This document shows, one piece after another, positions 1 through 64,000 of a stretch of DNA of 64,000 nucleotides. The notes beneath the pieces were generated by a model. That model saw only the letters and a list, made by a program, of their open reading frames with translations, had not been told where the DNA came from and did not search any database. The translations under genes and the position numbers were made by a program. Every line of letters starts with the position of its first letter. Positions within the stretch are counted from its first letter, which is position 1. The DNA is taken from positions 30,782-94,781 of the forward strand of contig CAMEAQ010000007.1 in NCBI GenBank assembly GCA_945911275.1. Direction: 5' to 3'. The stretch is from an uncultured bacterium. GTDB lineage: Bacteria > Bacillota > Clostridia > Lachnospirales > Lachnospiraceae.

Positions 1-1
1 G

Positions 2-1123
2 GATATTCGTCCCTTGGAGGATATTCCCCGAAAAGCTCTGGGACACGATGTACCTTTTCTCACCAAATGGCTTTCTCATATGGACATGGATGACTTTTGG
101 AAACATGGTAACTGGTCCGAGCGGTATCAGGGGAAACCGGTTCCGGCATTGATCATGTCCGGTTGGTTTGATGACAATGGTATGGGAACCACGGAAGCTC
201 TGGATCTGGTGAAAACCTGGCCTGAGGGTACATGGAAGGCGGTTCTCGGACCGTGGAAACACAGCGGCAATGCAGATTATGATCTGCATGGGGTCAGCCT
301 TGGAGAGGATGCCCTTCGCTACGATATGGATATCCTCTGTATGATGTGGCTGGAACATTTCCTGAAAGGCGCAAAAAATGGAATAGAGAATACCCCGACA
401 GTGGAATATTACACAATAGGAGAAAACCAGTGGAAACAGGCGGCAACATGGCCTGTGGAAAATGTTACAAGAACTATGTTTTATCTGGATGGCGAGGGAA
501 ATAACCTGGCTGCAGGGACGGGGACAACGTGCGGAAAAGGAAATTTGTTATGTACTTTACCGGAAAATGCAGGAACAGATACCTATGAATATGATCCGGA
601 ACATCCGTCTGTTCATGTGATTGATCTTTCAGAAAATGAACTGGAAGTACCGGAAGATTATACAGAAGAAGAAAAAAGGGCGGATATTCTGTCTTACTCG
701 ACTCCTGTACTCAGGGAACCTTTCACGGTAACCGGAGATATGACAGTACGTCTGTATGTATCCTGTGATTGCCCGGATACGGATTTTATGGTGCGGATTA
801 CAGATGTGGATGAGAATGGAAAATCCATCAAGCTGGCGGACGGAGTAATAGGTGCAAAATATCGTAATGGATTTGAGACACCGGAATATATGGAGCCCGG
901 AAAAATCTATGAGATCCATATACGGACAACAAAGATGTCCAATACCTTTCTGCCGGGACACAGGATGCGTGTTACGATCACCTCCAGTGCGAAAAACTTT
1001 ATTTTCCCAAACAGCAATACAAAAGATGGATTTAACAGCGAGCATAGGCAAAAGGCAAATATCACAGTGCACAGAGGTGGGAAATATGCCTCCGGTATCC
1101 TTATCCCGGTGGAAAATAAATAA
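2..1123 (+). CDS. CocE/NonD family hydrolase (peptidase S15-like), 5'-partial
   Basis: Frame is open to the left window edge. PALIMSGWFD...GPWKH acid/His region; C-terminal jelly-roll with YEYDPEHP, LSYSTPVL, DTDFMVRITDV, GHRMRVTITSS, typical of the PepX_C/CocE C-domain. Confidence 0.85.
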   Translation, partial: DIRPLEDIPRKALGHDVPFLTKWLSHMDMDDFWKHGNWSERYQGKPVPALIMSGWFDDNGMGTTEALDLVKTWPEGTWKAVLGPWKHSGNADYDLHGVSLGEDALRYDMDILCMMWLEHFLKGAKNGIENTPTVEYYTIGENQWKQAATWPVENVTRTMFYLDGEGNNLAAGTGTTCGKGNLLCTLPENAGTDTYEYDPEHPSVHVIDLSENELEVPEDYTEEEKRADILSYSTPVLREPFTVTGDMTVRLYVSCDCPDTDFMVRITDVDENGKSIKLADGVIGAKYRNGFETPEYMEPGKIYEIHIRTTKMSNTFLPGHRMRVTITSSAKNFIFPNSNTKDGFNSEHRQKANITVHRGGKYASGILIPVENK

Positions 1124-1141
1124 AAATTTAGTGGTTCCTAC

Positions 1142-1170
1142 TTGATAAATGTTTATCAACATGATACAAT
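1142..1170 (+). promoter_or_regulatory. sigmaA promoter of mntP with overlapping palindrome
   Basis: TTGATA(1142-47)-17 nt-TACAAT(1165-70) with extended TG; inverted repeat TTGATAAA-TG-TTTATCAA covers the -35. Confidence 0.6.
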
Positions 1171-1179
1171 GGGAAAAAT

Positions 1180-1305
1180 CTCCAGGAGGGAGTAATCGGC
1201 ATATTGTGATATGTGGTATTATCGACACAATGGTGCGAGAGCACCCGGTACTACTTTAAACGATGAGACTCATGGACGGCAATTATTGCTGTCCGTGGGT
1301 CTTTT
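1180..1305 (+). ncRNA. yybP-ykoY manganese riboswitch with terminator
   Basis: GGGAGTA...ATCGACAC...GAGACTC motifs closed by TCCA/TGGA; overlapping hairpin GGACGGCAAT/ATTGCTGTCC plus T-tract; lies upstream of mntP. Confidence 0.85.
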
Positions 1306-1365
1306 ATTTTCTGCGCTACACAACCCTCCGGATCATTATAATACAAAGGCGAAAGGAAGAAAAAA

Positions 1366-1923
1366 ATGGGAATTATTGAATTGTTTGTGCTGGCTGTAGG
1401 GTTGTCGATGGACGCATTTGCAGTGTCGGTCTGTAAAGGACTTTCCTTGGGAAACATCAAACTGAAACACATGTGTATCGCAGGTGCATGGTTTGGCGGC
1501 TTTCAGGCCTTGATGCCGCTGATTGGGTATTTCCTCGGAAGGTTTTTTGCGGATATGATTGAACAGTATGATCACTGGGTAGCTTTTATATTGCTGGCAC
1601 TCATCGGTGGAAATATGGTAAAAGAAGCGTTTGGCGAAGAGGAGCATATGGACTGTTCCATGACAGCAAAATCCATGTTTATACTTGCTGTGGCAACAAG
1701 TATTGATGCACTGGCAGTCGGTGTAACATTCGCTTTCCTGAGAGTGGCGATCGTTCCTGCAGTTACTTTCATCGGAGTAATCACCTTTGTCTGTTCTGCT
1801 ATCGGAGTGAAAATTGGAAGTATCTTCGGAGCAAAATACAAATCAAAAGCTGAACTGTGCGGCGGAATCATCTTAATACTGATTGGGGTGAAAATACTGC
1901 TGGAAGGACTGGGAATCCTCTAA
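1366..1923 (+). CDS. mntP: manganese efflux pump MntP
   Basis: [12 protein letters not shown] and [13 protein letters not shown] repeats, 6 hydrophobic segments, Mn riboswitch upstream. Confidence 0.93.
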
Positions 1924-2055
1924 AAAGTATACTTTCTGCACGTTTTCTCACGATATAAAACGATACTGGCAGATATATATTGAATTTCAATATCACCGTG
2001 ATTCATTTGGTGATATTTTGCTAAAGCATTCCCCCCATATCAGTAGGTGAGGCTG

Positions 2056-2136
2056 TTTTAGATTCGTATACCCACTAAAGTAAAAGGGCTGATGATATTA
2101 TTAGCCTTATTACTTTAGTGGGTATACGAACTAAAA
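2056..2136. repeat. long palindrome, GGCTGAT...AGCC hairpin family copy 1 (probable bidirectional terminator / REP-like)
   Basis: Arms TTTTAGATTCGTATACCCACTAAAGTAA / TTACTTTAGTGGGTATACGAACTAAAA; 31-nt core matches 9818-9848 at 29/31. Confidence 0.8.
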
Positions 2137-2147
2137 TGTATAATTTT

Positions 2148-3530
2148 TCATTTTAAGGTACATTCATATTCTTTCAGTGCATCCAACGCTTTCTGTGACA
2201 GCGGAAACAGTGCGATCATATTGAAGATGGTCATAAGTCCAATCCCCACGTCTCCCAGATCCCATACAAAAGTATATGCGGCAAGTCCGCCGATAAACAG
2301 CATAATCAGAGCCAAAACCTTATAAAGAGTCTGGGAAAGCCAATTATCTCCGAAAATATAGGCAACATTTGGTCGGGCATAGAATAGAATCCCAATAAAT
2401 GTGGAAAAGCTGAACAACCAGAGAACGACGGCGATAAAAATCACTCCGAATTTACCTAGATGGTAATTCATGGCAGTCTGGAGCAGATCCATGCCGGTGA
2501 GACCGTCGGTGAGTCCTTCCGGTGTGAGCAGCATAATCATGGCGGAACAGCTGCAGATCACGATGGTATCAATAAATACACCAAAAGCCTGTAAAAGTCC
2601 CTCTTTTGCAGGATGGTTGATATCGGCTGCGGCTGCCGCACAGGGGGCGGAACCGGAACCGGCTTCGTTGGAAAAGAGCCCTCGTTTGGCACCGTTCATA
2701 ATGACCGCACCAAATCCTCCGGCTGCCACCTGACGAAAACCAAATGCTTCTGAAAAAATTCTCTGAAAAACAGAGGGAAGCTGCCCTGCATTTTTTATAA
2801 TGATAAACAGGGTAATGATAAAATATAATCCTGCCATAACCGGCACGATTACGTCCAGAACTTTAACGGTAGCATTTTTTCTAAGGACGATAATAGCTGC
2901 AACAAATACAAGCACGACCGTAGTATAGATTGGTGGAATCTTAAAAGCATTTTCAAAGGCAGAAGAAACAGAATTTCCAATCACCTGACTGATTCCACAC
3001 CAGCAGATCAGTCCGGACACGGCAAATAATACTGCCATGATGGAATGTTTGCGTGCGCTGCCTTTTCTGAGAAAGCAGTGATGAATATAGTAGGCAGGTC
3101 CGCCACGATATCCGCCATAGAGCGGATCTTTTTCTTTGTAAATCTGTGCCAGTGTTGCTTCTATAAATGCTGTGGAAGAACCAAGCAGGGCAGTGATCCA
3201 CATCCAGAAAACGGCTCCGGCACCCCCGAGAGAGATGGCTGCCACCACGCCCACAAGATTCCCCATTCCCACACGGGTTGCCGTGGATATGATCAGAGCC
3301 TGCAGTCCGGAGATGGAATTGTTGGTGGTGGAAGTTTTTTTCTCCACTGTGATTTTCAGCATTTCCGGAAAAAGGCGAAACGGCAGAAATCTGGTGCGGA
3401 TCATAAAATAAATTCCCGATGGGATCAAAATCAGTACCAGAAGAGAAAGTCCGATGGAACCACCTGTGGGAAGCGGAATCGTAACCAGATCGCCCCATAA
3501 TAAATTGTAAATAAATCGAAAAACTGTCAT
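2148..3530 (-). CDS. alanine/glycine:cation symporter (AGCS family)
   Basis: RVGMGNLVGV, GAGAVFWMW, YRGGPAYYI, RGLFSNEAGSGSAP motifs; about 11 TM segments. Confidence 0.93.
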   Translation of the reverse strand: MTVFRFIYNLLWGDLVTIPLPTGGSIGLSLLVLILIPSGIYFMIRTRFLPFRLFPEMLKITVEKKTSTTNNSISGLQALIISTATRVGMGNLVGVVAAISLGGAGAVFWMWITALLGSSTAFIEATLAQIYKEKDPLYGGYRGGPAYYIHHCFLRKGSARKHSIMAVLFAVSGLICWCGISQVIGNSVSSAFENAFKIPPIYTTVVLVFVAAIIVLRKNATVKVLDVIVPVMAGLYFIITLFIIIKNAGQLPSVFQRIFSEAFGFRQVAAGGFGAVIMNGAKRGLFSNEAGSGSAPCAAAAADINHPAKEGLLQAFGVFIDTIVICSCSAMIMLLTPEGLTDGLTGMDLLQTAMNYHLGKFGVIFIAVVLWLFSFSTFIGILFYARPNVAYIFGDNWLSQTLYKVLALIMLFIGGLAAYTFVWDLGDVGIGLMTIFNMIALFPLSQKALDALKEYECTLK

Positions 3531-3655
3531 AGTAAAACCCCTTTTTCATCAAGTAGTATGTTGTATTTCCCATTTAATTAGTATATAGTAAAAATAAGTA
3601 TCCGTAAAATTGATAATCATAATATATAGAATCGAAAAAATAGATGGAGGGAATC

Positions 3656-4546
3656 GTGGATATAAAGAATCTGGTAACATTTATCCATGTGGCAGAGCTG
3701 AACAGTTTTACCAAAGCTGCTGAAAAACTTGGATATTCCCAGTCGACGGTTTCTTTTCAGATCCGACAGCTGGAAAAGGAACTGAATACACAACTGTTTG
3801 AAAGAATCAATCATACAATCGCATTGACAGAAACAGGAGTGCAAGTGTTGAACTATGCCCATCAGATCAGTAAACTGACGCAGGAACTGGAAAAAAACAT
3901 GAAGAAGGAAGAAGAAGTCAGCGGTCATGTCCGTCTGGCCATGGCAGATTCTCTTTGCTATTCTTTGTTGGGAGAAAAGTTTCCGGACTTTCGGGAACAA
4001 TATCCGGGGATTATGTTGAAGATCATTACGGCGGGAACGGAAGAGATGTTCCGGCTGATCAATCATAATGAGGTGGATGTGATACTGACGCTGGATAATC
4101 ATATTTATAATACGGAATATGTTATTGTGAAAGAAGAAAAGGCGGCGATGCATTTTGTGGCGGACAGAAATTGTCCGCTGGGTCAAAAAGAATCCATTTT
4201 GGTTCAGGAACTGGTACAGATGCCATTTATTCTCACGGAAAAAGGAATGAGTTACCGCAGGCTGATGGACGAAAAGCTGGCGGAAATGCCCATGGAAATT
4301 CTACCGGTTCTGGAGATTGGCAGTACCAGCCTGATCTGTTCGCTTGTGGAACAGGGAGCGGGTATTTCTTTTCTTCCGGATTATGTGACGGAAAAAGAAG
4401 TGGCAGCAGGAAAAATGATTCGTCTTCAGGTGTCTGATTTTGAAATTGATGTATGGAAACAGCTTCTTTATCATCGGGATAAATGGATTTCTCCTCAGAT
4501 AGAATCAGTGCTCCGATATTGTGTCAACAGAGAGTTTTCATCATAA
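3656..4546 (+). CDS. LysR family transcriptional regulator
   Basis: N-terminal SFTKAAEKLGYSQSTVSFQIRQLEKEL HTH. GTG start at 3656 chosen for its GGAGG RBS. Divergent from the AGCS gene. Confidence 0.93.
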   Translation: MDIKNLVTFIHVAELNSFTKAAEKLGYSQSTVSFQIRQLEKELNTQLFERINHTIALTETGVQVLNYAHQISKLTQELEKNMKKEEEVSGHVRLAMADSLCYSLLGEKFPDFREQYPGIMLKIITAGTEEMFRLINHNEVDVILTLDNHIYNTEYVIVKEEKAAMHFVADRNCPLGQKESILVQELVQMPFILTEKGMSYRRLMDEKLAEMPMEILPVLEIGSTSLICSLVEQGAGISFLPDYVTEKEVAAGKMIRLQVSDFEIDVWKQLLYHRDKWISPQIESVLRYCVNREFSS

Positions 4547-4566
4547 GGAAGATAAGAAAGAGGTGA

Positions 4567-5247
4567 TTGGATATGCGTATTCTGGTGGCGGAGGATCAAA
4601 AGGATCTGAATGATATTATTGTGAAAGAACTGAGACAGAATCATTATACCGTGGATTCCTGTTACGATGGGGAAGCGGCACTGGACTATATCCGATGTGC
4701 GGAGTATGATGCTGTGATCCTGGATATTATGATGCCGCGAAAAACAGGAATCGAGGTGGTAAAACAGCTTCGAAGAGATAAAAACCATGTACCGGTTTTA
4801 TTGTTGACTGCTCTTGACAGTATAGAAGACAGAGTGACGGGGCTTGATGCGGGGGCTGATGATTATCTGATCAAACCATTTGCCCTGGATGAACTGACAG
4901 CTCGCATCCGGGTAATGCTTCGCAGAGCCTCCGGACATGTAAGCAACTGCTTTACAGTAGCAAATCTGAAAGTGGATTGTGATAAGAGGACGGTTTTCAG
5001 AGACGAAACGGAAATCGTATTATCTTCCAAAGAGTTTGCTGTGCTGGAGTATATGATACGGAATCAGGGTATTGTACTGACAGGAGAAAAAATAGAACAG
5101 CATATATGGAATTATGATTATGAAGGTGGCTCTAATGTGGTAAGTGTCTATATCCGTTATCTTCGAAAAAAAATAGATGACAACTTTGAACCGAAGCTGA
5201 TCCACACGATCCGGGGAACCGGATATGTATTGAGGGAAAATGTATGA
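4567..5247 (+). CDS. OmpR/PhoB family response regulator
   Basis: ILVAED...LDIMMP...GADDYLIKPF receiver; IHTIRGTGY winged helix. Confidence 0.95.
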   Translation: MDMRILVAEDQKDLNDIIVKELRQNHYTVDSCYDGEAALDYIRCAEYDAVILDIMMPRKTGIEVVKQLRRDKNHVPVLLLTALDSIEDRVTGLDAGADDYLIKPFALDELTARIRVMLRRASGHVSNCFTVANLKVDCDKRTVFRDETEIVLSSKEFAVLEYMIRNQGIVLTGEKIEQHIWNYDYEGGSNVVSVYIRYLRKKIDDNFEPKLIHTIRGTGYVLRENV

Positions 5248-6602
5248 GACGCTTATCGATAAAAGGGAAAATCACACTCTGGTATACATTGTTCATGATT
5301 GCACTTACGATTATTGTTTTGGTGTTTCTGGGGTTTCTGGGAGACTGGCAGATTATGGAATCCGTCAGAAACCGGCTGGAAAATGCACTAAATGAGAATA
5401 TGGAAGAAATAGAATATGATGAACGGGATGGAATAGAAATCGATGATGACCTGCAGCTTTTTCAGGACGGAGTTTACCTGATTCTTTATGATGAGCAGGG
5501 GAATCCTATACAGGGCCGGCTTCCCTATGGACTGGAAGTATCACAGACACCTGCATTTAATAACGGGGAGATACAAAAAACAGAAATCCAGTCGGTTCGT
5601 TGGGTGTTTCTGGATCTATATAAACCGCTGAACAAAGATAAGGGGGTATGGATGAGAGGAATTATTTCTCAGAGTGAGGCGGAGTATGGGCTGAATATCA
5701 TTTTCCGTCTGTTTCTGTTTTTACTCCCTGCTTTTGTCATATTATTTGCTGTCGGTGGGTATTATATTATCTGCAGAGCTTTTGCTCCGATAGAAAAAAT
5801 GCGGAAAACAGCGGAAGAGATTACGGGCGGTGATGATCTGTCCCGGCGTATCCGGCTGGAGGACGGAAAGGATGAAATACACCAGCTGGCAGATACTTTT
5901 GATCGGATGATGGATCGGATTCAGGATGTTTATGAGCGTGAGAAGCAGTTCACATCTGATGTTTCCCATGAGCTTCGGACACCGTCATCCGTGATCGTCA
6001 CACAGGTGGAGTATGCTTTGCGTTATGACAACCCTTCCGGAGAATTGAAAGAAAGGCTGCAGGTGATTTTGTCTCAGTCGCAAAAAATGTCAGGGATGAT
6101 CTCCCAGCTCCTGATGTTGGCACGAGCGGATCAGGGGCGGATCAAATTGCAGAAGGAAAAAATCAATCTGAGTGAACTTCTGGAAATTATTGCGGAAGAG
6201 GAACAGGAGAGAGCGATAAAAAGACAGATTCAGGTACACACGGATTGTCAGCCGGAAATCTGTATGATGGGCGATGAAACCATGCTGATGAGGTGTTTTA
6301 TCAATCTGATCGAAAATGCAATTGTATATGGGAAGGACGGAGGGAATATCTGGATCGGCCTGACAAAAGAGGAAAACGGTATTTCAGGATATGTTCGAGA
6401 TGACGGAATCGGGATCAGTAAAGAGAATCTTCCGAGAATCTGGGAACGTTTCTATCAGGTAGATACGTCCCGATCTTCCTCTGCAGAAGGAAATTCCGGT
6501 TTGGGGCTTCCTATGGTAAAATGGATCGTAGAAGCTCATGGCGGAGAAATTACAGTGGAAAGCTGCCTTGACAAAGGGACGATTTTTTCTTTTCATTTTT
6601 AA
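5244..6602 (+). CDS. sensor histidine kinase (HAMP-HisKA-HATPase)
   Basis: Two TM segments, DEIHQLADTFDRM HAMP, SHELRTP H-box, DDGIGI and GLGLPMVKWIV boxes. Confidence 0.95.
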   Translation: MRRLSIKGKITLWYTLFMIALTIIVLVFLGFLGDWQIMESVRNRLENALNENMEEIEYDERDGIEIDDDLQLFQDGVYLILYDEQGNPIQGRLPYGLEVSQTPAFNNGEIQKTEIQSVRWVFLDLYKPLNKDKGVWMRGIISQSEAEYGLNIIFRLFLFLLPAFVILFAVGGYYIICRAFAPIEKMRKTAEEITGGDDLSRRIRLEDGKDEIHQLADTFDRMMDRIQDVYEREKQFTSDVSHELRTPSSVIVTQVEYALRYDNPSGELKERLQVILSQSQKMSGMISQLLMLARADQGRIKLQKEKINLSELLEIIAEEEQERAIKRQIQVHTDCQPEICMMGDETMLMRCFINLIENAIVYGKDGGNIWIGLTKEENGISGYVRDDGIGISKENLPRIWERFYQVDTSRSSSAEGNSGLGLPMVKWIVEAHGGEITVESCLDKGTIFSFHF

Positions 6603-6617
6603 TCTTATTTTAATCTT
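6597..6617 (+). promoter_or_regulatory. tandem direct repeat, putative OmpR-family binding site
   Basis: TTTTAATCTT-A-TTTTAATCTT (11-bp period) just upstream of the PepSY gene. Confidence 0.6.
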
Positions 6618-6670
6618 CATTATGTAAAATAAGACCATGAAATGAAGAATGATTACAGGAGGTAGAGAAG

Positions 6671-7354
6671 ATGAAATATACAATTACACGGATTTTAAGT
6701 ATTATGGTAATTACTCTGATACTTGTGGGATGCGGAACCAGAACAGACACGGATTCTCCGAATGGGGTATCGGAAGTTCGTCCCCAGGAAACCGTGATTC
6801 CGGAAGAGAATACAGGAACAGCGGATACAGAGAAAACCGTTGATACCGGAGATACAGCGAATACGGCAGATAAAGCAGAGATGGCTGAGACGAAAAATTC
6901 AGAAGCGCAGCAGGGAACCGTGATATCGGAAGAAGAGGCGAAGGCAATCGCGCTGAAAGATGCCGGATTAACAGAAGAAGAAGTGAGCAGTATTCGTGTG
7001 AAGATGGAAACCGATGACGGAGTACAGGAATACGAAGTGGATTTTTATGCAGGGGATAAGGAATACGATTATGATATCGACGCACAGACAGGCGAAATCC
7101 GCAGTAAGGATATGGATATTGACGATGACTTCAATAAAACAAAATCCGTAAAAACAGCAGTTACCGAGGAGGAAGTGAAAAAGATCATACTGGAAAAAGT
7201 ACCGCAGGCAGCAGAAAAAGATATCAGGATGCATTTGGATTATGATGACGGAAGAACGATTTATGAAGGTTCTGTAGTCAGCAACGGAGTGGAATATGAT
7301 TTTGAGATTGATGCTGACAGCGGCAGGATCCTGGAATGGGAAGAAGAACATTGA
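6671..7354 (+). CDS. PepSY domain lipoprotein (2 PepSY repeats)
   Basis: LILVGC lipobox; two ISEEEAK...YEVDF...YDIDAQTGEI-type repeats. Confidence 0.9.
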   Translation: MKYTITRILSIMVITLILVGCGTRTDTDSPNGVSEVRPQETVIPEENTGTADTEKTVDTGDTANTADKAEMAETKNSEAQQGTVISEEEAKAIALKDAGLTEEEVSSIRVKMETDDGVQEYEVDFYAGDKEYDYDIDAQTGEIRSKDMDIDDDFNKTKSVKTAVTEEEVKKIILEKVPQAAEKDIRMHLDYDDGRTIYEGSVVSNGVEYDFEIDADSGRILEWEEEH

Positions 7355-7356
7355 TT

Positions 7357-7384
7357 AAGAGAGCCATTTGAGCTCTCTTTTTTT
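7357..7384 (+). terminator. intrinsic terminator of RR-HK-PepSY unit
   Basis: AAGAGAGC/GCTCTCTT stem followed by a T run. Confidence 0.8.
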
Positions 7385-7556
7385 ATATCATAGGAAAGTG
7401 CTTCGCATTTTCCTATGATATAAAAACCCTCCGGGGGGATGCACACGATGCGCATAGGAAAGCTGCTAAAGCAGCTACGCATCGGCGCTCAAAGTGTGCA
7501 AGCCCCCCATGAGTGAGGGGTATGGGGAGTTGAAGTGGGTTTGCCCACTTTGTTCT
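7380..7556 (+). repeat. 177-bp structured interspersed repeat (MITE/REP-like), copy 1
   Basis: 176/177 identical to the reverse complement of 45776-45952; several internal hairpins. Confidence 0.92.
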
Positions 7557-7660
7557 TACAGGAGAGGAGATTGTCTTCTTGCTTCACATGGGGAATGATG
7601 ATAGAATGAACAAGGAAAATGGATCAAATAACAGAAAAGCATTTATAAGGATTGTAACGG

Positions 7661-8785
7661 GTGGCATCTGTGAAAGCAAATAGTAAAGATACAAAACGAA
7701 TGAATAAGATCAGGATTATAAAGTTTATATCCAAAAAAGGTATTACCTCAAAAGCGGAGATTTCATCTGAGTTACAGATCAGTATGCCGACAGTTCTTCA
7801 AAATGTAAAGGAACTGGTGGAGGAAGGTCTGGTGACAGAGAGTGGTGAATATGCATCTACAGGAGGACGAAAAGCGAAAGCACTTTCAATCGCGGAAGGA
7901 ATCGGCTATACAGTTGGAATGGATATTACTGCAAATCATATTACTTTTGCGCTTGTGGATATGAGACGGGAACTTGTGGAAAAGTTACGGGTAAGGATTG
8001 CCTTTGAGAACATATATTCTTATTATGAAAAAATGGTGGAAAATCTGCTGACATTTATTGAGCGAACCGGAGTGGACAGAAGAAAGATTACAGGTGTGGG
8101 GATTTCTCTGCCCGGAATTGTCAATCAAGAAGAAAAGCTTCTGCTGCGTTCTCATGCGTTGAATGTGGAAAATGTCAGTTTTAAAATGGTTGAAAATATG
8201 GTCGGTTTTCCCTGTGAACTGGAGAATGACGCAAACAGTGCGGCGTATGCAGAACTGCTTGGGAACGGCAGCGATGCGGTGTATCTGTCACTCAGTAATA
8301 CAGTAGGAGGCGCAATCTGTCTTCATAATAAACTGTATCGTGGTGAAACATTCAAAAGTGGTGAGTTCGGTCATATGGTGATCGAGAAAAACGGAAGAAG
8401 ATGCTATTGCGGTAAAAACGGATGTGTGGATGCTTATTGTTCTGCAAAGGTTTTGCAGAGCAGGACGGATGACAACCTGGAAACGTTTTTTACGAAGATA
8501 CGGGAAAAAGACCCGGAATGTATGGAAGTTTGGGAAGAATATCTGGATGATCTGGCAGTGACGGTTACAAATCTGCGGATGGCTTTTGACTGTGATATCG
8601 TACTGGGAGGTTACGTAGGCGGTTATCTGGAAGAGTTTCTCCCGGAACTGAGCAGAAAAATCATGAAGTATAATAACTTTGATCTGGATACTTCTTATTT
8701 GCGGACAGGTCGATATAAGCTGGAAGCTTCTGCATATGGTGTCACTTTAAAATTTGTTGAGAAATACTTTGATTCGCTGAGATAG
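7661..8785 (+). CDS. ROK family transcriptional regulator
   Basis: N-terminal HTH (SKAEISSELQISMPTV); ENDANSAA and GEFGHM...CYCGKNGC zinc motif. Confidence 0.93.
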   Translation: MASVKANSKDTKRMNKIRIIKFISKKGITSKAEISSELQISMPTVLQNVKELVEEGLVTESGEYASTGGRKAKALSIAEGIGYTVGMDITANHITFALVDMRRELVEKLRVRIAFENIYSYYEKMVENLLTFIERTGVDRRKITGVGISLPGIVNQEEKLLLRSHALNVENVSFKMVENMVGFPCELENDANSAAYAELLGNGSDAVYLSLSNTVGGAICLHNKLYRGETFKSGEFGHMVIEKNGRRCYCGKNGCVDAYCSAKVLQSRTDDNLETFFTKIREKDPECMEVWEEYLDDLAVTVTNLRMAFDCDIVLGGYVGGYLEEFLPELSRKIMKYNNFDLDTSYLRTGRYKLEASAYGVTLKFVEKYFDSLR

Positions 8786-8816
8786 GCAGATTGTAGATGT
8801 AAGAGGAAAGAGTGCG

Positions 8817-9761
8817 ATGACGGATAAACAACATAACAGAACAACTGAAAAAAAATTTTGTGGTGTAAAATTGAAAGATATGGCATGTTTATTTATTCTG
8901 ACAGCAGGAACGCTGTGGGGAATGATCGGACTATTTTCCAGTGCTATGTCTGAAGGGGGTTTTTCTTCCATAGAAATTACATTTATCCGAAATGCCGTGG
9001 CAGCCGCAGGACTGTGGATATATCTTCTGATTTTCCAAAGGAAACTGATCCGGATAGAAATAAAAGATATCTGGATGTTTTTGGGGACAGGGATTTTAAG
9101 TATTGTATTTTTTAATATTATGTACTTTACCACGATTCAGCTGTCCACACTGTCGATTGCAGCCATTCTGCTATATACGGCACCTTGTTTTGTCATGATG
9201 ATGTCAGTTTTATTTTTTCATGAAAAACTGACAAAAGCGAAAGTCGCTGCATTGATCTGCGCATTTTGCGGCTGTGTATTTACCACAGGAATTGTGGAGG
9301 GGATGTTGTCCGGACAGGGGCCGGGAAATATCACAGGACTTGGAATCATGACTGGAGTCTGTTCGGGAATCGGTTATGCGCTGTATTCTATATTCGGAAA
9401 TATCGCATTGAAAAAATATCATACAGAAACAGTGACGGCATACACTTTTTTGATCGCTGCATTGTCATTGCTGCCTTTTTGTCTGAAGGGAGAATGGATC
9501 ACCAGACTGCAAAATAGTTCCATGGCGGCAAATGCCCTTGGAATCGGTCTGGTATCCACGCTGGCTCCCTTTTGTTTCTATACAACAGGGCTCAAATACA
9601 CCGAGCCCGGAAAAGCATCCGTGATGGCATTTGTGGAGCCTATGGTGGCAACACTGATTGGGATTTTTATACTACATCAGAAAATAACCATAACAGGAAT
9701 TGTGGGGATACTATTAATTTTCATTTCCATTGTGATTTTAAATTCCAAAGAATGTGCTTAA
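8817..9761 (+). CDS. EamA/DMT family transporter
   Basis: Two hydrophobic EamA-like halves; LLYTAP and EPMVAT motifs. Confidence 0.9.
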   Translation: MTDKQHNRTTEKKFCGVKLKDMACLFILTAGTLWGMIGLFSSAMSEGGFSSIEITFIRNAVAAAGLWIYLLIFQRKLIRIEIKDIWMFLGTGILSIVFFNIMYFTTIQLSTLSIAAILLYTAPCFVMMMSVLFFHEKLTKAKVAALICAFCGCVFTTGIVEGMLSGQGPGNITGLGIMTGVCSGIGYALYSIFGNIALKKYHTETVTAYTFLIAALSLLPFCLKGEWITRLQNSSMAANALGIGLVSTLAPFCFYTTGLKYTEPGKASVMAFVEPMVATLIGIFILHQKITITGIVGILLIFISIVILNSKECA

Positions 9762-9793
9762 CGATTTATACACATAATACACCAATGTTTGCA

Positions 9794-9886
9794 TTTGTTT
9801 TGATTTCGTGTGGCCGATAAAGTAAAAGGGCTGATAATATTATCAGCCTCATTATACTATTTCTATCTCACGAATCAAAACTAAAA
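9794..9886. repeat. palindrome, GGCTGAT...AGCC hairpin family copy 2
   Basis: Perfect 20-bp palindrome GGCTGATAATATTATCAGCC (9829-9848) within outer arms TTTGATTTCGTG/CACGAATCAAAA; overlaps the AGCS stop codon. Confidence 0.8.
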
Positions 9887-11257
9887 ATAATCCTTCACAA
9901 GTTTAGCAACAGTTCCTGACAGCAGCAACAGTGCAATCAGGTTCGGGATGACCATCAGACCGTTGAAGGTATCGGCGATACTCCAGAGAAGCCCCAGATC
10001 CATGGTGGCTCCAAGAATAGCGACCAGAGAATACACCAGCATAAAAGGTTTGTTAATCTTGCTTCCGAAAATAAATTCGATACATCGAGTGCCATACAAA
10101 CCCCAGCCTATAATAGTGGAGAAAGCGAAACAACAGAGTGCTGCTGCTGTAAAAATAGATACCCAGTTGCCGTAGGTGGAAGTAAATCCCTGAATTGTAA
10201 GTTCAGCTCCGGCATCCATACCATAAGTGATGGGAATACCACTGCAGAGAATGACCAGTGCAGTCATGGTACAAATCACGATGGTGTCCATAAATACCTC
10301 GAAAATTCCAAAAAATCCCTGTCTGACAGGATCGCTTGTATCAGCAGCCGCATGGGCGATGGAGCCTGTACCGAGACCGGCTTCATTTGAGAAGATACCG
10401 CGGGATACTCCTTTTTTCATACTGAGGAACATACTTCCGATCACACCGCCCGTAATAGCGGATGGAGTGAAGGCACCTTTGAAAATGGAAACAAAGACAG
10501 AAGGAACATGTTCAATATTCAGAAGGATTACTCCAAGTGCCAGAACCAGATACAGAAGAGCCATGAACGGGACCAGTTTTTCTGTTACTTTTCCGATTCG
10601 CTTGATTCCTCCAAGGAGAACCAGAGCCACCAGAATGGTGATCACGATTCCAAGAATAAGGTTGAATATGGAAATCTGATTTTTTGAAAGTACGTGATAG
10701 TTAATCAGTGCGGAATCAATGGCAGTGGTGATGGTGTTCACCTGAGTGGCATTGCCGGTACCGAATACGGTAAGGACACCCAGAGCGGAGAAAATAACGG
10801 CAAGCCAGTGCCAACGGGGACCGAGACCGTTTTTTATGTAATACATGGGACCGCCTACCCAGTCACCACTTTCATTTTTTTCTCGGAAATGTACAGCCAG
10901 CGTTACCTCAGAAAACTTGGTACACATTCCGAGCAGAGCGGACATCCACATCCAGAAAACAGCACCGGGTCCTCCGATTGCGATGGCACCGGCCACTCCG
11001 GCAATATTTCCGGTGCCTACAGTAGCCGCCAGTGCAGTACAGACCGCCTGAAAGGGTGTAATAGAGCCATCAGACGCTTCTTTTTTATGAAACATTCGTC
11101 CCACAGTCACACGGAACGTGTAACCAAACTTACGAAACTGAAGAAAACGGGTGCGAAAACTAAGAAGCAGACCGACACTGACAATGCAGATCATGGCAGG
11201 GACCCCCCAGACAAAACTGTTGACGTTGTTATTGATTTGTTTAATTGTCTCTAGCAT
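9881..11257 (-). CDS. alanine/glycine:cation symporter (AGCS family), second paralog
   Basis: ATVGTGNIAGVA, GGPGAVFWMW, GGPMYYI, RGIFSNEAGLGT motifs. Confidence 0.95.
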   Translation of the reverse strand: MLETIKQINNNVNSFVWGVPAMICIVSVGLLLSFRTRFLQFRKFGYTFRVTVGRMFHKKEASDGSITPFQAVCTALAATVGTGNIAGVAGAIAIGGPGAVFWMWMSALLGMCTKFSEVTLAVHFREKNESGDWVGGPMYYIKNGLGPRWHWLAVIFSALGVLTVFGTGNATQVNTITTAIDSALINYHVLSKNQISIFNLILGIVITILVALVLLGGIKRIGKVTEKLVPFMALLYLVLALGVILLNIEHVPSVFVSIFKGAFTPSAITGGVIGSMFLSMKKGVSRGIFSNEAGLGTGSIAHAAADTSDPVRQGFFGIFEVFMDTIVICTMTALVILCSGIPITYGMDAGAELTIQGFTSTYGNWVSIFTAAALCCFAFSTIIGWGLYGTRCIEFIFGSKINKPFMLVYSLVAILGATMDLGLLWSIADTFNGLMVIPNLIALLLLSGTVAKLVKDYF

Positions 11258-11319
11258 TTTTTATTCCTTTACTTACAGATTTTCCTAATATGATACCATG
11301 AGATGAACAAAAAGTACAG

Positions 11320-11369
11320 AAAAAAGGAGTCTGATTTTGTAAAAATCTACAAAATCAGACTCCTTTTTT
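11320..11369. terminator. perfect 22-bp inverted repeat, terminator-like
   Basis: AAAAAAGGAGTCTGATTTTGTA-6 nt-TACAAAATCAGACTCCTTTTTT. Confidence 0.8.
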
Positions 11370-11399
11370 GCTCAGATACTGGTGTTTTTACAAGAATTG

Positions 11400-11591
11400 T
11401 CAGTAGTTATATGCGCCTTCATAACGGTAACAACTTTCTTTTTTTCGGGAAAGCTCCGTGCAGGTGCTGCACCTGTCGCAGAATTCCTGTTCATAGCAGG
11501 TGGAGCAGACGCAGCCTTTGCATTTCTCCCGATGATAAGAAGAAGTACTGGAAAAAGGAACTTTTTCTTTATCAATATCCGGATTACTCAT
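11400..11591 (-). CDS. small cysteine-rich protein (63 aa, 8 Cys)
   Basis: Strong AAGGAGGT RBS before the ATG, terminator downstream, CxxCxCxxC...CxxCxxC pattern. Confidence 0.75.
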   Translation of the reverse strand: MSNPDIDKEKVPFSSTSSYHREKCKGCVCSTCYEQEFCDRCSTCTELSRKKESCYRYEGAYNY

Positions 11592-11793
11592 GACCGCACC
11601 TCCTTTATAGCATCATTATAACGCTGCGGCAGGAGAATTACCAGATAATGTTTTAATATTGGAAGGCACAAGATTTTGCTAATGACAAGAACAGAGTTTT
11701 TCGTTATAATAATGTGGTATATAGCAAAGGGAAGATGACTCACGCCCCAGGCGTAGAGGAACAGTCCTGAATGGGAAAAGAGGATGACAGAAA

Positions 11794-12594
11794 ATGAAGA
11801 ATGAATTATTTTCCATTGGGCCATTTACCGTCTATGGATATGGACTGATGATTGCAATCGGTATCATTGCAGCTTATCTCACCGGTGAATATCGGGCAAA
11901 AAAGCATAAACTGGATTCGGATCAGATTTTTTCCATTGTAATCTGGGCCGTTGTTGGCGGACTTTTAGGAGCAAAAATTCTATACATTATTACACAGATC
12001 AAGGAAATAGCTGCAAATCCCCGGATTCTGCTGGATGTTGCAGATGGATTTGTTGTGTATGGAGGAATCATCGGAGGGATTCTGGCAGCTATGATTTACT
12101 GTCGGGTAAAGAAACTTCCGTTTTTAAAATATTTTGATCTGCTGATGCCATCGGTAGCGCTGGCTCAGGGATTTGGAAGAATCGGATGTTTTCTGGCAGG
12201 CTGCTGTTATGGGAAAGAAACAGAAAGCATGATCGGAATCGTATTTCATGATTCTGCGTATGCACCCAATGGTGTAAGTCTTCTGCCGACTCAGCTCATA
12301 TCCAGTGGACTGAATTTCCTTCATTTCGTGCTGCTGGTATGGCTGACTAAGAAAAAGAAAGGAGACGGACAGATTGCAGGTCTGTATCTGGTGCTTTACA
12401 GTGTGGGAAGATTTATTCTGGAGTTTTTCAGAGGAGATTTGATCCGGGGTTCTGTAGGAGGGTTATCTACATCTCAGTTTATAGCAATTTTTGTGTGTCT
12501 GGCCGGTGTTATACTGATTGTTGTACGCAATGGTAAGTTTGAGGAAAATCCTTCTGCGGAAAATGAGTCAGAGGAAAATACGACTGCAGTATAA
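11794..12594 (+). CDS. lgt: prolipoprotein diacylglyceryl transferase
   Basis: YGYGLMIAIG, GFVVYGGIIGG, GRIGCFLAGCCYG, RFILEFFRGD. Confidence 0.95.
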   Translation: MKNELFSIGPFTVYGYGLMIAIGIIAAYLTGEYRAKKHKLDSDQIFSIVIWAVVGGLLGAKILYIITQIKEIAANPRILLDVADGFVVYGGIIGGILAAMIYCRVKKLPFLKYFDLLMPSVALAQGFGRIGCFLAGCCYGKETESMIGIVFHDSAYAPNGVSLLPTQLISSGLNFLHFVLLVWLTKKKKGDGQIAGLYLVLYSVGRFILEFFRGDLIRGSVGGLSTSQFIAIFVCLAGVILIVVRNGKFEENPSAENESEENTTAV

Positions 12595-12605
12595 AAAGAG
12601 GAGCG

Positions 12606-13376
12606 GTGAATATGGAAGAATCCTATAAAAGCTTTGCCCGTGTCTATGATATGTTCATGGATAATATTGACTATCCGCAGTGGTGCGAATATCTGACCGG
12701 ACTATTGGAAGAATATGGCATAAAGGATGGACTGGTCCTGGAACTGGGCTGCGGCACGGGGAGCATGACAGAGCTTCTTGCCCAAAAAGGTTATGACATG
12801 ATCGGAATTGACAATTCTCCGGATATGCTTGAGATTGCCATGGAAAAAAGAGAAGAATCCGGTCATGATATTTTGTATCTGCAGCAGGATATGAGAGAAT
12901 TTGAACTATATGGCACTGTCAGGGGAATCGTCAGTGTCTGCGATTGTATGAATTATATTTTGGAGGAAGAGGAGCTTCTTCAGGTGTTCCGGTTGGTCAA
13001 CAATTATCTGGATCCCGGCGGCATTTTCATATTTGATATGAATACGCCTTACAAATATGAAAATCTGATCGGGGATACGACCATAGCGGAAAATCGTGAG
13101 GAAGGAAGTTTTATCTGGGAAAATTATTTTGATGAAGAAACCCGGATCAACGAATATGCATTAACTCTGTTTATTCAGGAAAGCGAAGATCTATATCGAA
13201 AGTATGAAGAGTTTCATTACCAGAAAGCTTATGATGTGCAGAATGTGATCGGACTGCTGGAAGAGGCTGGATTGGAATTTGTGGCAGTGTATGATGCATT
13301 TACTCATGAAACACCCCGCCCTGACAGCGAGAGGATTTATCTGATCGCAAGGGAATGTGAAAAAAAGATTCCGTAA
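12606..13376 (+). CDS. class I SAM-dependent methyltransferase
   Basis: VLELGCGTG motif I, GIDNSPDML, QDMREF. Confidence 0.9.
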   Translation: MNMEESYKSFARVYDMFMDNIDYPQWCEYLTGLLEEYGIKDGLVLELGCGTGSMTELLAQKGYDMIGIDNSPDMLEIAMEKREESGHDILYLQQDMREFELYGTVRGIVSVCDCMNYILEEEELLQVFRLVNNYLDPGGIFIFDMNTPYKYENLIGDTTIAENREEGSFIWENYFDEETRINEYALTLFIQESEDLYRKYEEFHYQKAYDVQNVIGLLEEAGLEFVAVYDAFTHETPRPDSERIYLIARECEKKIP

Positions 13377-13438
13377 TATGTGTGTAATGCAGTACAGAAA
13401 GGGATAAAACCGATAGAAGAGAAAGAGGAGAATGTGTA

Positions 13439-14317
13439 ATGAGTGATTATATTATAAGAGCAACAGCAGCAAACAGTCAGATTCGTGCATTTGCGGCAAC
13501 GACAAAAGATGTGGTGGAGACGGCAAGAAAGGCACACAATACCAGCCCGGTAGCTACCGCAGCACTGGGACGTCTTCTGACAGGCGGTGCTATGATGGGT
13601 GTTATGATGAAGGGGGATGATATTCTGACCCTTCAGATCAAATGCAGCGGTCCCATCGGTGGACTTACTGTGACGGCAGATTCCAGAGGAAATGTAAAAG
13701 GTTATGTAAATAATCCGGATGTTATACTTCCGGCAAATGAAAAAGGAAAACTGGATGTAGGAAAAGCACTGGATCTGGGAATACTGAGTGTAATTAAAGA
13801 CATGGGCCTGAAAGAACCCTATGTGGGACAGGTGGAACTGAAAACAGGAGAGATTGCAGATGATCTGACCTATTATTTTGCCAGCAGTGAACAGGTGCCA
13901 TCTGCTGTAGGTCTGGGAGTACTGATGGAGAAAAATAATACAGTCCGTCAGGCAGGAGGCTTTATCATTCAGCTTATGCCGTTTGCAGAAGAGAAAGTGA
14001 TCGCACAGCTGGAAAAGAATCTGGAAGAAGTAACTTCTGTCACAGAACTTCTGGATCAGGGCTGTACACCGGAGATGATACTGGAAAAACTTTTGGGTAA
14101 CCTGGGACTGGAGATCAATGAAAGGACAGAGACAGCTTTTCATTGTAATTGCGATAAAGTGCGTGTGGGGAAAGTACTGATCAGTCTTGGAGAAAAAGAA
14201 TTGCAGCAGATGATCGATGAGGGAAAAGAGATTGAGTTGAATTGTCATTTCTGCAATACCAATTATACTTTCAGCGTGGATGAACTGAAGGAATTATTGA
14301 CACTGGCGAAAAAATAA
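13439..14317 (+). CDS. hslO: Hsp33 redox-regulated chaperone
   Basis: ALGRLLTGG; C-terminal CNC...CHFC zinc switch. Confidence 0.95.
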   Translation: MSDYIIRATAANSQIRAFAATTKDVVETARKAHNTSPVATAALGRLLTGGAMMGVMMKGDDILTLQIKCSGPIGGLTVTADSRGNVKGYVNNPDVILPANEKGKLDVGKALDLGILSVIKDMGLKEPYVGQVELKTGEIADDLTYYFASSEQVPSAVGLGVLMEKNNTVRQAGGFIIQLMPFAEEKVIAQLEKNLEEVTSVTELLDQGCTPEMILEKLLGNLGLEINERTETAFHCNCDKVRVGKVLISLGEKELQQMIDEGKEIELNCHFCNTNYTFSVDELKELLTLAKK

Positions 14318-14362
14318 GAGAAAAATGAAGTGTGCCGGGGAACGGGCAGAGAGGAAAAAATT

Positions 14363-16285
14363 ATGAAGAATGGTTTTATTAAAATGGCAGCCGGAACGCC
14401 CAAGATTCAGGTGGCTGACTGTATTCATAATACGGAAGAAATTCTTCGTTTGATAAAGAAAATGGAACAGGCTGGTGCTAAGATTATGGGATTTCCGGAG
14501 CTTTGTATCACCGGATATACCTGCCGTGATCTGTTCTGGCAGAATGTTTTGCTGGAAAGTGCGAAAGAGAGACTTCTGTGGCTGGCAGATCAGACAAGTG
14601 ATGTGGATGCGCTGATTATAGTCGGACTGCCGATGGAAGTGGAGGGAAAGCTGTATAACGTAGCTGCCGTCTTAAACAGAGGGAAGATTCTTGGGCTTGT
14701 GCCAAAGACGAATCTGCCTAATTATGCAGAATATTATGAGGCACGACAGTTTACTCCGGCAGATGAAAAAATACGGGAAGTGTGTCTTGAGGGAGAAAAT
14801 GTGCCATTTGGTACAAACCTGATTTTTGCCTGTGAAGAGATGAAAGAACTGCAGATTGCTGTGGAAATCTGTGAAGATCTGTGGGTGCCGAATCCGCCCA
14901 GTATCCGTCATGCTCTGGCAGGGGCCAATGTACTCATCAATCTGTCAGCCGGTGATGAGATCACAGGAAAGGATAAATATCGCCGGGAACTGGTGAACGG
15001 ACAGTCTGCCCGACTGGTGTGTGCTTACCTGTATGCTACAGCCGGTGAGGGAGAGTCTTCTACCGATCTGGTATTTGGAGGTCATAACCTGATCTGTGAA
15101 AATGGTTCTGTACTGGCAGAGGCAAAGCGTTTTGTCAATGAGACCATTTACGGGGATGTGGATGTAAAACGACTGATTGCCGAGAGAAGAAGAATGACTA
15201 CATTTCCGGCGGCAGACAGGGAAGGATATCGGACAGTATCTTTTGAACTGAGACGGGAAGAAACCCGACTGACAAGAGTATTTCCGGCAAAGCCTTTCGT
15301 ACCGTCCAATAAAGCAGAACGGGAAAAACGGTGTGATGAGATCCTTTCTATCCAGGCTATGGGTTTGAAAAAACGCCTGGAGCATACCCATTGCCAGAGC
15401 GCAGTGCTGGGAATTTCCGGAGGCTTAGATTCTACCTTGGCTCTTTTGGTGACGGCAAGAGCTTTTGATTATCTGCATATGGAAAGATCAAAGATTACGG
15501 CAGTTACCATGCCATGCTTTGGTACAACAGACCGTACCTATCGCAATGCCTGTGAACTGACAAAGAAGCTGGGAGCAACGCTCAGAGAAGTTGATATAAA
15601 AGAAGCTGTCAATATTCATTTCCGTGATATTGGTCATAATTCGGAAAAGCATGATGTAACGTATGAGAATTGTCAGGCCAGAGAGAGAACGCAGGTGATC
15701 ATGGATATTGCCAATCAGACCGGCGGCATGGTGATCGGAACGGGAGACCTGTCTGAACTGGCCCTGGGATGGGCCACCTACAATGGTGATCATATGTCTA
15801 TGTATGGAGTAAATGCTTCAATTCCCAAGACTCTGGTACGTCATCTGGTACGCTATTTTGCGGATACCTGCGGGGATGTAGAGTTATCAAATATTTTGCT
15901 GGATGTTTTGGATACACCGGTGAGTCCGGAACTGCTTCCGCCTAAGGATGGAGAGATTGCACAGAAGACAGAAGATCTGGTGGGACCATATGAACTTCAC
16001 GATTTCTTCCTTTATTATATGCTGCGAGCGGGATATGAGCCGGATAAGATTTACCGGATTGCCTGCAAGACATTTGATGGGATATATGAGAAAGAAGTTA
16101 TTTTAAAATGGCTGAAGAATTTTTATCGTAGATTTTTCATGCAGCAGTTCAAACGTTCCTGTCTGCCGGATGGTCCGAAAGTGGGAACCGTGGCAGTGTC
16201 GCCAAGAGGCGATCTTCGTATGCCGAGTGATGCCAGTGCCAGAATCTGGCTGGATGAGGTGGAAAAGTTGGGAGAAAGAAGATAG
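14363..16285 (+). CDS. nadE: glutamine-dependent NAD+ synthetase
   Basis: Nitrilase domain (FPELCITGY, VPK, EICEDLW) plus SGGLDST NAD synthase domain. ATG at 14363. Confidence 0.95.
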   Translation: MKNGFIKMAAGTPKIQVADCIHNTEEILRLIKKMEQAGAKIMGFPELCITGYTCRDLFWQNVLLESAKERLLWLADQTSDVDALIIVGLPMEVEGKLYNVAAVLNRGKILGLVPKTNLPNYAEYYEARQFTPADEKIREVCLEGENVPFGTNLIFACEEMKELQIAVEICEDLWVPNPPSIRHALAGANVLINLSAGDEITGKDKYRRELVNGQSARLVCAYLYATAGEGESSTDLVFGGHNLICENGSVLAEAKRFVNETIYGDVDVKRLIAERRRMTTFPAADREGYRTVSFELRREETRLTRVFPAKPFVPSNKAEREKRCDEILSIQAMGLKKRLEHTHCQSAVLGISGGLDSTLALLVTARAFDYLHMERSKITAVTMPCFGTTDRTYRNACELTKKLGATLREVDIKEAVNIHFRDIGHNSEKHDVTYENCQARERTQVIMDIANQTGGMVIGTGDLSELALGWATYNGDHMSMYGVNASIPKTLVRHLVRYFADTCGDVELSNILLDVLDTPVSPELLPPKDGEIAQKTEDLVGPYELHDFFLYYMLRAGYEPDKIYRIACKTFDGIYEKEVILKWLKNFYRRFFMQQFKRSCLPDGPKVGTVAVSPRGDLRMPSDASARIWLDEVEKLGERR

Positions 16286-16333
16286 GAAAGCTGTCTGCAG
16301 TAACAAGATAGATGATAATAAAGGGGTAGTTAT

Positions 16334-17239
16334 ATGTTGCAGGATTTAATGAAAGATGCAGGATTTCCGCAGGATGCGATAGAGGAACTGCTGGGATTAG
16401 AGGAACGGCTGGAGAAAGAAGATAAGTGGAATCGAATATCGGATATGGCACAGAAAATTATGGATTCATTGTCGGAAAAAGATATTCTGGTGAAAACACT
16501 GAAGGAAACTGAAAGCTGGGAAGAAGAGCTGGGGATTCACCGATATACGTTGGATCTTTTAGTACTGCTCTGCTGCTGGCAGATTTTGGAGGGCCGATAC
16601 AGAGAAAGAAACCTTTCCATGGAAATTTTCACAAATTCACTGCGGGATCTGGAGTTTAAGAGAAAAGAATGCCAGGATGTCTATGGAGTGAATGGAATTT
16701 TTGTGGGATTCTGGTATGACCGTTTTTTTGATATTTCCCGGTTTGCACTGGGGAGACTTCAGTTTGAGCTGATTCCGTATCCGTTTGAAAAAGAATATAC
16801 GGAAAAAGGTCGGACAGTACGAAAAGGCGATACAGTGATCAATGTGCACATTCCTTCGGACGGTCCCTTGCGAAAAGAAGATGCAGATGCCGCCTTTCAG
16901 ATGGCAGAGGATTTTTACAGAGGAAAACTGATGGACGGGAAAACACCGGATGCCTATATTTCCGAAGAGCCGGCGGCATTTATGATGGAATCCTGGCTGC
17001 TGGATCCGGATTTGATGAATCTTTTGCCGGAGGGAAATCTGAAAAACTTTGTTGAAAGATTTACACTGCTTACTTATGAAAAGGCAGAGCAGTTTGGGGA
17101 TGGCTGGAGAGTTTTTCAGAATGAGTGGAAAAGAACTCCGGAAGAACTTCCCCGCCGGACAAAACTGCAGAAAGCCATTGCAGACTATCTGCAGAAAGGC
17201 GGAAAACTCGGAGAAGGGTATGGTATTTTCGTGCGTTAG
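16334..17239 (+). CDS. GNAT-like acyltransferase domain protein (DUF5596/NAT_N + GNAT_C-like)
   Basis: FALGRLQFE and INVHIPSDGPL, SWLLDP motifs recalled from this family. Confidence 0.65.
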   Translation: MLQDLMKDAGFPQDAIEELLGLEERLEKEDKWNRISDMAQKIMDSLSEKDILVKTLKETESWEEELGIHRYTLDLLVLLCCWQILEGRYRERNLSMEIFTNSLRDLEFKRKECQDVYGVNGIFVGFWYDRFFDISRFALGRLQFELIPYPFEKEYTEKGRTVRKGDTVINVHIPSDGPLRKEDADAAFQMAEDFYRGKLMDGKTPDAYISEEPAAFMMESWLLDPDLMNLLPEGNLKNFVERFTLLTYEKAEQFGDGWRVFQNEWKRTPEELPRRTKLQKAIADYLQKGGKLGEGYGIFVR

Positions 17240-17280
17240 ATATGGGCAGACAGCTGTGAAGTGAATTCTGTGTACATCGT

Positions 17281-17739
17281 TCATGATTCAGGGGTGGCTT
17301 TGGCAAGTGCTGATTTGATTGCTTCCAAAAGAAGCATGGAGGTGTATTTGCTGTCATCCTCATATGTAATGTTATCGGTTGATTGCGTGGCATAGATCTG
17401 TGTTGCCAGATTTTCCAGTGCAGGCTCCACCAACGGATACATGGCAGTAGTAGCTTCGCTCAGATTTACCAGTTCGATGGAATTGATATGATTGCTGTCT
17501 ACAGTAACCTGGACATCGAAACTGTTGTCATTCAGCTCTATGGCGGTAGTATAGACCCCGGCCACATATTGGTTAGGTTCTGCCGTCTGAGCTGTGGCAG
17601 CGGTTTCCATGTCCTTTTTTGGTCCGAACATTATTACAAGGAGAGCAATCATCAATATGGCAAGAATAAGAAAAGCAACGGTGTAGATTACTTCCTTCAT
17701 ATGTAATACAACGATTTTGGTTTTGGAACTCATATACAC
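17281..17739 (-). CDS. membrane-anchored hypothetical protein with FMN-binding-like domain
   Basis: N-terminal TM helix; GVYTTAIEL...VQVTVDSNHINSIEL beta pattern; AAGGAG RBS. Confidence 0.65.
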   Translation of the reverse strand: MYMSSKTKIVVLHMKEVIYTVAFLILAILMIALLVIMFGPKKDMETAATAQTAEPNQYVAGVYTTAIELNDNSFDVQVTVDSNHINSIELVNLSEATTAMYPLVEPALENLATQIYATQSTDNITYEDDSKYTSMLLLEAIKSALAKATPES

Positions 17740-18025
17740 ACTCCTTTTACGGACATTGGTTTTTCTATATTTTATGTGAGAAGGAAAAATATATGACTGG
17801 AAGTTGTGAGTGTGATCTGCGGGAAATTATCCATGTAAAATTATTTTCTATATGCCCAGATTAGAGATTTCATTCCGGTCCATCGATGCGAATTGCATAT
17901 CACTGCTGTGATATACCTTCACGGAGCGTATGGCAGCAAAATCAGCGAATATGTACGCAAGAATAGAGCCATATGTAAAAGAGCAACTTAATGTTATACG
18001 ATAATGTAAGATAAAAGATAGGTAA

Positions 18026-18060
18026 AGAGGCGAAATTCCAAAAGGAATCATCGCCTCTTT
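18026..18060 (-). terminator. terminator of the GH78 gene
   Basis: AAAGAGGCGA...TCGCCTCTTT stem. Confidence 0.65.
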
Positions 18061-18062
18061 GT

Positions 18063-20243
18063 TTAGTGCTTCTTGATATCACTATAAAAATAGTAGGTTC
18101 CCGCAGTTACCTGATGGCTGACCCCATCAATGATAATGGTTGTATCTACAGGAGTAGTGATTTCATATCTCCAGCAGTTTTCTTCGTGTTTCCATTCGGA
18201 AGACACCAGTCCGTGTCTGGTTTCGATGGATGCTTTTAACCAGTCAAGGCGTGTGTCAGGATAAGGTTTGATCAGGATTTTTTCATATCCGGGTGCGGAT
18301 TCTACGGTATTGATTCCGGCAGCCACTGTGTAGATCCAGTCTGCAACGGAACCGTAGGCATAATGATTGTAGGAGTTCATGTCAGCACTCCAGAAATTAC
18401 CGTCTTCCATGATACCATCCCAATGTTCCCAGATAGTGGTAGCACCTTTGGTTACCGGATAAAGCCAGGATGGATATTCTTCCCGTAATAATAAAGTGTA
18501 AGCCAGTTCCAGATGACCGTACTTACTGAGGACATGTAACAGATACGGTGTGCCGACAAATCCGGTTTCCAGATGATTGCCACAGTCAACAATCATTTTT
18601 GCCAACTGGTCAGCAACAGCCTGACAATCCTTTGCCAGCTGGAAATGAGCAGCAAGAACACATTCTGTCTGTGTATGGTAAATGGGATATTGGCTGCGGA
18701 AAGCGTTCACAATATCAGCATACAGCTTTTCAAATTCAGATACGTCTTCTCCTAACACATTTCCTGCCTTGATAACCAGGGATGTGGAATATGCATAGAA
18801 TGCAGAGGCAATGAAGGATTCATCACTGGAACCTTTATAACTTCCCGATGGGGCATCCAGGCCAAGCCAATCGCCATAGTGTTCGCCGCCGGTCCATAAA
18901 TAAGGAGTTGTGGTATGTGTAGTAATATAGTTTATCCATTTTTTCATGCTGGTAAATTGCTGCTTCAGTATATCAGTATTGCCGTATGCCAGATATACGG
19001 TCCATGGACAGATCGTTGCGGCATCGCCCCAGGCAGAACTTGCATTTGGATTTTGCAGTAAGTCAGGAATTACGTGACCTACATAACCATTTTCCGGTTG
19101 GTCGGCAGCAAGATCGGCAAGCCATTTGGAATAGAACTTTTCGGCATCATAATTCAGACAGGCCGTGCGGACAAATACCTGCGCATCCCCGGTCCATCCC
19201 AGACGTTCGTCCCTCTGTGGACAGTCTGTTGGCACATCTACAAAATTTCCTTTCTGTCCCCAAATGATATTAGAAAAAAGCTTGTTCAGTTTTGTGTTGG
19301 AACAACTGAAATAGCCGGTACGTTTCATGTCCGAATGAACAGCAATAGCGGTAAATGTGTCCAGAGTCACTTTGTCGGTTCCACCCGGAAACTCATTGAC
19401 CCGAATATAACGGAAACCCCAGAAGGTTAGCTTTGGCTTGTAAGTCTGTTTCCCGTCACAGCAAATATAACGATACTGAGCTTTGGCAGAACGGTAGTTT
19501 TCCGTATAGAAGTTGCCCTCTTTATCCATAACTTCGGCAAAGGAAAGATCAAGAACATCTCCTGTTTTCCCTTCCAGCGTGGATTCTACGTAACCGGTCA
19601 CTTCCTGACCAAAATCAATCACAGTTTCTCCTTTGGGAGTTGTAAAAATGCGGGCGGCTGCGATATGTTCCTGTTCACGGATTTCCTCGCCCTGCTGAGG
19701 AATCAGTGTATCAGAAGGACCCTGAAAGCAGACGGCGTTACGATCAAAGGTCGATTCATAAGAAGCATCGTAGATTTCCCCGTCATATATTTCCGAAAAC
19801 CGAATTTTGCTTTCTGCGTACTTCCAGGTTTCATCGGAAATGATGGTTTCACAGGTACCGTCTGCATATTCAAGCATCAGCTGAACAAGAAGACCTGCAG
19901 GCTGTTTCATCAGTGACTCCTGATAGGGAGAGGCCGCAAAGCCGGGCATAGGGCTGCGGTACCATCCTTTACCGACGATAACAGTGAGTTGGTTTTTTCC
20001 TTCTAAAAGATCAGTGACATCATAGGTCTGATATTGAAGTCTTTTGTGATAAGAAGTCCATCCCGGAGCCAGGACAAAATTCCCTACACGTTTCCGGTTC
20101 AACATGGCTTCATAAACTCCAAGAGCTGTGATTGTCATGGCGGCTTTTTTTACCTTACCGGATACAGCAAAATCCTTTAAAAATACGGGTGCTGCATCGC
20201 AGGGATCCATACCGGGTTTGATCCATTTTGCTTTCCAGTTCAT
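18063..20243 (-). CDS. alpha-L-rhamnosidase (GH78)
   Basis: PTDCPQRDERLGWTGDAQ, ATTIWEHW, SYNHYAYG. Confidence 0.93.
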   Translation of the reverse strand: MNWKAKWIKPGMDPCDAAPVFLKDFAVSGKVKKAAMTITALGVYEAMLNRKRVGNFVLAPGWTSYHKRLQYQTYDVTDLLEGKNQLTVIVGKGWYRSPMPGFAASPYQESLMKQPAGLLVQLMLEYADGTCETIISDETWKYAESKIRFSEIYDGEIYDASYESTFDRNAVCFQGPSDTLIPQQGEEIREQEHIAAARIFTTPKGETVIDFGQEVTGYVESTLEGKTGDVLDLSFAEVMDKEGNFYTENYRSAKAQYRYICCDGKQTYKPKLTFWGFRYIRVNEFPGGTDKVTLDTFTAIAVHSDMKRTGYFSCSNTKLNKLFSNIIWGQKGNFVDVPTDCPQRDERLGWTGDAQVFVRTACLNYDAEKFYSKWLADLAADQPENGYVGHVIPDLLQNPNASSAWGDAATICPWTVYLAYGNTDILKQQFTSMKKWINYITTHTTTPYLWTGGEHYGDWLGLDAPSGSYKGSSDESFIASAFYAYSTSLVIKAGNVLGEDVSEFEKLYADIVNAFRSQYPIYHTQTECVLAAHFQLAKDCQAVADQLAKMIVDCGNHLETGFVGTPYLLHVLSKYGHLELAYTLLLREEYPSWLYPVTKGATTIWEHWDGIMEDGNFWSADMNSYNHYAYGSVADWIYTVAAGINTVESAPGYEKILIKPYPDTRLDWLKASIETRHGLVSSEWKHEENCWRYEITTPVDTTIIIDGVSHQVTAGTYYFYSDIKKH

Positions 20244-20400
20244 AATGTGATTACCTCCTTTTTGAAATAGAACGAAATTGTGTGAATTCTATAAATCTTT
20301 CTTGATAATAAATATAGCAGGGTATATGATAATAAAAAACAGTTGTTTTTGATATAAATACAGGGGTATTTTAACCTTATCACGGAAAAGGAGAGAGGAA

Positions 20401-21282
20401 ATGGAGCAGTCCTCTAAAGTATTGTTACAAGAAATAGCACAAAAACCGTCGGATAAACTGGTGGTAAAATATTTTGAGCAGGAAGACACAAATCTGCACG
20501 ATCATGATTGCTTTGAATTGGCTTATGTGGTGGAGGGAAGCGCGGTACAAACATTAAATGGTATGATGGAACCGGTAAGTCAGGGGGCGTATTTCATTAT
20601 TGATTATGGGAGTAAACATAACTATCAGGATTGTAAAAATCTGATACTGATCAATTGCCTTTTTCAGCCGGAAATAGTGAATGCAGCACTGGGAAATTGT
20701 ATTTCTTTTGATGAACTTATGAGAATCTGTATGATCCGTTATTATAAAAATTATCCGGACTGGACACCAGCCGACAGTATTTTTTATGATGAAGATAAGA
20801 GAGTTCTTCGCCTTCTGGAAGAAATGATGGAAGAATATAACCGGCGGGAAATTGGCTATCAGGAGATTTTCCGCGGAAAATTATTTGAAATATTGCTCAT
20901 AACATTGCGTAAAGTGGTGCAGAAAAAGGCAATGGTATCTGTGCGTTCCTGTGAAAAAAGCGACTTAATTCTGGAATCAATAGATTACCTGGATAAAAAT
21001 TACAGAAGTAAGGCACCATTAAGAAGATTCTGTGAGGAAAAACATTATAGCATACAATATGTCAGCAGAAAGTTCAAAAAAGAAACAGGAGTCACTTTTC
21101 TGGAATATCTCCAAAAGGTACGTATCAGAAAAAGCTGTGAGCTGTTGATCGAAAGTGAAATGTTGATTCCGGAGGTGGCTGATCGGGTTGGATATGATGA
21201 CATGAAATATTTTCATCAGATATTTCGTAAAATAGTAGGAATGTCACCTGGGGAATATCGGAAATTGGTTTATAATATATGA
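20401..21282 (+). CDS. AraC family regulator
   Basis: Cupin HDHDCFE; C-terminal double HTH VGYDDMKYFHQIFRKIVGMSPGEYRK; divergent from GH78. Confidence 0.92.
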   Translation: MEQSSKVLLQEIAQKPSDKLVVKYFEQEDTNLHDHDCFELAYVVEGSAVQTLNGMMEPVSQGAYFIIDYGSKHNYQDCKNLILINCLFQPEIVNAALGNCISFDELMRICMIRYYKNYPDWTPADSIFYDEDKRVLRLLEEMMEEYNRREIGYQEIFRGKLFEILLITLRKVVQKKAMVSVRSCEKSDLILESIDYLDKNYRSKAPLRRFCEEKHYSIQYVSRKFKKETGVTFLEYLQKVRIRKSCELLIESEMLIPEVADRVGYDDMKYFHQIFRKIVGMSPGEYRKLVYNI

Positions 21283-21366
21283 AAAATGATGGAAAGACAG
21301 TAATGATTCCGACAAGAAAAGAGAAGGTGGCAGGTTTCACAATCTTTACAATATTAAAAGAACCAG

Positions 21367-21395
21367 TTGAAAAAAAAAATAATTTGCCATATAAT
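21367..21395 (+). promoter_or_regulatory. sigmaA promoter of the thiC leader
   Basis: TTGAAA-17 nt-TATAAT. Confidence 0.7.
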
Positions 21396-21404
21396 AATTA
21401 AGTA

Positions 21405-21536
21405 ATCAAAGGGGAGCTGACTGAAGTCGGCTGAGAGGAAACTGATTGGTTTCGACCCATAACCTGATTTGGATAATGCCAACGTAGGGACATAACACCA
21501 GTATATGATGGAGATGCCTGCGGGTGTCTCCTTTTT
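21405..21536 (+). ncRNA. TPP riboswitch with terminator
   Basis: GGGGAG...CTGAGAG...GACCC.TAACCTGAT.TGGATAATGCCA.CGTAGGGA; terminator GGAGATGCC/GGTGTCTCC plus T-tract. Confidence 0.95.
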
Positions 21537-21663
21537 AGGTTTTCCTATAATCGGAAATTGTTTTCAGGTAATAGGAACGCATACATACAGCGGCAGATTG
21601 GGGACACCACCTTTTGTCGTTTTTTATCAAGTACACCTTGATGTACTTGATGCGAGATGTGCG

Positions 21664-21724
21664 GTGCAAAGCCCCTCATGAGTGAGCGATATGGGGAGTT
21701 GAAGTGGGCTTACCCACTTTGTTC
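21664..21724 (+). repeat. diverged 3' fragment of the 177-bp repeat, copy 3
   Basis: GCCCCTCATGAGTGAG..ATATGGGGAGTTGAAGTGGG....CCCACTTTGTTC matches the repeat 3' end; flanked by the inverted repeat GAGATGTG/CACATCTC. Confidence 0.85.
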
Positions 21725-21800
21725 CACATCTCTGTAATCCTTTGGAGGGTATATCTTCGAAGGAGATAGTTGCATAAGTGTTTGGAATGGAGGAAAGGAA

Positions 21801-23111
21801 ATGGAAAACTACACAACACAAATGGATGCAGCCAGAAAAGGCGTCATTACACCACAGATTGAGACTGTTGCAAAAAAAGAACATATGCCGGTAGAGCAGC
21901 TGATGAAGCTTGTAGCGGAAGGGAAGGTTGCGATTCCTGCCAACAAGCATCACAAATGTCTGGATCCTGAGGGCGTGGGCAGCATGCTGCGTACGAAAAT
22001 TAATGTAAATCTCGGTGTGTCAAGAGACTGCAAAGACTACAATATTGAGATGGAAAAAGTTATGAGTGCGGTAAATCTGGGAGCTGAGGCCATCATGGAT
22101 TTATCCAGTCATGGAAATACACAGCCGTTTCGTCAGAAACTTACCGGAGAATGTCCGGTCATGATCGGTACCGTTCCGGTATATGACAGTGTGATTCATT
22201 ATCAAAGAGATCTGGCTACGCTGACAGCAAAAGACTTTATTGATGTTGTTCGTCTTCATGCGGAAGATGGTGTGGATTTTGTTACTCTGCATTGTGGAAT
22301 CACCAGAAAGACGATTGAGCAGATTCGTAAACATAAACGGAAAATGAATATCGTAAGCCGCGGAGGAAGCCTTGTATTTGCATGGATGAGCATGACAGGG
22401 GAAGAAAATCCATTTTATGAATATTATGATGAGATTCTGGAAATTTGCGAAGAACATGACGTTACCATTTCTCTTGGCGATGCCTGCCGTCCGGGATGTC
22501 TTGCGGATGCTACCGATGTGTGCCAGATTGAAGAATTGGTTCGTCTGGGCGAATTGACCAAACGTGCGTGGGATCACAATGTACAGGTTATGGTGGAGGG
22601 ACCGGGACATGTGCCGCTGGATCAGGTAGCAGCCAATATGGAAGTGCAGAAGAGTATCTGTATGGGAGCACCGTTTTATGTACTTGGACCTCTGGTAACG
22701 GATATCGCACCGGGATATGATCATATCACAGCAGCAATTGGCGGTGCAGTTGCAGCAATGAGCGGAGCAGCATTCCTGTGTTATGTGACTCCGGCGGAGC
22801 ATCTGGCTCTTCCGAACGTGGATGATGTCAAACAGGGAATCATTGCTTCCAAGATAGCAGCACATGCGGCTGATATTGCAAAAGGAATTCCGGGAGCAAG
22901 GGATATCGATGATAAGATGGCAGATGCCAGAAGAGCTCTTGACTGGGAGGCACAGTTTGCCTGTGCCCTGGATCCGGAAACAGCGAAAGCCATCCGTGAT
23001 GACCGTCTGCCGGAAGATGATCACAGTGACACCTGCAGTATGTGCGGAAAATTCTGTGCAGTCCGCAGTATGAATAAAGCGCTGGCCGGAGAATATATCG
23101 ATATTTTATAA
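21801..23111 (+). CDS. thiC: phosphomethylpyrimidine synthase ThiC
   Basis: [38 protein letters not shown]; TPP riboswitch upstream. Confidence 0.97.
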
Positions 23112-23149
23112 AAAGTATATTTGATTTGTTATAGAGGTAAATGTATTGA

Positions 23150-23179
23150 GGCTGATAATAGTATATACTGTTATCAGCC
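23150..23179 (+). repeat. GGCTGATA...TATCAGCC hairpin family copy 3
   Basis: GGCTGATAATAGTAT/ATACTGTTATCAGCC, one T-G pair; 39 nt after the thiC stop. Confidence 0.65.
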
Positions 23180-23250
23180 AATGTACTTTATTGACCATAT
23201 AAATCTGCCAGAAAAATATTTTCGTTATTGTTCAAGTGTTTTCGGACTAT

Positions 23251-23518
23251 TAAGCAAAGTTCCCGGTTGCGGACTTTGCTTATTCTGTTATACTGGATAT
23301 ATAATGAGACAAGGGACAAAAGGTCAGTCGCGACATGCTTGCATGTCTGTGACTGACTTTGGGGACCGCAAAAACATGAGAAAGTCTCATCCCATTTGTC
23401 GGGCAAATCATATAATGATGCCTGGATCAAAAGTCTTTGACTCTGGCATCATATGAATGTCAACAAATGTTCTGGTAACTCTGGGCAGCAAAGGGTGCAC
23501 AGAGTTCATTGCCGGAAC
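23251..23518 (+). other. array of tandem hairpins (candidate structured ncRNA/leader or REP mosaic)
   Basis: Six stem-loops at 23251-82, 23319-60, 23376-90, 23394-408, 23409-55, 23470-518. Confidence 0.5.
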
Positions 23519-23563
23519 GGACAGAAGTAGATACAATTTTGATATAAATTCGGGAGGTTTGAC

Positions 23564-25678
23564 ATGACAGACAGACAACAGGCCAGAGAACAGGCCAGAA
23601 AACGGGCGGAAGAGTTGGTAGGGAGGATGACACTGGAAGAGAAAGCGTCACAGCTTCGGTATGATGCACCGGCGATTCCACGGCTGAAGGTACCGGCTTA
23701 TAACTGGTGGAATGAGGCACTTCACGGTGTTGCGAGAGCAGGCACTGCAACCAGTTTTCCTCAGGCGATCGGTATGGCAGCGGCATTTGATGAAGAACTG
23801 ATGAAAGAGGTAGGAGATGCAATTGCTCTGGAAGGAAGAGCAAAATACAATTCTTACAGCAAACAGGGTGACAGAGATATCTATAAAGGACTTACCTTCT
23901 GGTCACCCAATGTGAATATTTTCCGTGATCCCAGATGGGGGAGAGGTCATGAGACTTACGGAGAGGATCCTTATCTGACCGGAAAGCTGGGTGTAAGCTT
24001 TATCAAAGGACTGCAGGGAGAAGGAGCGGAATTGAAGGCGGCTGCCTGTGCCAAACATTTTGCGGTCCATAGCGGACCGGAAGATCTGCGGCACGAATTT
24101 GACGCGCAGGTTTCAGCGAAGAATTTGTGGGAAACCTATCTTCCTGCATTTGAGGCCTGTGTCAGAGAAGGAGAAGTGGAAGCTGTGATGGGTGCCTACA
24201 ACAGAACTAATGGAGAACCTTGCTGCGGACATACCGTTCTGATGGAAGAGATTCTCAGAGGAAAATGGGATTTCCAGGGACATTTTGTGTCGGACTGCTG
24301 GGCAATCAAGGATTTCCATACCGGTCATATGGTTACGAATACAGCCCCGGAATCAGCAGCACTGGCACTGAAAAAGGGGTGTGACGTAAACTGTGGCAAT
24401 ACTTATCTTCATATCCTGAAAGCGTACCAGTTGGGGCTTGTGACAGAAGATGAGATTACCCAGGCAGCAGTAAGATTGTTTACTACCCGTTTCCTTCTGG
24501 GCTTATTTGACGAGACAGAATATGATACCATTTCTTATGATATGGTGGAATGTAAGGAACATCTGGAACTGGCAGCAAAAGCCGCCAGGGAAAGCATGGT
24601 TCTTCTGAAAAATAATGATATTTTACCACTGGACAAAGAGCAGGTAAAGACCATCGGTGTGATCGGACCCAATGCGGACAGCCGCAGGGTTATGATCGGG
24701 AATTATTATGGAACTTCTTCTCATTATACGACTGTGCTGGAGGGAATTCAGAAAGAAGCCGGGGAAGAAATCCGTGTTCTGTATGCGGAAGGATGTCATC
24801 TTTATAAAGACAGAGTGGAGGGGCTTGCCATGAGACAGGATCGTCTGTCAGAAGCGATGATCGTGGCAGCAAACAGTGATGTAGTGGTACTGTGTCTCGG
24901 TCTGGATGAAACCCTTGAAGGAGAAGAGATGGATCAGGGAAATGGTGTCGGCAGTGGAGACAAACAGGATCTGCTTCTTCCGGAAGTACAGAGAGAATTG
25001 CTGGACAGACTTCTGGAACAGAGCACACCGGTCATTTTGTGCCTGATGGCAGGAAGTGCTCTTGATATCAGCAATGCGAATGAAAAAGCGGCAGCAATCT
25101 TACAGACATGGTATCCGGGAGCCGGCGGAGGAAAACAGGTTGCAGAAGTCCTGTTCGGAAAGATCTCACCGTCAGGAAAACTTCCGGTCACATTCTACCA
25201 TAATGAGGATCTGACATATATGCCTGCATTTACGGATTACTCGATGAAGGGAAGAACCTATCGGTATCTGGACCGCAAGCCACTGTATCCGTTTGGTTAT
25301 GGGCTTACCTATGGAAATGTAAAAGTGAAAGAGGTGCAGGTAAGTACTGAAGATGGAGTAAGTTTACAGATACAGGTGAAAAATGAAGGAATCAGAGCGA
25401 CAGAAGATGTAGTTGAAGTTTACATAAAAAATCTGGAATCTGCATACGCTGTGAAAAATCACAGTCTCTGCGGATTTGCCCGGGTAGAGCTGGAACCGGG
25501 AGAAGAAAAGAAAATCGAAATATCCATTCCGGAATCCGCATTTATGGTGATAGATGATAGCGGAGAGAAAAGGAGAGACGGAAACAGATTCCGGCTATCT
25601 GCAGGTACCAGTCAGCCGGATGAAAGAAGCTTTGAACTGACCGGAATACATCCGGTGGAAGTTGAGATAGAAATCTAA
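23564..25678 (+). CDS. GH3 beta-xylosidase/beta-glucosidase
   Basis: WWNEALHGV, WGRGHETYGEDP, KHFAVH, VSDCWA, PSGKLPVTFY, C-terminal Fn3-like domain. Confidence 0.93.
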   Translation: MTDRQQAREQARKRAEELVGRMTLEEKASQLRYDAPAIPRLKVPAYNWWNEALHGVARAGTATSFPQAIGMAAAFDEELMKEVGDAIALEGRAKYNSYSKQGDRDIYKGLTFWSPNVNIFRDPRWGRGHETYGEDPYLTGKLGVSFIKGLQGEGAELKAAACAKHFAVHSGPEDLRHEFDAQVSAKNLWETYLPAFEACVREGEVEAVMGAYNRTNGEPCCGHTVLMEEILRGKWDFQGHFVSDCWAIKDFHTGHMVTNTAPESAALALKKGCDVNCGNTYLHILKAYQLGLVTEDEITQAAVRLFTTRFLLGLFDETEYDTISYDMVECKEHLELAAKAARESMVLLKNNDILPLDKEQVKTIGVIGPNADSRRVMIGNYYGTSSHYTTVLEGIQKEAGEEIRVLYAEGCHLYKDRVEGLAMRQDRLSEAMIVAANSDVVVLCLGLDETLEGEEMDQGNGVGSGDKQDLLLPEVQRELLDRLLEQSTPVILCLMAGSALDISNANEKAAAILQTWYPGAGGGKQVAEVLFGKISPSGKLPVTFYHNEDLTYMPAFTDYSMKGRTYRYLDRKPLYPFGYGLTYGNVKVKEVQVSTEDGVSLQIQVKNEGIRATEDVVEVYIKNLESAYAVKNHSLCGFARVELEPGEEKKIEISIPESAFMVIDDSGEKRRDGNRFRLSAGTSQPDERSFELTGIHPVEVEIEI

Positions 25679-25695
25679 GAAAAGGAGTGAATTAA

Positions 25696-26301
25696 ATGGA
25701 TTTTGAAAATGTAAAGAAAAACCTGGAGAAGCATGGATTTAAAGTATCCTGCTTTGATACTGCAAAAGAGGCAGCTGATTATATTGATTCTCAGTTGGAT
25801 AACAAAAGTATCGGTTTTGGAGGATCGGTTACACTGGATCAGATGGGGCTTTATGAGCGCTTGTCTGTCCACAATCAGGTCAGTTGGCACTGGAGAATGC
25901 CGGAAGGGATGACAGGTTCGGAAGTAATTAAGCAGGAAGGTTCTGCAGAAATATATTTTTCTTCCGTCAATGGACTGGCAGAAACCGGAGAAATCATCAA
26001 TATTGATGGAACTTGCAATCGAATTGCTGATATTTTTTACGGGCATGAAAAAGTCTATCTGGTTGCCGGAGAAAATAAAATCGAGGAAAATTTTCACAGC
26101 GCACTTTCCCGTGCAAGAAATATTGCTGCTCCGTTAAATGCAAAACGATTGGGGAAGAAAACGCCGTGTGCTCTCAAAGGAGATCGCTGCTACGACTGTG
26201 ACAGCCCGGAAAGAATCTGCCGCGGTCTGTCTGTGCTATGGGAGAAACCGGGTGCAGGGGAATTTGAAGTTATCTTGATTCACGAGAATCTTGGATATTA
26301 A
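25696..26301 (+). CDS. LUD domain (LutC/YkgG-like) protein
   Basis: SSVNGLAETGEIINIDGTCNR; C-terminal CYDC...RIC. Confidence 0.8.
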   Translation: MDFENVKKNLEKHGFKVSCFDTAKEAADYIDSQLDNKSIGFGGSVTLDQMGLYERLSVHNQVSWHWRMPEGMTGSEVIKQEGSAEIYFSSVNGLAETGEIINIDGTCNRIADIFYGHEKVYLVAGENKIEENFHSALSRARNIAAPLNAKRLGKKTPCALKGDRCYDCDSPERICRGLSVLWEKPGAGEFEVILIHENLGY

Positions 26302-26302
26302 G

Positions 26303-27214
26303 ATGAAGATATCGGTGAAAGAAAATCACAGCTGCACGCTTTGTCCCAGAATGTGCCGTGTGGACAGAGACAGCGGACAGAAAGGTTACTGTCGAATGGA
26401 CAGCACGGTGCGTGGAGCAAGAGCAGCGCTGCACATGTGGGAAGAACCTTGTATCTCGGGAGAAAAAGGCTCGGGTGCAGTGTTCTTTTCCGGATGTACG
26501 CTGGGTTGTGTGTTCTGTCAGAACCGACAGATTGCAGATGGAACCTGCGGAAAAGAGACATCGGTGGAAAGACTCAGTGATATATTTCTGGAGCTGCAGG
26601 AGAAAGGCGCAGCAAACATTAATCTTGTCACAGCATCTCATTTTGTCCTTCCGGTGATTCCGGCACTGGAATATGCGAAAAGTCATGGCCTGAAGATTCC
26701 AGTGGTATATAATACCGGAGGATATGAAAAGGTGGAGACACTGCGGATGCTGGAAGGAATTGTAGATGTGTGGCTGCCGGATTTTAAGTATATGGATTCG
26801 GAATTGAGTGAGAAATATTCTCGTGCAAAAGACTATCCTGAGGTGGCGGCTCGCGCACTGGAAGAAATGGTACGTCAGGCAGGAAACTGTATTTTTGATG
26901 AGGCAGGATATATACAAAAAGGTGTGATCGTACGTCATCTGATTCTGCCCGGTCATACGGAGGATTCCAAAGCGGTGCTGCAATATCTGTATGAAACCTA
27001 TAAGAACAAGATTTATATCAGTGTGATGAATCAGTATACACCGCTGCCCCATACGGCAGATATGCCTCCCTTAAATCGGAAGGTAACAAAACGGGAATAT
27101 GATAGAGTACTTGATTATGCCCTTTCATTGGGAATTGAGCAGGGGTATTTTCAGGAAGGCGAAACAGCGGAAGAAAGTTTTATTCCGCTGTTTGATTATG
27201 AAGGATTATCTTGA
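26303..27214 (+). CDS. radical SAM protein, PflX-like
   Basis: CTLGCVFCQN CxxxCxxC motif, N-terminal CTLCPRMC, YNTGGYE, RHLILPG. Confidence 0.88.
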   Translation: MKISVKENHSCTLCPRMCRVDRDSGQKGYCRMDSTVRGARAALHMWEEPCISGEKGSGAVFFSGCTLGCVFCQNRQIADGTCGKETSVERLSDIFLELQEKGAANINLVTASHFVLPVIPALEYAKSHGLKIPVVYNTGGYEKVETLRMLEGIVDVWLPDFKYMDSELSEKYSRAKDYPEVAARALEEMVRQAGNCIFDEAGYIQKGVIVRHLILPGHTEDSKAVLQYLYETYKNKIYISVMNQYTPLPHTADMPPLNRKVTKREYDRVLDYALSLGIEQGYFQEGETAEESFIPLFDYEGLS

Positions 27215-27226
27215 AAGGAGTAAATT

Positions 27227-28201
27227 ATGAAAGTTTCAATATTAGGTCCTGGCGGGATCGCCAGATGTATGGCAACAGCAATACAGGGATTAAAAGAGCA
27301 GGGAGTAGAGGCATATGCAGTAGCTTCCAGGAATCTGGAGAGAGCAAAAGCATTTGCGGATGAATGGGGATTTGAGAAAGCATATGGTTCTTATGAAGAA
27401 ATGCTGGAGGACCCGGAGGTGGAACTGGTTTATGTATCCACACCTCATTCCCATCATTACCAGTATGCGAAGATGTGTTTGGAGCATGGAAAGCATGTGC
27501 TGGTAGAAAAGGCCTTTACAGTAAATGCTGTACAGGCAGAAGAACTGATTCGCATGTCGGAAGAAAAAAATCTTCTTCTTGCAGAGGCAATCTGGACAAG
27601 ATATATGCCAAGCAGAAAAATGATCGATGACATTGTAGAAAGCGGTGTGATCGGTGATGTTACATCTTTGACAGCAAATCTGGGATATCCGCTGAAACAT
27701 GTGGAGCGTCTGCAGAATCCGGAACTTGCAGGCGGAGCACTTCTGGATTTGGGGGTATATCCGATCAATTTTGCACTTATGGTATTCCATGGAGAGGTGA
27801 AAGAGGTACAGTCCACAGCCGTCATGTCACCAAAGGGGATTGACTGGATGAACAGCATTACATTGACGTTTGATGACGGGAAAATGGCAGTTCTTCACAG
27901 CAACATGCTGGCATTGCCGGATCGGGAAGGCGTGATCAACGGAGAAAAAGGATATATTGAAATCCAGAATATTAATAATTGTGAGGAAATCCGTGTTTAC
28001 GATGAAAATCGTCAGGTGAAAGAGCGGTATCAGGTACCGGAGCAGATCAACGGATATGAATATGAAGTTCTTGCATGCAAACAGGCTATTTTGGATGGAA
28101 AATGTGAGTGTCCACAGATGCCTCACAGTGAAATCCTCAGAGTGATGAGAATGATGGATCAGATCAGAGAAAGCTGGGGCATGAAATTTCCCTGCGAATA
28201 G
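27227..28201 (+). CDS. Gfo/Idh/MocA family oxidoreductase
   Basis: LGPGGIA Rossmann motif, HVLVEKAF, GGALLDLGVY. Confidence 0.92.
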   Translation: MKVSILGPGGIARCMATAIQGLKEQGVEAYAVASRNLERAKAFADEWGFEKAYGSYEEMLEDPEVELVYVSTPHSHHYQYAKMCLEHGKHVLVEKAFTVNAVQAEELIRMSEEKNLLLAEAIWTRYMPSRKMIDDIVESGVIGDVTSLTANLGYPLKHVERLQNPELAGGALLDLGVYPINFALMVFHGEVKEVQSTAVMSPKGIDWMNSITLTFDDGKMAVLHSNMLALPDREGVINGEKGYIEIQNINNCEEIRVYDENRQVKERYQVPEQINGYEYEVLACKQAILDGKCECPQMPHSEILRVMRMMDQIRESWGMKFPCE

Positions 28202-28246
28202 TCAGAAAACAGAGAAAGTGGAACTGAAAGAAGCGAGAGGAGCCAT

Positions 28247-31200
28247 ATGTCACTTCAATTTATCTTAGGAAATTCCGGAGCAGGAAAATCGTACTTTTTA
28301 TTTCAGCATATTATACAGGAAGCGGAGAAACATCCGGAGAAGAATTATCTTGTTATTGTGCCGGAGCAGTTTACCATGCAGACGCAGAAGGAACTGGTAT
28401 CTTTAAGTCCAAATCATGGAATTATGAATGTGGACGTTTTAAGCTTTCAGCGTCTTGCATACCGTGTGCTGCAGGAGACAGGTGGAGAAAACAGGGCTGT
28501 TTTGGAGGAAACCGGGAAAACACTGGTGATCCAGAGAGTGATCCAGGAAGAGGAGAAAAAACTGGGAGTACTGGCAGGAAGTCTGAAAAAGACCGGAACT
28601 GTCAGTGAAATGAAGTCACTGGTGTCGGAATTGATACAGTATGATATTCGTCCGGAGCAGATGGATAGTATAGAGAAAAAATCTCGTGAAAGAACGTTTC
28701 TGGCATCCAAATTAAGTGATATCCGGATTGTTTATGAGGGATTTGTAAATTATCTGAAGGACCGGTATATTACCGGAGAAGAAATTCTGGATGTTCTGTG
28801 TGACAAAATCGGCGAATCCCGTATGATGAAAAATTGCCAGGTAATACTGGACGGATTTACAGGACTTACACCGCTCCAGAATAAGGTTATGAGAAAAATA
28901 CTCAAACTATCAGAAAAGGTATGGGTGACAGTCACGCTGGATGAAAAGGTGCCCAGAGAAAAACTGAAAAGTCCCCAGCATCTTTTCCGGATGAGCGGAG
29001 CGATGTTGGATCATCTGACCAGACTGGCTGTGGAAGAAAGAGTTGAGGTGGAAGAGGATATCTGGGTGCATCCGGGAAAGTACAGTCGTTTTTCAAAATC
29101 TCCTGCACTGGAATTTATGGAGCGTCACCTGTTTCGCTATGGAAATCCTTCTTATCGCAGAGAACAGGAAGAAATCCAGATATTTGCTGCTTCCAACCCA
29201 AGGACAGAGATGGAGGAAATCGCCAGAAGGATTTGTTTTCTGGTGAGAACAGAAAATTACAAATTTGGAGATTTTGCAGTGATTACCGGTGATTTGCCTA
29301 CCTATGGAAATTATGCGGGACAAGTCATGGAAGAATGCAAGATTCCGTGTTTCATTGATGAAAAACATTCTATTTTGATGAATCCTTTTGTGGAATATCT
29401 GCGGGCGGTTCTGAATATGCTGACGGAGCAGTTTACTTATGAAAGTGTATTTCGGTATCTGCGATGTGGATTATCCCGGCTGTCCGTATATGAGACGGAT
29501 GTACTTGAGAATTATTGTATCGCTGTGGGAATCCGCGGATGGAAACAGTGGAAAGAACATTGGGTCCGTCGTTGCAGAGGAATGAAAGACGGTAGTGTGG
29601 AAGAGGTAAACTGCATTCGGGAAAAATTTCTGGAGGAAATAGAAACCTTTGTAGAACAGATGCGACAGAGGGATCTAACCGTTGAGCAGAGAACACGCAT
29701 ACTTTATGAGTTTGTCGTCAGAGGAGATATACAGGAGAAAATTTCACGGCAGGAAGAAGTGTTTGAACGGCAGGGAGAAAAAGCTCTGGCCAAAGAATAT
29801 TCCCAGATCTACGGAATCATCATGAATCTGATGGATAAGCTGGTACAGGTACTGGGAGAGGAAACAATATCGCTCGCTGATTATCAGCAGCTTCTGGAAG
29901 CAGGATTTCAGGAGGCACAGGTGGGGGTTATTCCTCCCTCTGCAGATCAGGTGCTTGTGGGAGATATGGAGCGAACCCGTCTGAAAGATATTAAAGTCCT
30001 GTTCTTTGCGGGGGTGAATGATTCTGTCATTCCAAAACGTCAGGGGAGGGGCGGACTTTTGTCGGAAGCAGACAGAGAATTTCTGGAAATGCAGGATGTT
30101 GAACTGGCACCGACATCACGGGAATCCATGTATATACAGAAGTTTTATCTGTATCTGAATCTGACAAAGCCCAGTCGTCGGCTTATCCTTTCCTATGCAA
30201 AATCAGGAAGTCAGGGAAAGACTCAGTCACCGGCGTATCTCATCCCGATGATCTGTCAGTTGTTTCCTAAACTGCAGATACAGGAAAGCGAAGAAAATGG
30301 AATCCGACAGGCAGAGCAGGCAGGACAGGCAGTGGAATTTCTTCTTCGGGGGCTGGAGCAATCCGGTGAAGAGGAACCTTCAGATGAATGGAAAGAACTC
30401 TTGTGCTGGTATCTGAATTCGCCGGAGTGGAAAGAACAGTGTGAAAAGTGGATAGACAATGCATTTCGTCAGAAGCCTGTGGATAAGATAGGAAAAAGTG
30501 CAGCCAGAGCATTGTATGGCAATGTACTTGACAATAGTGCAACTCAGCTGGAGCAATTTGCCGCCTGTGCCTTTTCCCATTTCCTTCAGTATGGACTGGA
30601 GATCGAAGAACGCCCGGAATATGAATTTCGTGCGTCGGACATGGGCAATGTGATTCATCAGGCATTGGAGAGATTTTCTGTAAATCTGAAAAAGCACAGA
30701 ATGTCATGGCGGAATCTGACGGATGAACAAAGAGAAGCATTGATTGACGAGAGTGTGGATGAAATCATTTTTGATTACGGCAATACGATTCTGGAGAGCA
30801 GTGCCCGAAATCGTTATATGATAACGAGAGTAAAACGGATTCTCAGACGGACTGTATGGGCGCTTCAGGAGCAGCTGAAATGTGGAAAATATGAACCGGA
30901 ACAGTTTGAAATATCTTTTGCAATGGAAGATCAGCTGAAAGCAATTCACTTTGAACTGTCAGAAGATGAAAAACTGCGTCTGAAAGGCAGGATTGATCGT
31001 GTAGATCGATATGAGGAAGAAGATAAAATCTATGTGAAAGTAGTAGATTATAAGTCAGGCAATACGTCTATGGATCTGATCGCTCTTTATCATGGACTGC
31101 AGCTGCAGTTGATCGTATATCTGAATGCGGCATTGGAGATTGAGCAGAGGGAGCATCCGGAGAAACAGGTGGAGCCGGCTGGGGTATTTTATTATCATGT

Positions 31201-31702
31201 GAAAGATCCTCTCTGTGAAGGAACATCAGATGAAGAGGAAGAAAGCATCGCACAGAAAATTCTTCAGGAATTGAAAGTGAACGGACTTGTGCGGGAAGAT
31301 AAGAAAATAATATTGGATATGGATGAAAGTCTGAAGCCGGGGAAAAAATCTCTCACGATCCCGGTAACACTCAATAAAGACGGAAGCTTGTCCAGATATT
31401 CACAGACTGCCACGAAAGAACAATTTCAGATCTTATCAGAGTATGTAAACAGTAAGATCACAGAAATCGGAAGAAGGATTCTGGATGGTGAGACAACAGT
31501 CAATCCTTATCGTCTGAGAAAACGAACGGCATGTGATTATTGCAGTTATCGGGGTATCTGTGGATTCGATGAGAAAATACCCGGATACGAATACCGCAGT
31601 CTTCCTGTATTTCAGGATCAGGTACTCTGGCAGAGAATGAGCGATGAAGAAAGAAAAGCAGACGGAGAAGACGGAAGTAAAGAGGAAGGAAAAGAGGGAT
31701 AG
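28247..31702 (+). CDS. addB: ATP-dependent helicase/nuclease subunit B
   Basis: GNSGAGKS, VPEQFT, RIDRVD/VVDYKSG nuclease, CDYCSYRGIC Fe-S. Confidence 0.95.
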   Translation: MSLQFILGNSGAGKSYFLFQHIIQEAEKHPEKNYLVIVPEQFTMQTQKELVSLSPNHGIMNVDVLSFQRLAYRVLQETGGENRAVLEETGKTLVIQRVIQEEEKKLGVLAGSLKKTGTVSEMKSLVSELIQYDIRPEQMDSIEKKSRERTFLASKLSDIRIVYEGFVNYLKDRYITGEEILDVLCDKIGESRMMKNCQVILDGFTGLTPLQNKVMRKILKLSEKVWVTVTLDEKVPREKLKSPQHLFRMSGAMLDHLTRLAVEERVEVEEDIWVHPGKYSRFSKSPALEFMERHLFRYGNPSYRREQEEIQIFAASNPRTEMEEIARRICFLVRTENYKFGDFAVITGDLPTYGNYAGQVMEECKIPCFIDEKHSILMNPFVEYLRAVLNMLTEQFTYESVFRYLRCGLSRLSVYETDVLENYCIAVGIRGWKQWKEHWVRRCRGMKDGSVEEVNCIREKFLEEIETFVEQMRQRDLTVEQRTRILYEFVVRGDIQEKISRQEEVFERQGEKALAKEYSQIYGIIMNLMDKLVQVLGEETISLADYQQLLEAGFQEAQVGVIPPSADQVLVGDMERTRLKDIKVLFFAGVNDSVIPKRQGRGGLLSEADREFLEMQDVELAPTSRESMYIQKFYLYLNLTKPSRRLILSYAKSGSQGKTQSPAYLIPMICQLFPKLQIQESEENGIRQAEQAGQAVEFLLRGLEQSGEEEPSDEWKELLCWYLNSPEWKEQCEKWIDNAFRQKPVDKIGKSAARALYGNVLDNSATQLEQFAACAFSHFLQYGLEIEERPEYEFRASDMGNVIHQALERFSVNLKKHRMSWRNLTDEQREALIDESVDEIIFDYGNTILESSARNRYMITRVKRILRRTVWALQEQLKCGKYEPEQFEISFAMEDQLKAIHFELSEDEKLRLKGRIDRVDRYEEEDKIYVKVVDYKSGNTSMDLIALYHGLQLQLIVYLNAALEIEQREHPEKQVEPAGVFYYHVKDPLCEGTSDEEEESIAQKILQELKVNGLVREDKKIILDMDESLKPGKKSLTIPVTLNKDGSLSRYSQTATKEQFQILSEYVNSKITEIGRRILDGETTVNPYRLRKRTACDYCSYRGICGFDEKIPGYEYRSLPVFQDQVLWQRMSDEERKADGEDGSKEEGKEG

Positions 31703-31705
31703 CAG

Positions 31706-34700
31706 ATGGCAGTAACATGGACAGAGGACCAGAAAAAAGTCATTGAACTTCAGGAACGAAATATTCTTGTCAGTGCGGCAGCAGGTTCCGGAAAGACAGC
31801 AGTGCTGGTTGAACGGATCCTGCATATGATGACGAGAAAAGAGAATCCGGTAGATATTGACCGTCTGTTGATTGTGACATTTACCAGAGCCGCAGCCGGG
31901 GAAATGCGGGAACGTCTGATGACGGCTGTAGAAAAGTGTCTGGAAAGTGAGCCGGACAATGAGCATCTTCAGAGACAGCAGACTCTGATTCATAACGCGC
32001 AGATCAATACCATTGACGGTTTTTGCTCTTATGTGATCCGAAATTATTTCCATACCATCGATCTGGATCCGGGATTTCGAACCGCAAATGAAGGAGAATT
32101 GAAACTACTGCGATATGACGTGGCAAAAGAACTGCTGGAAGAAAAATACAGGGAAGATACCCCTGAATTTAACAGATTCGTGGAAGTATTTGCTTCCGGA
32201 AAAAATGATGATAACCTAGGAGATTTGATCTTGAAGCTCTACGATTTTTCCATGAGTAATCCCTGGCCGAAGGAGTGGCTGGAGAACTGCAAAAAACCTT
32301 ATCTGGCTGAAAGTTTTGAAGAGCTTCGGGAAAGTTTCTGGATGAAAAAAATGTGGGAAGAGGTAATTCGGGCCGTTTCCCAGGCAGGAGAGATGATCGA
32401 CCTGAATCTTCGGCTGTTGCAGGAAGATGACGGGCCTTATATGTATGAAGATGCTGTGCGATCAGATGAAATGCTGGTGGAGGATCTGAAGAATGTATGC
32501 AGCCTTCAGAATTTTGACCAATGTGCACTACTACTTCAGAATATGAAGTTTACTTCCCTTTCCAGAAAAAAAGATGAGACAGTATCGGACAGGAAAAGAG
32601 AACAGGTAAAAGAGAACAGGGATCGGATGAAAGAAATCCTCAAAGAGCTGAAAGAAAAATATTTCTATGGAGACTCGGAGAGTATCATGGAGGAAATGAA
32701 ACTGTGCCGGGGACCTGTAGAGGAGTTGATCCGTCTGACAGAAGAATTTATCGATAGGTTCTCAGAAAAGAAGAGGAAGCGAAATATCGTAGACTTCACA
32801 GATATGGAGCACTTTGCACTGGATATTCTTGTAAAAAAACAGGGGGAAGAACTGGTATATACGGAAGCGGCAGAGGAATTTTCTCAGCGATTTGAAGAAA
32901 TTTTGATTGATGAGTATCAGGACAGCAATTTGGTTCAGGAAACGTTGCTTCAAAGTGTATCACGGCTGCGTCAGGGAAAGCATAATATCTTTATGGTTGG
33001 GGATGTGAAGCAAAGCATTTACAGATTTCGTCTGGCACGTCCTGAATTATTTATGGAAAAATATGATACCTATTCTCTGGAAGAAAGTGAATGTCAGAGG
33101 ATTGATCTGCATAAGAATTTTCGCAGCAGAGAAGAAGTACTGGCGGGAGTGAACTACATCTTTGAACAGATTATGGGAAAAGAGTTGGGAGATGTAGAAT
33201 ACGATGAAGCGGCAGCATTGTATCCGGGTGCTGTTTTTCCCAGTCAGGAGGAAGAAAATGAGAAAGAGTTTCGAAGTACGGAGCTCCTGATCGCTGAGAC
33301 AGATACGGAAGAATTATCAGATGATACCTCAGACAGGACAGCGCAAGAGCTGGAAGCCCGCATGATTGGGAAAAGGATTCAGGAGATTGTCGGACACCGT
33401 CAGGTACTTGATAAAGAAACCGGTGAATATCGTACAGCCAGATATCAGGATTGTGTGATATTGCTGCGGACCATTTCGGGATGGGCAGAAACTTTTGTAC
33501 AGGTTCTGATGGATATGGGAATTCCTGCGTATACAACATCAAAAACGGGTTATTTTAATGCACTGGAAGTGGTGACGGTGTTGAATTATCTTCATATTTG
33601 TGACAATCCTATGCAGGAAATCCCTTTTACCGGTGTTTTGGTATCACCGATGGCAGGGTGTACATCACAGGAGCTGGCCGAGATAAAGGCAGAATTTCCA
33701 GATGATAAAATCTATGCATGCGCGTGGAAATATCTCACAAATGGGGAAAATCCTGTAATCTGGGAAAAATTAAGCAGATTTTTTGATGTTTATGGAAAAA
33801 TCCGGGAAAGAGTTCCTTATACACCGATCCACCAGTTGATACAGCTGATTTTGAAACTGACCGGATATGATGTGTATGCAGCGGCTATGCCTGGAGGAGA
33901 ACAGAGAAAAGCAAATCTCCAGATGTTGACAGAAAAAGCGATGGAGTATGAAGAGACCAGTTATCGGGGACTTTTTAACTTTATCCGATACATGGAGCAG
34001 CTGCAGAAGTATGAAGTGGATTTTGGAGAGGTCAGCACGATCGGGGAAAAAGAAAACACCGTACGGATTATGAGTATCCATAAAAGTAAAGGATTGGAAT
34101 TTCCGATTGTTTTTGTGGCTGGTATGGGGAAAAGGTTTAATATGATGGATGCCAACGCATCTCTGGTGATTCATCCGGATCTGGGAATCGGTATGAATGG
34201 TGTCGATCCAAAGCTTCGTCTGAAAACAGCTACACGGATGCGTCAGGTGATACAAAAGCAGATTCGTCTGGAAAGTCTTGGCGAGGAATTGCGAGTGTTG
34301 TATGTGGCGCTCACAAGAGCAAAAGAGAAGCTGATTTTGACAGGAACCATAGAAAAGCTTGATAAAAAACTGGAAAAGCTGCATCCCCTGACAGGACGTA
34401 TGACCCGGCAGCTTTCCTATGGAACGATAGAAAGTGCTCAGGATTACTGGGGATGGATTCTTCCGGCACTTTCCCGCCACCCGTCTTTTGGGATACTTTA
34501 TGAACGGATCGGTGAACGATGTCGTATGGATCATCTATGTTTTCAGCCGGAGATTCCTTTTGCTATCCGGACATTCCGTGCGGCACTGCTGACCGGAGAG
34601 GAATTGAAACGCCGGATTTCCCGAAATAAGCGTTATGAAGAATATAAAAACTGGGATAAAGATCAGATCTATCAAAAAACAGTGAGAGAAGAGCTGGAAA

Positions 34701-35419
34701 ATAAGTTTTCTTATCGATATCCCTATGGGTATCTTCAGGAAATTCCGGCGAAGATCAGTGTATCGGAACTGAAAAAACAGGCAATGAATCTGCTTGATGC
34801 AGAACAGGAAGAGGCGCAGGATCTGATCGTTCAGAAGGAGAGTATTCCGTTGGTTCCGGAATTTATGCGGCAGGAAAAAACGGAGCTTAAAGGTGCGGCA
34901 CGGGGTACGGCATATCATCGTGTTCTGGAATGTATTGCTTACGAAAAAACGGATAATATTACAGAAATTCAGGAACAGATACAGGAAATGCTCAGAGAGG
35001 GAAAGATTGATCAGGAAACAGCTGATTCTGTGAGAGAACAACAAATTTTCTGGTTTGTTTCCTCAAATCTGGGAAAAAGAATGAGAAAAGCAGAGGAAGA
35101 AAAAAAACTGTGGCGGGAGCAGCAGTTTGTCATGAGTATTCCGGCACAAGAGCAAAATAGTGAATGGGGAACGGAAGCACAGATACTGGTGCAGGGAATT
35201 ATCGATGCTTTCTTTGAGGAGACGGACGGTCTGGTATTGGTGGATTATAAGACAGATTATGTGGAAAAAGGACAGGAACAGGAGCTGGTGAAAAAATATC
35301 AAAAACAGCTCTGGTATTATGCACGGGCACTGGAAAGAGTATGGAAAAAAACGGTGAAAGAGGCTTATCTGTATTCGTTTGGAGCGGGAAAAGCGCTGCC
35401 GGTGGATGTGCAAAAATGA
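31706..35419 (+). CDS. addA: ATP-dependent helicase/nuclease subunit A
   Basis: SAAAGSGKT, DEYQD, SIHKSKGLEF, LYVALTRA, GIIDA/LVDYKTD. Confidence 0.96.
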   Translation: MAVTWTEDQKKVIELQERNILVSAAAGSGKTAVLVERILHMMTRKENPVDIDRLLIVTFTRAAAGEMRERLMTAVEKCLESEPDNEHLQRQQTLIHNAQINTIDGFCSYVIRNYFHTIDLDPGFRTANEGELKLLRYDVAKELLEEKYREDTPEFNRFVEVFASGKNDDNLGDLILKLYDFSMSNPWPKEWLENCKKPYLAESFEELRESFWMKKMWEEVIRAVSQAGEMIDLNLRLLQEDDGPYMYEDAVRSDEMLVEDLKNVCSLQNFDQCALLLQNMKFTSLSRKKDETVSDRKREQVKENRDRMKEILKELKEKYFYGDSESIMEEMKLCRGPVEELIRLTEEFIDRFSEKKRKRNIVDFTDMEHFALDILVKKQGEELVYTEAAEEFSQRFEEILIDEYQDSNLVQETLLQSVSRLRQGKHNIFMVGDVKQSIYRFRLARPELFMEKYDTYSLEESECQRIDLHKNFRSREEVLAGVNYIFEQIMGKELGDVEYDEAAALYPGAVFPSQEEENEKEFRSTELLIAETDTEELSDDTSDRTAQELEARMIGKRIQEIVGHRQVLDKETGEYRTARYQDCVILLRTISGWAETFVQVLMDMGIPAYTTSKTGYFNALEVVTVLNYLHICDNPMQEIPFTGVLVSPMAGCTSQELAEIKAEFPDDKIYACAWKYLTNGENPVIWEKLSRFFDVYGKIRERVPYTPIHQLIQLILKLTGYDVYAAAMPGGEQRKANLQMLTEKAMEYEETSYRGLFNFIRYMEQLQKYEVDFGEVSTIGEKENTVRIMSIHKSKGLEFPIVFVAGMGKRFNMMDANASLVIHPDLGIGMNGVDPKLRLKTATRMRQVIQKQIRLESLGEELRVLYVALTRAKEKLILTGTIEKLDKKLEKLHPLTGRMTRQLSYGTIESAQDYWGWILPALSRHPSFGILYERIGERCRMDHLCFQPEIPFAIRTFRAALLTGEELKRRISRNKRYEEYKNWDKDQIYQKTVREELENKFSYRYPYGYLQEIPAKISVSELKKQAMNLLDAEQEEAQDLIVQKESIPLVPEFMRQEKTELKGAARGTAYHRVLECIAYEKTDNITEIQEQIQEMLREGKIDQETADSVREQQIFWFVSSNLGKRMRKAEEEKKLWREQQFVMSIPAQEQNSEWGTEAQILVQGIIDAFFEETDGLVLVDYKTDYVEKGQEQELVKKYQKQLWYYARALERVWKKTVKEAYLYSFGAGKALPVDVQK

Positions 35420-35447
35420 AGAAAACAGACAGGGAGGAAAAGGGGAT

Positions 35448-35699
35448 ATGAGATTATATGCGTCCTGTATCTGCTGCCTTTTCAATAAACAGGAGCAGAA
35501 ACTGAGAAATTGCAGGGATGAGAAAAAGAAAACAGAATATATGAAAGAATTGCTGCGTCTGGCCGGGAATAGTGGCGACGAGGCAAGTGCTCCCTGGCTG
35601 GCAGCCCAGATTATGAAAGTTCATGAGAAATACTTCGGTAAATCAGGAAGCTATGCGGATGTAAAGAAAGAATTTGAGAGCAGTTGTTACAGTTCTTAA
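35448..35699 (+). pseudogene. N-terminal fragment of a DUF89/ARMT1-like damage-control phosphatase
   Basis: MRLYASCICCLFNKQ...SAPWLAAQ...Y.DVKKEF resembles the DUF89 N-terminus, then ends after about 83 codons. Confidence 0.6.
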
Positions 35700-35832
35700 G
35701 ATATTCTTAACCTTTCAAAAGCATATTGACAATCTAATATTATATGACGTATAGTATTGAATATCAAATATTATTAAATTTCAAATAGTATTGATTGGAA
35801 AATAGTATCAAAAAACATAAAGAGGTGACGAT

Positions 35833-36156
35833 ATGGTATTTAATACTGGTGCGGCTCTTCTGGATGCTATCGTATTGGCAGTTGTGTCAAAAGAGCGAGA
35901 GGGTACATACGGATATAAGATCACGCAGGATGTCCGGCAGGTCATTGATATTTCGGAATCCACATTATATCCGGTTCTTCGAAGGCTTCAGAAGGATGAA
36001 TGTCTGATGGTATACGATATGGAATTCGGAGGAAGAAATCGGAGATACTATAAAGTGACGGAAAAGGGGAAAGCACAGCTGGAGCTTTACCGGCACGAAT
36101 GGAAGAATTATTCAACCAGAATTTCCATGCTGTTTGAGGGGAGGATTGATGTATGA
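35833..36156 (+). CDS. PadR family regulator
   Basis: TYGYKIT, SESTLYPVLRRL, RRYYKVTEKG. Confidence 0.93.
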   Translation: MVFNTGAALLDAIVLAVVSKEREGTYGYKITQDVRQVIDISESTLYPVLRRLQKDECLMVYDMEFGGRNRRYYKVTEKGKAQLELYRHEWKNYSTRISMLFEGRIDV

Positions 36157-36827
36157 ACCGTGACGAATTTATGCAGCAATTGGCAAGGCTGTTGAGTGAT
36201 TTGCCGGAGAACGAAAGGATGGAGGCAATCCGGTACTACAATGATTATTTTGATGAGGCAGGACCTGAAAATGAAGCAAAAGTAATCAGTGAACTGGGAA
36301 GTCCCGGCAAAGTGGCAGCAATCATAAAAGCGGACCTGAAAGAAAATGATGGTGCCGGGGAAACATCGAAGGATACCCAGAGTGACAGATGGCGTAATGT
36401 GCAAGGCAGTATGCCGGGAAACTACCCACCTGTTCATAAAAGCAGAGGTGCCGGACGCTGGGCACTTATTATTATACTTGTGGTATTTCTGTCGCCTGTG
36501 ATACTGGGAATCGGAAGTGGCGTATTTGGTGTCTTTGTTGGGATACTGGCAGCAATCTTTGGTATCTGGGTTTCTATCTTTACCGCAGGCGCCGGTCTGT
36601 TGGGCGGCGGTATCGCCTTGCTTGTAAAAGGCGTGATCAGGTTATTTTCGGCACCGGCTTCGGGTCTGGTAAGTATGGGAGGCGGTTTCTTATCCATTGC
36701 ACTGGGAATTTTTATCCTGATTTTCTTTTTCTGGTTTACATTCCGTTTCCTTCCGAGATTGTGCAGAACGGTAGTAAATTTCATTTCCAGGCTGCTCCAT
36801 AAGAGAAAGGGGGTTGCCGCATCATGA
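36153..36827 (+). CDS. DUF1700 (HAAS) membrane protein
   Basis: MNRDEFMQQL...YYNDYFDEAG...ELGSP plus C-terminal TM helices. Confidence 0.88.
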   Translation: MNRDEFMQQLARLLSDLPENERMEAIRYYNDYFDEAGPENEAKVISELGSPGKVAAIIKADLKENDGAGETSKDTQSDRWRNVQGSMPGNYPPVHKSRGAGRWALIIILVVFLSPVILGIGSGVFGVFVGILAAIFGIWVSIFTAGAGLLGGGIALLVKGVIRLFSAPASGLVSMGGGFLSIALGIFILIFFFWFTFRFLPRLCRTVVNFISRLLHKRKGVAAS

Positions 36828-37681
36828 AAAAACTGATAAAAACATTGACGATCACCGGCGGGATATGTGCCGGTCTGGGTTTGATATTTCTCATAATCGG
36901 TTTGATCCTGGGAGGTGGAACGATTGATTTCTCAGATGCTATGAGTGTACAGGGATCGGATGTCAGCAGTCTGATCCATAAGCTGACACCGATAGACAGT
37001 GAATACCGGGATGATGATATTGAAAATCTGGATTCTGAAAGATGGGAATGCACATCCGCATCCGGGATAAAAAATCTGCAAATCGAAATGGATGCCGGTT
37101 ATCTGGAGATCAAACAGTATGAAGGACGGGAAATTCAGGTATATATTCAGCAAAATGATAGAAAAACAAAGATTGAACAGGAAGGTGATGAACTGGATAT
37201 TACCCGGGATGGGATACAATGGCTGGATAGAAAAGGAAAAGCTATTAAGATCCTGGTGCCAAAGAATCATATTTTTAATGAAATCGATCTGGAACTCAAA
37301 GCAGTGGATGGAGTAATTGATTCACTGAAAGCTAATGAATTAACCGTTTCTGCGAATGCAGCTTCTCTGGAGATTACAGATGAGATACAGACGAAAACCT
37401 GTGAATGGACAGCAAATGCTGCGGAGATTGAGATTCAAAAACTAATGTCGAGAGAAACGGATCTGGACTGCAGTGCCGGCACAATACGGGTAACGATGGA
37501 AGGAGACATCAGTGACTATTATCTGGAAGGTAAAGTGAGCGCAGGTAGTCTGGAATATGCGCATCAGGAGTGGGATGGTTTTGATGATACTTTCTGCCAG
37601 GGAGAGGAAGATGCCAAAAACAGGATTGAGGCAAAATGTGCGGCAGGAGATATTACAATAGATTTTACAAAATACGAGTAG
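36824..37681 (+). CDS. DUF4097 (Toastrack beta-repeat) protein
   Basis: N-terminal TM followed by repeated beta-strand units. Confidence 0.8.
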   Translation: MKKLIKTLTITGGICAGLGLIFLIIGLILGGGTIDFSDAMSVQGSDVSSLIHKLTPIDSEYRDDDIENLDSERWECTSASGIKNLQIEMDAGYLEIKQYEGREIQVYIQQNDRKTKIEQEGDELDITRDGIQWLDRKGKAIKILVPKNHIFNEIDLELKAVDGVIDSLKANELTVSANAASLEITDEIQTKTCEWTANAAEIEIQKLMSRETDLDCSAGTIRVTMEGDISDYYLEGKVSAGSLEYAHQEWDGFDDTFCQGEEDAKNRIEAKCAAGDITIDFTKYE

Positions 37682-37692
37682 GAGGGATTATC

Positions 37693-37875
37693 ATGAGTGA
37701 CAAAAGACTGTATCGTTCTTCAACTAACAGTATGATCTGTGGGGTATGCGGAGGAATCGGAGAATATTTTAATATTGATCCGACGCTTGTGCGGCTTGCA
37801 TGGGTATTGTTTTCCTTTTTAGGAGGCGCAGGTATTCCTGCATATATCATCGCAGCTATTATCATACCGAGGTAA
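37693..37875 (+). CDS. PspC domain protein
   Basis: KRLYRS...ICGVCGGIGEYFNIDPTLVRL...AYIIAAIIIP. Confidence 0.92.
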   Translation: MSDKRLYRSSTNSMICGVCGGIGEYFNIDPTLVRLAWVLFSFLGGAGIPAYIIAAIIIPR

Positions 37876-37896
37876 ATGTAGGTTAGGCAGCTGCGT

Positions 37897-37925
37897 GAAT
37901 AAATAGGCAAAAAAAGGTCATACTT
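37897..37925 (+). promoter_or_regulatory. putative forespore sigmaG promoter
   Basis: GAATA-17 nt-CATACTT, matching the B. subtilis sigmaG consensus, upstream of a SASP gene. Confidence 0.6.
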
Positions 37926-37951
37926 CAAAAGAAAAGGAGTGTGACTTTTTT

Positions 37952-38149
37952 ATGACAAAAAAGAAAGAATTAAATATTTGGGAGTTGTCCGGTGAAGAAA
38001 GAATGAAATATGAGATTGCGGAAGAACTGGGACTTCTTGATAAAGTGCTGGAAGAAGGATGGAAAACTTTGTCAGCGAAAGAAACCGGCAGAATCGGGGG
38101 ACTTGTGACAAAGAGGAAGAGGGAAATGCAGTCAGACGGGGAGAAATAG
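37952..38149 (+). CDS. small acid-soluble spore protein, alpha/beta-like
   Basis: MKYEIAEELGL...GW..LSAKETGRIGGLV. Confidence 0.85.
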   Translation: MTKKKELNIWELSGEERMKYEIAEELGLLDKVLEEGWKTLSAKETGRIGGLVTKRKREMQSDGEK

Positions 38150-38163
38150 GAAATGTCGCCATA

Positions 38164-38766
38164 TTATCGCGGCATTTCCAGATATGCCCTGCTCCAAAGC
38201 TCTGCAAGAATTTGATTCCCGGTATAAGTCAGGTGTATACCGTCAGGCGTAATCCGATTGATTCCCATTTTCTCAGCGGACCGGCGGAGAATATGGTCAG
38301 TCGGGAGAAAGCAGGCATGGTATTTGTCGGCAAGCGTCTCTATAATTTTACTTTCTGCTTCGATATACGGATGCCAGCTTTTATATTCCAGTGGCTGATC
38401 AAACAAAAAAGGCTCTGCCAGAATCAGCTGTGCGTCAGTGCGCGTAGTTAGGAATCTGAGAATTTCTTCATAATAAAAGGCAAATTCATCAGGGATGCGT
38501 TTGCGAGAGGTGTAAATTTCAACGGGAATATCGTTGACTCCGATAAGAAGAGTGATCACATCCCAGTTCCTCTCAATTCCATCTCTGTTTAGCATGTGTA
38601 AAACCTGTTCTGTTGTAAAACCGTCATGTCCTCTGTTTTGAAAAACACAGTTGTAAAATCTCATATCGACCGCAAGCATGGAAACATATCCGTTCCCAAG
38701 ATTTGCAGGATCAAACAAATGTCCGGCATCCGTGATGCTGTCTCCGAGAAAAAGAAAATCAGACAT
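38164..38766 (-). CDS. SGNH/GDSL hydrolase
   Basis: FLGDSITD, NRGHDG, LIGVND, DGIH. Confidence 0.9.
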   Translation of the reverse strand: MSDFLFLGDSITDAGHLFDPANLGNGYVSMLAVDMRFYNCVFQNRGHDGFTTEQVLHMLNRDGIERNWDVITLLIGVNDIPVEIYTSRKRIPDEFAFYYEEILRFLTTRTDAQLILAEPFLFDQPLEYKSWHPYIEAESKIIETLADKYHACFLPTDHILRRSAEKMGINRITPDGIHLTYTGNQILAELWSRAYLEMPR

Positions 38767-38907
38767 AATCTATCTCCTTTGAGTTTAGTGATGTAGGTGC
38801 CAAAAGCTTTTGTCCTTTTCTTATGATATCATACTACCATGGGAGTAGGAAAAATCAATCAAAAATGTTATACTGTGATTAGTTTATCTTGGAAGGAGAT
38901 ATAGAAG

Positions 38908-39327
38908 ATGAAAGAAACCGTATTATTATTTCATTTTGAAAAAGAGCGTGTCGGGAAAATACGCCGTGCGTTGCTGCCGCTGAGAATAAGAGTAAAAACA
39001 GTGGAACCGGAGAAATATGGACAGAACATAGGATTTCTGGCGGGGAATAAAGAAATACTGCCGCAGCAAGAAGAGAGTGATCCGGATAGGACTGGATTTC
39101 GCAAAGGGAATGAAGAGGCAGGAAGGACAGAGATAGAACAGGAAATGATGGTCATGGCATGGCTGACAGGACATCAGGTAGATCAGGTTCTGACTGCACT
39201 CAGAAAGCAGGGAATCGGAAGGATTGATTATAAGGCAGTGGTTACACAGCAGAATCAATACTGGGACTGCAGGACGTTATACGCAGAATTGAAAAAGGAA
39301 CATGAAGCATTTACCGGAAAATCATAA
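38908..39327 (+). CDS. DUF3783 domain protein
   Basis: VLLFH...GQNIGFLAG...YKAVVTQQNQYW...ELKKEHEA. Confidence 0.8.
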   Translation: MKETVLLFHFEKERVGKIRRALLPLRIRVKTVEPEKYGQNIGFLAGNKEILPQQEESDPDRTGFRKGNEEAGRTEIEQEMMVMAWLTGHQVDQVLTALRKQGIGRIDYKAVVTQQNQYWDCRTLYAELKKEHEAFTGKS

Positions 39328-39349
39328 AAGAAATCAAAGGTGAAAATTG

Positions 39350-39417
39350 TGTGCGTAAATAATATGAAAATTCTAGAACACAACAGTGTTTTGTGGATTT
39401 CATATTATTTACGCACA
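39350..39417. terminator. 20-bp perfect inverted repeat between convergent genes
   Basis: TGTGCGTAAATAATATGAAA-28 nt-TTTCATATTATTTACGCACA. Confidence 0.7.
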
Positions 39418-39437
39418 TAGTTTTTTGTTGCTTGATT

Positions 39438-40586
39438 TTATGAAAGCAGTGTATTTAAATTGAGTTTGAGAATCCGGTCCATTTTAAAAAGAGAACTTGC
39501 ACGATAATTATAGGCGGCAGATTCAAATAATACATATAGATCATCCCCGTCTACATAGATCTGTTCCATCTTTTCCGGAAGATAAAACTTCAAAACGGCA
39601 GCATTTTCTTCCAGAAGCTTCTGCATGGAATTATTAAATACCTGCAGTGTAGAAGGAAGAACCCCATAAGAATGGGAGAATAATATTTTGTCTTTGTAAA
39701 AAGCAACTCCCTGTGCTTTTTCTGTGATAACCCGCATATCGGAGGGAAGAGCAAGAGGAGTGATCGTATCGGATTTATCGAGAGAATCAGTAAGCAATTG
39801 AGTGACCAGAGTGCCGTCTTCATTGATATCGTACTGCTCCAGGACACTGGCTGTATTAGCGGTAAAATATCCGATATACAGGGAATTATCATGGTATGTC
39901 AGAAAAGAAGTTCTGGTGATCGCATACAGATCGTAAGACTGAGAATAAGTGATCGGAAGATGATCTTCCTGAAAAGAATATTCTTCCAGCTGCTTCAGGG
40001 TGATGGCATTGACCTGAGGAATACCGCGTGACATTCCGGAAATCCAGATATTCTCATGGATAGAGTCATAGGCCAGACCGCCCACATGCGATTTGTTCCT
40101 AAGAACGATTTCTTTGACAAACTCATGACTTTTTTTGTCGATCACATAGATTACGGAATTGTGCGTCTGAGAACCACAGTAAGCACTGACAAGAATATAG
40201 TCCCCCGTGACAGCGAGCCCCTGAGGAGTCATGGAGGTACAGATTGCTGATGTTTCTTTTTCACCGAATACCTGTGTCTCTGTGGACATAAGTCCGGGGA
40301 TTACGTAAGTTCCATAATCAATTTCTGTCGCGCGCCCGTTAAAAGCAGCTGCTTTTACTTCCGGTGTCAGAGAAATTAAAGTACGCTGAAACTTCATATT
40401 GTATATAGACTCTGTAGTTGTCTGTGAAGCTTCCGGCTTGGGTTCATGACTGATGCGATAAACAAGAATATAATAAAAATAAGCAGATCCGGCAAGAATC
40501 AATATGAGACAAAACAACAGCAGCCGAATATGCTTACATTTTTTTTCGCTTTTTTCCTGTTTTTTGGTGGGCTCTTTTTCTTCCAT
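39438..40586 (-). CDS. membrane-anchored hypothetical, beta-propeller (YncE-like)
   Basis: N-terminal TM; repeated PQGLAV / HVGGLAYD / AQGVAF blade-like motifs. Confidence 0.65.
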   Translation of the reverse strand: MEEKEPTKKQEKSEKKCKHIRLLLFCLILILAGSAYFYYILVYRISHEPKPEASQTTTESIYNMKFQRTLISLTPEVKAAAFNGRATEIDYGTYVIPGLMSTETQVFGEKETSAICTSMTPQGLAVTGDYILVSAYCGSQTHNSVIYVIDKKSHEFVKEIVLRNKSHVGGLAYDSIHENIWISGMSRGIPQVNAITLKQLEEYSFQEDHLPITYSQSYDLYAITRTSFLTYHDNSLYIGYFTANTASVLEQYDINEDGTLVTQLLTDSLDKSDTITPLALPSDMRVITEKAQGVAFYKDKILFSHSYGVLPSTLQVFNNSMQKLLEENAAVLKFYLPEKMEQIYVDGDDLYVLFESAAYNYRASSLFKMDRILKLNLNTLLS

Positions 40587-41009
40587 GTGTGTACTCCTGA
40601 TGCTGATATATATAATATGATATCTTATTTTTACAAAAAAAACAAGAAAACTGTGAAATTTGTATAAAGCCCGTATAAAGTCTATGGAAAAATAAGTTAC
40701 CTGTCAGCAGATTCACCGGAAAAAAATTCGGAGGATAAATGAGGAAGGGCCGATATCATTACGATACCGGCCAATATGAAAAAGGAAATCTAAAAATAAC
40801 TGTTAACCACATATTATGAGGGGGGACGGGAGACTACCTTGGATAATCTCCCGCAACAAAGTGTGGTTTGCTTTGTTGAGTATTATAATACATGGGAAAT
40901 GTGACAATTTTGTGTTCGTATGGTAAATCATTTATAAAATTTCATAAAAAATACGAAACTGAAAAAAATAAAAGTATAAAATCCCTTTGCAAATTCAAAG
41001 AATAGCTTG

Positions 41010-42719
41010 TTATGAATGAAGACGAAGGCTCCGATAACGGTTCATGCAGGCGTATATTTCCTGTATTCGGGGCATAGCCAGATTCGGAGGAATACGGCCG
41101 CCGTCAGCCAGAAAGTCGAGTCCCTGTGTAGTCAGCAGGTTTTCCAGTTGTTCCATAGATTCCTGAAGCGTACGCCTTCCGTTAAAAATATGAAGCTGTG
41201 CATAGCGAAGCAGAGAGGACAGGGAGTTCACCTGTTCCGGATCCGCCAGCTGCTCCAGATAGCGAAGATCAATATTTTCATGGTTGACAGAAATTCCGTC
41301 TACACCCATAGTTTTCATTTTTATACGCCGATCTTCACGGAATGAAGGATCCGGCTGCACGATCCGGTGATAATCGGGAGAAGGTTTTTCAGGCGACGAA
41401 GGTCGGATCGAGGGAAATACTTCAGCTTCTTTTTTGGCAAATGCAGTAATATCTACCGGACGGTAATGATCCATCTGGATTACCGTGTCTGCTACATGAA
41501 AATAGGAACCGGAACTTCCAGCCACAAGAATCGTCGAAACCTCCTTTTCATGCGCCAGCCACTGCACCCGTTCGATAAATGGGGTGATGGGTTCCTGCCT
41601 GCGGTTCACGACTCTCTGCATCAACTCGTCACGGATCATAAAGTTTGTGGCACTGGTATCCTCATCAATCAGCAGCAGCCTGCTGCCGGTCTCCATGGCT
41701 TCCACCACATTGGCTGCCTGGGAAGTGCTGCCGCTGGCATCTTCCGAGTAAAAACAGGAGGTATCCTTTCCATTTGGCAGATCATTGATAAAGAAAGAGA
41801 TATCGGCGGCCTTGATACTCCTTCCATCTTCTGCACGGATTTTGACGGCATCGGATTCTGTGATAACGTATTCTCTTCCGTCCCCTGCAATATGGTTATA
41901 AACCCCCAGTTCCAGTGCCTCGAGAAGTGTGGATTTTCCATGATATCCTCCTCCTACGATCAAAGTGATCCCTTTTCGGATTCCCATACCCTTCATAGGA
42001 CCGTGGTTTGGCAGATCAAGCGTCACTTCCATGGAAGCGGGAGAGATAAAAGGGATCCCGTTTTTCATAGGACGGGGTGATACACCGGATTCTCTGGGAA
42101 GAATAGAACCATTTGCTACAAAGGCAGTTAACCCCAAAAGGGGAAGCTGACTGCGGATATATGTCTGATCTTCAGCCAGCTGACAAACCTGTTTCAGTAC
42201 TTTGGCATCAAGATTCCGATAATACAATGATTCCCGTACGCAGACAGGAAGAAAATCAAAAAGAATTTTTATCAGTTCCTGAGAATTGATCGTTCTGCCA
42301 TTTGCAGGGAAACCTACCTCAAGACGAATCGTCAGGTCACCAGTGGAGCTGTTGAGAGAGCAGGCAGTCCGTTCCAGGATTTCCTGTTGACATCTGGTGA
42401 TGGAGATCAGCCCGCTTTTTCCGGAACCTTTCGCCCGGAAATTGAATTTTTCTATTTTTTGATGAAACTGGCGAATCAGATAGTCCTGGAGAGCGATACG
42501 TGTCTCTTTTGTATGGTAAAGTGTTTCCGGGAATCCTGCCTGCTTACCGCTTACTTTGATACTGATCCTGGATGGAGCGGCAAAAGGGTCTCCCTGTACA
42601 TGGTCAATAGAAAGAATGTATCCTGGAAAAGCATAGGCGCCCCGAGTATCTTTATATGCGGGATAACTTTTTCTGTTGATTTGAAAAAGTAGTTGTTTTA
42701 AATCTTCTGCTGATTTCAT
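41010..42719 (-). CDS. predicted ABC-class ATPase (ABC_ATPase/MRB1590-like family)
   Basis: HVQGDPFAAPSR N-domain, GGGYHGKST Walker A, DASGSTSQA, LLIDEDTSATNFMIRD. Confidence 0.88.
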   Translation of the reverse strand: MKSAEDLKQLLFQINRKSYPAYKDTRGAYAFPGYILSIDHVQGDPFAAPSRISIKVSGKQAGFPETLYHTKETRIALQDYLIRQFHQKIEKFNFRAKGSGKSGLISITRCQQEILERTACSLNSSTGDLTIRLEVGFPANGRTINSQELIKILFDFLPVCVRESLYYRNLDAKVLKQVCQLAEDQTYIRSQLPLLGLTAFVANGSILPRESGVSPRPMKNGIPFISPASMEVTLDLPNHGPMKGMGIRKGITLIVGGGYHGKSTLLEALELGVYNHIAGDGREYVITESDAVKIRAEDGRSIKAADISFFINDLPNGKDTSCFYSEDASGSTSQAANVVEAMETGSRLLLIDEDTSATNFMIRDELMQRVVNRRQEPITPFIERVQWLAHEKEVSTILVAGSSGSYFHVADTVIQMDHYRPVDITAFAKKEAEVFPSIRPSSPEKPSPDYHRIVQPDPSFREDRRIKMKTMGVDGISVNHENIDLRYLEQLADPEQVNSLSSLLRYAQLHIFNGRRTLQESMEQLENLLTTQGLDFLADGGRIPPNLAMPRIQEIYACMNRYRSLRLHS

Positions 42720-42935
42720 TTCATTTTCTCCTTGCTTATTTGTTCATTCTGTTTAAGTATACCAACTTAAAAAAAATATTCAATCCTTCTTTAGGTCGGA
42801 TAACCAATATACTTTATTGGATATACAAACCCAGAGTAGCCGTTATCAAAGATGTATGTTATAATTTCTTCATGAGAATTAAGAAGCATGATTGTGATGA
42901 GAAGGATAGTATCGTAGTGTGAAGGGAGAATAGAG

Positions 42936-43379
42936 ATGGAGATTGAAAGAAAATATTTAATAGACAGTTTGCCGGAGCATCTGGATGATTTTCCTCATAA
43001 GGAGCTGGAACAGGCATATTTGTGTACGAATCCTGTGGTGCGGGTTCGAAGAGAGGGGGAAGAGTATGTACTTACCTACAAGTCCGGGGGACTTATGATG
43101 CGGGAAGAGTATAATCTTCCGCTGAATCAGGAAGCATATGAGCATCTTCTGAAAAAGGCGGATGGCATTGTGATTTCGAAAACAAGATATATTCTCCCGG
43201 AAAAAGACGGACTGAGGATAGAGCTGGATGTGTTTCATGGGAAGCACGACGGACTGATCCTGGCAGAGGTAGAGTTTCCTACAGAAGAAGCTGCAAATGC
43301 TTATTGTCCTCCGGAGTGGTTCGGGGAAGATGTGACGTATTCAACCAAATATCATAATAGTAATCTGAGCAAAGAATGA
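42936..43379 (+). CDS. CYTH domain protein
   Basis: MEIERKYL ExExK motif, VRVR, IELDVF, LAEVEF. Confidence 0.92.
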   Translation: MEIERKYLIDSLPEHLDDFPHKELEQAYLCTNPVVRVRREGEEYVLTYKSGGLMMREEYNLPLNQEAYEHLLKKADGIVISKTRYILPEKDGLRIELDVFHGKHDGLILAEVEFPTEEAANAYCPPEWFGEDVTYSTKYHNSNLSKE

Positions 43380-43497
43380 TTGCATTTACTAAGACAGGAG
43401 AGGTGAAAATAAAAATATAAAAAGTAATTGCAAAATTTCAGATTGTTCCAATTCTTAAACATCTGAGGTAAGCTATAGGAAAGAAAGGAGCGGGACT

Positions 43498-43734
43498 ATG
43501 GATTATAAGCGAATGAACGAATTTCGGTTATTGGGTCTGACAATCGCGTACTATCGTAAACTGCGTGGAATGACGCAGGCAGATCTGGCAGAAGCTACGC
43601 AGCTGAGCCGTACCCATATCAGCAATATCGAAGCACCGAATGGAAAAACATCCATCTCACTGAATAAGTTGTTTGATATTGCGGAAGTTCTGGAAGTGCC
43701 TATGAAAGATCTGTTTGATTTCCGGGATAAGTAG
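43498..43734 (+). CDS. XRE family HTH regulator
   Basis: YYRKLRGMTQADLAEATQLSRTHISNIE. Confidence 0.9.
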   Translation: MDYKRMNEFRLLGLTIAYYRKLRGMTQADLAEATQLSRTHISNIEAPNGKTSISLNKLFDIAEVLEVPMKDLFDFRDK

Positions 43735-43740
43735 AACATG

Positions 43741-43778
43741 AAAAATAAAGAGGATGCTTTGGCACCCTCTTTATTTTT
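43741..43778. terminator. bidirectional terminator (XRE/thrS)
   Basis: AAAAATAAAGAGG...CCTCTTTATTTTT. Confidence 0.8.
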
Positions 43779-43786
43779 TATGTTCC

Positions 43787-45748
43787 TTATTTCTGTTCTG
43801 CCGGCATTTCTTTTCGGATTTCTTTTGTCCGGATTTCCTTGCAGATATCATCAATAAACTGTTCCAGCGGTTTCACACCCTCATCTCCGGCGAAACGGCT
43901 GCGGACAGATACGGTATGGTCAGCTTCTTCCTGCTGTCCCACAACCAGCATATACGGAAGTTTGGCCATACGGGCTTCGCGGATCTTGAAACCGATTTTT
44001 TCGGAACGATTGTCTGCGGTTGCATCGATTCCGTTTGCTTTCAGTGCTTTCAGAACTTCTTCCGCATAAGCTGTATATTTTTCAGAGATCGGAAGGACAC
44101 GAACCTGTTCCGGACACAGCCAGGTTGGGAATTTTCCGGCGTATTTTTCAATCAGCCATGCCAGTGTTCTCTCATAGCATCCAAGAGATGTTCTGTGGAT
44201 AATATATGGACGTACCTTGTCCCCGTTCTGATCGATGTAGGTCATGTCAAAGTTTTCAGCAATGGCACAGTCAAGTTGGATGGTGATCATGGTATCTTCT
44301 TTTCCATATACATTTTTTGCCTGAATATCAATCTTCGGACCATAAAAAGCAGCTTCTCCTTCTGCTTCGGTGAATGGAAGATTCTTTTCTTTCAACACTT
44401 CACGCAGCGCATTCTGTGTGGATTCCCAGTAATTGTCATCACCCAGATATTTTTTCTTGTTGTTGGGATCCCATTTGGAGAGACGGAAGGTTACATCATC
44501 TGCCAGCCCCAGGGTATCCAGAACATAGTAAGCCAGATCCAGACAGCTCTTTAATTCTTCTTCCGCCTGATCCGGACGGATCACCAGATGACCTTCGGAG
44601 ATGGTGAATTGACGGACACGGGTCAGACCATGCATTTCTCCGGAATCCTCAGCACGGAACAGAGTAGAAGTTTCACCCATACGGTAAGGAAGATCACGGT
44701 AAGATTTCTGTGTGTTTTTGTATACGTAATATTGGAACGGGCAGGTCATCGGACGCAGCGCAAATACTTCTTTGTCTTTTTCTTCGTCGCCCAGAACAAA
44801 CATTCCGTCTTTGTAGTGATCCCAGTGACCGGAAATTTTGTACAGATCACTTTTGGCCATCAGAGGAGTTCTGGTGCGGACATAGCCCCACTCATTATCT
44901 TCCAGATCCTCGATCCAGCGCTGCAGCTTCATGATCATCTTTGTACCCTTTGGAGTAAACAGCGGAAGTCCCTGTCCAACAACATCAACGGTGGTAAACA
45001 ATTCCATCTCGCGTCCCAGTCGGTTGTGATCCCGGCGTTTTGCATCTTCCATGCGTTCCAGATGGGCTTTCAGGTCATCTTTTTTATTGTAGGCTGTACC
45101 GTAAATTCTCTGAAGACGAGCTTTATTGGAATCCCCTCTCCAGTAAGCCATAGAGGAAGAAGTCAGTTTGAAAGCCTTAATTCCTTTGGTGGACATCAGA
45201 TGTGGTCCCGCACACAGATCAACAAAACCGCCCTGATCATAGAAAGAAATCTCAGAGCCTTCCGGAAGATCTTCAATCAGTTCCACTTTATAAGGTTCAT
45301 TACGTTCTTTCATAAACTGGATCGCTTCTTCACGGGGCAGTGTAAATCGTTTGATTTCGTGTCCTTCTTTGATAATTTTCTTCATTTCAGCTTCGATTTT
45401 ATCAAGAGCTTCTCTGCTGAAGCTTTCGCAATCGAAATCATAATAAAACCCGGATTCAATGGAAGGTCCGATAGCCAGTTTGGCATCCGGATACAGTCTT
45501 TTTACTGCCTCAGCCAGAACGTGGGAGGTTGTATGGCGGTAAGCAGCTTTTCCTCCTTCGTCATTAAAGGTAAGAATATTCAATGCGCAGTCTTTGTCAA
45601 CAATGGTACGAAGATCAACTACTTCGCCGTCTACTTCACCTGCACAGGCTGCTCTTGCCAGTCTTTCACTGATATCTTTGGCAATATCATAGACAGACAT
45701 GGACTGTTCATAATCTTTTTGGGATCCGTCTTTCAATGTAATAATCAT
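43787..45748 (-). CDS. thrS: threonine--tRNA ligase
   Basis: TGS domain, HTTSH, DLCAGPH, RPMTCP, GEAAFYGPKID. True ATG at 45748 after an AGGAG RBS; the longer ORF start lies inside the repeat. Confidence 0.97.
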   Translation of the reverse strand: MIITLKDGSQKDYEQSMSVYDIAKDISERLARAACAGEVDGEVVDLRTIVDKDCALNILTFNDEGGKAAYRHTTSHVLAEAVKRLYPDAKLAIGPSIESGFYYDFDCESFSREALDKIEAEMKKIIKEGHEIKRFTLPREEAIQFMKERNEPYKVELIEDLPEGSEISFYDQGGFVDLCAGPHLMSTKGIKAFKLTSSSMAYWRGDSNKARLQRIYGTAYNKKDDLKAHLERMEDAKRRDHNRLGREMELFTTVDVVGQGLPLFTPKGTKMIMKLQRWIEDLEDNEWGYVRTRTPLMAKSDLYKISGHWDHYKDGMFVLGDEEKDKEVFALRPMTCPFQYYVYKNTQKSYRDLPYRMGETSTLFRAEDSGEMHGLTRVRQFTISEGHLVIRPDQAEEELKSCLDLAYYVLDTLGLADDVTFRLSKWDPNNKKKYLGDDNYWESTQNALREVLKEKNLPFTEAEGEAAFYGPKIDIQAKNVYGKEDTMITIQLDCAIAENFDMTYIDQNGDKVRPYIIHRTSLGCYERTLAWLIEKYAGKFPTWLCPEQVRVLPISEKYTAYAEEVLKALKANGIDATADNRSEKIGFKIREARMAKLPYMLVVGQQEEADHTVSVRSRFAGDEGVKPLEQFIDDICKEIRTKEIRKEMPAEQK

Positions 45749-45775
45749 GATCGTTCTCCTTCTTTCTATATTATT

Positions 45776-45952
45776 AGAACAAAGTGGGCAAACCCACTTC
45801 AACTCCCCATACCCCTCACTCATGAGGGGCTTGCACACTTTGAGCGCCGATGCGTAGCTGCTTTAGCAGCTTTCCTATGCGCATCGTGTGCATCCCCCCG
45901 GAGGGTTTTTATATCATAGGAAAATGCGAAGCACTTTCCTATGATATAAAAA
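45776..45952 (-). repeat. 177-bp structured repeat, copy 2 (inside thrS leader)
   Basis: Reverse complement differs from 7380-7556 at one base. Confidence 0.92.
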
Positions 45953-46185
45953 CAGAAAAGCCCGTCTCTTTCGACTTTTCTGTCGAAAGGGACGAGCATA
46001 TAACTCGCGGTTCCACCCTCTTTGGTGCAGATATGCACCCGCTTCATTTGATGATAACGGAATCACCGTGCCGTATTAGGGCCGCTCAGAGGTGGTCTTC
46101 AGACAATAATCCGGCGGGATGCTTACACCTCTCCATCCCTCTCTGGAGCCATCTTACTGCTTACTCTTCTCTTCAACGCTTTCTA
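45953..46185 (-). ncRNA. T-box leader (Thr, ACC specifier)
   Basis: AGAGA/GGTG stem I motifs, GAAG-ACC specifier (46094-96), AGGGTGGAACCGCG T-box (46006-19), terminator stem 45960-97. Confidence 0.93.
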
Positions 46186-46191
46186 CCAGTT

Positions 46192-46219
46192 ATTATAACA
46201 TTGCAAAACGCTTTGTCAA
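46192..46219 (-). promoter_or_regulatory. consensus sigmaA promoter of thrS
   Basis: TTGACA-16 nt-TATAAT with extended TG. Confidence 0.85.
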
Positions 46220-46228
46220 GCTGGAAAT

Positions 46229-47995
46229 TTGGGAACCGGCAACAGTGCAGTGACTACTGTTACAAAGAATACAGAAATAACTATCATTGGGGATGCTCTG
46301 GATTCCGGCGGCATCACATGGTACTATACCTATGTGATCAAGAGCGGGCAGGTTTACAGCGGTTATATCATTTCTTCGTATGTCAGTGTGGGAACTTCAG
46401 AAAGGACGGCAGATAAGGCAGTGGTGGATGCTTCCAGTCTGAACGTAAGGAAAGGACCGGGGAAGGATTATGCTTCGCTTACAACAGTAAGCAGGAATGA
46501 GACCCTGTATGTTGTGGATATGGATGTATCTTCAGTAAGACAGCAGTGGGCACTGGTATATTTTGAAAAATCGGGGACTAAGTATGTCGGTTATATCCTG
46601 GATGATTATATCTATCAGGAATGGACTGAGCCAAGATACAGTGACCTGGAAACGGAATATCTGGAAGAGCATGTATATCATATGTCAGGAAATCCGGCCT
46701 TTGTGAAAAAACTTACCCAGACCCTGCAGATCTCAGGGAAGGCTGGAGATACGTATACCGGTAATCTGTGGGGATGCGGAGATCCCGTATCGGAGAAAGA
46801 CAACAGGGTATGCGGCCTTGAGGTGGAATTCGTGCTGAATGACGGCACCCTGGAGACTTACACCAGTACTTTCAAAACAGGCGGCAGCGAGTGGCAGTTT
46901 TTGCATGATGTGTTCGTGGCGAAACATCCGTATAAAAGGATCAATGTCAGCTGCGTCTTCAGTTACCAGGCCAATGTGTTCCTGTTTGACGGGCTGGGAT
47001 TTTACCGTGAGGATTTCTCCGAAAGCTATGTCTATGATACAAAGGGAAATGTGATCAGCGTCCAGGACAACGCAAAAAATACAAGCAAGTTCGAGTATGA
47101 TACAAATAATAATATCTCGAAGATCACCGATCCCAAAGGCAGCAATTTCACGGATACCTATGACAGCAAACATAACGTACAGACGGCTGTATCTGCTGAA
47201 AAAACAAAGTATACGTTCACCTATGACAGCAAAGGGAACCCGACCACAAGCAGGGTGACAAACGCAGATGCGGATACGGGACCCTACATCCAGTCAGGGA
47301 TGACCTACACTGGGGATGGAAATTATACGGCGACCGTTACGGATCCTTTGGGGAATACCGTCCGGTATGAGTATGATGCACTCGACCGTCTGGCATCTGT
47401 TTTAGATGCCAGGATGGATATAACCCGTTATACCTATGATCCCTATGGACGTCTTACAGAGGTAAATAAGGATATTGATGAGGCTGACACTGCAAAAGTT
47501 CAATATACTTATGAGAAAGATGAATTAAAGACCATTGCTACAAATGGTATATCTTATACGCTCAGCCAGGACTCTTTCGGGAAACCTGCCGGTGTAGCTG
47601 CAGGAAGCCGGCAGCTGGTCAGCAAAGTCTATGAGGACTACAACGGTAATCTGGCATCGCTTTCTTACGGGAATGGTTTCACCTGGCTGTATGATTATGA
47701 TGACCTGGATCGTCTGGTGCAGATCCGGATGAAGGATACCAATGACCAGACGTATGTAATGTACCGTTATGAGTATGACCAGGAAGGCAACCTGTGTACA
47801 GAATACGATGTGCGCGAAGATCTGGGGACGGAAACGATCACAACCCGCTATTTTTACGATCTTTCAGGAAGGCTGGCATACTGCAGGAATGACCGTGATG
47901 AGGATTACCGTTATACTTACGACCAGAACAACCAGGTTACGAAGATAGAGAACGGGAACCAGTTTAGGAAAACGGAGACCGTCTATACTTATGAA
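46229..47995 (+). pseudogene. internal fragment of an Rhs/YD-repeat protein with SH3b and jelly-roll domains
   Basis: No RBS or ATG; LNVRKGPGKDY SH3b; many YD/YDxxG repeats; no terminal PxxxxDPxG core end or toxin tip. Confidence 0.8.
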
Positions 47996-48007
47996 GGTGA
48001 ATATTTT

Positions 48008-48214
48008 ATGGATGCATGTATAGAGTATGAACTTTATACTGAAGAAGAGTTAAAAAAATACTTTGATGAAGAATTTGAGAAACATGTTATGCCTATTATT
48101 AAAGAAGGAAAAGAGAGGTTAATACAAGATTTGGATTATTTCTTTGATGAGATGTTTGAAGAAGAAATACAAAAGGTACTAAATAAACTCGGTATCGATA
48201 GGGAACATCAGTGA
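48008..48214 (+). CDS. small acidic helical protein (68 aa), fused in frame to the Rhs fragment
   Basis: GAAGGTGA RBS-like sequence before ATG 48008; visibly more AT-rich than the Rhs fragment. Confidence 0.45.
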   Translation: MDACIEYELYTEEELKKYFDEEFEKHVMPIIKEGKERLIQDLDYFFDEMFEEEIQKVLNKLGIDREHQ

Positions 48215-48334
48215 TATTGAAGACAGTAACAGGAAAAACGTCAGAAGATAATACTGGAAAAGTTCTGTAAAGAGCATCCATTTTACATTCCTAATATTTT
48301 TGAAAGTTGTGTATATTCAATACAACAGATTTAA

Positions 48335-48627
48335 AGTCTTGTGGATAAGAATGCGGAAACTCAAGGGGACATGGAAGTTGCAAATAGTGAAGATATGTGC
48401 TACATGTCAACCTACACTTGTTCCCAGGTCTGCACCGCATTGAATGCTACCTTTGATCTTGGGCTTGACAAGAAATATTACCAGCCTAAAGAACTGAATA
48501 AAAAACTCAAAAAAATTTTTTAAAGAAGGATTCCCATACAACATTTCCAAAGAACCATAAAGGGTAACAAACCTTGAATTTGCGCGGTTTGTCGCCCTTT
48601 GCTATTCTTCCGACTGTCGAAAACGGG
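48335..48627 (+). mobile_element. 3' remnant of an IS (IS1634-like transposase C-terminus and right end)
   Basis: YMSTYTCSQVCTALNATFDLGLDKKYYQPKELNKKLKKIF recalls IS1634-type C-termini; subterminal hairpin, then ACTGTCGAAAACGGG end. Confidence 0.5.
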
Positions 48628-48666
48628 ATTTTAACAGTTTGCACAGCGTGTGTCAACTATGTGTAA

Positions 48667-49506
48667 TTAAAATCTTTCGACATAATACGTGTACATGTGA
48701 TGCTTTCTGTAACCGGAAGGTGTCTCGCCAGTCACCAATTTGAATACCCGGTTAAAATGAGTGAGATTTGAAAAACCGGTTTCTGTACTGATCTGTGTAA
48801 TGTTTTTATCCGTTTCCATCAGCTGTCTCTGAGCATTCATCACCCGTGTCACATTAATGTACTGGACAATGGTGCTGTTCGTTTGCTTTTTAAATTCCCG
48901 GCAGAGATATGAGGGACTTAAGTAGAACGTGGAGGCAAGCTGCCGGAGGGTGATATCTTCCGGATAATGCTGATGGATATAATTGATGACCGGGATGATA
49001 CGGCTGGTGCCTTCTTTTTTTATGGGTTCCACCTTTTTTGTCTGCATAAGAAGGGTATACAGGAGCATATTCAACAGAGTGCTCCGGTATCCATTATAGA
49101 ATTCCGTTGGGTTTTCATATTCCCGGATCAGCTCATCCAGAATAAGGTGAAGTTTCTGGCGTACTTTGGGATCTGATCGGTACATGCCATTGTTGCCATC
49201 AAGAACAGCCAGAAGTTCTTCAGAAATAATATCTTCTTTTTCAAAATAAAGTACAATTCTTTTAAAGGGAATACCATCATCTCCGTAAGAGCGGTGCATA
49301 ACATAGGGAGAAAATAGAATCAACTCCCCTGGCCGCATTGCATACATATGATCTTCCATCATATGGTATCTTTCCCCGTCCTCCAGATAATACAGTTCAT
49401 AATAGTTGTGATAATGAGACTTCATCATATTATCATTGACACCGGTAACTCTTTCACCGGTAATGCTTGCTCCCTGAGCCATTCGTATTCCGGCCTGATC
49501 GATCAT
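48667..49506 (-). CDS. AraC family regulator
   Basis: HYHNYYELYY cupin; TGFSNLTHFNRVFK HTH; divergent from GH31. Confidence 0.92.
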   Translation of the reverse strand: MIDQAGIRMAQGASITGERVTGVNDNMMKSHYHNYYELYYLEDGERYHMMEDHMYAMRPGELILFSPYVMHRSYGDDGIPFKRIVLYFEKEDIISEELLAVLDGNNGMYRSDPKVRQKLHLILDELIREYENPTEFYNGYRSTLLNMLLYTLLMQTKKVEPIKKEGTSRIIPVINYIHQHYPEDITLRQLASTFYLSPSYLCREFKKQTNSTIVQYINVTRVMNAQRQLMETDKNITQISTETGFSNLTHFNRVFKLVTGETPSGYRKHHMYTYYVERF

Positions 49507-49709
49507 TTTGAATCCCCCCTTTATCGTCCATATGTATTCATAGTGATTGTAAAAAAATCATAACACGAATCCTATAGGAGAGCAAGATATGTAAAAAATC
49601 AGTTGTTTTACAGCAAAATTCGTCTGGCTATGAACGTGTTTATCAATTATTCTTTAGCTATAAAGAAGATTATAAACATATTCAATCTAGCAAAAGGGGG
49701 ACACAGGTA

Positions 49710-52211
49710 ATGAAAATCTGTACCAGAGTTCTTGATGTAAAACTGAATGAAAACTATGTATCAATTTTCACCGATGGAACAGAAATCCGTATTCTTTTCC
49801 TGACAGATTCCATCATTCGTATCCGCGCAGGATTTGATGGTGATTTTGCTGAGGAATCCTACAGTCTGGTGATGACTGCATGGGAAGATCGCATGGATGA
49901 TTTCCTGAAAAACTATCGTAGACGGATCACAGCAGCAGAGATGAAGCTGGAAGATGGAGAAGAAAAAGCAGTCATTCAGGGAAAAAGCCTGAAAGTGGTT
50001 GTAGAAAAGGATCCGTTCCGTATCTGTGTTTATGACGCAGAGGGTACTATGCTGCATGCCGACATCGTGGATCTGGCTTATCAGGAAGACAGCAATCATC
50101 GCCGTATTCATACCAGTGAGATTTCTCCGGATGACTGCTTTTATGGTTTTGGAGAAAAAAGTGGTGAATTTAACAAGGCTCAGAAATTTATGAATATGAG
50201 TCCAAAGGATGCTATGGGTTACAATCCCAAAGAGACAGATTCTCTGTATAAACATATCCCATTTTATATCAAACTGAATCGTATAACGAAAAAGGCAGTG
50301 GGATATTTTTATCACAATACTTACGAATGTGATTTTGACATGGGTAAGGAAAAGAGTAATTACTGGAAAATGCACAGCCGTTACCGTGTGGATGGAGGAG
50401 ATATCGACCTGTTCCTGATTGCCGGACCGACTGTCCGTGAGGTTGTTGAGCGTTATACAGATCTGACCGGAAAATCAGCTCTGCTTCCGCGGTATGCACT
50501 GGGATATCTGGGTTCCTCCATGTATTATCCGGAGCTGGAATCTGACTGTGACGATGCCATCATAGATTTTATTGACACCACAAAAGAAGAACAGATTCCT
50601 GTGGACGGTTTCCAGCTTTCTTCCGGATACTGTACGGTAGAAACAGATAAGGGTGTAAAGAGATGTGTATTTACATGGAATAAAAAGCGTTTTAAAGATC
50701 CGAAAGATTTCTTCAAACAGATGGCGGACAGGGGAATCACAGTTACTCCAAATGTAAAACCGGGTATGCTTCTGATTCATCCGATGCTGGAAGATATGAA
50801 AGCGAATAATATGTTTGTAAAAGCCAGCGACAGTGACGAACCGGGTGTGGGAACCTGGTGGGGAGGAAAGGGTGTATTTGTAGATTATACCAATGCCGAA
50901 ACCCGTAAATACTGGAAAGAGCTTCTGAAAGAAAATGTACTGGATTATGGTACCTGTTCTGTATGGAATGATAACTGTGAATATGACAGTATGGTTGACA
51001 AAGACTGCCGTTGTGATTTTGAAGGAAAGGGCGGAACCATCGGACAGTTAAAATCAGTAATGTCCAATATCATGTGCCATATTACAGATGAGGCAGTGCA
51101 TGAGACTTTTGACAATACCAGACCGTATATCGTATGCCGTTCCGGTCACTGTGGTATCCAGCGTTATGCACAGACATGGGCGGGGGATAATCTTACCTGT
51201 TGGGAAGCACTGAAATATAATATTGCCACGATTCTTGGAATGGGACTCTCCGGAGTAGCTAATCAGGGATGTGATATCGGTGGTTTCTATGGTCCGGCAC
51301 CCGAGGGAGAATTATTTATTCGCTGGATCCAGAATGGAATCTTCCAGCCGCGTTTCTCCATTCATTCTACCAACACTGATAATACAGTAACAGAACCATG
51401 GATGTACAGTGATCTGAAAGACGATATTCGTAAAGCAATTGAGTTCCGTTATCAACTGAGTCCTTATTTATACTCACTGACTGAGAGGGCTCATGAAACA
51501 GGACTCCCCATTATGGAAGCTATGTGCAGTGCATTCCAGAATGATCCGAAATGCTATGACGAAGGTATTAACTTTATGTTCGGCGATTCTCTTCTGGTTG
51601 CCAATGTGGTGGAGAAGGGAGCAACAGCCCGCAGCATCTATCTGCCGGAAGGTGATATTTTCTATGATTTCTACACCAGACAGCCGTATACCGGCGGACA
51701 GACGATTGAGATTCCGGTAACCATCAGCAGTATTCCGCTGTTTGTGAGAAGTGGAGCAATCGTTCCAATGGCAACAAATAAATTAAATAATCTCTGCACC
51801 CAGCAGGCAACAGGAATATCCATTCTGTGCGCAGCTGACAAAGACGGAAAATTCTGTCTGTACGAGGATGACGGTGTTTCCATGAGTTATGAAAAGGGAG
51901 AGTATCTGAAAACAGATATTACCATGACTGTTGGAGAGCGTACTTATCTGGATTTCAAACAGGAAGGAAATTACCGTACTGCAGTGGAAACCATGTATAT
52001 TGATATGATCCACAGAGACAAGGCGCCTTACTGGGTGACTGTAGATGGAGAAATGATTCCGCATTTTCTGCATCGCAGAAAATTTGAGGAAGCAGAATGT
52101 GGTTGGTACTACAGCCAGCGTCTGAAATCTGTTCAGCTGAAATACCGCAATCCGAAAAAAGATTATCAGGTTCTTGTATCATTTGAACAGTTTGATTTAA
52201 TAGGAATGTAA
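49710..52211 (+). CDS. GH31 glycoside hydrolase (alpha-glucosidase-like)
   Basis: YGFGEK, LYKHIPF, WNDNCE nucleophile, WAGDN acid/base, GCDIGGF. Confidence 0.92.
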   Translation: MKICTRVLDVKLNENYVSIFTDGTEIRILFLTDSIIRIRAGFDGDFAEESYSLVMTAWEDRMDDFLKNYRRRITAAEMKLEDGEEKAVIQGKSLKVVVEKDPFRICVYDAEGTMLHADIVDLAYQEDSNHRRIHTSEISPDDCFYGFGEKSGEFNKAQKFMNMSPKDAMGYNPKETDSLYKHIPFYIKLNRITKKAVGYFYHNTYECDFDMGKEKSNYWKMHSRYRVDGGDIDLFLIAGPTVREVVERYTDLTGKSALLPRYALGYLGSSMYYPELESDCDDAIIDFIDTTKEEQIPVDGFQLSSGYCTVETDKGVKRCVFTWNKKRFKDPKDFFKQMADRGITVTPNVKPGMLLIHPMLEDMKANNMFVKASDSDEPGVGTWWGGKGVFVDYTNAETRKYWKELLKENVLDYGTCSVWNDNCEYDSMVDKDCRCDFEGKGGTIGQLKSVMSNIMCHITDEAVHETFDNTRPYIVCRSGHCGIQRYAQTWAGDNLTCWEALKYNIATILGMGLSGVANQGCDIGGFYGPAPEGELFIRWIQNGIFQPRFSIHSTNTDNTVTEPWMYSDLKDDIRKAIEFRYQLSPYLYSLTERAHETGLPIMEAMCSAFQNDPKCYDEGINFMFGDSLLVANVVEKGATARSIYLPEGDIFYDFYTRQPYTGGQTIEIPVTISSIPLFVRSGAIVPMATNKLNNLCTQQATGISILCAADKDGKFCLYEDDGVSMSYEKGEYLKTDITMTVGERTYLDFKQEGNYRTAVETMYIDMIHRDKAPYWVTVDGEMIPHFLHRRKFEEAECGWYYSQRLKSVQLKYRNPKKDYQVLVSFEQFDLIGM

Positions 52212-52228
52212 ACAGGAGGACGAACACA

Positions 52229-52607
52229 ATGAAAAGATTAGCAGTGATTGAGAAAGCAATCGAGGAATCATCCACTACGATGGGCGTGGAATTTGTCAAT
52301 GATGTAGACAAGGGTGCATTCCGTCAGCATTGTTATTTCTTCGATGGTTACTGCAATGTCATCCCTCTCCTGAGATCAGATTACCTTTATTACCATGCAG
52401 AAGATGAACAATGGTGGTATTGCCGGACTTTTGGTAAATTTCGCGAAATTGTTCGTAGGACGTATCCCGGGTTCACTGGCACAGGCATATATTGTTGAAA
52501 ATATGTTGTTAGGTGCACTTTCCGGCTCATCCGTAGCAGCAGCTTCCGCAATGGGAAATATTGTGGCTTTGTCCATGAGACTGCCGGGAATGATGGGGCT
52601 GGTTTAA
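52229..52607 (+). pseudogene. collapsed TRAP transporter relic (DctP-like piece joined to DctM piece)
   Basis: GVEFVNDVDKGAF, then in another frame MNNGGIAGLLVNFAKLFVGRIPGSLAQ...GALSGSSVAAASAMG; in-frame TGA at 52371. Confidence 0.7.
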
Positions 52608-52754
52608 ATTCATAATCTCATCCCATTTGGCGGGGAACACATAAGATTTTGGCAAGGGGCTGTCGGCTAATGCCGAATTTTAAGCCTTTCATTAACACAG
52701 TTTTTAGCAGGAAATGGGGGCAGCGACAGGCATACTTGACATGAATGAGGAGAA

Positions 52755-54398
52755 ATGCTATTTTTAATGAAAAATCCGGGAGGGATGCAAGTGTTACAGG
52801 AAACTACGGGCATATTGAAAAATAAGATATTTTTATATCTGACAGAGTTTTTTGCGGGAATGTCAGTAATGGCAGTGGAACTGGGGGCAAGCCGTCTGCT
52901 GGCTCCTTATTTCAGCTCATCGCAGATCGTGTGGACGATCATCATAGGGACTATTATGATCGCCATGGCATTGGGAAATATTTATGGAGGAAAAAGTGCG
53001 GATAAATCTCCGGATCCGGATAAGCTTTATGGAAGGATATTAATCGCGGCTATCTGGATTGCGTTGATTCCTGTAGTAGGAAAGTATATTATTCTTGGGA
53101 TATCAGCGTTACTCATATTTACAGTGAATAATAACTTTTTGATTATTGCCGCATTTTGTGCCTGCATGGTTATTTTCGTGTTTCCGTTGTTTTTGCTTGG
53201 AACGGTTACACCGTCTCTTGTAAAATATACAGTGGACAGTCTGGATGACAGCGGAAAAACAGTGGGGACACTTGGTGCTTTCAACACGATCGGAAGTATT
53301 ATAGGAACTTTTGTACCGACTTTTGTGACGATTCCTGCAGTAGGGACATCTATTACATTCTTGATATTTTCCGGAATTCTGATTGCTCTGTCGTGTATTT
53401 ATTTTTTAAGCAAACACAGAGGAAAAAAGAAAATAGCAGTTTCTGTTGTAGTATTTCTATTGTGCTGTGCACTTGGATATTCTGATTCGTTTGCGTTTTG
53501 GCAGAATGACCTGACATATGAAGGAGAATCTGTTTATAATTATCTCCAGGTTTCCGAGACGGACAGACGGGTGGTGCTTTCTACAAATGTTTTGTTTGGA
53601 GTACAGTCCGTATATATGAAAGCCGATGAACTTACGGGGATGTATTATGATTATGCAATGGCAGCACCTCTTATGGTTCCGGATAAAGAAGTAGCGGATA
53701 TGGATGTGTTGATTCTCGGAATGGGAACAGGTACTTATGCGACACAGTGCAGGAAATATTTTGGTGACATGGATATGGAAGGTGTGGAAATCGATGAGAA
53801 GATTACAGATCTTTCCAGAAAGTATTTTTCACTTCCGGAGGATGTGAAAGTTACTACCTATGACGGCAGAGCATTTCTGAACGCAGTGGATAAAAAATAT
53901 GATGTGATCATGGTAGATGCTTATCAGGATATTACCATCCCTTTTCAGATGTCTTCGACAGAATTTTTCACTCTTGTACAAGATCATTTGGCTGAAAATG
54001 GCGTTATGGTTGTAAATATGAATATGAGAGGAACCGAAGAAGGAAATATCAATCAACATCTTTCGGACACGATCGGTTCTGTCTTTGATGCCGTTTATAC
54101 TGTGGATGTAAAAGACACTACCAACCGGGAATTATTTGCTTCAGATAATAAAGAAATGCTTTCTGTTTTAAAAGAGAATGCAGAAAAACTGGATGATCAG
54201 GATCTTAGAGAAATGATAGAGAGAGTTGCGGATGATTGCAGTAAGTATACGGCAGGGGATTACATCATGACAGATGATAAAGCACCGGTGGAGCTTCTTG
54301 GGATGCAGGTCATTGACCAATTGATCCAGGATGAAGTGACATATTATAAAGAAATCTATAAACAGGAAGGAATCAAAGGACTGCTGGACAATCTTTGA
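52755..54398 (+). CDS. membrane-fused spermidine synthase-like protein
   Basis: MAVELGASRLLAPYFSSS multi-TM N-half; VLILGMGTG, GVEID, DGRAFL, IMVDAY SAM-fold C-half. Confidence 0.85.
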   Translation: MLFLMKNPGGMQVLQETTGILKNKIFLYLTEFFAGMSVMAVELGASRLLAPYFSSSQIVWTIIIGTIMIAMALGNIYGGKSADKSPDPDKLYGRILIAAIWIALIPVVGKYIILGISALLIFTVNNNFLIIAAFCACMVIFVFPLFLLGTVTPSLVKYTVDSLDDSGKTVGTLGAFNTIGSIIGTFVPTFVTIPAVGTSITFLIFSGILIALSCIYFLSKHRGKKKIAVSVVVFLLCCALGYSDSFAFWQNDLTYEGESVYNYLQVSETDRRVVLSTNVLFGVQSVYMKADELTGMYYDYAMAAPLMVPDKEVADMDVLILGMGTGTYATQCRKYFGDMDMEGVEIDEKITDLSRKYFSLPEDVKVTTYDGRAFLNAVDKKYDVIMVDAYQDITIPFQMSSTEFFTLVQDHLAENGVMVVNMNMRGTEEGNINQHLSDTIGSVFDAVYTVDVKDTTNRELFASDNKEMLSVLKENAEKLDDQDLREMIERVADDCSKYTAGDYIMTDDKAPVELLGMQVIDQLIQDEVTYYKEIYKQEGIKGLLDNL

Positions 54399-54609
54399 TA
54401 TATTATATTTTGAAGATAAGATTGGTAAAAATATCGATCAGTGTTTTATATCCCAAACTGTCTAAAGTCGGTGTGATTTCATTAGCATTTCTTAGAACCT
54501 TTTTGGACAGGAACTACAGTAGCATCTTTATGCTTTCTTAATATTATCCGGAATATTCTAATACAAACTTTAAATAGTAAAAGAGATAATTAAGGCGTCA
54601 TAAAGATGA

Positions 54610-55986
54610 GTGAGAAAGCTGGATGTGACACAAATGAAATCTATTTTACGCCGGAAAAAACGATTGACCTCGTTTCAGGTTATTACAATTGGTTTTTTAT
54701 CTGTGATTTTGGTGGGAAGCATTTTATTGATGCTTCCTGTTTCTTCTAAAAGTGGTCATGCCACTTCTTTTTTGGATGCATTATTTACAGCTACCTCAGC
54801 TACCTGTGTAACGGGTTTGGTGGTACATGATACGGCTACCTACTGGTCAGGTTTCGGACAGTTGATTATCTTACTGCTGATCCAGACGGGAGGTATGGGC
54901 GTGGTTACGATTGCGGTAGCGCTGACTGCAATCTCCGGGAGAAAAATCGGACTGATGCAAAGAAGCACCATGCAGGAGGCGATTGCAGCTCCCAGTGTGG
55001 GGGGAGTCGTTAAACTGACAGGATTTATATTTAGATCCACGTTGCTGATCGAATGGACGGGAGCGTTGCTTATGTTGCCTGTTTTCTGGAAAGAATGCAA
55101 TGGTCTGCGAGGTATCTGGTATGCAGTATTTCATTCTATATCTGCATTTTGTAATGCCGGATTTGATCTGATGGGAAACAGGGAACCATTTTCTTCGCTG
55201 ACCGGATATGCCGCCAATGGATGGATTAATATGGTTATAATGGGTTTGATCATTATAGGCGGAATTGGTTTTTTAACATGGGAGGATGTGAGATATAAGG
55301 GGCTGCATTTTAGAAAATATCGGATGCAAAGCAAAGTGATTCTGGTAATGACGGCAGCTTTGATGATATTTCCTTTTTTGTTTTTCTATTTTGGGGAGTT
55401 TGGAAGACCAGTCTGGAAGGAACTTACGGTTGGAGAAAAAATATGGGGTGCTCTGTTTCAGACGGTTACACCGAGAACAGCAGGATTTAATACAGTAGAT
55501 CTTACGTTGTTTACAGAAGCAGGGAAGACCGTTATGATTCTTCTGATGCTGATCGGGGGGTCTCCCGGTTCTACTGCAGGAGGTATGAAAACGACTACTG
55601 CGGCGGTATTGTTTATGACACTGTTTGCTGTATTCAGAAAGAAAGAGGATACAGAATGTTTCGGGAGAAGGATCGAGGAAGGAACGGTGAAATATGCGGC
55701 TGCTATTTTACTGATGTATCTTACATTTTTTTTGACGGGTGGGATTATCATCAGTTATATCGAACAGTTGCCGATGCTGACTTGTCTGTTTGAAACGGCT
55801 TCTGCAATTGGGACAGTAGGGCTTACTCTGGGGATTACACCTCACCTTGGTATCGTATCAAGGTTGATTTTGATTCTTCTTATGTTTCTGGGAAGAGTGG
55901 GTGGACTGACGCTGGTGTTTGCGGCACTTTCAAATAAACAGAGGAATGTATCAAGACTTCCAAAAGAGAGAATTACGGTTGGTTAG
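54610..55986 (+). CDS. ktrB: KtrB/TrkH potassium uptake membrane subunit
   Basis: Four pore loops: SATCVTGL, SAFCNAGF, PRTAGF, SAIGTVGL. Confidence 0.9.
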   Translation: MRKLDVTQMKSILRRKKRLTSFQVITIGFLSVILVGSILLMLPVSSKSGHATSFLDALFTATSATCVTGLVVHDTATYWSGFGQLIILLLIQTGGMGVVTIAVALTAISGRKIGLMQRSTMQEAIAAPSVGGVVKLTGFIFRSTLLIEWTGALLMLPVFWKECNGLRGIWYAVFHSISAFCNAGFDLMGNREPFSSLTGYAANGWINMVIMGLIIIGGIGFLTWEDVRYKGLHFRKYRMQSKVILVMTAALMIFPFLFFYFGEFGRPVWKELTVGEKIWGALFQTVTPRTAGFNTVDLTLFTEAGKTVMILLMLIGGSPGSTAGGMKTTTAAVLFMTLFAVFRKKEDTECFGRRIEEGTVKYAAAILLMYLTFFLTGGIIISYIEQLPMLTCLFETASAIGTVGLTLGITPHLGIVSRLILILLMFLGRVGGLTLVFAALSNKQRNVSRLPKERITVG

Positions 55987-56006
55987 AGAGAAAGGACGGA
56001 ATCGGG

Positions 56007-56654
56007 ATGAAATCAATTTTGTTAATCGGATTGGGCAGATTTGGGAAAAATATTGCAATAAAGCTGAATGAATTGAATCATGAAGTAATGGCAATTGATA
56101 AAAAAGAAGAACGGGTGGAAGAGGCGCTGCCTTATGTGACCAATGCCCAGATCGGAGATAGCATGAATGAGGCTTTTCTTCGTTCCATGGGGGTGGGAAA
56201 TTACGATGTCTGTATCGTTACCATCGGAAATGATTTTCAGAGTTCCTTAGAGACCACCTCTTTATTGAAAGAACTGGGAGCAAAGAAAGTGGTGTCAAGG
56301 GCTGCCAGAGATGTACAGGCAAAATTTCTTCTTCGAAACGGGGCAGATGAAATCGTTTATCCGGAAAAGCAGCTTGCTACATGGACTGCGATCCGCTATA
56401 CTTCGGATCATATTTTTGATTATATAGAGCTGGATAATGATTATGCAATTTTTGAAATTGAAGTACCGGATCTATGGATTGGAAAAACTGTCGGTGCGAT
56501 TAATATCCGGCAAAAATATAACATCAATATCATGGCACTAAAGAGAAACGGGAAAATGGAGCTTACCATTACCCCGGATACTTGTTTTGCATCGGATGAT
56601 GCACTTTTGGTGTTAGGGAAAAATAAAGACATACAGAAATGTTTTCATATTTAG
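56007..56654 (+). CDS. ktrA: KtrA/TrkA RCK subunit
   Basis: IGLGRFG RCK_N motif, GADEIVYPE, RCK_C domain. Confidence 0.9.
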   Translation: MKSILLIGLGRFGKNIAIKLNELNHEVMAIDKKEERVEEALPYVTNAQIGDSMNEAFLRSMGVGNYDVCIVTIGNDFQSSLETTSLLKELGAKKVVSRAARDVQAKFLLRNGADEIVYPEKQLATWTAIRYTSDHIFDYIELDNDYAIFEIEVPDLWIGKTVGAINIRQKYNINIMALKRNGKMELTITPDTCFASDDALLVLGKNKDIQKCFHI

Positions 56655-56678
56655 CAAAAATCTGGCAGGGGTGATATA

Positions 56679-59573
56679 ATGGAAGCGATTGCGTTGCTAT
56701 TGGCTTTTCTGGTGATAGGAGGCACAGGTTTTATCATTATGGAGAAACTGGATGCTTTTCTGGAAGGGATCCAAAATCAGCGGGAATACGCTCCGGACAA
56801 CGGTGAAGAGATCTTGCAGGCTGTTTATGAAAATCCCGAAGCTGAATTCAGATATCTGACGGAAAACAGTGAAAGAGAAAAGAGCTGCCAAAACCCGGAA
56901 CATCCGCAGCAGGAGATTTCTGTAAAAGAACCGGATAAGGGCAGAGGCCACTTGAAAATATTTTTTGGATATGCAGCGGGAGTAGGGAAAACCTATGCCA
57001 TGCTGCAGGCTGCCCATGCGGCGAAACAAAGAGGGATTGATGTGGTTGCGGGATATGTGGATACGCATGCCCGGACGCAGACCGCTGAACTCCTTCAAGG
57101 TTTGGAACAGATTCCAAACCTTGTGATAAATCAGGACGGAACGGAACAAAAAGAGTTTGATCTGGATGCTGCGATCCGGAGAACGCCCACGTTGATTCTG
57201 GTAGATGAACTGGCGCATTCGAATGCGCAGGGATGTCGCCATGCAAAGCGTTATCAGGATGTGGAGGAACTGCTCAAAACAGGAATTGATGTTTATACAA
57301 CGGTCAATGTGCAGCATATTGAAAGCCTGAATGATATGGTAGCTGCAGTTACCGGAATCATGGTCAGGGACAGGGTACCGGATTTTGTCTTTGACAATGC
57401 ATCTCAGGTGGAACTGATCGATATAGAACCCCAGGAATTGCTGGAGCGGCTGCAGACAGAAAATAGGTATGGAAAGCAACAGACAGAAATGGCGGAAACG
57501 GATTTCCAGGAGATTAAGAAGCTGACTGCATTACGGGAAATTGCACTGCGCAGATGCGCAGACCGCATCAATATGCTCTCGGAAGAAGCGAGAATTAAAA
57601 CAGGCGGAGATTATCATACAGATGAACATATACTGGTCTGCCTGTCACCGGCACCGTCCAATATGAAGATTATTCGTACGGCTGCCCGTATGGCGAAAGC
57701 CTTTCGTGGTTCTTTTACTGCTTTATATGTGGAAACCGCGGATTTTGCTCTGATGGATGAAGGAAATAAAAAAAGGCTCCGAAGCAATATGCGGTTGGCT
57801 CAGCAGCTGGGGGCGAAAATTGAGACGGTCTATGGAGAAGATGTTTCATTTCAGATCGCTGAATTTGCCAGATTGTCCGGTGTTTCTAAAATAGTAATCG
57901 GAAGAAGTACGGCGACGAAAAAATTTATCTTTGGAAAACCAACATTGACGGAAAAACTGATCGCGCAGGCTCCGAACCTGGATGTTCATATTATCCCTGA
58001 CAGTACTTCAGAAATGGTTTACAGAGCCAAAAAGGAAAGCAGACAGTCGGAACATTTGCTGAATATAAATGATACCATAAAGAGTATCGGAATGATCCTT
58101 ATCGCTTCCTTGATCGGTTTTGGCTTCTGGAAATTAGGTATGAGTGAAGCCAATATTATTATGGTGTATATTCTGGGGGTTCTGATCACTTCAGTGATCA
58201 CCACGCATCAGATGTACAGCCTGATTTCTTCCATCATTAGTGTATTTGTGTTCAATTTCTTATTTACGGAACCAAGATATACATTGCTTGCCTATGAAAA
58301 AGATTACCCGGTCACATTTGTCACTATGTTTGTGGCAGCTTTTCTGACCGGTTCTCTGGCCATTCAGTTAAAGCGCCAGGCCAAACAGGCGGCCCAATCG
58401 GCTTATCGTACAAAAATACTGTTTGATACCAGTCAGCTGTTGGAGGGGATTAAGAAAAGAGAACAGATTATTACGATAACGGCCACACAGCTGATTAAGC
58501 TGCTGGACAGAAATATGGTGATTTATCTTGTGGATGGCGACATACTCTCAGAGCCTCGATTTTTCTCGATCAATGGAGAAACATCCGGTGAGAAGTATTT
58601 ATCGGATAAAGAACGGACAGTTGCAGAATGGGTAGTAAAGAATAACAAACATGCAGGAGCAACCACAGATACTCTTTCCGACGCCAGATGCCTGTATCTG
58701 TCGATCCGGACAAGCAATGCAGTATATGGTGTTGTAGGGATTGTGATTGACAAAAAGCCACTGGATTCTTTTGAAAACAGTATCCTGTTGTCCATTTTGG
58801 GTGAATGTGCGCTGGCCTTGGAAAATGAGAAAAATGCCAGGGAAAAGGCGGAGGCGGCTTTATTGGCGCAAAAAGAACAGTTAAGGGCCAATCTGCTCCG
58901 TTCGATTTCTCATGATCTGAGAACACCGCTGACATCCATCTCCGGTAATGCCAGTAATCTGCTGTCAAATGGAGAAAAGTTTGATGCGGAAACCAAGAAA
59001 CAGTTATATTCGGACATCTATGATGATTCCATGTGGCTGATCAACCTTGTGGAAAATCTTCTTTCCATAACAAAAATAGAGGAGGGAAAACTGAATATCC
59101 GTCTGTCCACGGAACTGCTGGATGAAGTTGTTGCGGAGGCATTGCAGCATGTCAGCAGAAAAAAGACGGAACATAAGGTCTCTTTTCAGCCATCGGAGGA
59201 TTTTATACTGGTAAAAATGGATGCGCGACTGATCCTTCAGGTGATTATCAATATTGTGGACAATGCGATTAAATATACACAGCAAGGTTCAAAAATACAG
59301 ATAACAACAGAAAAACAGGAAAATAAGGCGATTGTCCGTATAGCAGATGACGGACCGGGAATTCCCGATGATATGAAGTCCCGTGTGTTTGAAATGTTCT
59401 ACAGCGGAGCAAAAAGTATTGCTGACAGCAGACGCAGCCTGGGGCTTGGATTGTCTCTTTGCAAGTCGATTGTAACGGCTCATGGAGGCGAGCTGGAACT
59501 TACTGATAATATTCCGCACGGTGCGATATTTACATTTTCATTGCCGACGGAGGAGGTTGATTTACATGAATAA
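56679..59573 (+). CDS. kdpD: KdpD sensor kinase with N-terminal TM extension
   Basis: LKIFFGYAAGVGKTYAML, LVDELAH, USP domain, 4-TM block, GAF, SHDLRTPL, GLGLSLCK. Confidence 0.92.
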   Translation: MEAIALLLAFLVIGGTGFIIMEKLDAFLEGIQNQREYAPDNGEEILQAVYENPEAEFRYLTENSEREKSCQNPEHPQQEISVKEPDKGRGHLKIFFGYAAGVGKTYAMLQAAHAAKQRGIDVVAGYVDTHARTQTAELLQGLEQIPNLVINQDGTEQKEFDLDAAIRRTPTLILVDELAHSNAQGCRHAKRYQDVEELLKTGIDVYTTVNVQHIESLNDMVAAVTGIMVRDRVPDFVFDNASQVELIDIEPQELLERLQTENRYGKQQTEMAETDFQEIKKLTALREIALRRCADRINMLSEEARIKTGGDYHTDEHILVCLSPAPSNMKIIRTAARMAKAFRGSFTALYVETADFALMDEGNKKRLRSNMRLAQQLGAKIETVYGEDVSFQIAEFARLSGVSKIVIGRSTATKKFIFGKPTLTEKLIAQAPNLDVHIIPDSTSEMVYRAKKESRQSEHLLNINDTIKSIGMILIASLIGFGFWKLGMSEANIIMVYILGVLITSVITTHQMYSLISSIISVFVFNFLFTEPRYTLLAYEKDYPVTFVTMFVAAFLTGSLAIQLKRQAKQAAQSAYRTKILFDTSQLLEGIKKREQIITITATQLIKLLDRNMVIYLVDGDILSEPRFFSINGETSGEKYLSDKERTVAEWVVKNNKHAGATTDTLSDARCLYLSIRTSNAVYGVVGIVIDKKPLDSFENSILLSILGECALALENEKNAREKAEAALLAQKEQLRANLLRSISHDLRTPLTSISGNASNLLSNGEKFDAETKKQLYSDIYDDSMWLINLVENLLSITKIEEGKLNIRLSTELLDEVVAEALQHVSRKKTEHKVSFQPSEDFILVKMDARLILQVIINIVDNAIKYTQQGSKIQITTEKQENKAIVRIADDGPGIPDDMKSRVFEMFYSGAKSIADSRRSLGLGLSLCKSIVTAHGGELELTDNIPHGAIFTFSLPTEEVDLHE

Positions 59574-60264
59574 GACATTGATTTTGGTGGTGGAGGATGA
59601 TAGGCCGGTTCAGAATCTCATGGTAACGACTCTGAAAGCGCATGATTACAAATACCTGACTGCCATGAATGGTGAGACTGCCATTCTGGAGGCTTCTTCT
59701 CATAATCCGGATATCATATTACTAGATCTGGGGCTTCCGGATATGGACGGGATGGAGGTAATCAAAAAAATCCGTACCTGGTCCAATGTTCCGATCATTG
59801 TACTCAGTGCAAGAAGTGAAGATACAGACAAAGTGGAGGCACTGGATGCGGGAGCAGATGATTATCTGACAAAGCCGTTCTCTGTGGAAGAACTTTTAGC
59901 CAGACTCAGAGTCACAGAGAGACGGTTGGCAGCTGTACAGGGAGATACGACAATCTCTTCCGTATTTGTGAATGGAAAACTCCGGATTGATTACTCTGCC
60001 GGATGCGCATATATGGGAGAAGAAGAACTTCATTTGACGCCGATCGAATATAAGCTATTGTGTCTGCTCTCCAGGAATGTGGGAAAAGTGTTGACCCATA
60101 CATTTATCACACAGAATATCTGGGGACATAGCTGGGAAAATGATGTGGCTTCGTTAAGAGTGTTTATGGCGACACTTCGTAAAAAACTGGAGAAATATTC
60201 AGACTCGGTTCAGTATATTCAGACCCATGTGGGAGTGGGATATCGGATGATCAGGGTAGAATAA
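59566..60264 (+). CDS. kdpE: KdpE response regulator
   Basis: LLDLGLPDMDG, GADDYLTKPF, LRVFMATLRKKLE, THVGVGYR; overlaps the kdpD stop. Confidence 0.92.
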   Translation: MNKTLILVVEDDRPVQNLMVTTLKAHDYKYLTAMNGETAILEASSHNPDIILLDLGLPDMDGMEVIKKIRTWSNVPIIVLSARSEDTDKVEALDAGADDYLTKPFSVEELLARLRVTERRLAAVQGDTTISSVFVNGKLRIDYSAGCAYMGEEELHLTPIEYKLLCLLSRNVGKVLTHTFITQNIWGHSWENDVASLRVFMATLRKKLEKYSDSVQYIQTHVGVGYRMIRVE

Positions 60265-60441
60265 AAGAGATGGGACATGCAGGGACTCTTATGGATATCT
60301 GCGTGTCCCGTTTATGGTCTGCCGGTGAAATGCGGAAGGTGTTATTTACATATACATTTCGTCAGATTATCCGATATGTTTTTTTGAACCTTTTCCTCTG
60401 AAAGCACATATCTTATTATCATGAATTATATCTGGGAGGTC

Positions 60442-61458
60442 ATGATGAAAAAGAAACTGACAGCAATCGGTCTGGCGGCAGTTCTGGCATGTATGGGATT
60501 TGTGGGCTGCGGAAATGAGACAGGAAAAGGAGAAAGTGAGAAACTGGAACGGGTAACGCTGAATGAGGTGGCACATTCTATTTTTTATGCTCCTCAGTAC
60601 GTTGCAATCGAAAATGGATATTTTGAAAAAGAAGGCATTGATCTGGAACTGGTAACCGGATACGGTGCGGATAAAACCATGGCTGCTGTCATATCCGGCG
60701 ATGCTCAGATTGGATTTATGGGGGCTGAGGCTTCGGTTTATGCATATCTGGAAGGCGCCAATGACCCGGTGGTGAATTTTGCACAGGGAACGCAGAGAGC
60801 CGGAAACTTTCTGGTGGCCAGAGAAGAAATGCCGGATTTCCAGTGGAGTGATCTGAAAGGAAAGAATATACTGGGTGGGCGAAAAGGTGGTATGCCGGAG
60901 ATGGTTTTTGAGTATATTCTGAAACAGAATGGACTCGACCCGGCAACGGACATGAGCATCGACCAGAGTATTGACTTTGGTTCCACTGCGGCAGCATTTT
61001 CAGGAGGGCAGGGTGACTTTACCATAGAGTTTGAACCATCAGCAACTGCGCTTGAACAGGAAGGTGTGGGCTATGTAGTTGCTTCCTGTGGTGTGGATTC
61101 CGGATATGTTCCATACACCTCCTACAGCGCAAAGACCAGCTATATCGAAAAACATCCCGACATCATCCAGAAATTTACCAACGCACTGCAAAAAGGTCTG
61201 GATTATGTCAATAGTCATTCTCCGGAAGAGATTGCCAAAGTAATCAAACCGCAGTTTGAGGAAAATGATCTGGAGACAGTCACTGCAATTGTAAAAAGAT
61301 ATCAGGAACAGGATACCTGGAAAGAGAATCTGGTATTTGAAAAAGCAGGATTTGAACTTTTACAGGATATTTTGGAAAGTGCGGGAGAACTGGAGAAGAG
61401 AGCAGAGTATGAGAAACTGGTTACGACAGAATATGCCGAAAAAGCCATGAAAAAGTAA
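60442..61458 (+). CDS. ABC substrate-binding lipoprotein (NMT1/SsuA-like)
   Basis: MGFVGC lipobox, HSIFYAPQYVA, GGRKGGMPEM. Confidence 0.85.
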   Translation: MMKKKLTAIGLAAVLACMGFVGCGNETGKGESEKLERVTLNEVAHSIFYAPQYVAIENGYFEKEGIDLELVTGYGADKTMAAVISGDAQIGFMGAEASVYAYLEGANDPVVNFAQGTQRAGNFLVAREEMPDFQWSDLKGKNILGGRKGGMPEMVFEYILKQNGLDPATDMSIDQSIDFGSTAAAFSGGQGDFTIEFEPSATALEQEGVGYVVASCGVDSGYVPYTSYSAKTSYIEKHPDIIQKFTNALQKGLDYVNSHSPEEIAKVIKPQFEENDLETVTAIVKRYQEQDTWKENLVFEKAGFELLQDILESAGELEKRAEYEKLVTTEYAEKAMKK

Positions 61459-61523
61459 AAAATATTTACGGATAAATGATTGCGAATCAGAGGACGGTCA
61501 ACAGCCGTCCTCTGAACGTTTAT

Positions 61524-61694
61524 TTACTTCATTTCGTATTGCAGCATTTCGTAATGGAGAAGACATCCTTCATAGATTTCCGGAGGAAGCAGGGCACGGG
61601 CCACCAGCTTTGGCTCTTCTTCCGGGATGTCAGTACGCTGCAGGTGGGCATAATCTCCGTCGATGGTGAGAACTTTATAGTCACAGGTAAGCAA
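61524..61694 (-). CDS. conserved-looking small hypothetical protein (56 aa)
   Basis: TTG start with GAGGTGA RBS; YKVLTIDGDYAHL...LVARALLP beta-rich sequence; hairpin at 61491-511. Confidence 0.7.
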   Translation of the reverse strand: MLTCDYKVLTIDGDYAHLQRTDIPEEEPKLVARALLPPEIYEGCLLHYEMLQYEMK

Positions 61695-61820
61695 AAAATT
61701 CACCTCATTTCCATATATTTTCCTTAGTATATCAAAAATTTCTCGTAAATGCATCCACTTGGTGTTATAATTAGCAGAATAAATTGTTTCTTTTGGAATA
61801 GAAAGACAGGGAGTGATAAA

Positions 61821-62900
61821 TTGAGTATTAAGCAGATACATACAGGACTTTTCATCCTGGGAATTTCGGCAGTTCTTTCTGTGTCAGCTGTACCGGTGCA
61901 GGCGGCAGAATGGACGAAGACCAATCAGGGATGGAAGTATCAGGAAGACGATGGGATCTATGCCGAGTGGCAATGGAAACAAGTAGACAAAAAATGGTAT
62001 TATTTTGATGATAGTGGTTACTGTGTGAGCGGATGGAAAAAGATTGATGAGGGCTGGTATTATTTTAATGAGAACGGCCAAATGGCGGCCAGTCAGTGGA
62101 TAAAGGATTATTATGTGGGAACGGACGGAAGAATGCTGTCCGGTACCTGGGTGGGAAATATCTGGGTGGATGAAGAAGGGAAAAAAGATACTTCTATTCA
62201 GAAAGAAAAAACGATTCCACTGAAAAGTATAACACTTAATAAGGAAGCCATCTCTCTACTGGCAGGAGAAACAGCAAATCTTGTGACGAATTGTCAGCCG
62301 GCAGATACAACCCGGTGGAAAGCGGTACGCTGGACTAGTTCTGATTCGCAGGTTGCAGATGTGTTTCGCGGAAAGATTACGGCTGTAGGAGAAGGTACAG
62401 CACAGATTACGGCAAAGCTGGGAGACGCGGAAGCGGTATGTACGGTTACTGTGAAAGAAAGTGATGTGTGCAAAACTGCGTTGTCACTTTTGGATACTCA
62501 GTATATCTGGGGTGGTAACGGACCGGCTGATGGAGGTGTGGATTGTTCAGGGCTTCTAATGTATGCTTATACACAGAATGGATATGATTTTGGTGCGGAT
62601 CTGAATGCCAACAATTTTGCTCTGCATGGACAGGAAATCAGCAGAGAGGAACTCCAGCCGGGAGATGCCATTTGTTGTTGCTATAACGGAGAGAGATACC
62701 AGCATATCCTGTTATATATTGGCAATGATATGGTAGTGGCATCGGAGTGCGGCGGTCCGCAGGTATGTACTGCGGGATTGAGTTGTGATCAGCATGGAAA
62801 AGGAACACAGTGCAACTGCCGTACATGGAAGCGGCCGTTGAATGAAAATGATCTGGTAAATGCGAAGTTTATCCGGATGGATGCATATATAAAAGGATAA
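61821..62900 (+). CDS. NlpC/P60 peptidoglycan endopeptidase with cell-wall-binding repeats and Ig-like domain
   Basis: Signal peptide ending AA, KWYYF/GWYYF repeats, Big_2-like segment, YIWGG...DCSG...HILLY. Confidence 0.88.
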   Translation: MSIKQIHTGLFILGISAVLSVSAVPVQAAEWTKTNQGWKYQEDDGIYAEWQWKQVDKKWYYFDDSGYCVSGWKKIDEGWYYFNENGQMAASQWIKDYYVGTDGRMLSGTWVGNIWVDEEGKKDTSIQKEKTIPLKSITLNKEAISLLAGETANLVTNCQPADTTRWKAVRWTSSDSQVADVFRGKITAVGEGTAQITAKLGDAEAVCTVTVKESDVCKTALSLLDTQYIWGGNGPADGGVDCSGLLMYAYTQNGYDFGADLNANNFALHGQEISREELQPGDAICCCYNGERYQHILLYIGNDMVVASECGGPQVCTAGLSCDQHGKGTQCNCRTWKRPLNENDLVNAKFIRMDAYIKG

Positions 62901-62929
62901 ATAAAGAAAAAAGGACAGGTGACGAGCAT

Positions 62930-63724
62930 ATGAAGATAGGATTTATTGGTTGTGGAAATATGGCATCTGCCATGATAGGCGGTATTGTGAAAAATAAAGT
63001 GGCAGCGCCGGAAGAGCTGCTGGCATCGGCAAAAACCAGGGAAAGCAGGGAGAGAGCAGAAAAGGAGTTGGGAATCCGTCTGACTGCTTCTAATTGTGAG
63101 GTGGCTGCATTTGCAGATGTACTGGTTCTGGCTGTAAAACCCTTTTATTATGAAGAAGTGATTGCGGAGATTAAAGACAGTGTGAAAGAAGATGCGGTCA
63201 TTGTATCGATTACTCCGGGTAAAAAACTGGAATGGCTGGAAGAACAATTCGGGAAACCAACAAAGATCGTGCGTACCATGCCAAATACGCCAGCTCTTGT
63301 GGGAGAAGGAATGAGTTGTGTCTGCGGTAATGCAAGAACAACGCAGGAAGATATTGATCGAGTGTGTAGGATCTTCTCTGGATTTGGAAAGTCAGAAATT
63401 GTGACAGAAGAAATGATCGATGTAGTGGTGGGAGTAAGCGGAAGCTCCCCTGCGTACGTGTTTATGTTTATAGAAGCAATGGCAGATGCCGCAGTTGCGG
63501 ATGGGATGCCCAGAGCTCAGGCGTATCGGTTTGCGGCCCAGGCAGTATTGGGAAGTGCGAAAATGGTTCTGGAGACTGGAAAACATCCCGGGGAACTGAA
63601 AGATATGGTCTGCTCTCCAAAAGGGACGACGATCGAAGCAGTTCGTGTGCTGGAAGAAAAAGGGTTCCGCAGTGCTGTGTTTGAAGCGGTGAAGGCATGC
63701 GTGAAAAAAACAAGAGAGGTCTAA
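62930..63724 (+). CDS. proC: pyrroline-5-carboxylate reductase
   Basis: GFIGCGNMA, RTMPNTP, SGSSPAY, CSPKGTTI. Confidence 0.96.
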   Translation: MKIGFIGCGNMASAMIGGIVKNKVAAPEELLASAKTRESRERAEKELGIRLTASNCEVAAFADVLVLAVKPFYYEEVIAEIKDSVKEDAVIVSITPGKKLEWLEEQFGKPTKIVRTMPNTPALVGEGMSCVCGNARTTQEDIDRVCRIFSGFGKSEIVTEEMIDVVVGVSGSSPAYVFMFIEAMADAAVADGMPRAQAYRFAAQAVLGSAKMVLETGKHPGELKDMVCSPKGTTIEAVRVLEEKGFRSAVFEAVKACVKKTREV

Positions 63725-63760
63725 ATGAATAATAATATTTGGAAGAAAGAGGGTATTGAA

Positions 63761-64000
63761 ATGAGTAAAGTATGTGTTTTTCTGGCAGATGGTTTTGAGG
63801 AAATCGAGGGATTGACGGTTGTGGATCTTCTTCGTCGTGCAGGAGAGGAAGTAGTGACGGTTTCCATCATGGGAAGAAAAAAGATTATGGGTTCTCATCA
63901 AATTCAGGTGATGGCAGACGAGTTATTTGAAACGATGGATTTTGCACAGGCGAAGCTTTTGGTACTTCCCGGGGGAATGCCGGGTACAAAGTATCTGGGA
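63761..64000 (+). CDS. DJ-1/PfpI (YajL/ThiJ-like) protein, 3'-partial
   Basis: My translation: MSKVCVFLADGFEEIEGLTVVDLLRRAG...LVLPGGMPG, running off the window edge. Confidence 0.9.
   Translation, partial: MSKVCVFLADGFEEIEGLTVVDLLRRAGEEVVTVSIMGRKKIMGSHQIQVMADELFETMDFAQAKLLVLPGGMPGTKYLG

Follow-up and report, generated by a model that had tools for sequence, protein, structure and literature searches.

The 173-nt repeat described here is very probably a non-autonomous miniature derivative of an IS91-family transposon. A Y2 HUH transposase from the same clade likely mobilises it in trans by a rolling-circle mechanism. The repeat represents a known type of selfish DNA whose choice of target is unusual: it inserts directly after intrinsic terminators. 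Two copies lie in the window, the whole 64-kb stretch of DNA that was analysed, which belongs to a 3.98-Mb draft genome (G000).

Copy 1 occupies positions 7384-7556 (+) and begins inside the terminator T-run of a PepSY gene. The ORF located 5' of this copy (6671-7354) encodes a PepSY domain (Pfam, 5e-24), and the terminator scan predicted an intrinsic terminator at 7357-7383 (+), with a stem-loop at 7357-7379 and a T-run at 7378-7384. Copy 2, at 45776-45948 (-), is situated between the terminator of the thrS T-box and the thrS ribosome-binding site. Its target at 45949-46185 (-) consists of the T-box leader, the terminator and the T-run GGGCTTTTCTGTTTT; Rfam recognizes the T-box with 115 bits at 45985-46185 (-), upstream of the ThrRS gene. 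The two copies share 98.9% identity across 181 nt according to BLAST, with one mismatch in the flanking T-run and one within the 173 nt of the element (CCCCCC vs CCCCTC). The inserted unit, whose boundaries were derived from comparison with empty sites, is TATATCATAGG...CACTTTGTTCT in both copies and carries no ORF. A first-pass annotation, based on the letters of the window, had already located the two copies beside the PepSY terminator and the thrS T-box, and its claim of a single difference between them agrees with the one mismatch in the element proper. The near-identical pair was thus correctly recognized. The proposed length of 177 nt was not: the empty sites assign the four leading T to the T-run of the terminator itself, leaving a unit of 173 nt.

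The element can be divided into five parts, given here for copy 1 on the (+) strand. The left (origin-side) hairpin TATATCATAGGAAAGTGC-TTC-GCATTTTCCTATGATATA at 7384-7422 is seen in the predicted fold, and its stem carries compensatory changes among copies. It is followed by the linker AAAACCCTCCGGGGGGAT at 7423-7440. At least six short family members stop right past CCTCCGG(G), and the linker therefore acts as an alternative right end. The central imperfect palindrome, GCACAC GATGCG..AGCTGC TAAA GCAGCT..CGCATC..GTGTGC at 7441-7499, is missing from the short forms and is a perfect palindrome in one copy of the related genome G010. A small hairpin, CCCC(C/T)CA-TGAG-TGAGGGG at 7503-7520, holds the only difference between copies 1 and 2. 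The right (termination-side) end at 7524-7556 is composed of the box GGGGAGTTGAAGTG, a stem-loop (AAGTGGG-TTTG-CCCACTT, 7533-7550 (+)) and the T-rich tip TGTTCT; autonomous IS copies have the same box and tip, with the stem-loop in the same position. Folding reproduced the stems that had been predicted earlier, namely a 5' hairpin (22 bp when pairs between the T-run and an A-run are included), the long imperfect central palindrome, CCCCTCA/TGAGGGG and AAGTGGG/CCCACTT. The two ends of the element are unrelated and are not inverted repeats of each other, as had been stated.

A diverged right-end fragment (CCCCTCATGAGTGAGCGATATGGGGAGTTGAAGTGGGCTTACCCACTTTGTTC) is located at 21664-21724 (+) in the thiC/TPP leader and shows 90% identity to the element. 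It begins 127 nt past the T-run of the TPP terminator, in line with the earlier report of a diverged 3' piece about 130 nt downstream. The fragment is kept in G010 and deleted in a second relative, G015. The stretch between the TPP terminator and this fragment (21538-21663) contains degenerate pieces resembling the left hairpin (TTTTCCTATAAT, AATAGGAACG). It also holds a second small hairpin with a T-run (GACACCACCTTTTGTCGTTTTTT) and a new hairpin, ATCAAGTACACCTTGATGTACTTGAT. These degenerate element-like pieces suggest that the fragment probably remains from one or several older insertions, and the whole stretch probably represents insertions that were stacked earlier in the thiC leader and have since decayed.

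The mobility of the element is demonstrated by filled and empty sites in related genomes. In the thrS leader, G010 and G015 lack the element while their flanks are 98-99% identical to those of G000. The empty site reads GGGCTTTTCTGTTTT followed by AATATC.., and the filled site reads GTTTT, then TATATCATAGG...CACTTTGTTCT, then AATAAT... In G007, a more distant species, this T-box terminator is occupied by another variant of the element, so the target was hit independently there. An orthologous full copy is found at the PepSY site of G015, and G010 retains a doubly deleted remnant there. Searching the joined flanks of all loci, followed by alignment, revealed four further insertions in G000 that are found in neither close relative; these are short forms of 48-74 nt. 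In all five filled/empty comparisons the left junction lies at the T-run, and the right ends vary. No consistent target duplication was observed, only an ambiguity of 0-3 nt (TA/TAT), and the filled sites sometimes have longer T-runs. The insertion of the element is recent, and the description of a recently active, non-autonomous element without target duplication is borne out by these comparisons.

BLAST and profile searches place the family at about 36-40 sites in G000, five of which are full-length copies. The family is modular. Its left module consists of the T-run, the AT-rich hairpin (TATCATAGGAAAG..CTTTCCTATGATA) and AAAACCCTCCGGGG, and in several copies ..GCACAC is fused straight to TTTGTTC. 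Several others stop right past CCTCCGG(G), and a few are right-end fragments only. The hairpin stems vary between copies through compensatory changes. Alignments with two close relatives indicate that much of this modularity is due to in-situ deletions between short direct repeats; the short direct repeat ATAGGAAAG occurs twice per element. Outside G000, some but not all species of the genus carry the family, as does one further genus. A second tiny derivative, nearer to the IS discussed below, follows a tRNA terminator at C5:157458-157523.

The link between the element and terminators is strong and specific. An intact left end is retained by 28 copies in G000, and in 26 of them the 40 nt upstream fold with -8 kcal/mol or lower. 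Under a strict criterion, which demands a 40-nt upstream fold of -8 kcal/mol or better and a stem end no more than 3 nt from the T-run, a terminator-like hairpin precedes 22 of these 28 left ends, compared with 14.7% of a background of 3,000 intergenic runs of at least five T in G000 (binomial p = 8e-14). Several targets are leader attenuators, including riboswitch attenuators, the thrS T-box and sites with T-box signatures at C2:196535 and C19:30000. Therefore, the target appears to be the terminator as such and not merely the 3' end of a gene.

The orientation of the copies leads to the same conclusion. The GC skew of G000 is very strong (about +/-0.2 in 40-kb windows), and the leading strand holds 80-95% of the coding bases; thrS is one of the minority of lagging-strand genes. 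While 31 of 35 copies agree with the skew and gene-strand bias, the other four, including the thrS copy, oppose the replichore bias, and all four follow the local gene. Orientation thus tracks the terminator rather than the direction of replication. The genome-wide picture is the one anticipated in the first-pass annotation, which had proposed that copies are co-oriented with transcription and sit downstream of terminators: the copies are neither randomly oriented nor independent of terminators.

These regularities could also be read as those of a functional RNA. The element might be a selected cis-regulatory module of untranslated regions, serving as a stabilizer, a second terminator or an sRNA, with its mobility being incidental. 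Upon read-through, the element is always sense to the neighboring gene, its stable stems show compensatory changes, and an insertion in the leader of thrS, an essential gene, is tolerated. We nevertheless regard this explanation as improbable. The presence of the element varies among genomes with 98-99% identical flanks, and disruptive internal deletions are frequent. Rfam, searched with gathering and with permissive thresholds, returned nothing for the element, as only the T-box and TPP families pass within the window; the best matches on the element itself were spurious microRNA models far under threshold. Moreover, the conserved parts are exactly the transposon ends, and the stems are equally explicable as DNA hairpins read by an HUH enzyme.

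The lead to the parent of the element came from a weak match on contig C78, where the 47 nt preceding an IS1182 insertion resemble the right end of the element. These 47 nt lie just upstream of a 391-aa ORF on the opposite strand (C78:583-1758). The ORF product matches Y2_Tnp in Pfam (3.7e-43), has a Zn_Tnp_IS91 zinc-binding domain, exceeds the NCBIfam IS91 equivalog cut-off of 125 with 322 bits, and contains the motifs HIH and YIGRY. As judged from its sequence, the ORF is an intact gene for an IS91-family Y2 HUH transposase. The IS1182-family element (C78:1850-3463, inverted repeats CAGACTGTAGACAAAGC) has split the right tip of the resident IS precisely at the CACTTT/GTTC boundary. It parts the IS from its own termination tip, and the transposase ORF remains intact.

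Comparison of the ends ties the element to this IS. The resident IS terminates in ..CCCCTCATGAATGAGGGGCTAGGGGAGTTGAAGTGCCGAAGGCACTTTGTTC(T), and the final 55 nt of the element can be aligned with it. Both have the same box GGGGAGTTGAAGTG and the same tip CACTTTGTTC, and the stem GTGGG/CCCAC is changed in a compensatory manner. The element hairpin at 7503-7520 is homologous to CCCCTCA(A/T)GA(A/T)TGAGGGG near the right end of the IS clade. On the left side, the hairpin core ATAGGAAAGT..ACTTTCCTAT is common to the left ends of two IS copies from other loci (L137 and L212), and the longer form ATAGGAAAGT(C/G)C..G(A/C)CTTTCCTAT matches their palindromic left end. The stretch GATATAAAAACC is also shared with the IS, and the left-end match is weaker than the right. 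The left tips differ, being TATATCATAGGAAAG in the element and CTTTATAGGAAATTCC in the resident IS, and only the core ATAGGAAA and GATATAAAAACC are in common. No IS copy with the exact left tip of the element, TATATCATAGG, was found among about 100 loci. The element has a fixed orientation, with the T-rich target abutting its left end, and a tip of TTTGTTC(T); the targets of autonomous copies are mainly TTTA or TTTG, and GTTC is found in only 4 of 67. The pairing of transposase and element is one we infer, and the chemistry considered below is borrowed from studies of IS91 and IS801.

The first-pass annotation had stated that the element could not be assigned to a named family and had named a match to an IS end as evidence against its reading. 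Such a match now exists: the box GGGGAGTTGAAGTG, the stem-loop and the tip CACTTTGTTCT are those of an IS91 clade. It overturns the statement on assignment and leaves the claims on the behavior of the element unaffected. The suggestion of searching for full-length elements bounded by the same ends proved fruitful, as matching ends flank an IS with a Y2 transposase, and not TnpB, a Y1 transposase or a reverse transcriptase.

Several other candidates for the parent were considered and rejected. The element is not a classical MITE, i.e., a derivative of a DDE transposon, as it lacks terminal inverted repeats and a target duplication of fixed length, and the term "MITE" is only loosely apt. Other IS91-type genes of G000, on contigs C81, C83 and C85, are only 25% identical and have different ends with 20-bp inverted repeats. 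The ORFs upstream of the 3'-only fragments are housekeeping genes (SHMT, a MerR-type regulator and RluD) and not transposases. As a separate observation, the IS91-family elements on C81 and C85, which belong to a different clade, have a tyrosine-recombinase gene, terminal inverted repeats TTGAACCAAGTCGCACATGC and a right end consisting of a hairpin and TTTGGTTCAA. The contigs break at the ends of these elements, which suggests that several copies are present.

It is very improbable that the element belongs instead to the palindrome-associated elements of the IS200/IS605 type, which a Y1 HUH transposase moves as single-stranded DNA and whose right end might contain a TnpB guide RNA. Elements of this type would account for the absence of inverted repeats and target duplication, the subterminal hairpins and the strand-specific insertion beside a short motif, and Pfam scans did reveal Y1 and TnpB loci in G000. 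However, the flanks of these loci (on C69, C22, C21, C17 and C20) share nothing with the element. Its left and right hairpins are mutually unrelated, unlike the ends of IS200/IS605 elements, and its right end is homologous to the ends of the IS91 clade. The earlier suggestion of an HUH/Y1 driver is thus half right: an HUH enzyme is likely, but of the Y2/IS91 class, as the ends of the Y1 loci are unrelated. Nothing supports the RNA-guided or RNA-mediated route that had been offered beside it, and the ends of the Y1/TnpB loci are unrelated to those of the element. One locus on C22 (15315-16091) encodes a 258-aa protein with a weak Y1-transposase domain and TAGGACAGGGG hairpins on both sides; it resembles a REP-associated (RAYT-like) locus and is unrelated to the element.

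Homologues of the resident transposase are widespread. Of 151 genomes sampled from the same taxonomic family, 16 have such a gene, and a species-representative collection contains 358 places with one, mostly in Lachnospiraceae and other Clostridia. Enterocloster aldenensis has 11 IS copies with 97-99% amino-acid identity to the G000 protein. The relatives G005, G010, G011 and G015 carry the element, and no close transposase homologue was detected in their incomplete assemblies.

The targeting of the element is shared by the autonomous copies. In the complete genome G128 (four copies) and in E. aldenensis (11 copies), every copy immediately follows a GC hairpin and T-run that differ from copy to copy, with the transposase gene in antisense orientation, as seen from alignment of the copies in both genomes. 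One of these targets is a T-box terminator (GGTGGTACCGCG...GCCCTTTACAGTTGTAAAGGGCTTTTTT, directly followed by the IS). The left end of the autonomous IS is CTTTATAGGAAA..., and the right end is ...AAACCCCTAA.CCCCTCA.GA.TGAGGGG..AGGGGAGTTGAAGTG-loop-CACTT, followed by TTGTTC(T) or TTTTTAT. Among copies with unique flanks from many genomes, 46 of 67 satisfy the strict terminator criterion, and most of the remaining flanks are terminators that were missed by the T-run parsing. The final four bases before the IS in these 67 copies are TTTA in 32, TTTG in 10, GTTC in 4 and TTCA in 4. The right-end stems covary (GTGCC/GGCAC, GTGTC/GACAC, TAGGC/GCCTA, GTGGG/CCCAC). Since the autonomous copies end in their own hairpin and T-rich tail (GGGGAGTTGAAGTG-loop-CACTTTGTTCT), their end resembles the target. 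At three junctions, the IS is located directly after the right end of another copy (..CACTTTGTTC joined to CTTTATAGG), so that the element's own end serves as a target.

Class C group II introns insert after terminators. Also very improbable is a retro-like origin, in which an A-tailed antisense RNA would be copied into DNA with the terminator T-run as primer, or the element derives from a class C group II intron: incomplete copying would yield truncated forms, and the fixed T-run junction, the variable far end, the sometimes longer T-runs of filled sites and the absence of duplication would all fit, but no reverse transcriptase or intron RNA domain is linked to the ends, Rfam gives no match, and a variable far end is equally expected from premature termination of the IS91 type. 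A DNA transposon that encodes a Y2 transposase and shows the same targeting is delimited by these ends, and the model of target-primed reverse transcription was dropped on this ground.

Descent from the IS91 clade suggests how the element may transpose. Transposition of IS91 begins at one end, which is essential, and halts at the opposite end or at sequences resembling it, and no target duplication is generated (PMC5714925, PMC3189936). The IS91/IS801 transposase acts in trans (PMC5714925, PMC3189936), and IS801 gives rise to fragments, 229-679 nt long, that are mobile and always retain the origin end (PMC3189936). By analogy, the element would keep only the two different ends of its parent, with the AT-rich hairpin and its core ATAGGAAAGT as the origin side and the GGGGAGTTGAAGTG box, the stem-loop and the T-rich tip TTTGTTCT as the termination side. 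The enzyme would nick one strand where the T-run of the target meets the left end, and the nicked strand would then be displaced. A second cut would be made past the right-end hairpin and its T-rich tip, and the strand would be joined 3' of a similar structure, namely the GC hairpin and T-run of an intrinsic terminator. The terminator may thus act as a structural mimic of the termination end. Such a likeness between own end and target would explain the fixed orientation relative to transcription, the lack of duplication and the insertions into riboswitch and T-box leaders. Tandem ter-ori junctions observed in other genomes are compatible with circular rolling-circle intermediates.

The short members, whose left end is constant and whose right end varies, could be products of premature termination or of later deletion. 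Their right ends lie at CCTCCGG(G) or at other positions and do not coincide with a GTTC-like tetranucleotide, so that premature termination is just one of the possible origins. Numerous deletions in situ have been documented.

A more speculative proposal, which we consider rather doubtful, is that target capture is coupled to transcription termination. The Y2 transposase would mistake the terminator for its own termination end on the non-template single strand exposed at a paused or terminating RNA polymerase. Coupling of this kind would account for copies being oriented with the local gene on the lagging strand as well, as in thrS, and for the repeated hits on T-box and riboswitch attenuators, at which the polymerase often pauses. 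If it is true, the clade would be a natural reporter of termination sites and a simple system for studying target choice in HUH rolling-circle transposition.

The features of the element can be compared with those of known systems. In common with IS91, IS801 and IS1294, it has a Y2 HUH partner, dissimilar ends without inverted repeats and no target duplication. Insertion has a fixed orientation beside a short target abutting the origin end, though this target departs from the classical tetranucleotide, and the far end is variable, as in one-ended transposition. The termination end is a GC stem-loop with a tetranucleotide (GTTC) that resembles the classical target. Conversely, the target of the IS91 family is a bare GAAC/CAAG (GTTC/CTTG on the other strand), whereas here it is a hairpin with a T-run, with insertion mostly after ..TTTA or ..TTTG. 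Unlike members of that family, the element is gene-less, reaches about 40 copies per genome and has a long AT-rich left hairpin.

The closest parallel among short forms is provided by the IS801 miniature fragments of Pseudomonas syringae (PMC3189936), which are likewise short and gene-less, of variable length, with a fixed origin end, and are moved in trans. However, these are simple truncations of 229-679 nt that were obtained in trapping experiments and have a low natural copy number (PMC3189936). The present element, in contrast, is an evolved two-ended unit of 173 nt with an added internal palindrome and terminator targeting. Non-autonomous Helitrons (PMC4778049) also transpose by an HUH rolling-circle mechanism, lack inverted repeats and target duplications, have a 3' subterminal hairpin near the tip, and include gene-less copies that outnumber the autonomous ones. 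They differ in their Rep-helicase transposase, their insertion between A and T and their eukaryotic hosts, and there is no sequence relation.

Strand-specific sites just past terminator-like hairpins are also used by class C group II introns, IS200/IS605 and REP-type elements. The machinery of the introns (a ribozyme and a reverse transcriptase) and of the Y1 elements is different, and their defining sequences are absent from the element. Terminator-like sequences have been reported upstream of several IS families (PMC13548323), and our literature searches found no description of terminator targeting by IS91 elements. What apparently goes beyond previous descriptions is the targeting of terminators by a whole IS91 clade, the likeness between own end and target, and the approximately 40 gene-less copies, including those in T-box and riboswitch leaders.

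The IS91 family is among the least understood groups of bacterial transposons, and natural high-copy gene-less derivatives of it are barely documented. The clade is common in gut Lachnospiraceae and other Clostridia, and both its autonomous and its miniature members insert precisely after intrinsic terminators. This provides a testable rule for target recognition by a Y2 HUH transposase, in which a structure is combined with a T-run. Intergenic repeats of this "structured" class, which might be misread as new RNA genes, thereby also find an explanation. In addition, insertions of the element add to the variation in leaders of essential genes, of which thrS is an example.

Another structured and conserved unit, about 90 nt long, was noticed at C4:88188-88290 and C32:21214-21310. 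It follows a hairpin-only form of the element and lies upstream of ddl-like and uvrC-like genes. Its sequence is CAG(A/G)ATCGCACTGC(A/G)GCGGAGAG..ATTATGT..AAAGCAACCCGC(C/T)GCAGGCGGAGAATCCTGCAAAGCAGGATTCTTTTTT, and Rfam gives only a weak match to the ylbH leader (E = 0.07). The terminator of this unit is the target of an IS copy in another genome, as seen in the flank of locus L142.

Follow-up and report, generated by a model that had tools for sequence, protein, structure and literature searches.

Probable miniature IS91-family element between the T-box attenuator and the ribosome-binding site of thrS in a gut Lachnospiraceae genome

What is a highly structured repeat doing in the regulatory leader of an essential synthetase gene, and how did it get there? 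The question is raised by a window of 64,000 nt (the whole stretch of DNA that was analysed) from an Oliverpabstia-like member of the gut Lachnospiraceae, in which a repeat of 177 nt, counting a T-run shared with its target, lies in the T-box leader of thrS. Based on comparisons with the other copies of the repeat, with insertion sequences (IS) and with thrS leaders that lack the insertion, we hold with good confidence that it is a non-autonomous miniature derivative of the IS91 family, inserted at a T-run behind a hairpin and near-neutral at thrS.

A preliminary description had placed the repeat between the attenuator and the ribosome-binding site (RBS), and the order promoter, T-box, terminator, repeat, 27 nt and ATG is confirmed (Table 1); only the coordinate of the thrS start codon in that layout was off, by 1 nt. 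The leader combines a match to RF00230, a Thr specifier, a T-box sequence and a terminator upstream of a synthetase gene, the product of which matches TIGR00418 with 618 bits and which is single-copy in the 3.98-Mb assembly. The terminator is native, as alignments of empty sites show. The left junction of the insertion falls within its T-run. No promoter- or terminator-like site was scored within the element, including any internal promoter able to bypass the T-box, and read-through transcripts of thrS should for this reason include it. Coupling of its transcription to threonine starvation, as suggested earlier, follows from this position. We note that a 661-aa ORF (window 46229-48214, + strand) begins about 10 bp or less from the -35 box of thrS.

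Table 1. Positions in the window of the parts of the thrS locus, the hairpins of the element and the two further copies.
Feature	Position	Strand	Remarks
Sigma-70 promoter of thrS leader	46192..46219	-	TTGACA-16-TGnTATAAT, TG-extended, 12/12 consensus matches
T-box leader RNA	45985..46185	-	RF00230, 115.2 bits vs gathering score 93
T-box specifier	46096-46094	-	ACC (Thr), context GAAG-ACC-A; read by eye
T-box sequence	46018-46006	-	GGGTGGAACCGCG; read from sequence
T-box terminator	45948..45997	-	hairpin 45997-45960 (-23 kcal/mol), T-tract 45959-45948
Element (probable IS91-family miniature)	45776..45952	-	173-177 bp
H1	45953-45905	-	23-bp AT-rich palindrome, perfect duplex; oriIS-like end
H2	45892-45832	-	
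H3	45830-45811	-	
H4	45800-45781	-	followed by GTTC at 45780-45777; terIS-like end
Spacer	45749..45775	-	27 nt; RBS AAGGAG at 45761-45756
thrS, threonine--tRNA ligase	43787..45748	-	653 aa; ATG at 45748-45746
Copy 2	7376..7556	+	98.9% identical to thrS copy; directly 3' of upstream ORF's terminator
Copy 3	21536..21724	+	diverged and rearranged; directly 3' of TPP riboswitch (21400-21508) terminator, upstream of thiC

The proposal that the sequence is a repeat is borne out by the near-identical copy 2 and by a profile search of the whole genome (E < 0.01), which yields ~39 loci, ~5 of them full length, many in a short form and the remainder fragments. Homology of copy 3 is clear only in its 3' module (21664-21724). 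The short form consists of the 5' palindrome, then CCCTCCGGGGGATGCACAC, fused to TTTGTTCT, and the family is mostly made up of modular miniatures of 50-180 bp. At thrS, the net insertion relative to the empty allele is 172-173 nt. The 5' end comprises a T-run and then ..ATAGGAAAG within a long palindrome, and the 3' end reads CCCCTCATGA.TGAGGGG..GGGGAGTTGAAGTG, a hairpin and then CACTTTGTTC, the last hairpin (H4) being AAGTGGG-TTTG-CCCACTT, followed by TGTTC. As RNA or as a single DNA strand, the element folds into four hairpins, H1-H4, at -88 kcal/mol (z = -8), and 12 base pairs are held by compensatory changes across subfamilies in an alignment of 19 full copies from several genomes. No Rfam family matches the element at the gathering score or at E up to 10, and a BLAST comparison to a phage collection returned no match.

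Two other repeats were observed along the way. At C4:88128-88300, C32:21158-21330 and C17:53041-53120, the same 5' palindrome is followed by a second module (GGGCAGGATCGCACTGCGGCGGAGAG...GAATCCTGCAAAGCAGGATTCTTTTTT), which carries its own terminator-like hairpin at the end, i.e. a related mosaic repeat family. RF01699 ('Clostridiales-1 RNA') has four above-gathering matches in C1:1-280000 and one that adjoins an element copy at C2:~361887-362044; judged from these positions, the matches appear to behave as a dispersed repeat more than as a single sRNA gene.

The identity of the element is indicated by its ends. Four Y2_Tnp genes are present in the genome, and the one on contig C78 is an intact ORF of 391 aa, free of stops, with matches to Zn_Tnp_IS91 (PF14319, 84 bits) and Y2_Tnp (PF04986, 148 bits). 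The corresponding IS, at about C78:264-1851, begins right after the T-run of a native terminator; it starts with GCTTTATAGGAAATTCC, compared to ATATCATAGGAAAGTGC in the element, and ends with CCCCTCATGAATGAGGGGCTAGGGGAGTTGAAGTGCCGAAGGCACTTTCAG, compared to GCCCCTCATGAGTGAGGGGTATGGGGAGTTGAAGTGGGTTTGCCCACTTTGTTCT. The right ends agree over 35 nt at 89% identity. On the left, the similarity is short, comprising the T-run and ..ATAGGAAA(G/T)T.. common to the element, the C78 IS and its orthologue in the related genome G016, and, between element and C78 IS, ..ATAGGAAA.. plus GATATAAAAACC. Overall, the ends of the element and of the C78 IS are about 70-89% similar. The G016 IS is 71% identical to that of C78 and has the same two ends, and across the three the H4 stem is maintained by compensatory changes (GTGGG/CCCAC, GTGCC/GGCAC and GTGTC/GACAC).

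Members of the IS91 family have neither inverted repeats nor target duplications and move their bottom strand, with an oriIS carrying subterminal palindromes and a terIS in which a single palindrome stands beside GTTC (PMC13181058, PMC5714925), the tetranucleotide cleaved at the termination end in IS801 and IS1294 (PMC13181058). The element resembles IS91, IS801, IS1294 and their miniatures in these respects, and in having an autonomous relative that encodes Zn_Tnp_IS91 and Y2_Tnp. Its ends (TATATCATAGG... and ...CACTTTGTTCT) do not form inverted repeats, and comparison of the empty and filled thrS alleles reveals no target duplication. The ends are functionally distinct as in the family, with two hairpins unlike each other: the H4 palindrome stands beside GTTC, as in a terIS, and the H1 palindrome at the origin end abuts the target T-run. 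The transposase genes of the C78 and G016 ISs run antisense to the element orientation used here, in agreement with a moving strand that is antisense to tnpA. Failure of termination is common in the family (PMC13181058, PMC5714925), and tandem and partial copies such as those found here are the expected products of failed rolling-circle termination. The target differs, as characterised members use bare GTTC/CTTG, whereas the origin end of the element is preceded, in nearly all copies, by a T-run (TTTT) behind a DNA hairpin, which fits only the looser pattern NTTN; we treat this site as a variant target of the family. The host, a gut member of the Lachnospiraceae, and the predominance of miniatures set the element apart from characterised members as well.

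By analogy to published IS91 transposition, we propose that the element is mobilised in trans by a rolling-circle process via a single-stranded circle. A transposase supplied in trans would nick beside the palindromic oriIS-like end, one strand would be displaced as far as the hairpin and GTTC of the terIS-like end, and the displaced strand would enter the target, always in the same orientation, on the 3' side of a T-run that is preceded by a DNA hairpin. The copy pair of 98.9% identity, the polymorphic insertion at thrS and tandem copies in the related genome G027 are traces consistent with such mobility. The search for an autonomous partner covered the four Y2_Tnp genes of this genome and nine from relatives, and no autonomous IS with near-identical ends, i.e. 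a true master copy, was found among them. The Y2 loci on C81, C83 and C85, as well as the nine of the relatives, have no ends in common with the element, and apparent end fragments at C9:35801 and C9:50458 do not represent an autonomous copy.

Two neighbouring features of the C78 IS were also recorded. Within the IS, just downstream of the transposase gene, C78:352-560 (- strand) encodes a very acidic ORF of 69 aa (MEAVTIKRITEEEL...DDDDFGEEGFYIF) that has no Pfam match and lies in a region alignable with the orthologous IS of G016; its product may serve as an accessory protein, by analogy to Orf121 of IS91. A different IS at C78:1848-3463, bounded by terminal inverted repeats (CCAGACTGTAGACAAAGCCC) and containing a 493-aa ORF, adjoins the terIS end.

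Where does the element insert? Nearly every copy stands, in constant orientation, immediately behind a native GC-rich hairpin and T-run that differ from copy to copy. Of 33 loci with a preserved 5' end, 31 have a hairpin of -6 kcal/mol or better that ends at most 10 nt away, and in the other two one is present if the palindrome is read, by eye, in the opposite orientation. Such a hairpin accompanies only 21.5% of 4693 intergenic runs of T>=5 (p about 7e-19); for random intergenic positions the share is 20.8%. Consequently, the hairpin belongs to the target or to retention, and a T-run alone does not explain the observed placement. The same placement is observed for copies from six other genomes, and the tandem copies of G027 use as target the hairpin and TTTGTTCT of the preceding copy. 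The earlier notion of a 'safe-harbour' strategy therefore holds in the form of a target preference for one orientation directly 3' of a hairpin and T-run. Most copies lie behind ordinary 3' terminators, and one behind the terminator of a tRNA. With respect to replication, 33 of 38 copies are on the G>C strand, not distinguishable from genes (80.6%), the thrS copy being one of those on the opposite strand. Intrinsic terminators are sites of this kind, the attenuators of T-box and riboswitch leaders among them.

Attenuator leaders are occupied more often than terminators at large. Among the 14 T-boxes of the genome, five have a copy or remnant directly after the terminator, namely those of thrS, ileS (C20), cysE (C2), a BASS-type transporter (C19) and metG (C3, a remnant). 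As background we used 1133 predicted hairpin and T-tract sites outside gene interiors, about 3% of which are occupied, so that about 0.45 occupied T-boxes are expected; the count in riboswitch and T-box leaders against expectation, asked for in the preliminary description, hence reveals an enrichment. The hypergeometric p-value for four to five T-box matches varies with the assumed number of usable terminators, from 6e-4 to 3e-5 with all 1133 sites and from 0.012 to 0.0016 with 500, and without the window's own copies, when 3 of 13 T-boxes are occupied, it is 0.005 and 0.044, respectively. Further copies are found behind the TPP-thiC terminator and behind an FMN riboswitch that precedes a RibU-like transporter, and one follows a borderline cobalamin match (30 bits vs gathering score 31.5), a possible leader assignment. 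An unbiased Rfam sample of 280 kb contains three riboswitches, which suggests roughly 40-55 cis-regulatory leaders genome-wide. Among the matches listed for seven relatives, at least 4 of 73 T-boxes carry an insertion (tyrS in G008, thrS in G007, and both ileS and metG in G010), and two of these correspond to orthologous sites in this genome. A classification of the 1133 predicted terminators by gene distance gives 24% vs 17% leader-type, and is crude, with 45% assigned to 'other'. Taken together, we regard the enrichment in attenuator leaders, about 4-10-fold and weaker in the relatives, as real but moderate in size and as moderately supported. Nothing specific on repeats in T-box leaders was found in the searched literature.

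Two copies also follow homologous leaders without annotation, upstream of SPFH/flotillin-type genes (C9:17353-17653 and C16:51028-51328). The leaders are conserved over ~110 nt, begin with AAAAGGGAGTAGC and end in a strong terminator (AAGACTTTTAT...ATAAAAGTCTTTTTT), with the element behind it in both cases; they have no Rfam match and, as judged from their sequence, are candidates for an unannotated attenuator.

The excess in attenuator leaders may arise because terminators that are strong or in frequent use are preferred, because the same sites are struck recurrently and/or because copies are lost more slowly. It could reflect slower loss in leaders instead of preferred insertion, since only small deletions can remove a copy between terminator and RBS, and copies in leaders would thus persist longer. 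An alternative that concerns only the enrichment, and is compatible with an IS91-type miniature, is that insertion requires active termination, with a paused polymerase or displaced non-template strand exposing hairpin and T-run, so that constitutively transcribed and mostly terminated leaders become hot spots. The contrast between five of 14 T-box leaders and about 3% of predicted terminators is in agreement with this idea, as are the independent strikes at the thrS terminator in two species, the perfect consensus of the thrS leader promoter and the copy behind a tRNA terminator. We nevertheless consider it unlikely, as the relatives have 4 of 73 occupied T-boxes among the matches listed, the p-value hinges on the assumed number of usable terminators, the gene-distance classes differ little, copies show no strand bias beyond that of genes, and slower loss in constrained leaders gives the same pattern. 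A further-reaching version, in which targets selected by termination turn T-box, TPP and FMN attenuators into hot spots and, in addition, the four-hairpin RNA alters processing or stability of the read-through mRNA, appears distinctly unlikely to us; if true, amino-acid and vitamin switches, among them that of the essential thrS, would have their output rewired again and again by a selfish element.

Whether the element acts at thrS at all can be judged from the history of the insertion. The comparison of thrS leaders in related genomes that had been suggested reveals a polymorphic site, filled in two strains and empty in three near-identical leaders. A second strain, GCA_019972935.1 (99.7% identical over 3.1 kb), shares the filled allele, and the insertion is absent from the Oliverpabstia MAG L001 and from G010 and G015, with leaders about 99% identical. 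With junctions marked by a slash, the empty allele is ...CTGTTTT/AATATC..., or in full ...GGGCTTTTCTGTTTT/AATATCAACTAAGAG/AAGGAGAACGATCATG, and the filled allele ...CTGTTTT/TATATCATAGG...CACTTTGTTCT/AATAATATAGAAAG/AAGGAG..., with CTGTTTT/TATATCATAGG at the left junction, TTTGTTCT/AATAAT at the right and no duplication. Three further species, whose leaders are 89% identical, lack the element and have a spacer that is naturally longer, and G007, with a 76% identical leader, has independently acquired an insertion of another subfamily right behind its own thrS T-box terminator. Because the locus of copy 2 is occupied in G015 (L083/L150), a genome without the thrS copy, the latter probably arose by recent transposition from a copy-2-like source. 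One feature does not seem to be explained by a clean insertion: the 14-nt spacer AATAATATAGAAAG (window 45762-45775) differs at about half of its positions from the 15-nt AATATCAACTAAGAG of the empty allele, between flanks that are about 99% identical. A search for a donor flank containing AATAATATAGAAAG found none.

In other leaders, copies erode by deletion. In ileS, the copy is full length here and in G010, and a 37-nt footprint in G015; in metG, G010 has a short form, and this genome and G015 have a remnant; in cysE, the 5' 88 nt are left here, the rest having been lost via AGCTGCT microhomology, and G015 and G010 have an empty site. Such decay by deletion argues for a tolerated selfish DNA and against an adopted or maintained regulator, as far as sequence comparison can tell. 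Conserved presence at orthologous sites, as would be expected of a functional RNA, was not found, the thrS site being empty in the three ~99% identical leaders.

It may instead be argued that the element has been adopted as a part of the leader, and that its RNA alters processing or stability of the read-through thrS mRNA, for instance through cleavage of the H1 duplex by a double-strand-specific RNase that leaves H2-H4 as a protective 5' cap, or by providing a starvation-coupled small RNA. The very stable fold with compensatory changes in its hairpins, the over-representation of copies in attenuator leaders and the unusual, conceivably compensatory divergence of the RBS-side spacer in the filled allele speak in favor of adoption. 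Set against this, the thrS insertion is recent, copies at ileS, metG and cysE are worn to footprints in sister genomes that retain the leaders, the majority of copies lie behind ordinary 3' terminators, and conservation of the hairpins is equally expected from recognition of single-stranded DNA by a transposase. Adoption is therefore very unlikely in our view, and a regulatory role of the element in the thrS leader is unsupported.

As a tolerated insertion, the element would add a very stable four-hairpin segment to the 5' UTR of read-through thrS mRNA. Its position after the U-tract and before the RBS would leave the T-box decision and translation initiation intact, which would account for its tolerance before an essential single-copy gene. 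Predicted accessibility of the RBS is similar with and without the element (mean unpaired 0.61 and 0.45, respectively), and masking of the RBS is not predicted by this calculation. The net effect on thrS is most likely near-neutral.

As to what else the element might be, other elements share parts of its behavior. The palindrome-associated transposable elements (PATEs) of IS200/IS605 and REP/RAYT resemble it in HUH single-strand transposition, subterminal hairpins, absence of target duplication and abundant gene-less miniatures in intergenic DNA, and are unlike it in relying on Y1 transposases and in having similar hairpins at both ends, whereas the ends of the element match a Y2, IS91-type IS. 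Group IIC introns integrate unidirectionally behind the stem-loop of intrinsic terminators, the DNA hairpin being key for recognition (PMC3898094). They are thus alike in the site behind a terminator hairpin, and unlike as retroelements with a ribozyme and a reverse transcriptase, which the element does not have. That the element belongs to another type of single-strand transposon (an IS200/IS605 PATE or REP/RAYT-like), as its lack of inverted repeats and target duplication, its subterminal hairpins and its constant orientation on the 3' side of a short motif close to a hairpin could suggest, or is the relic of a group IIC intron, which likewise inserts after intrinsic terminators, is highly improbable, since both ends match an IS encoding an IS91-type Y2 transposase, the 3' end is a hairpin with GTTC as in a terIS, the two end hairpins differ from each other, no group II intron model reaches the gathering score in the window and the element itself is without an Rfam match. 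In the same manner, a PATE or omega-RNA-like element of IS200/IS605, an IS110 bridge-RNA-like element and a BOX-like repeat were dropped as candidates, both ends matching the IS91-type IS. The pneumococcal BOX and RUP, bcr1 of Bacillus cereus and EFAR of Enterococcus faecalis are modular repeats as well, short and structured, and are frequently transcribed as part of the UTRs of adjacent genes. We know of no IS91-type partner and no strict position after a terminator T-run for any of them.

In conclusion, we here describe a family, probably of IS91 type, that parks behind terminator hairpins much like group IIC introns, a target choice absent from the searched IS91 literature. Because regulatory attenuators are terminators too, it has repeatedly landed in the leaders of synthetase and vitamin genes, with thrS struck twice independently and ileS, metG, cysE, tyrS, thiC, a riboflavin transporter and, within the genus, one transporter T-box also affected. 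The natural pairs of alleles with and without the insert could be used to test the tolerance of a T-box leader for additional structured RNA. For annotation, the family calls for caution, as long 'extra' segments of riboswitch leaders in gut Firmicutes can be transposon debris and not new regulatory domains. Finally, if targeting depends on termination itself, the family would represent a new link between transcription and transposition.
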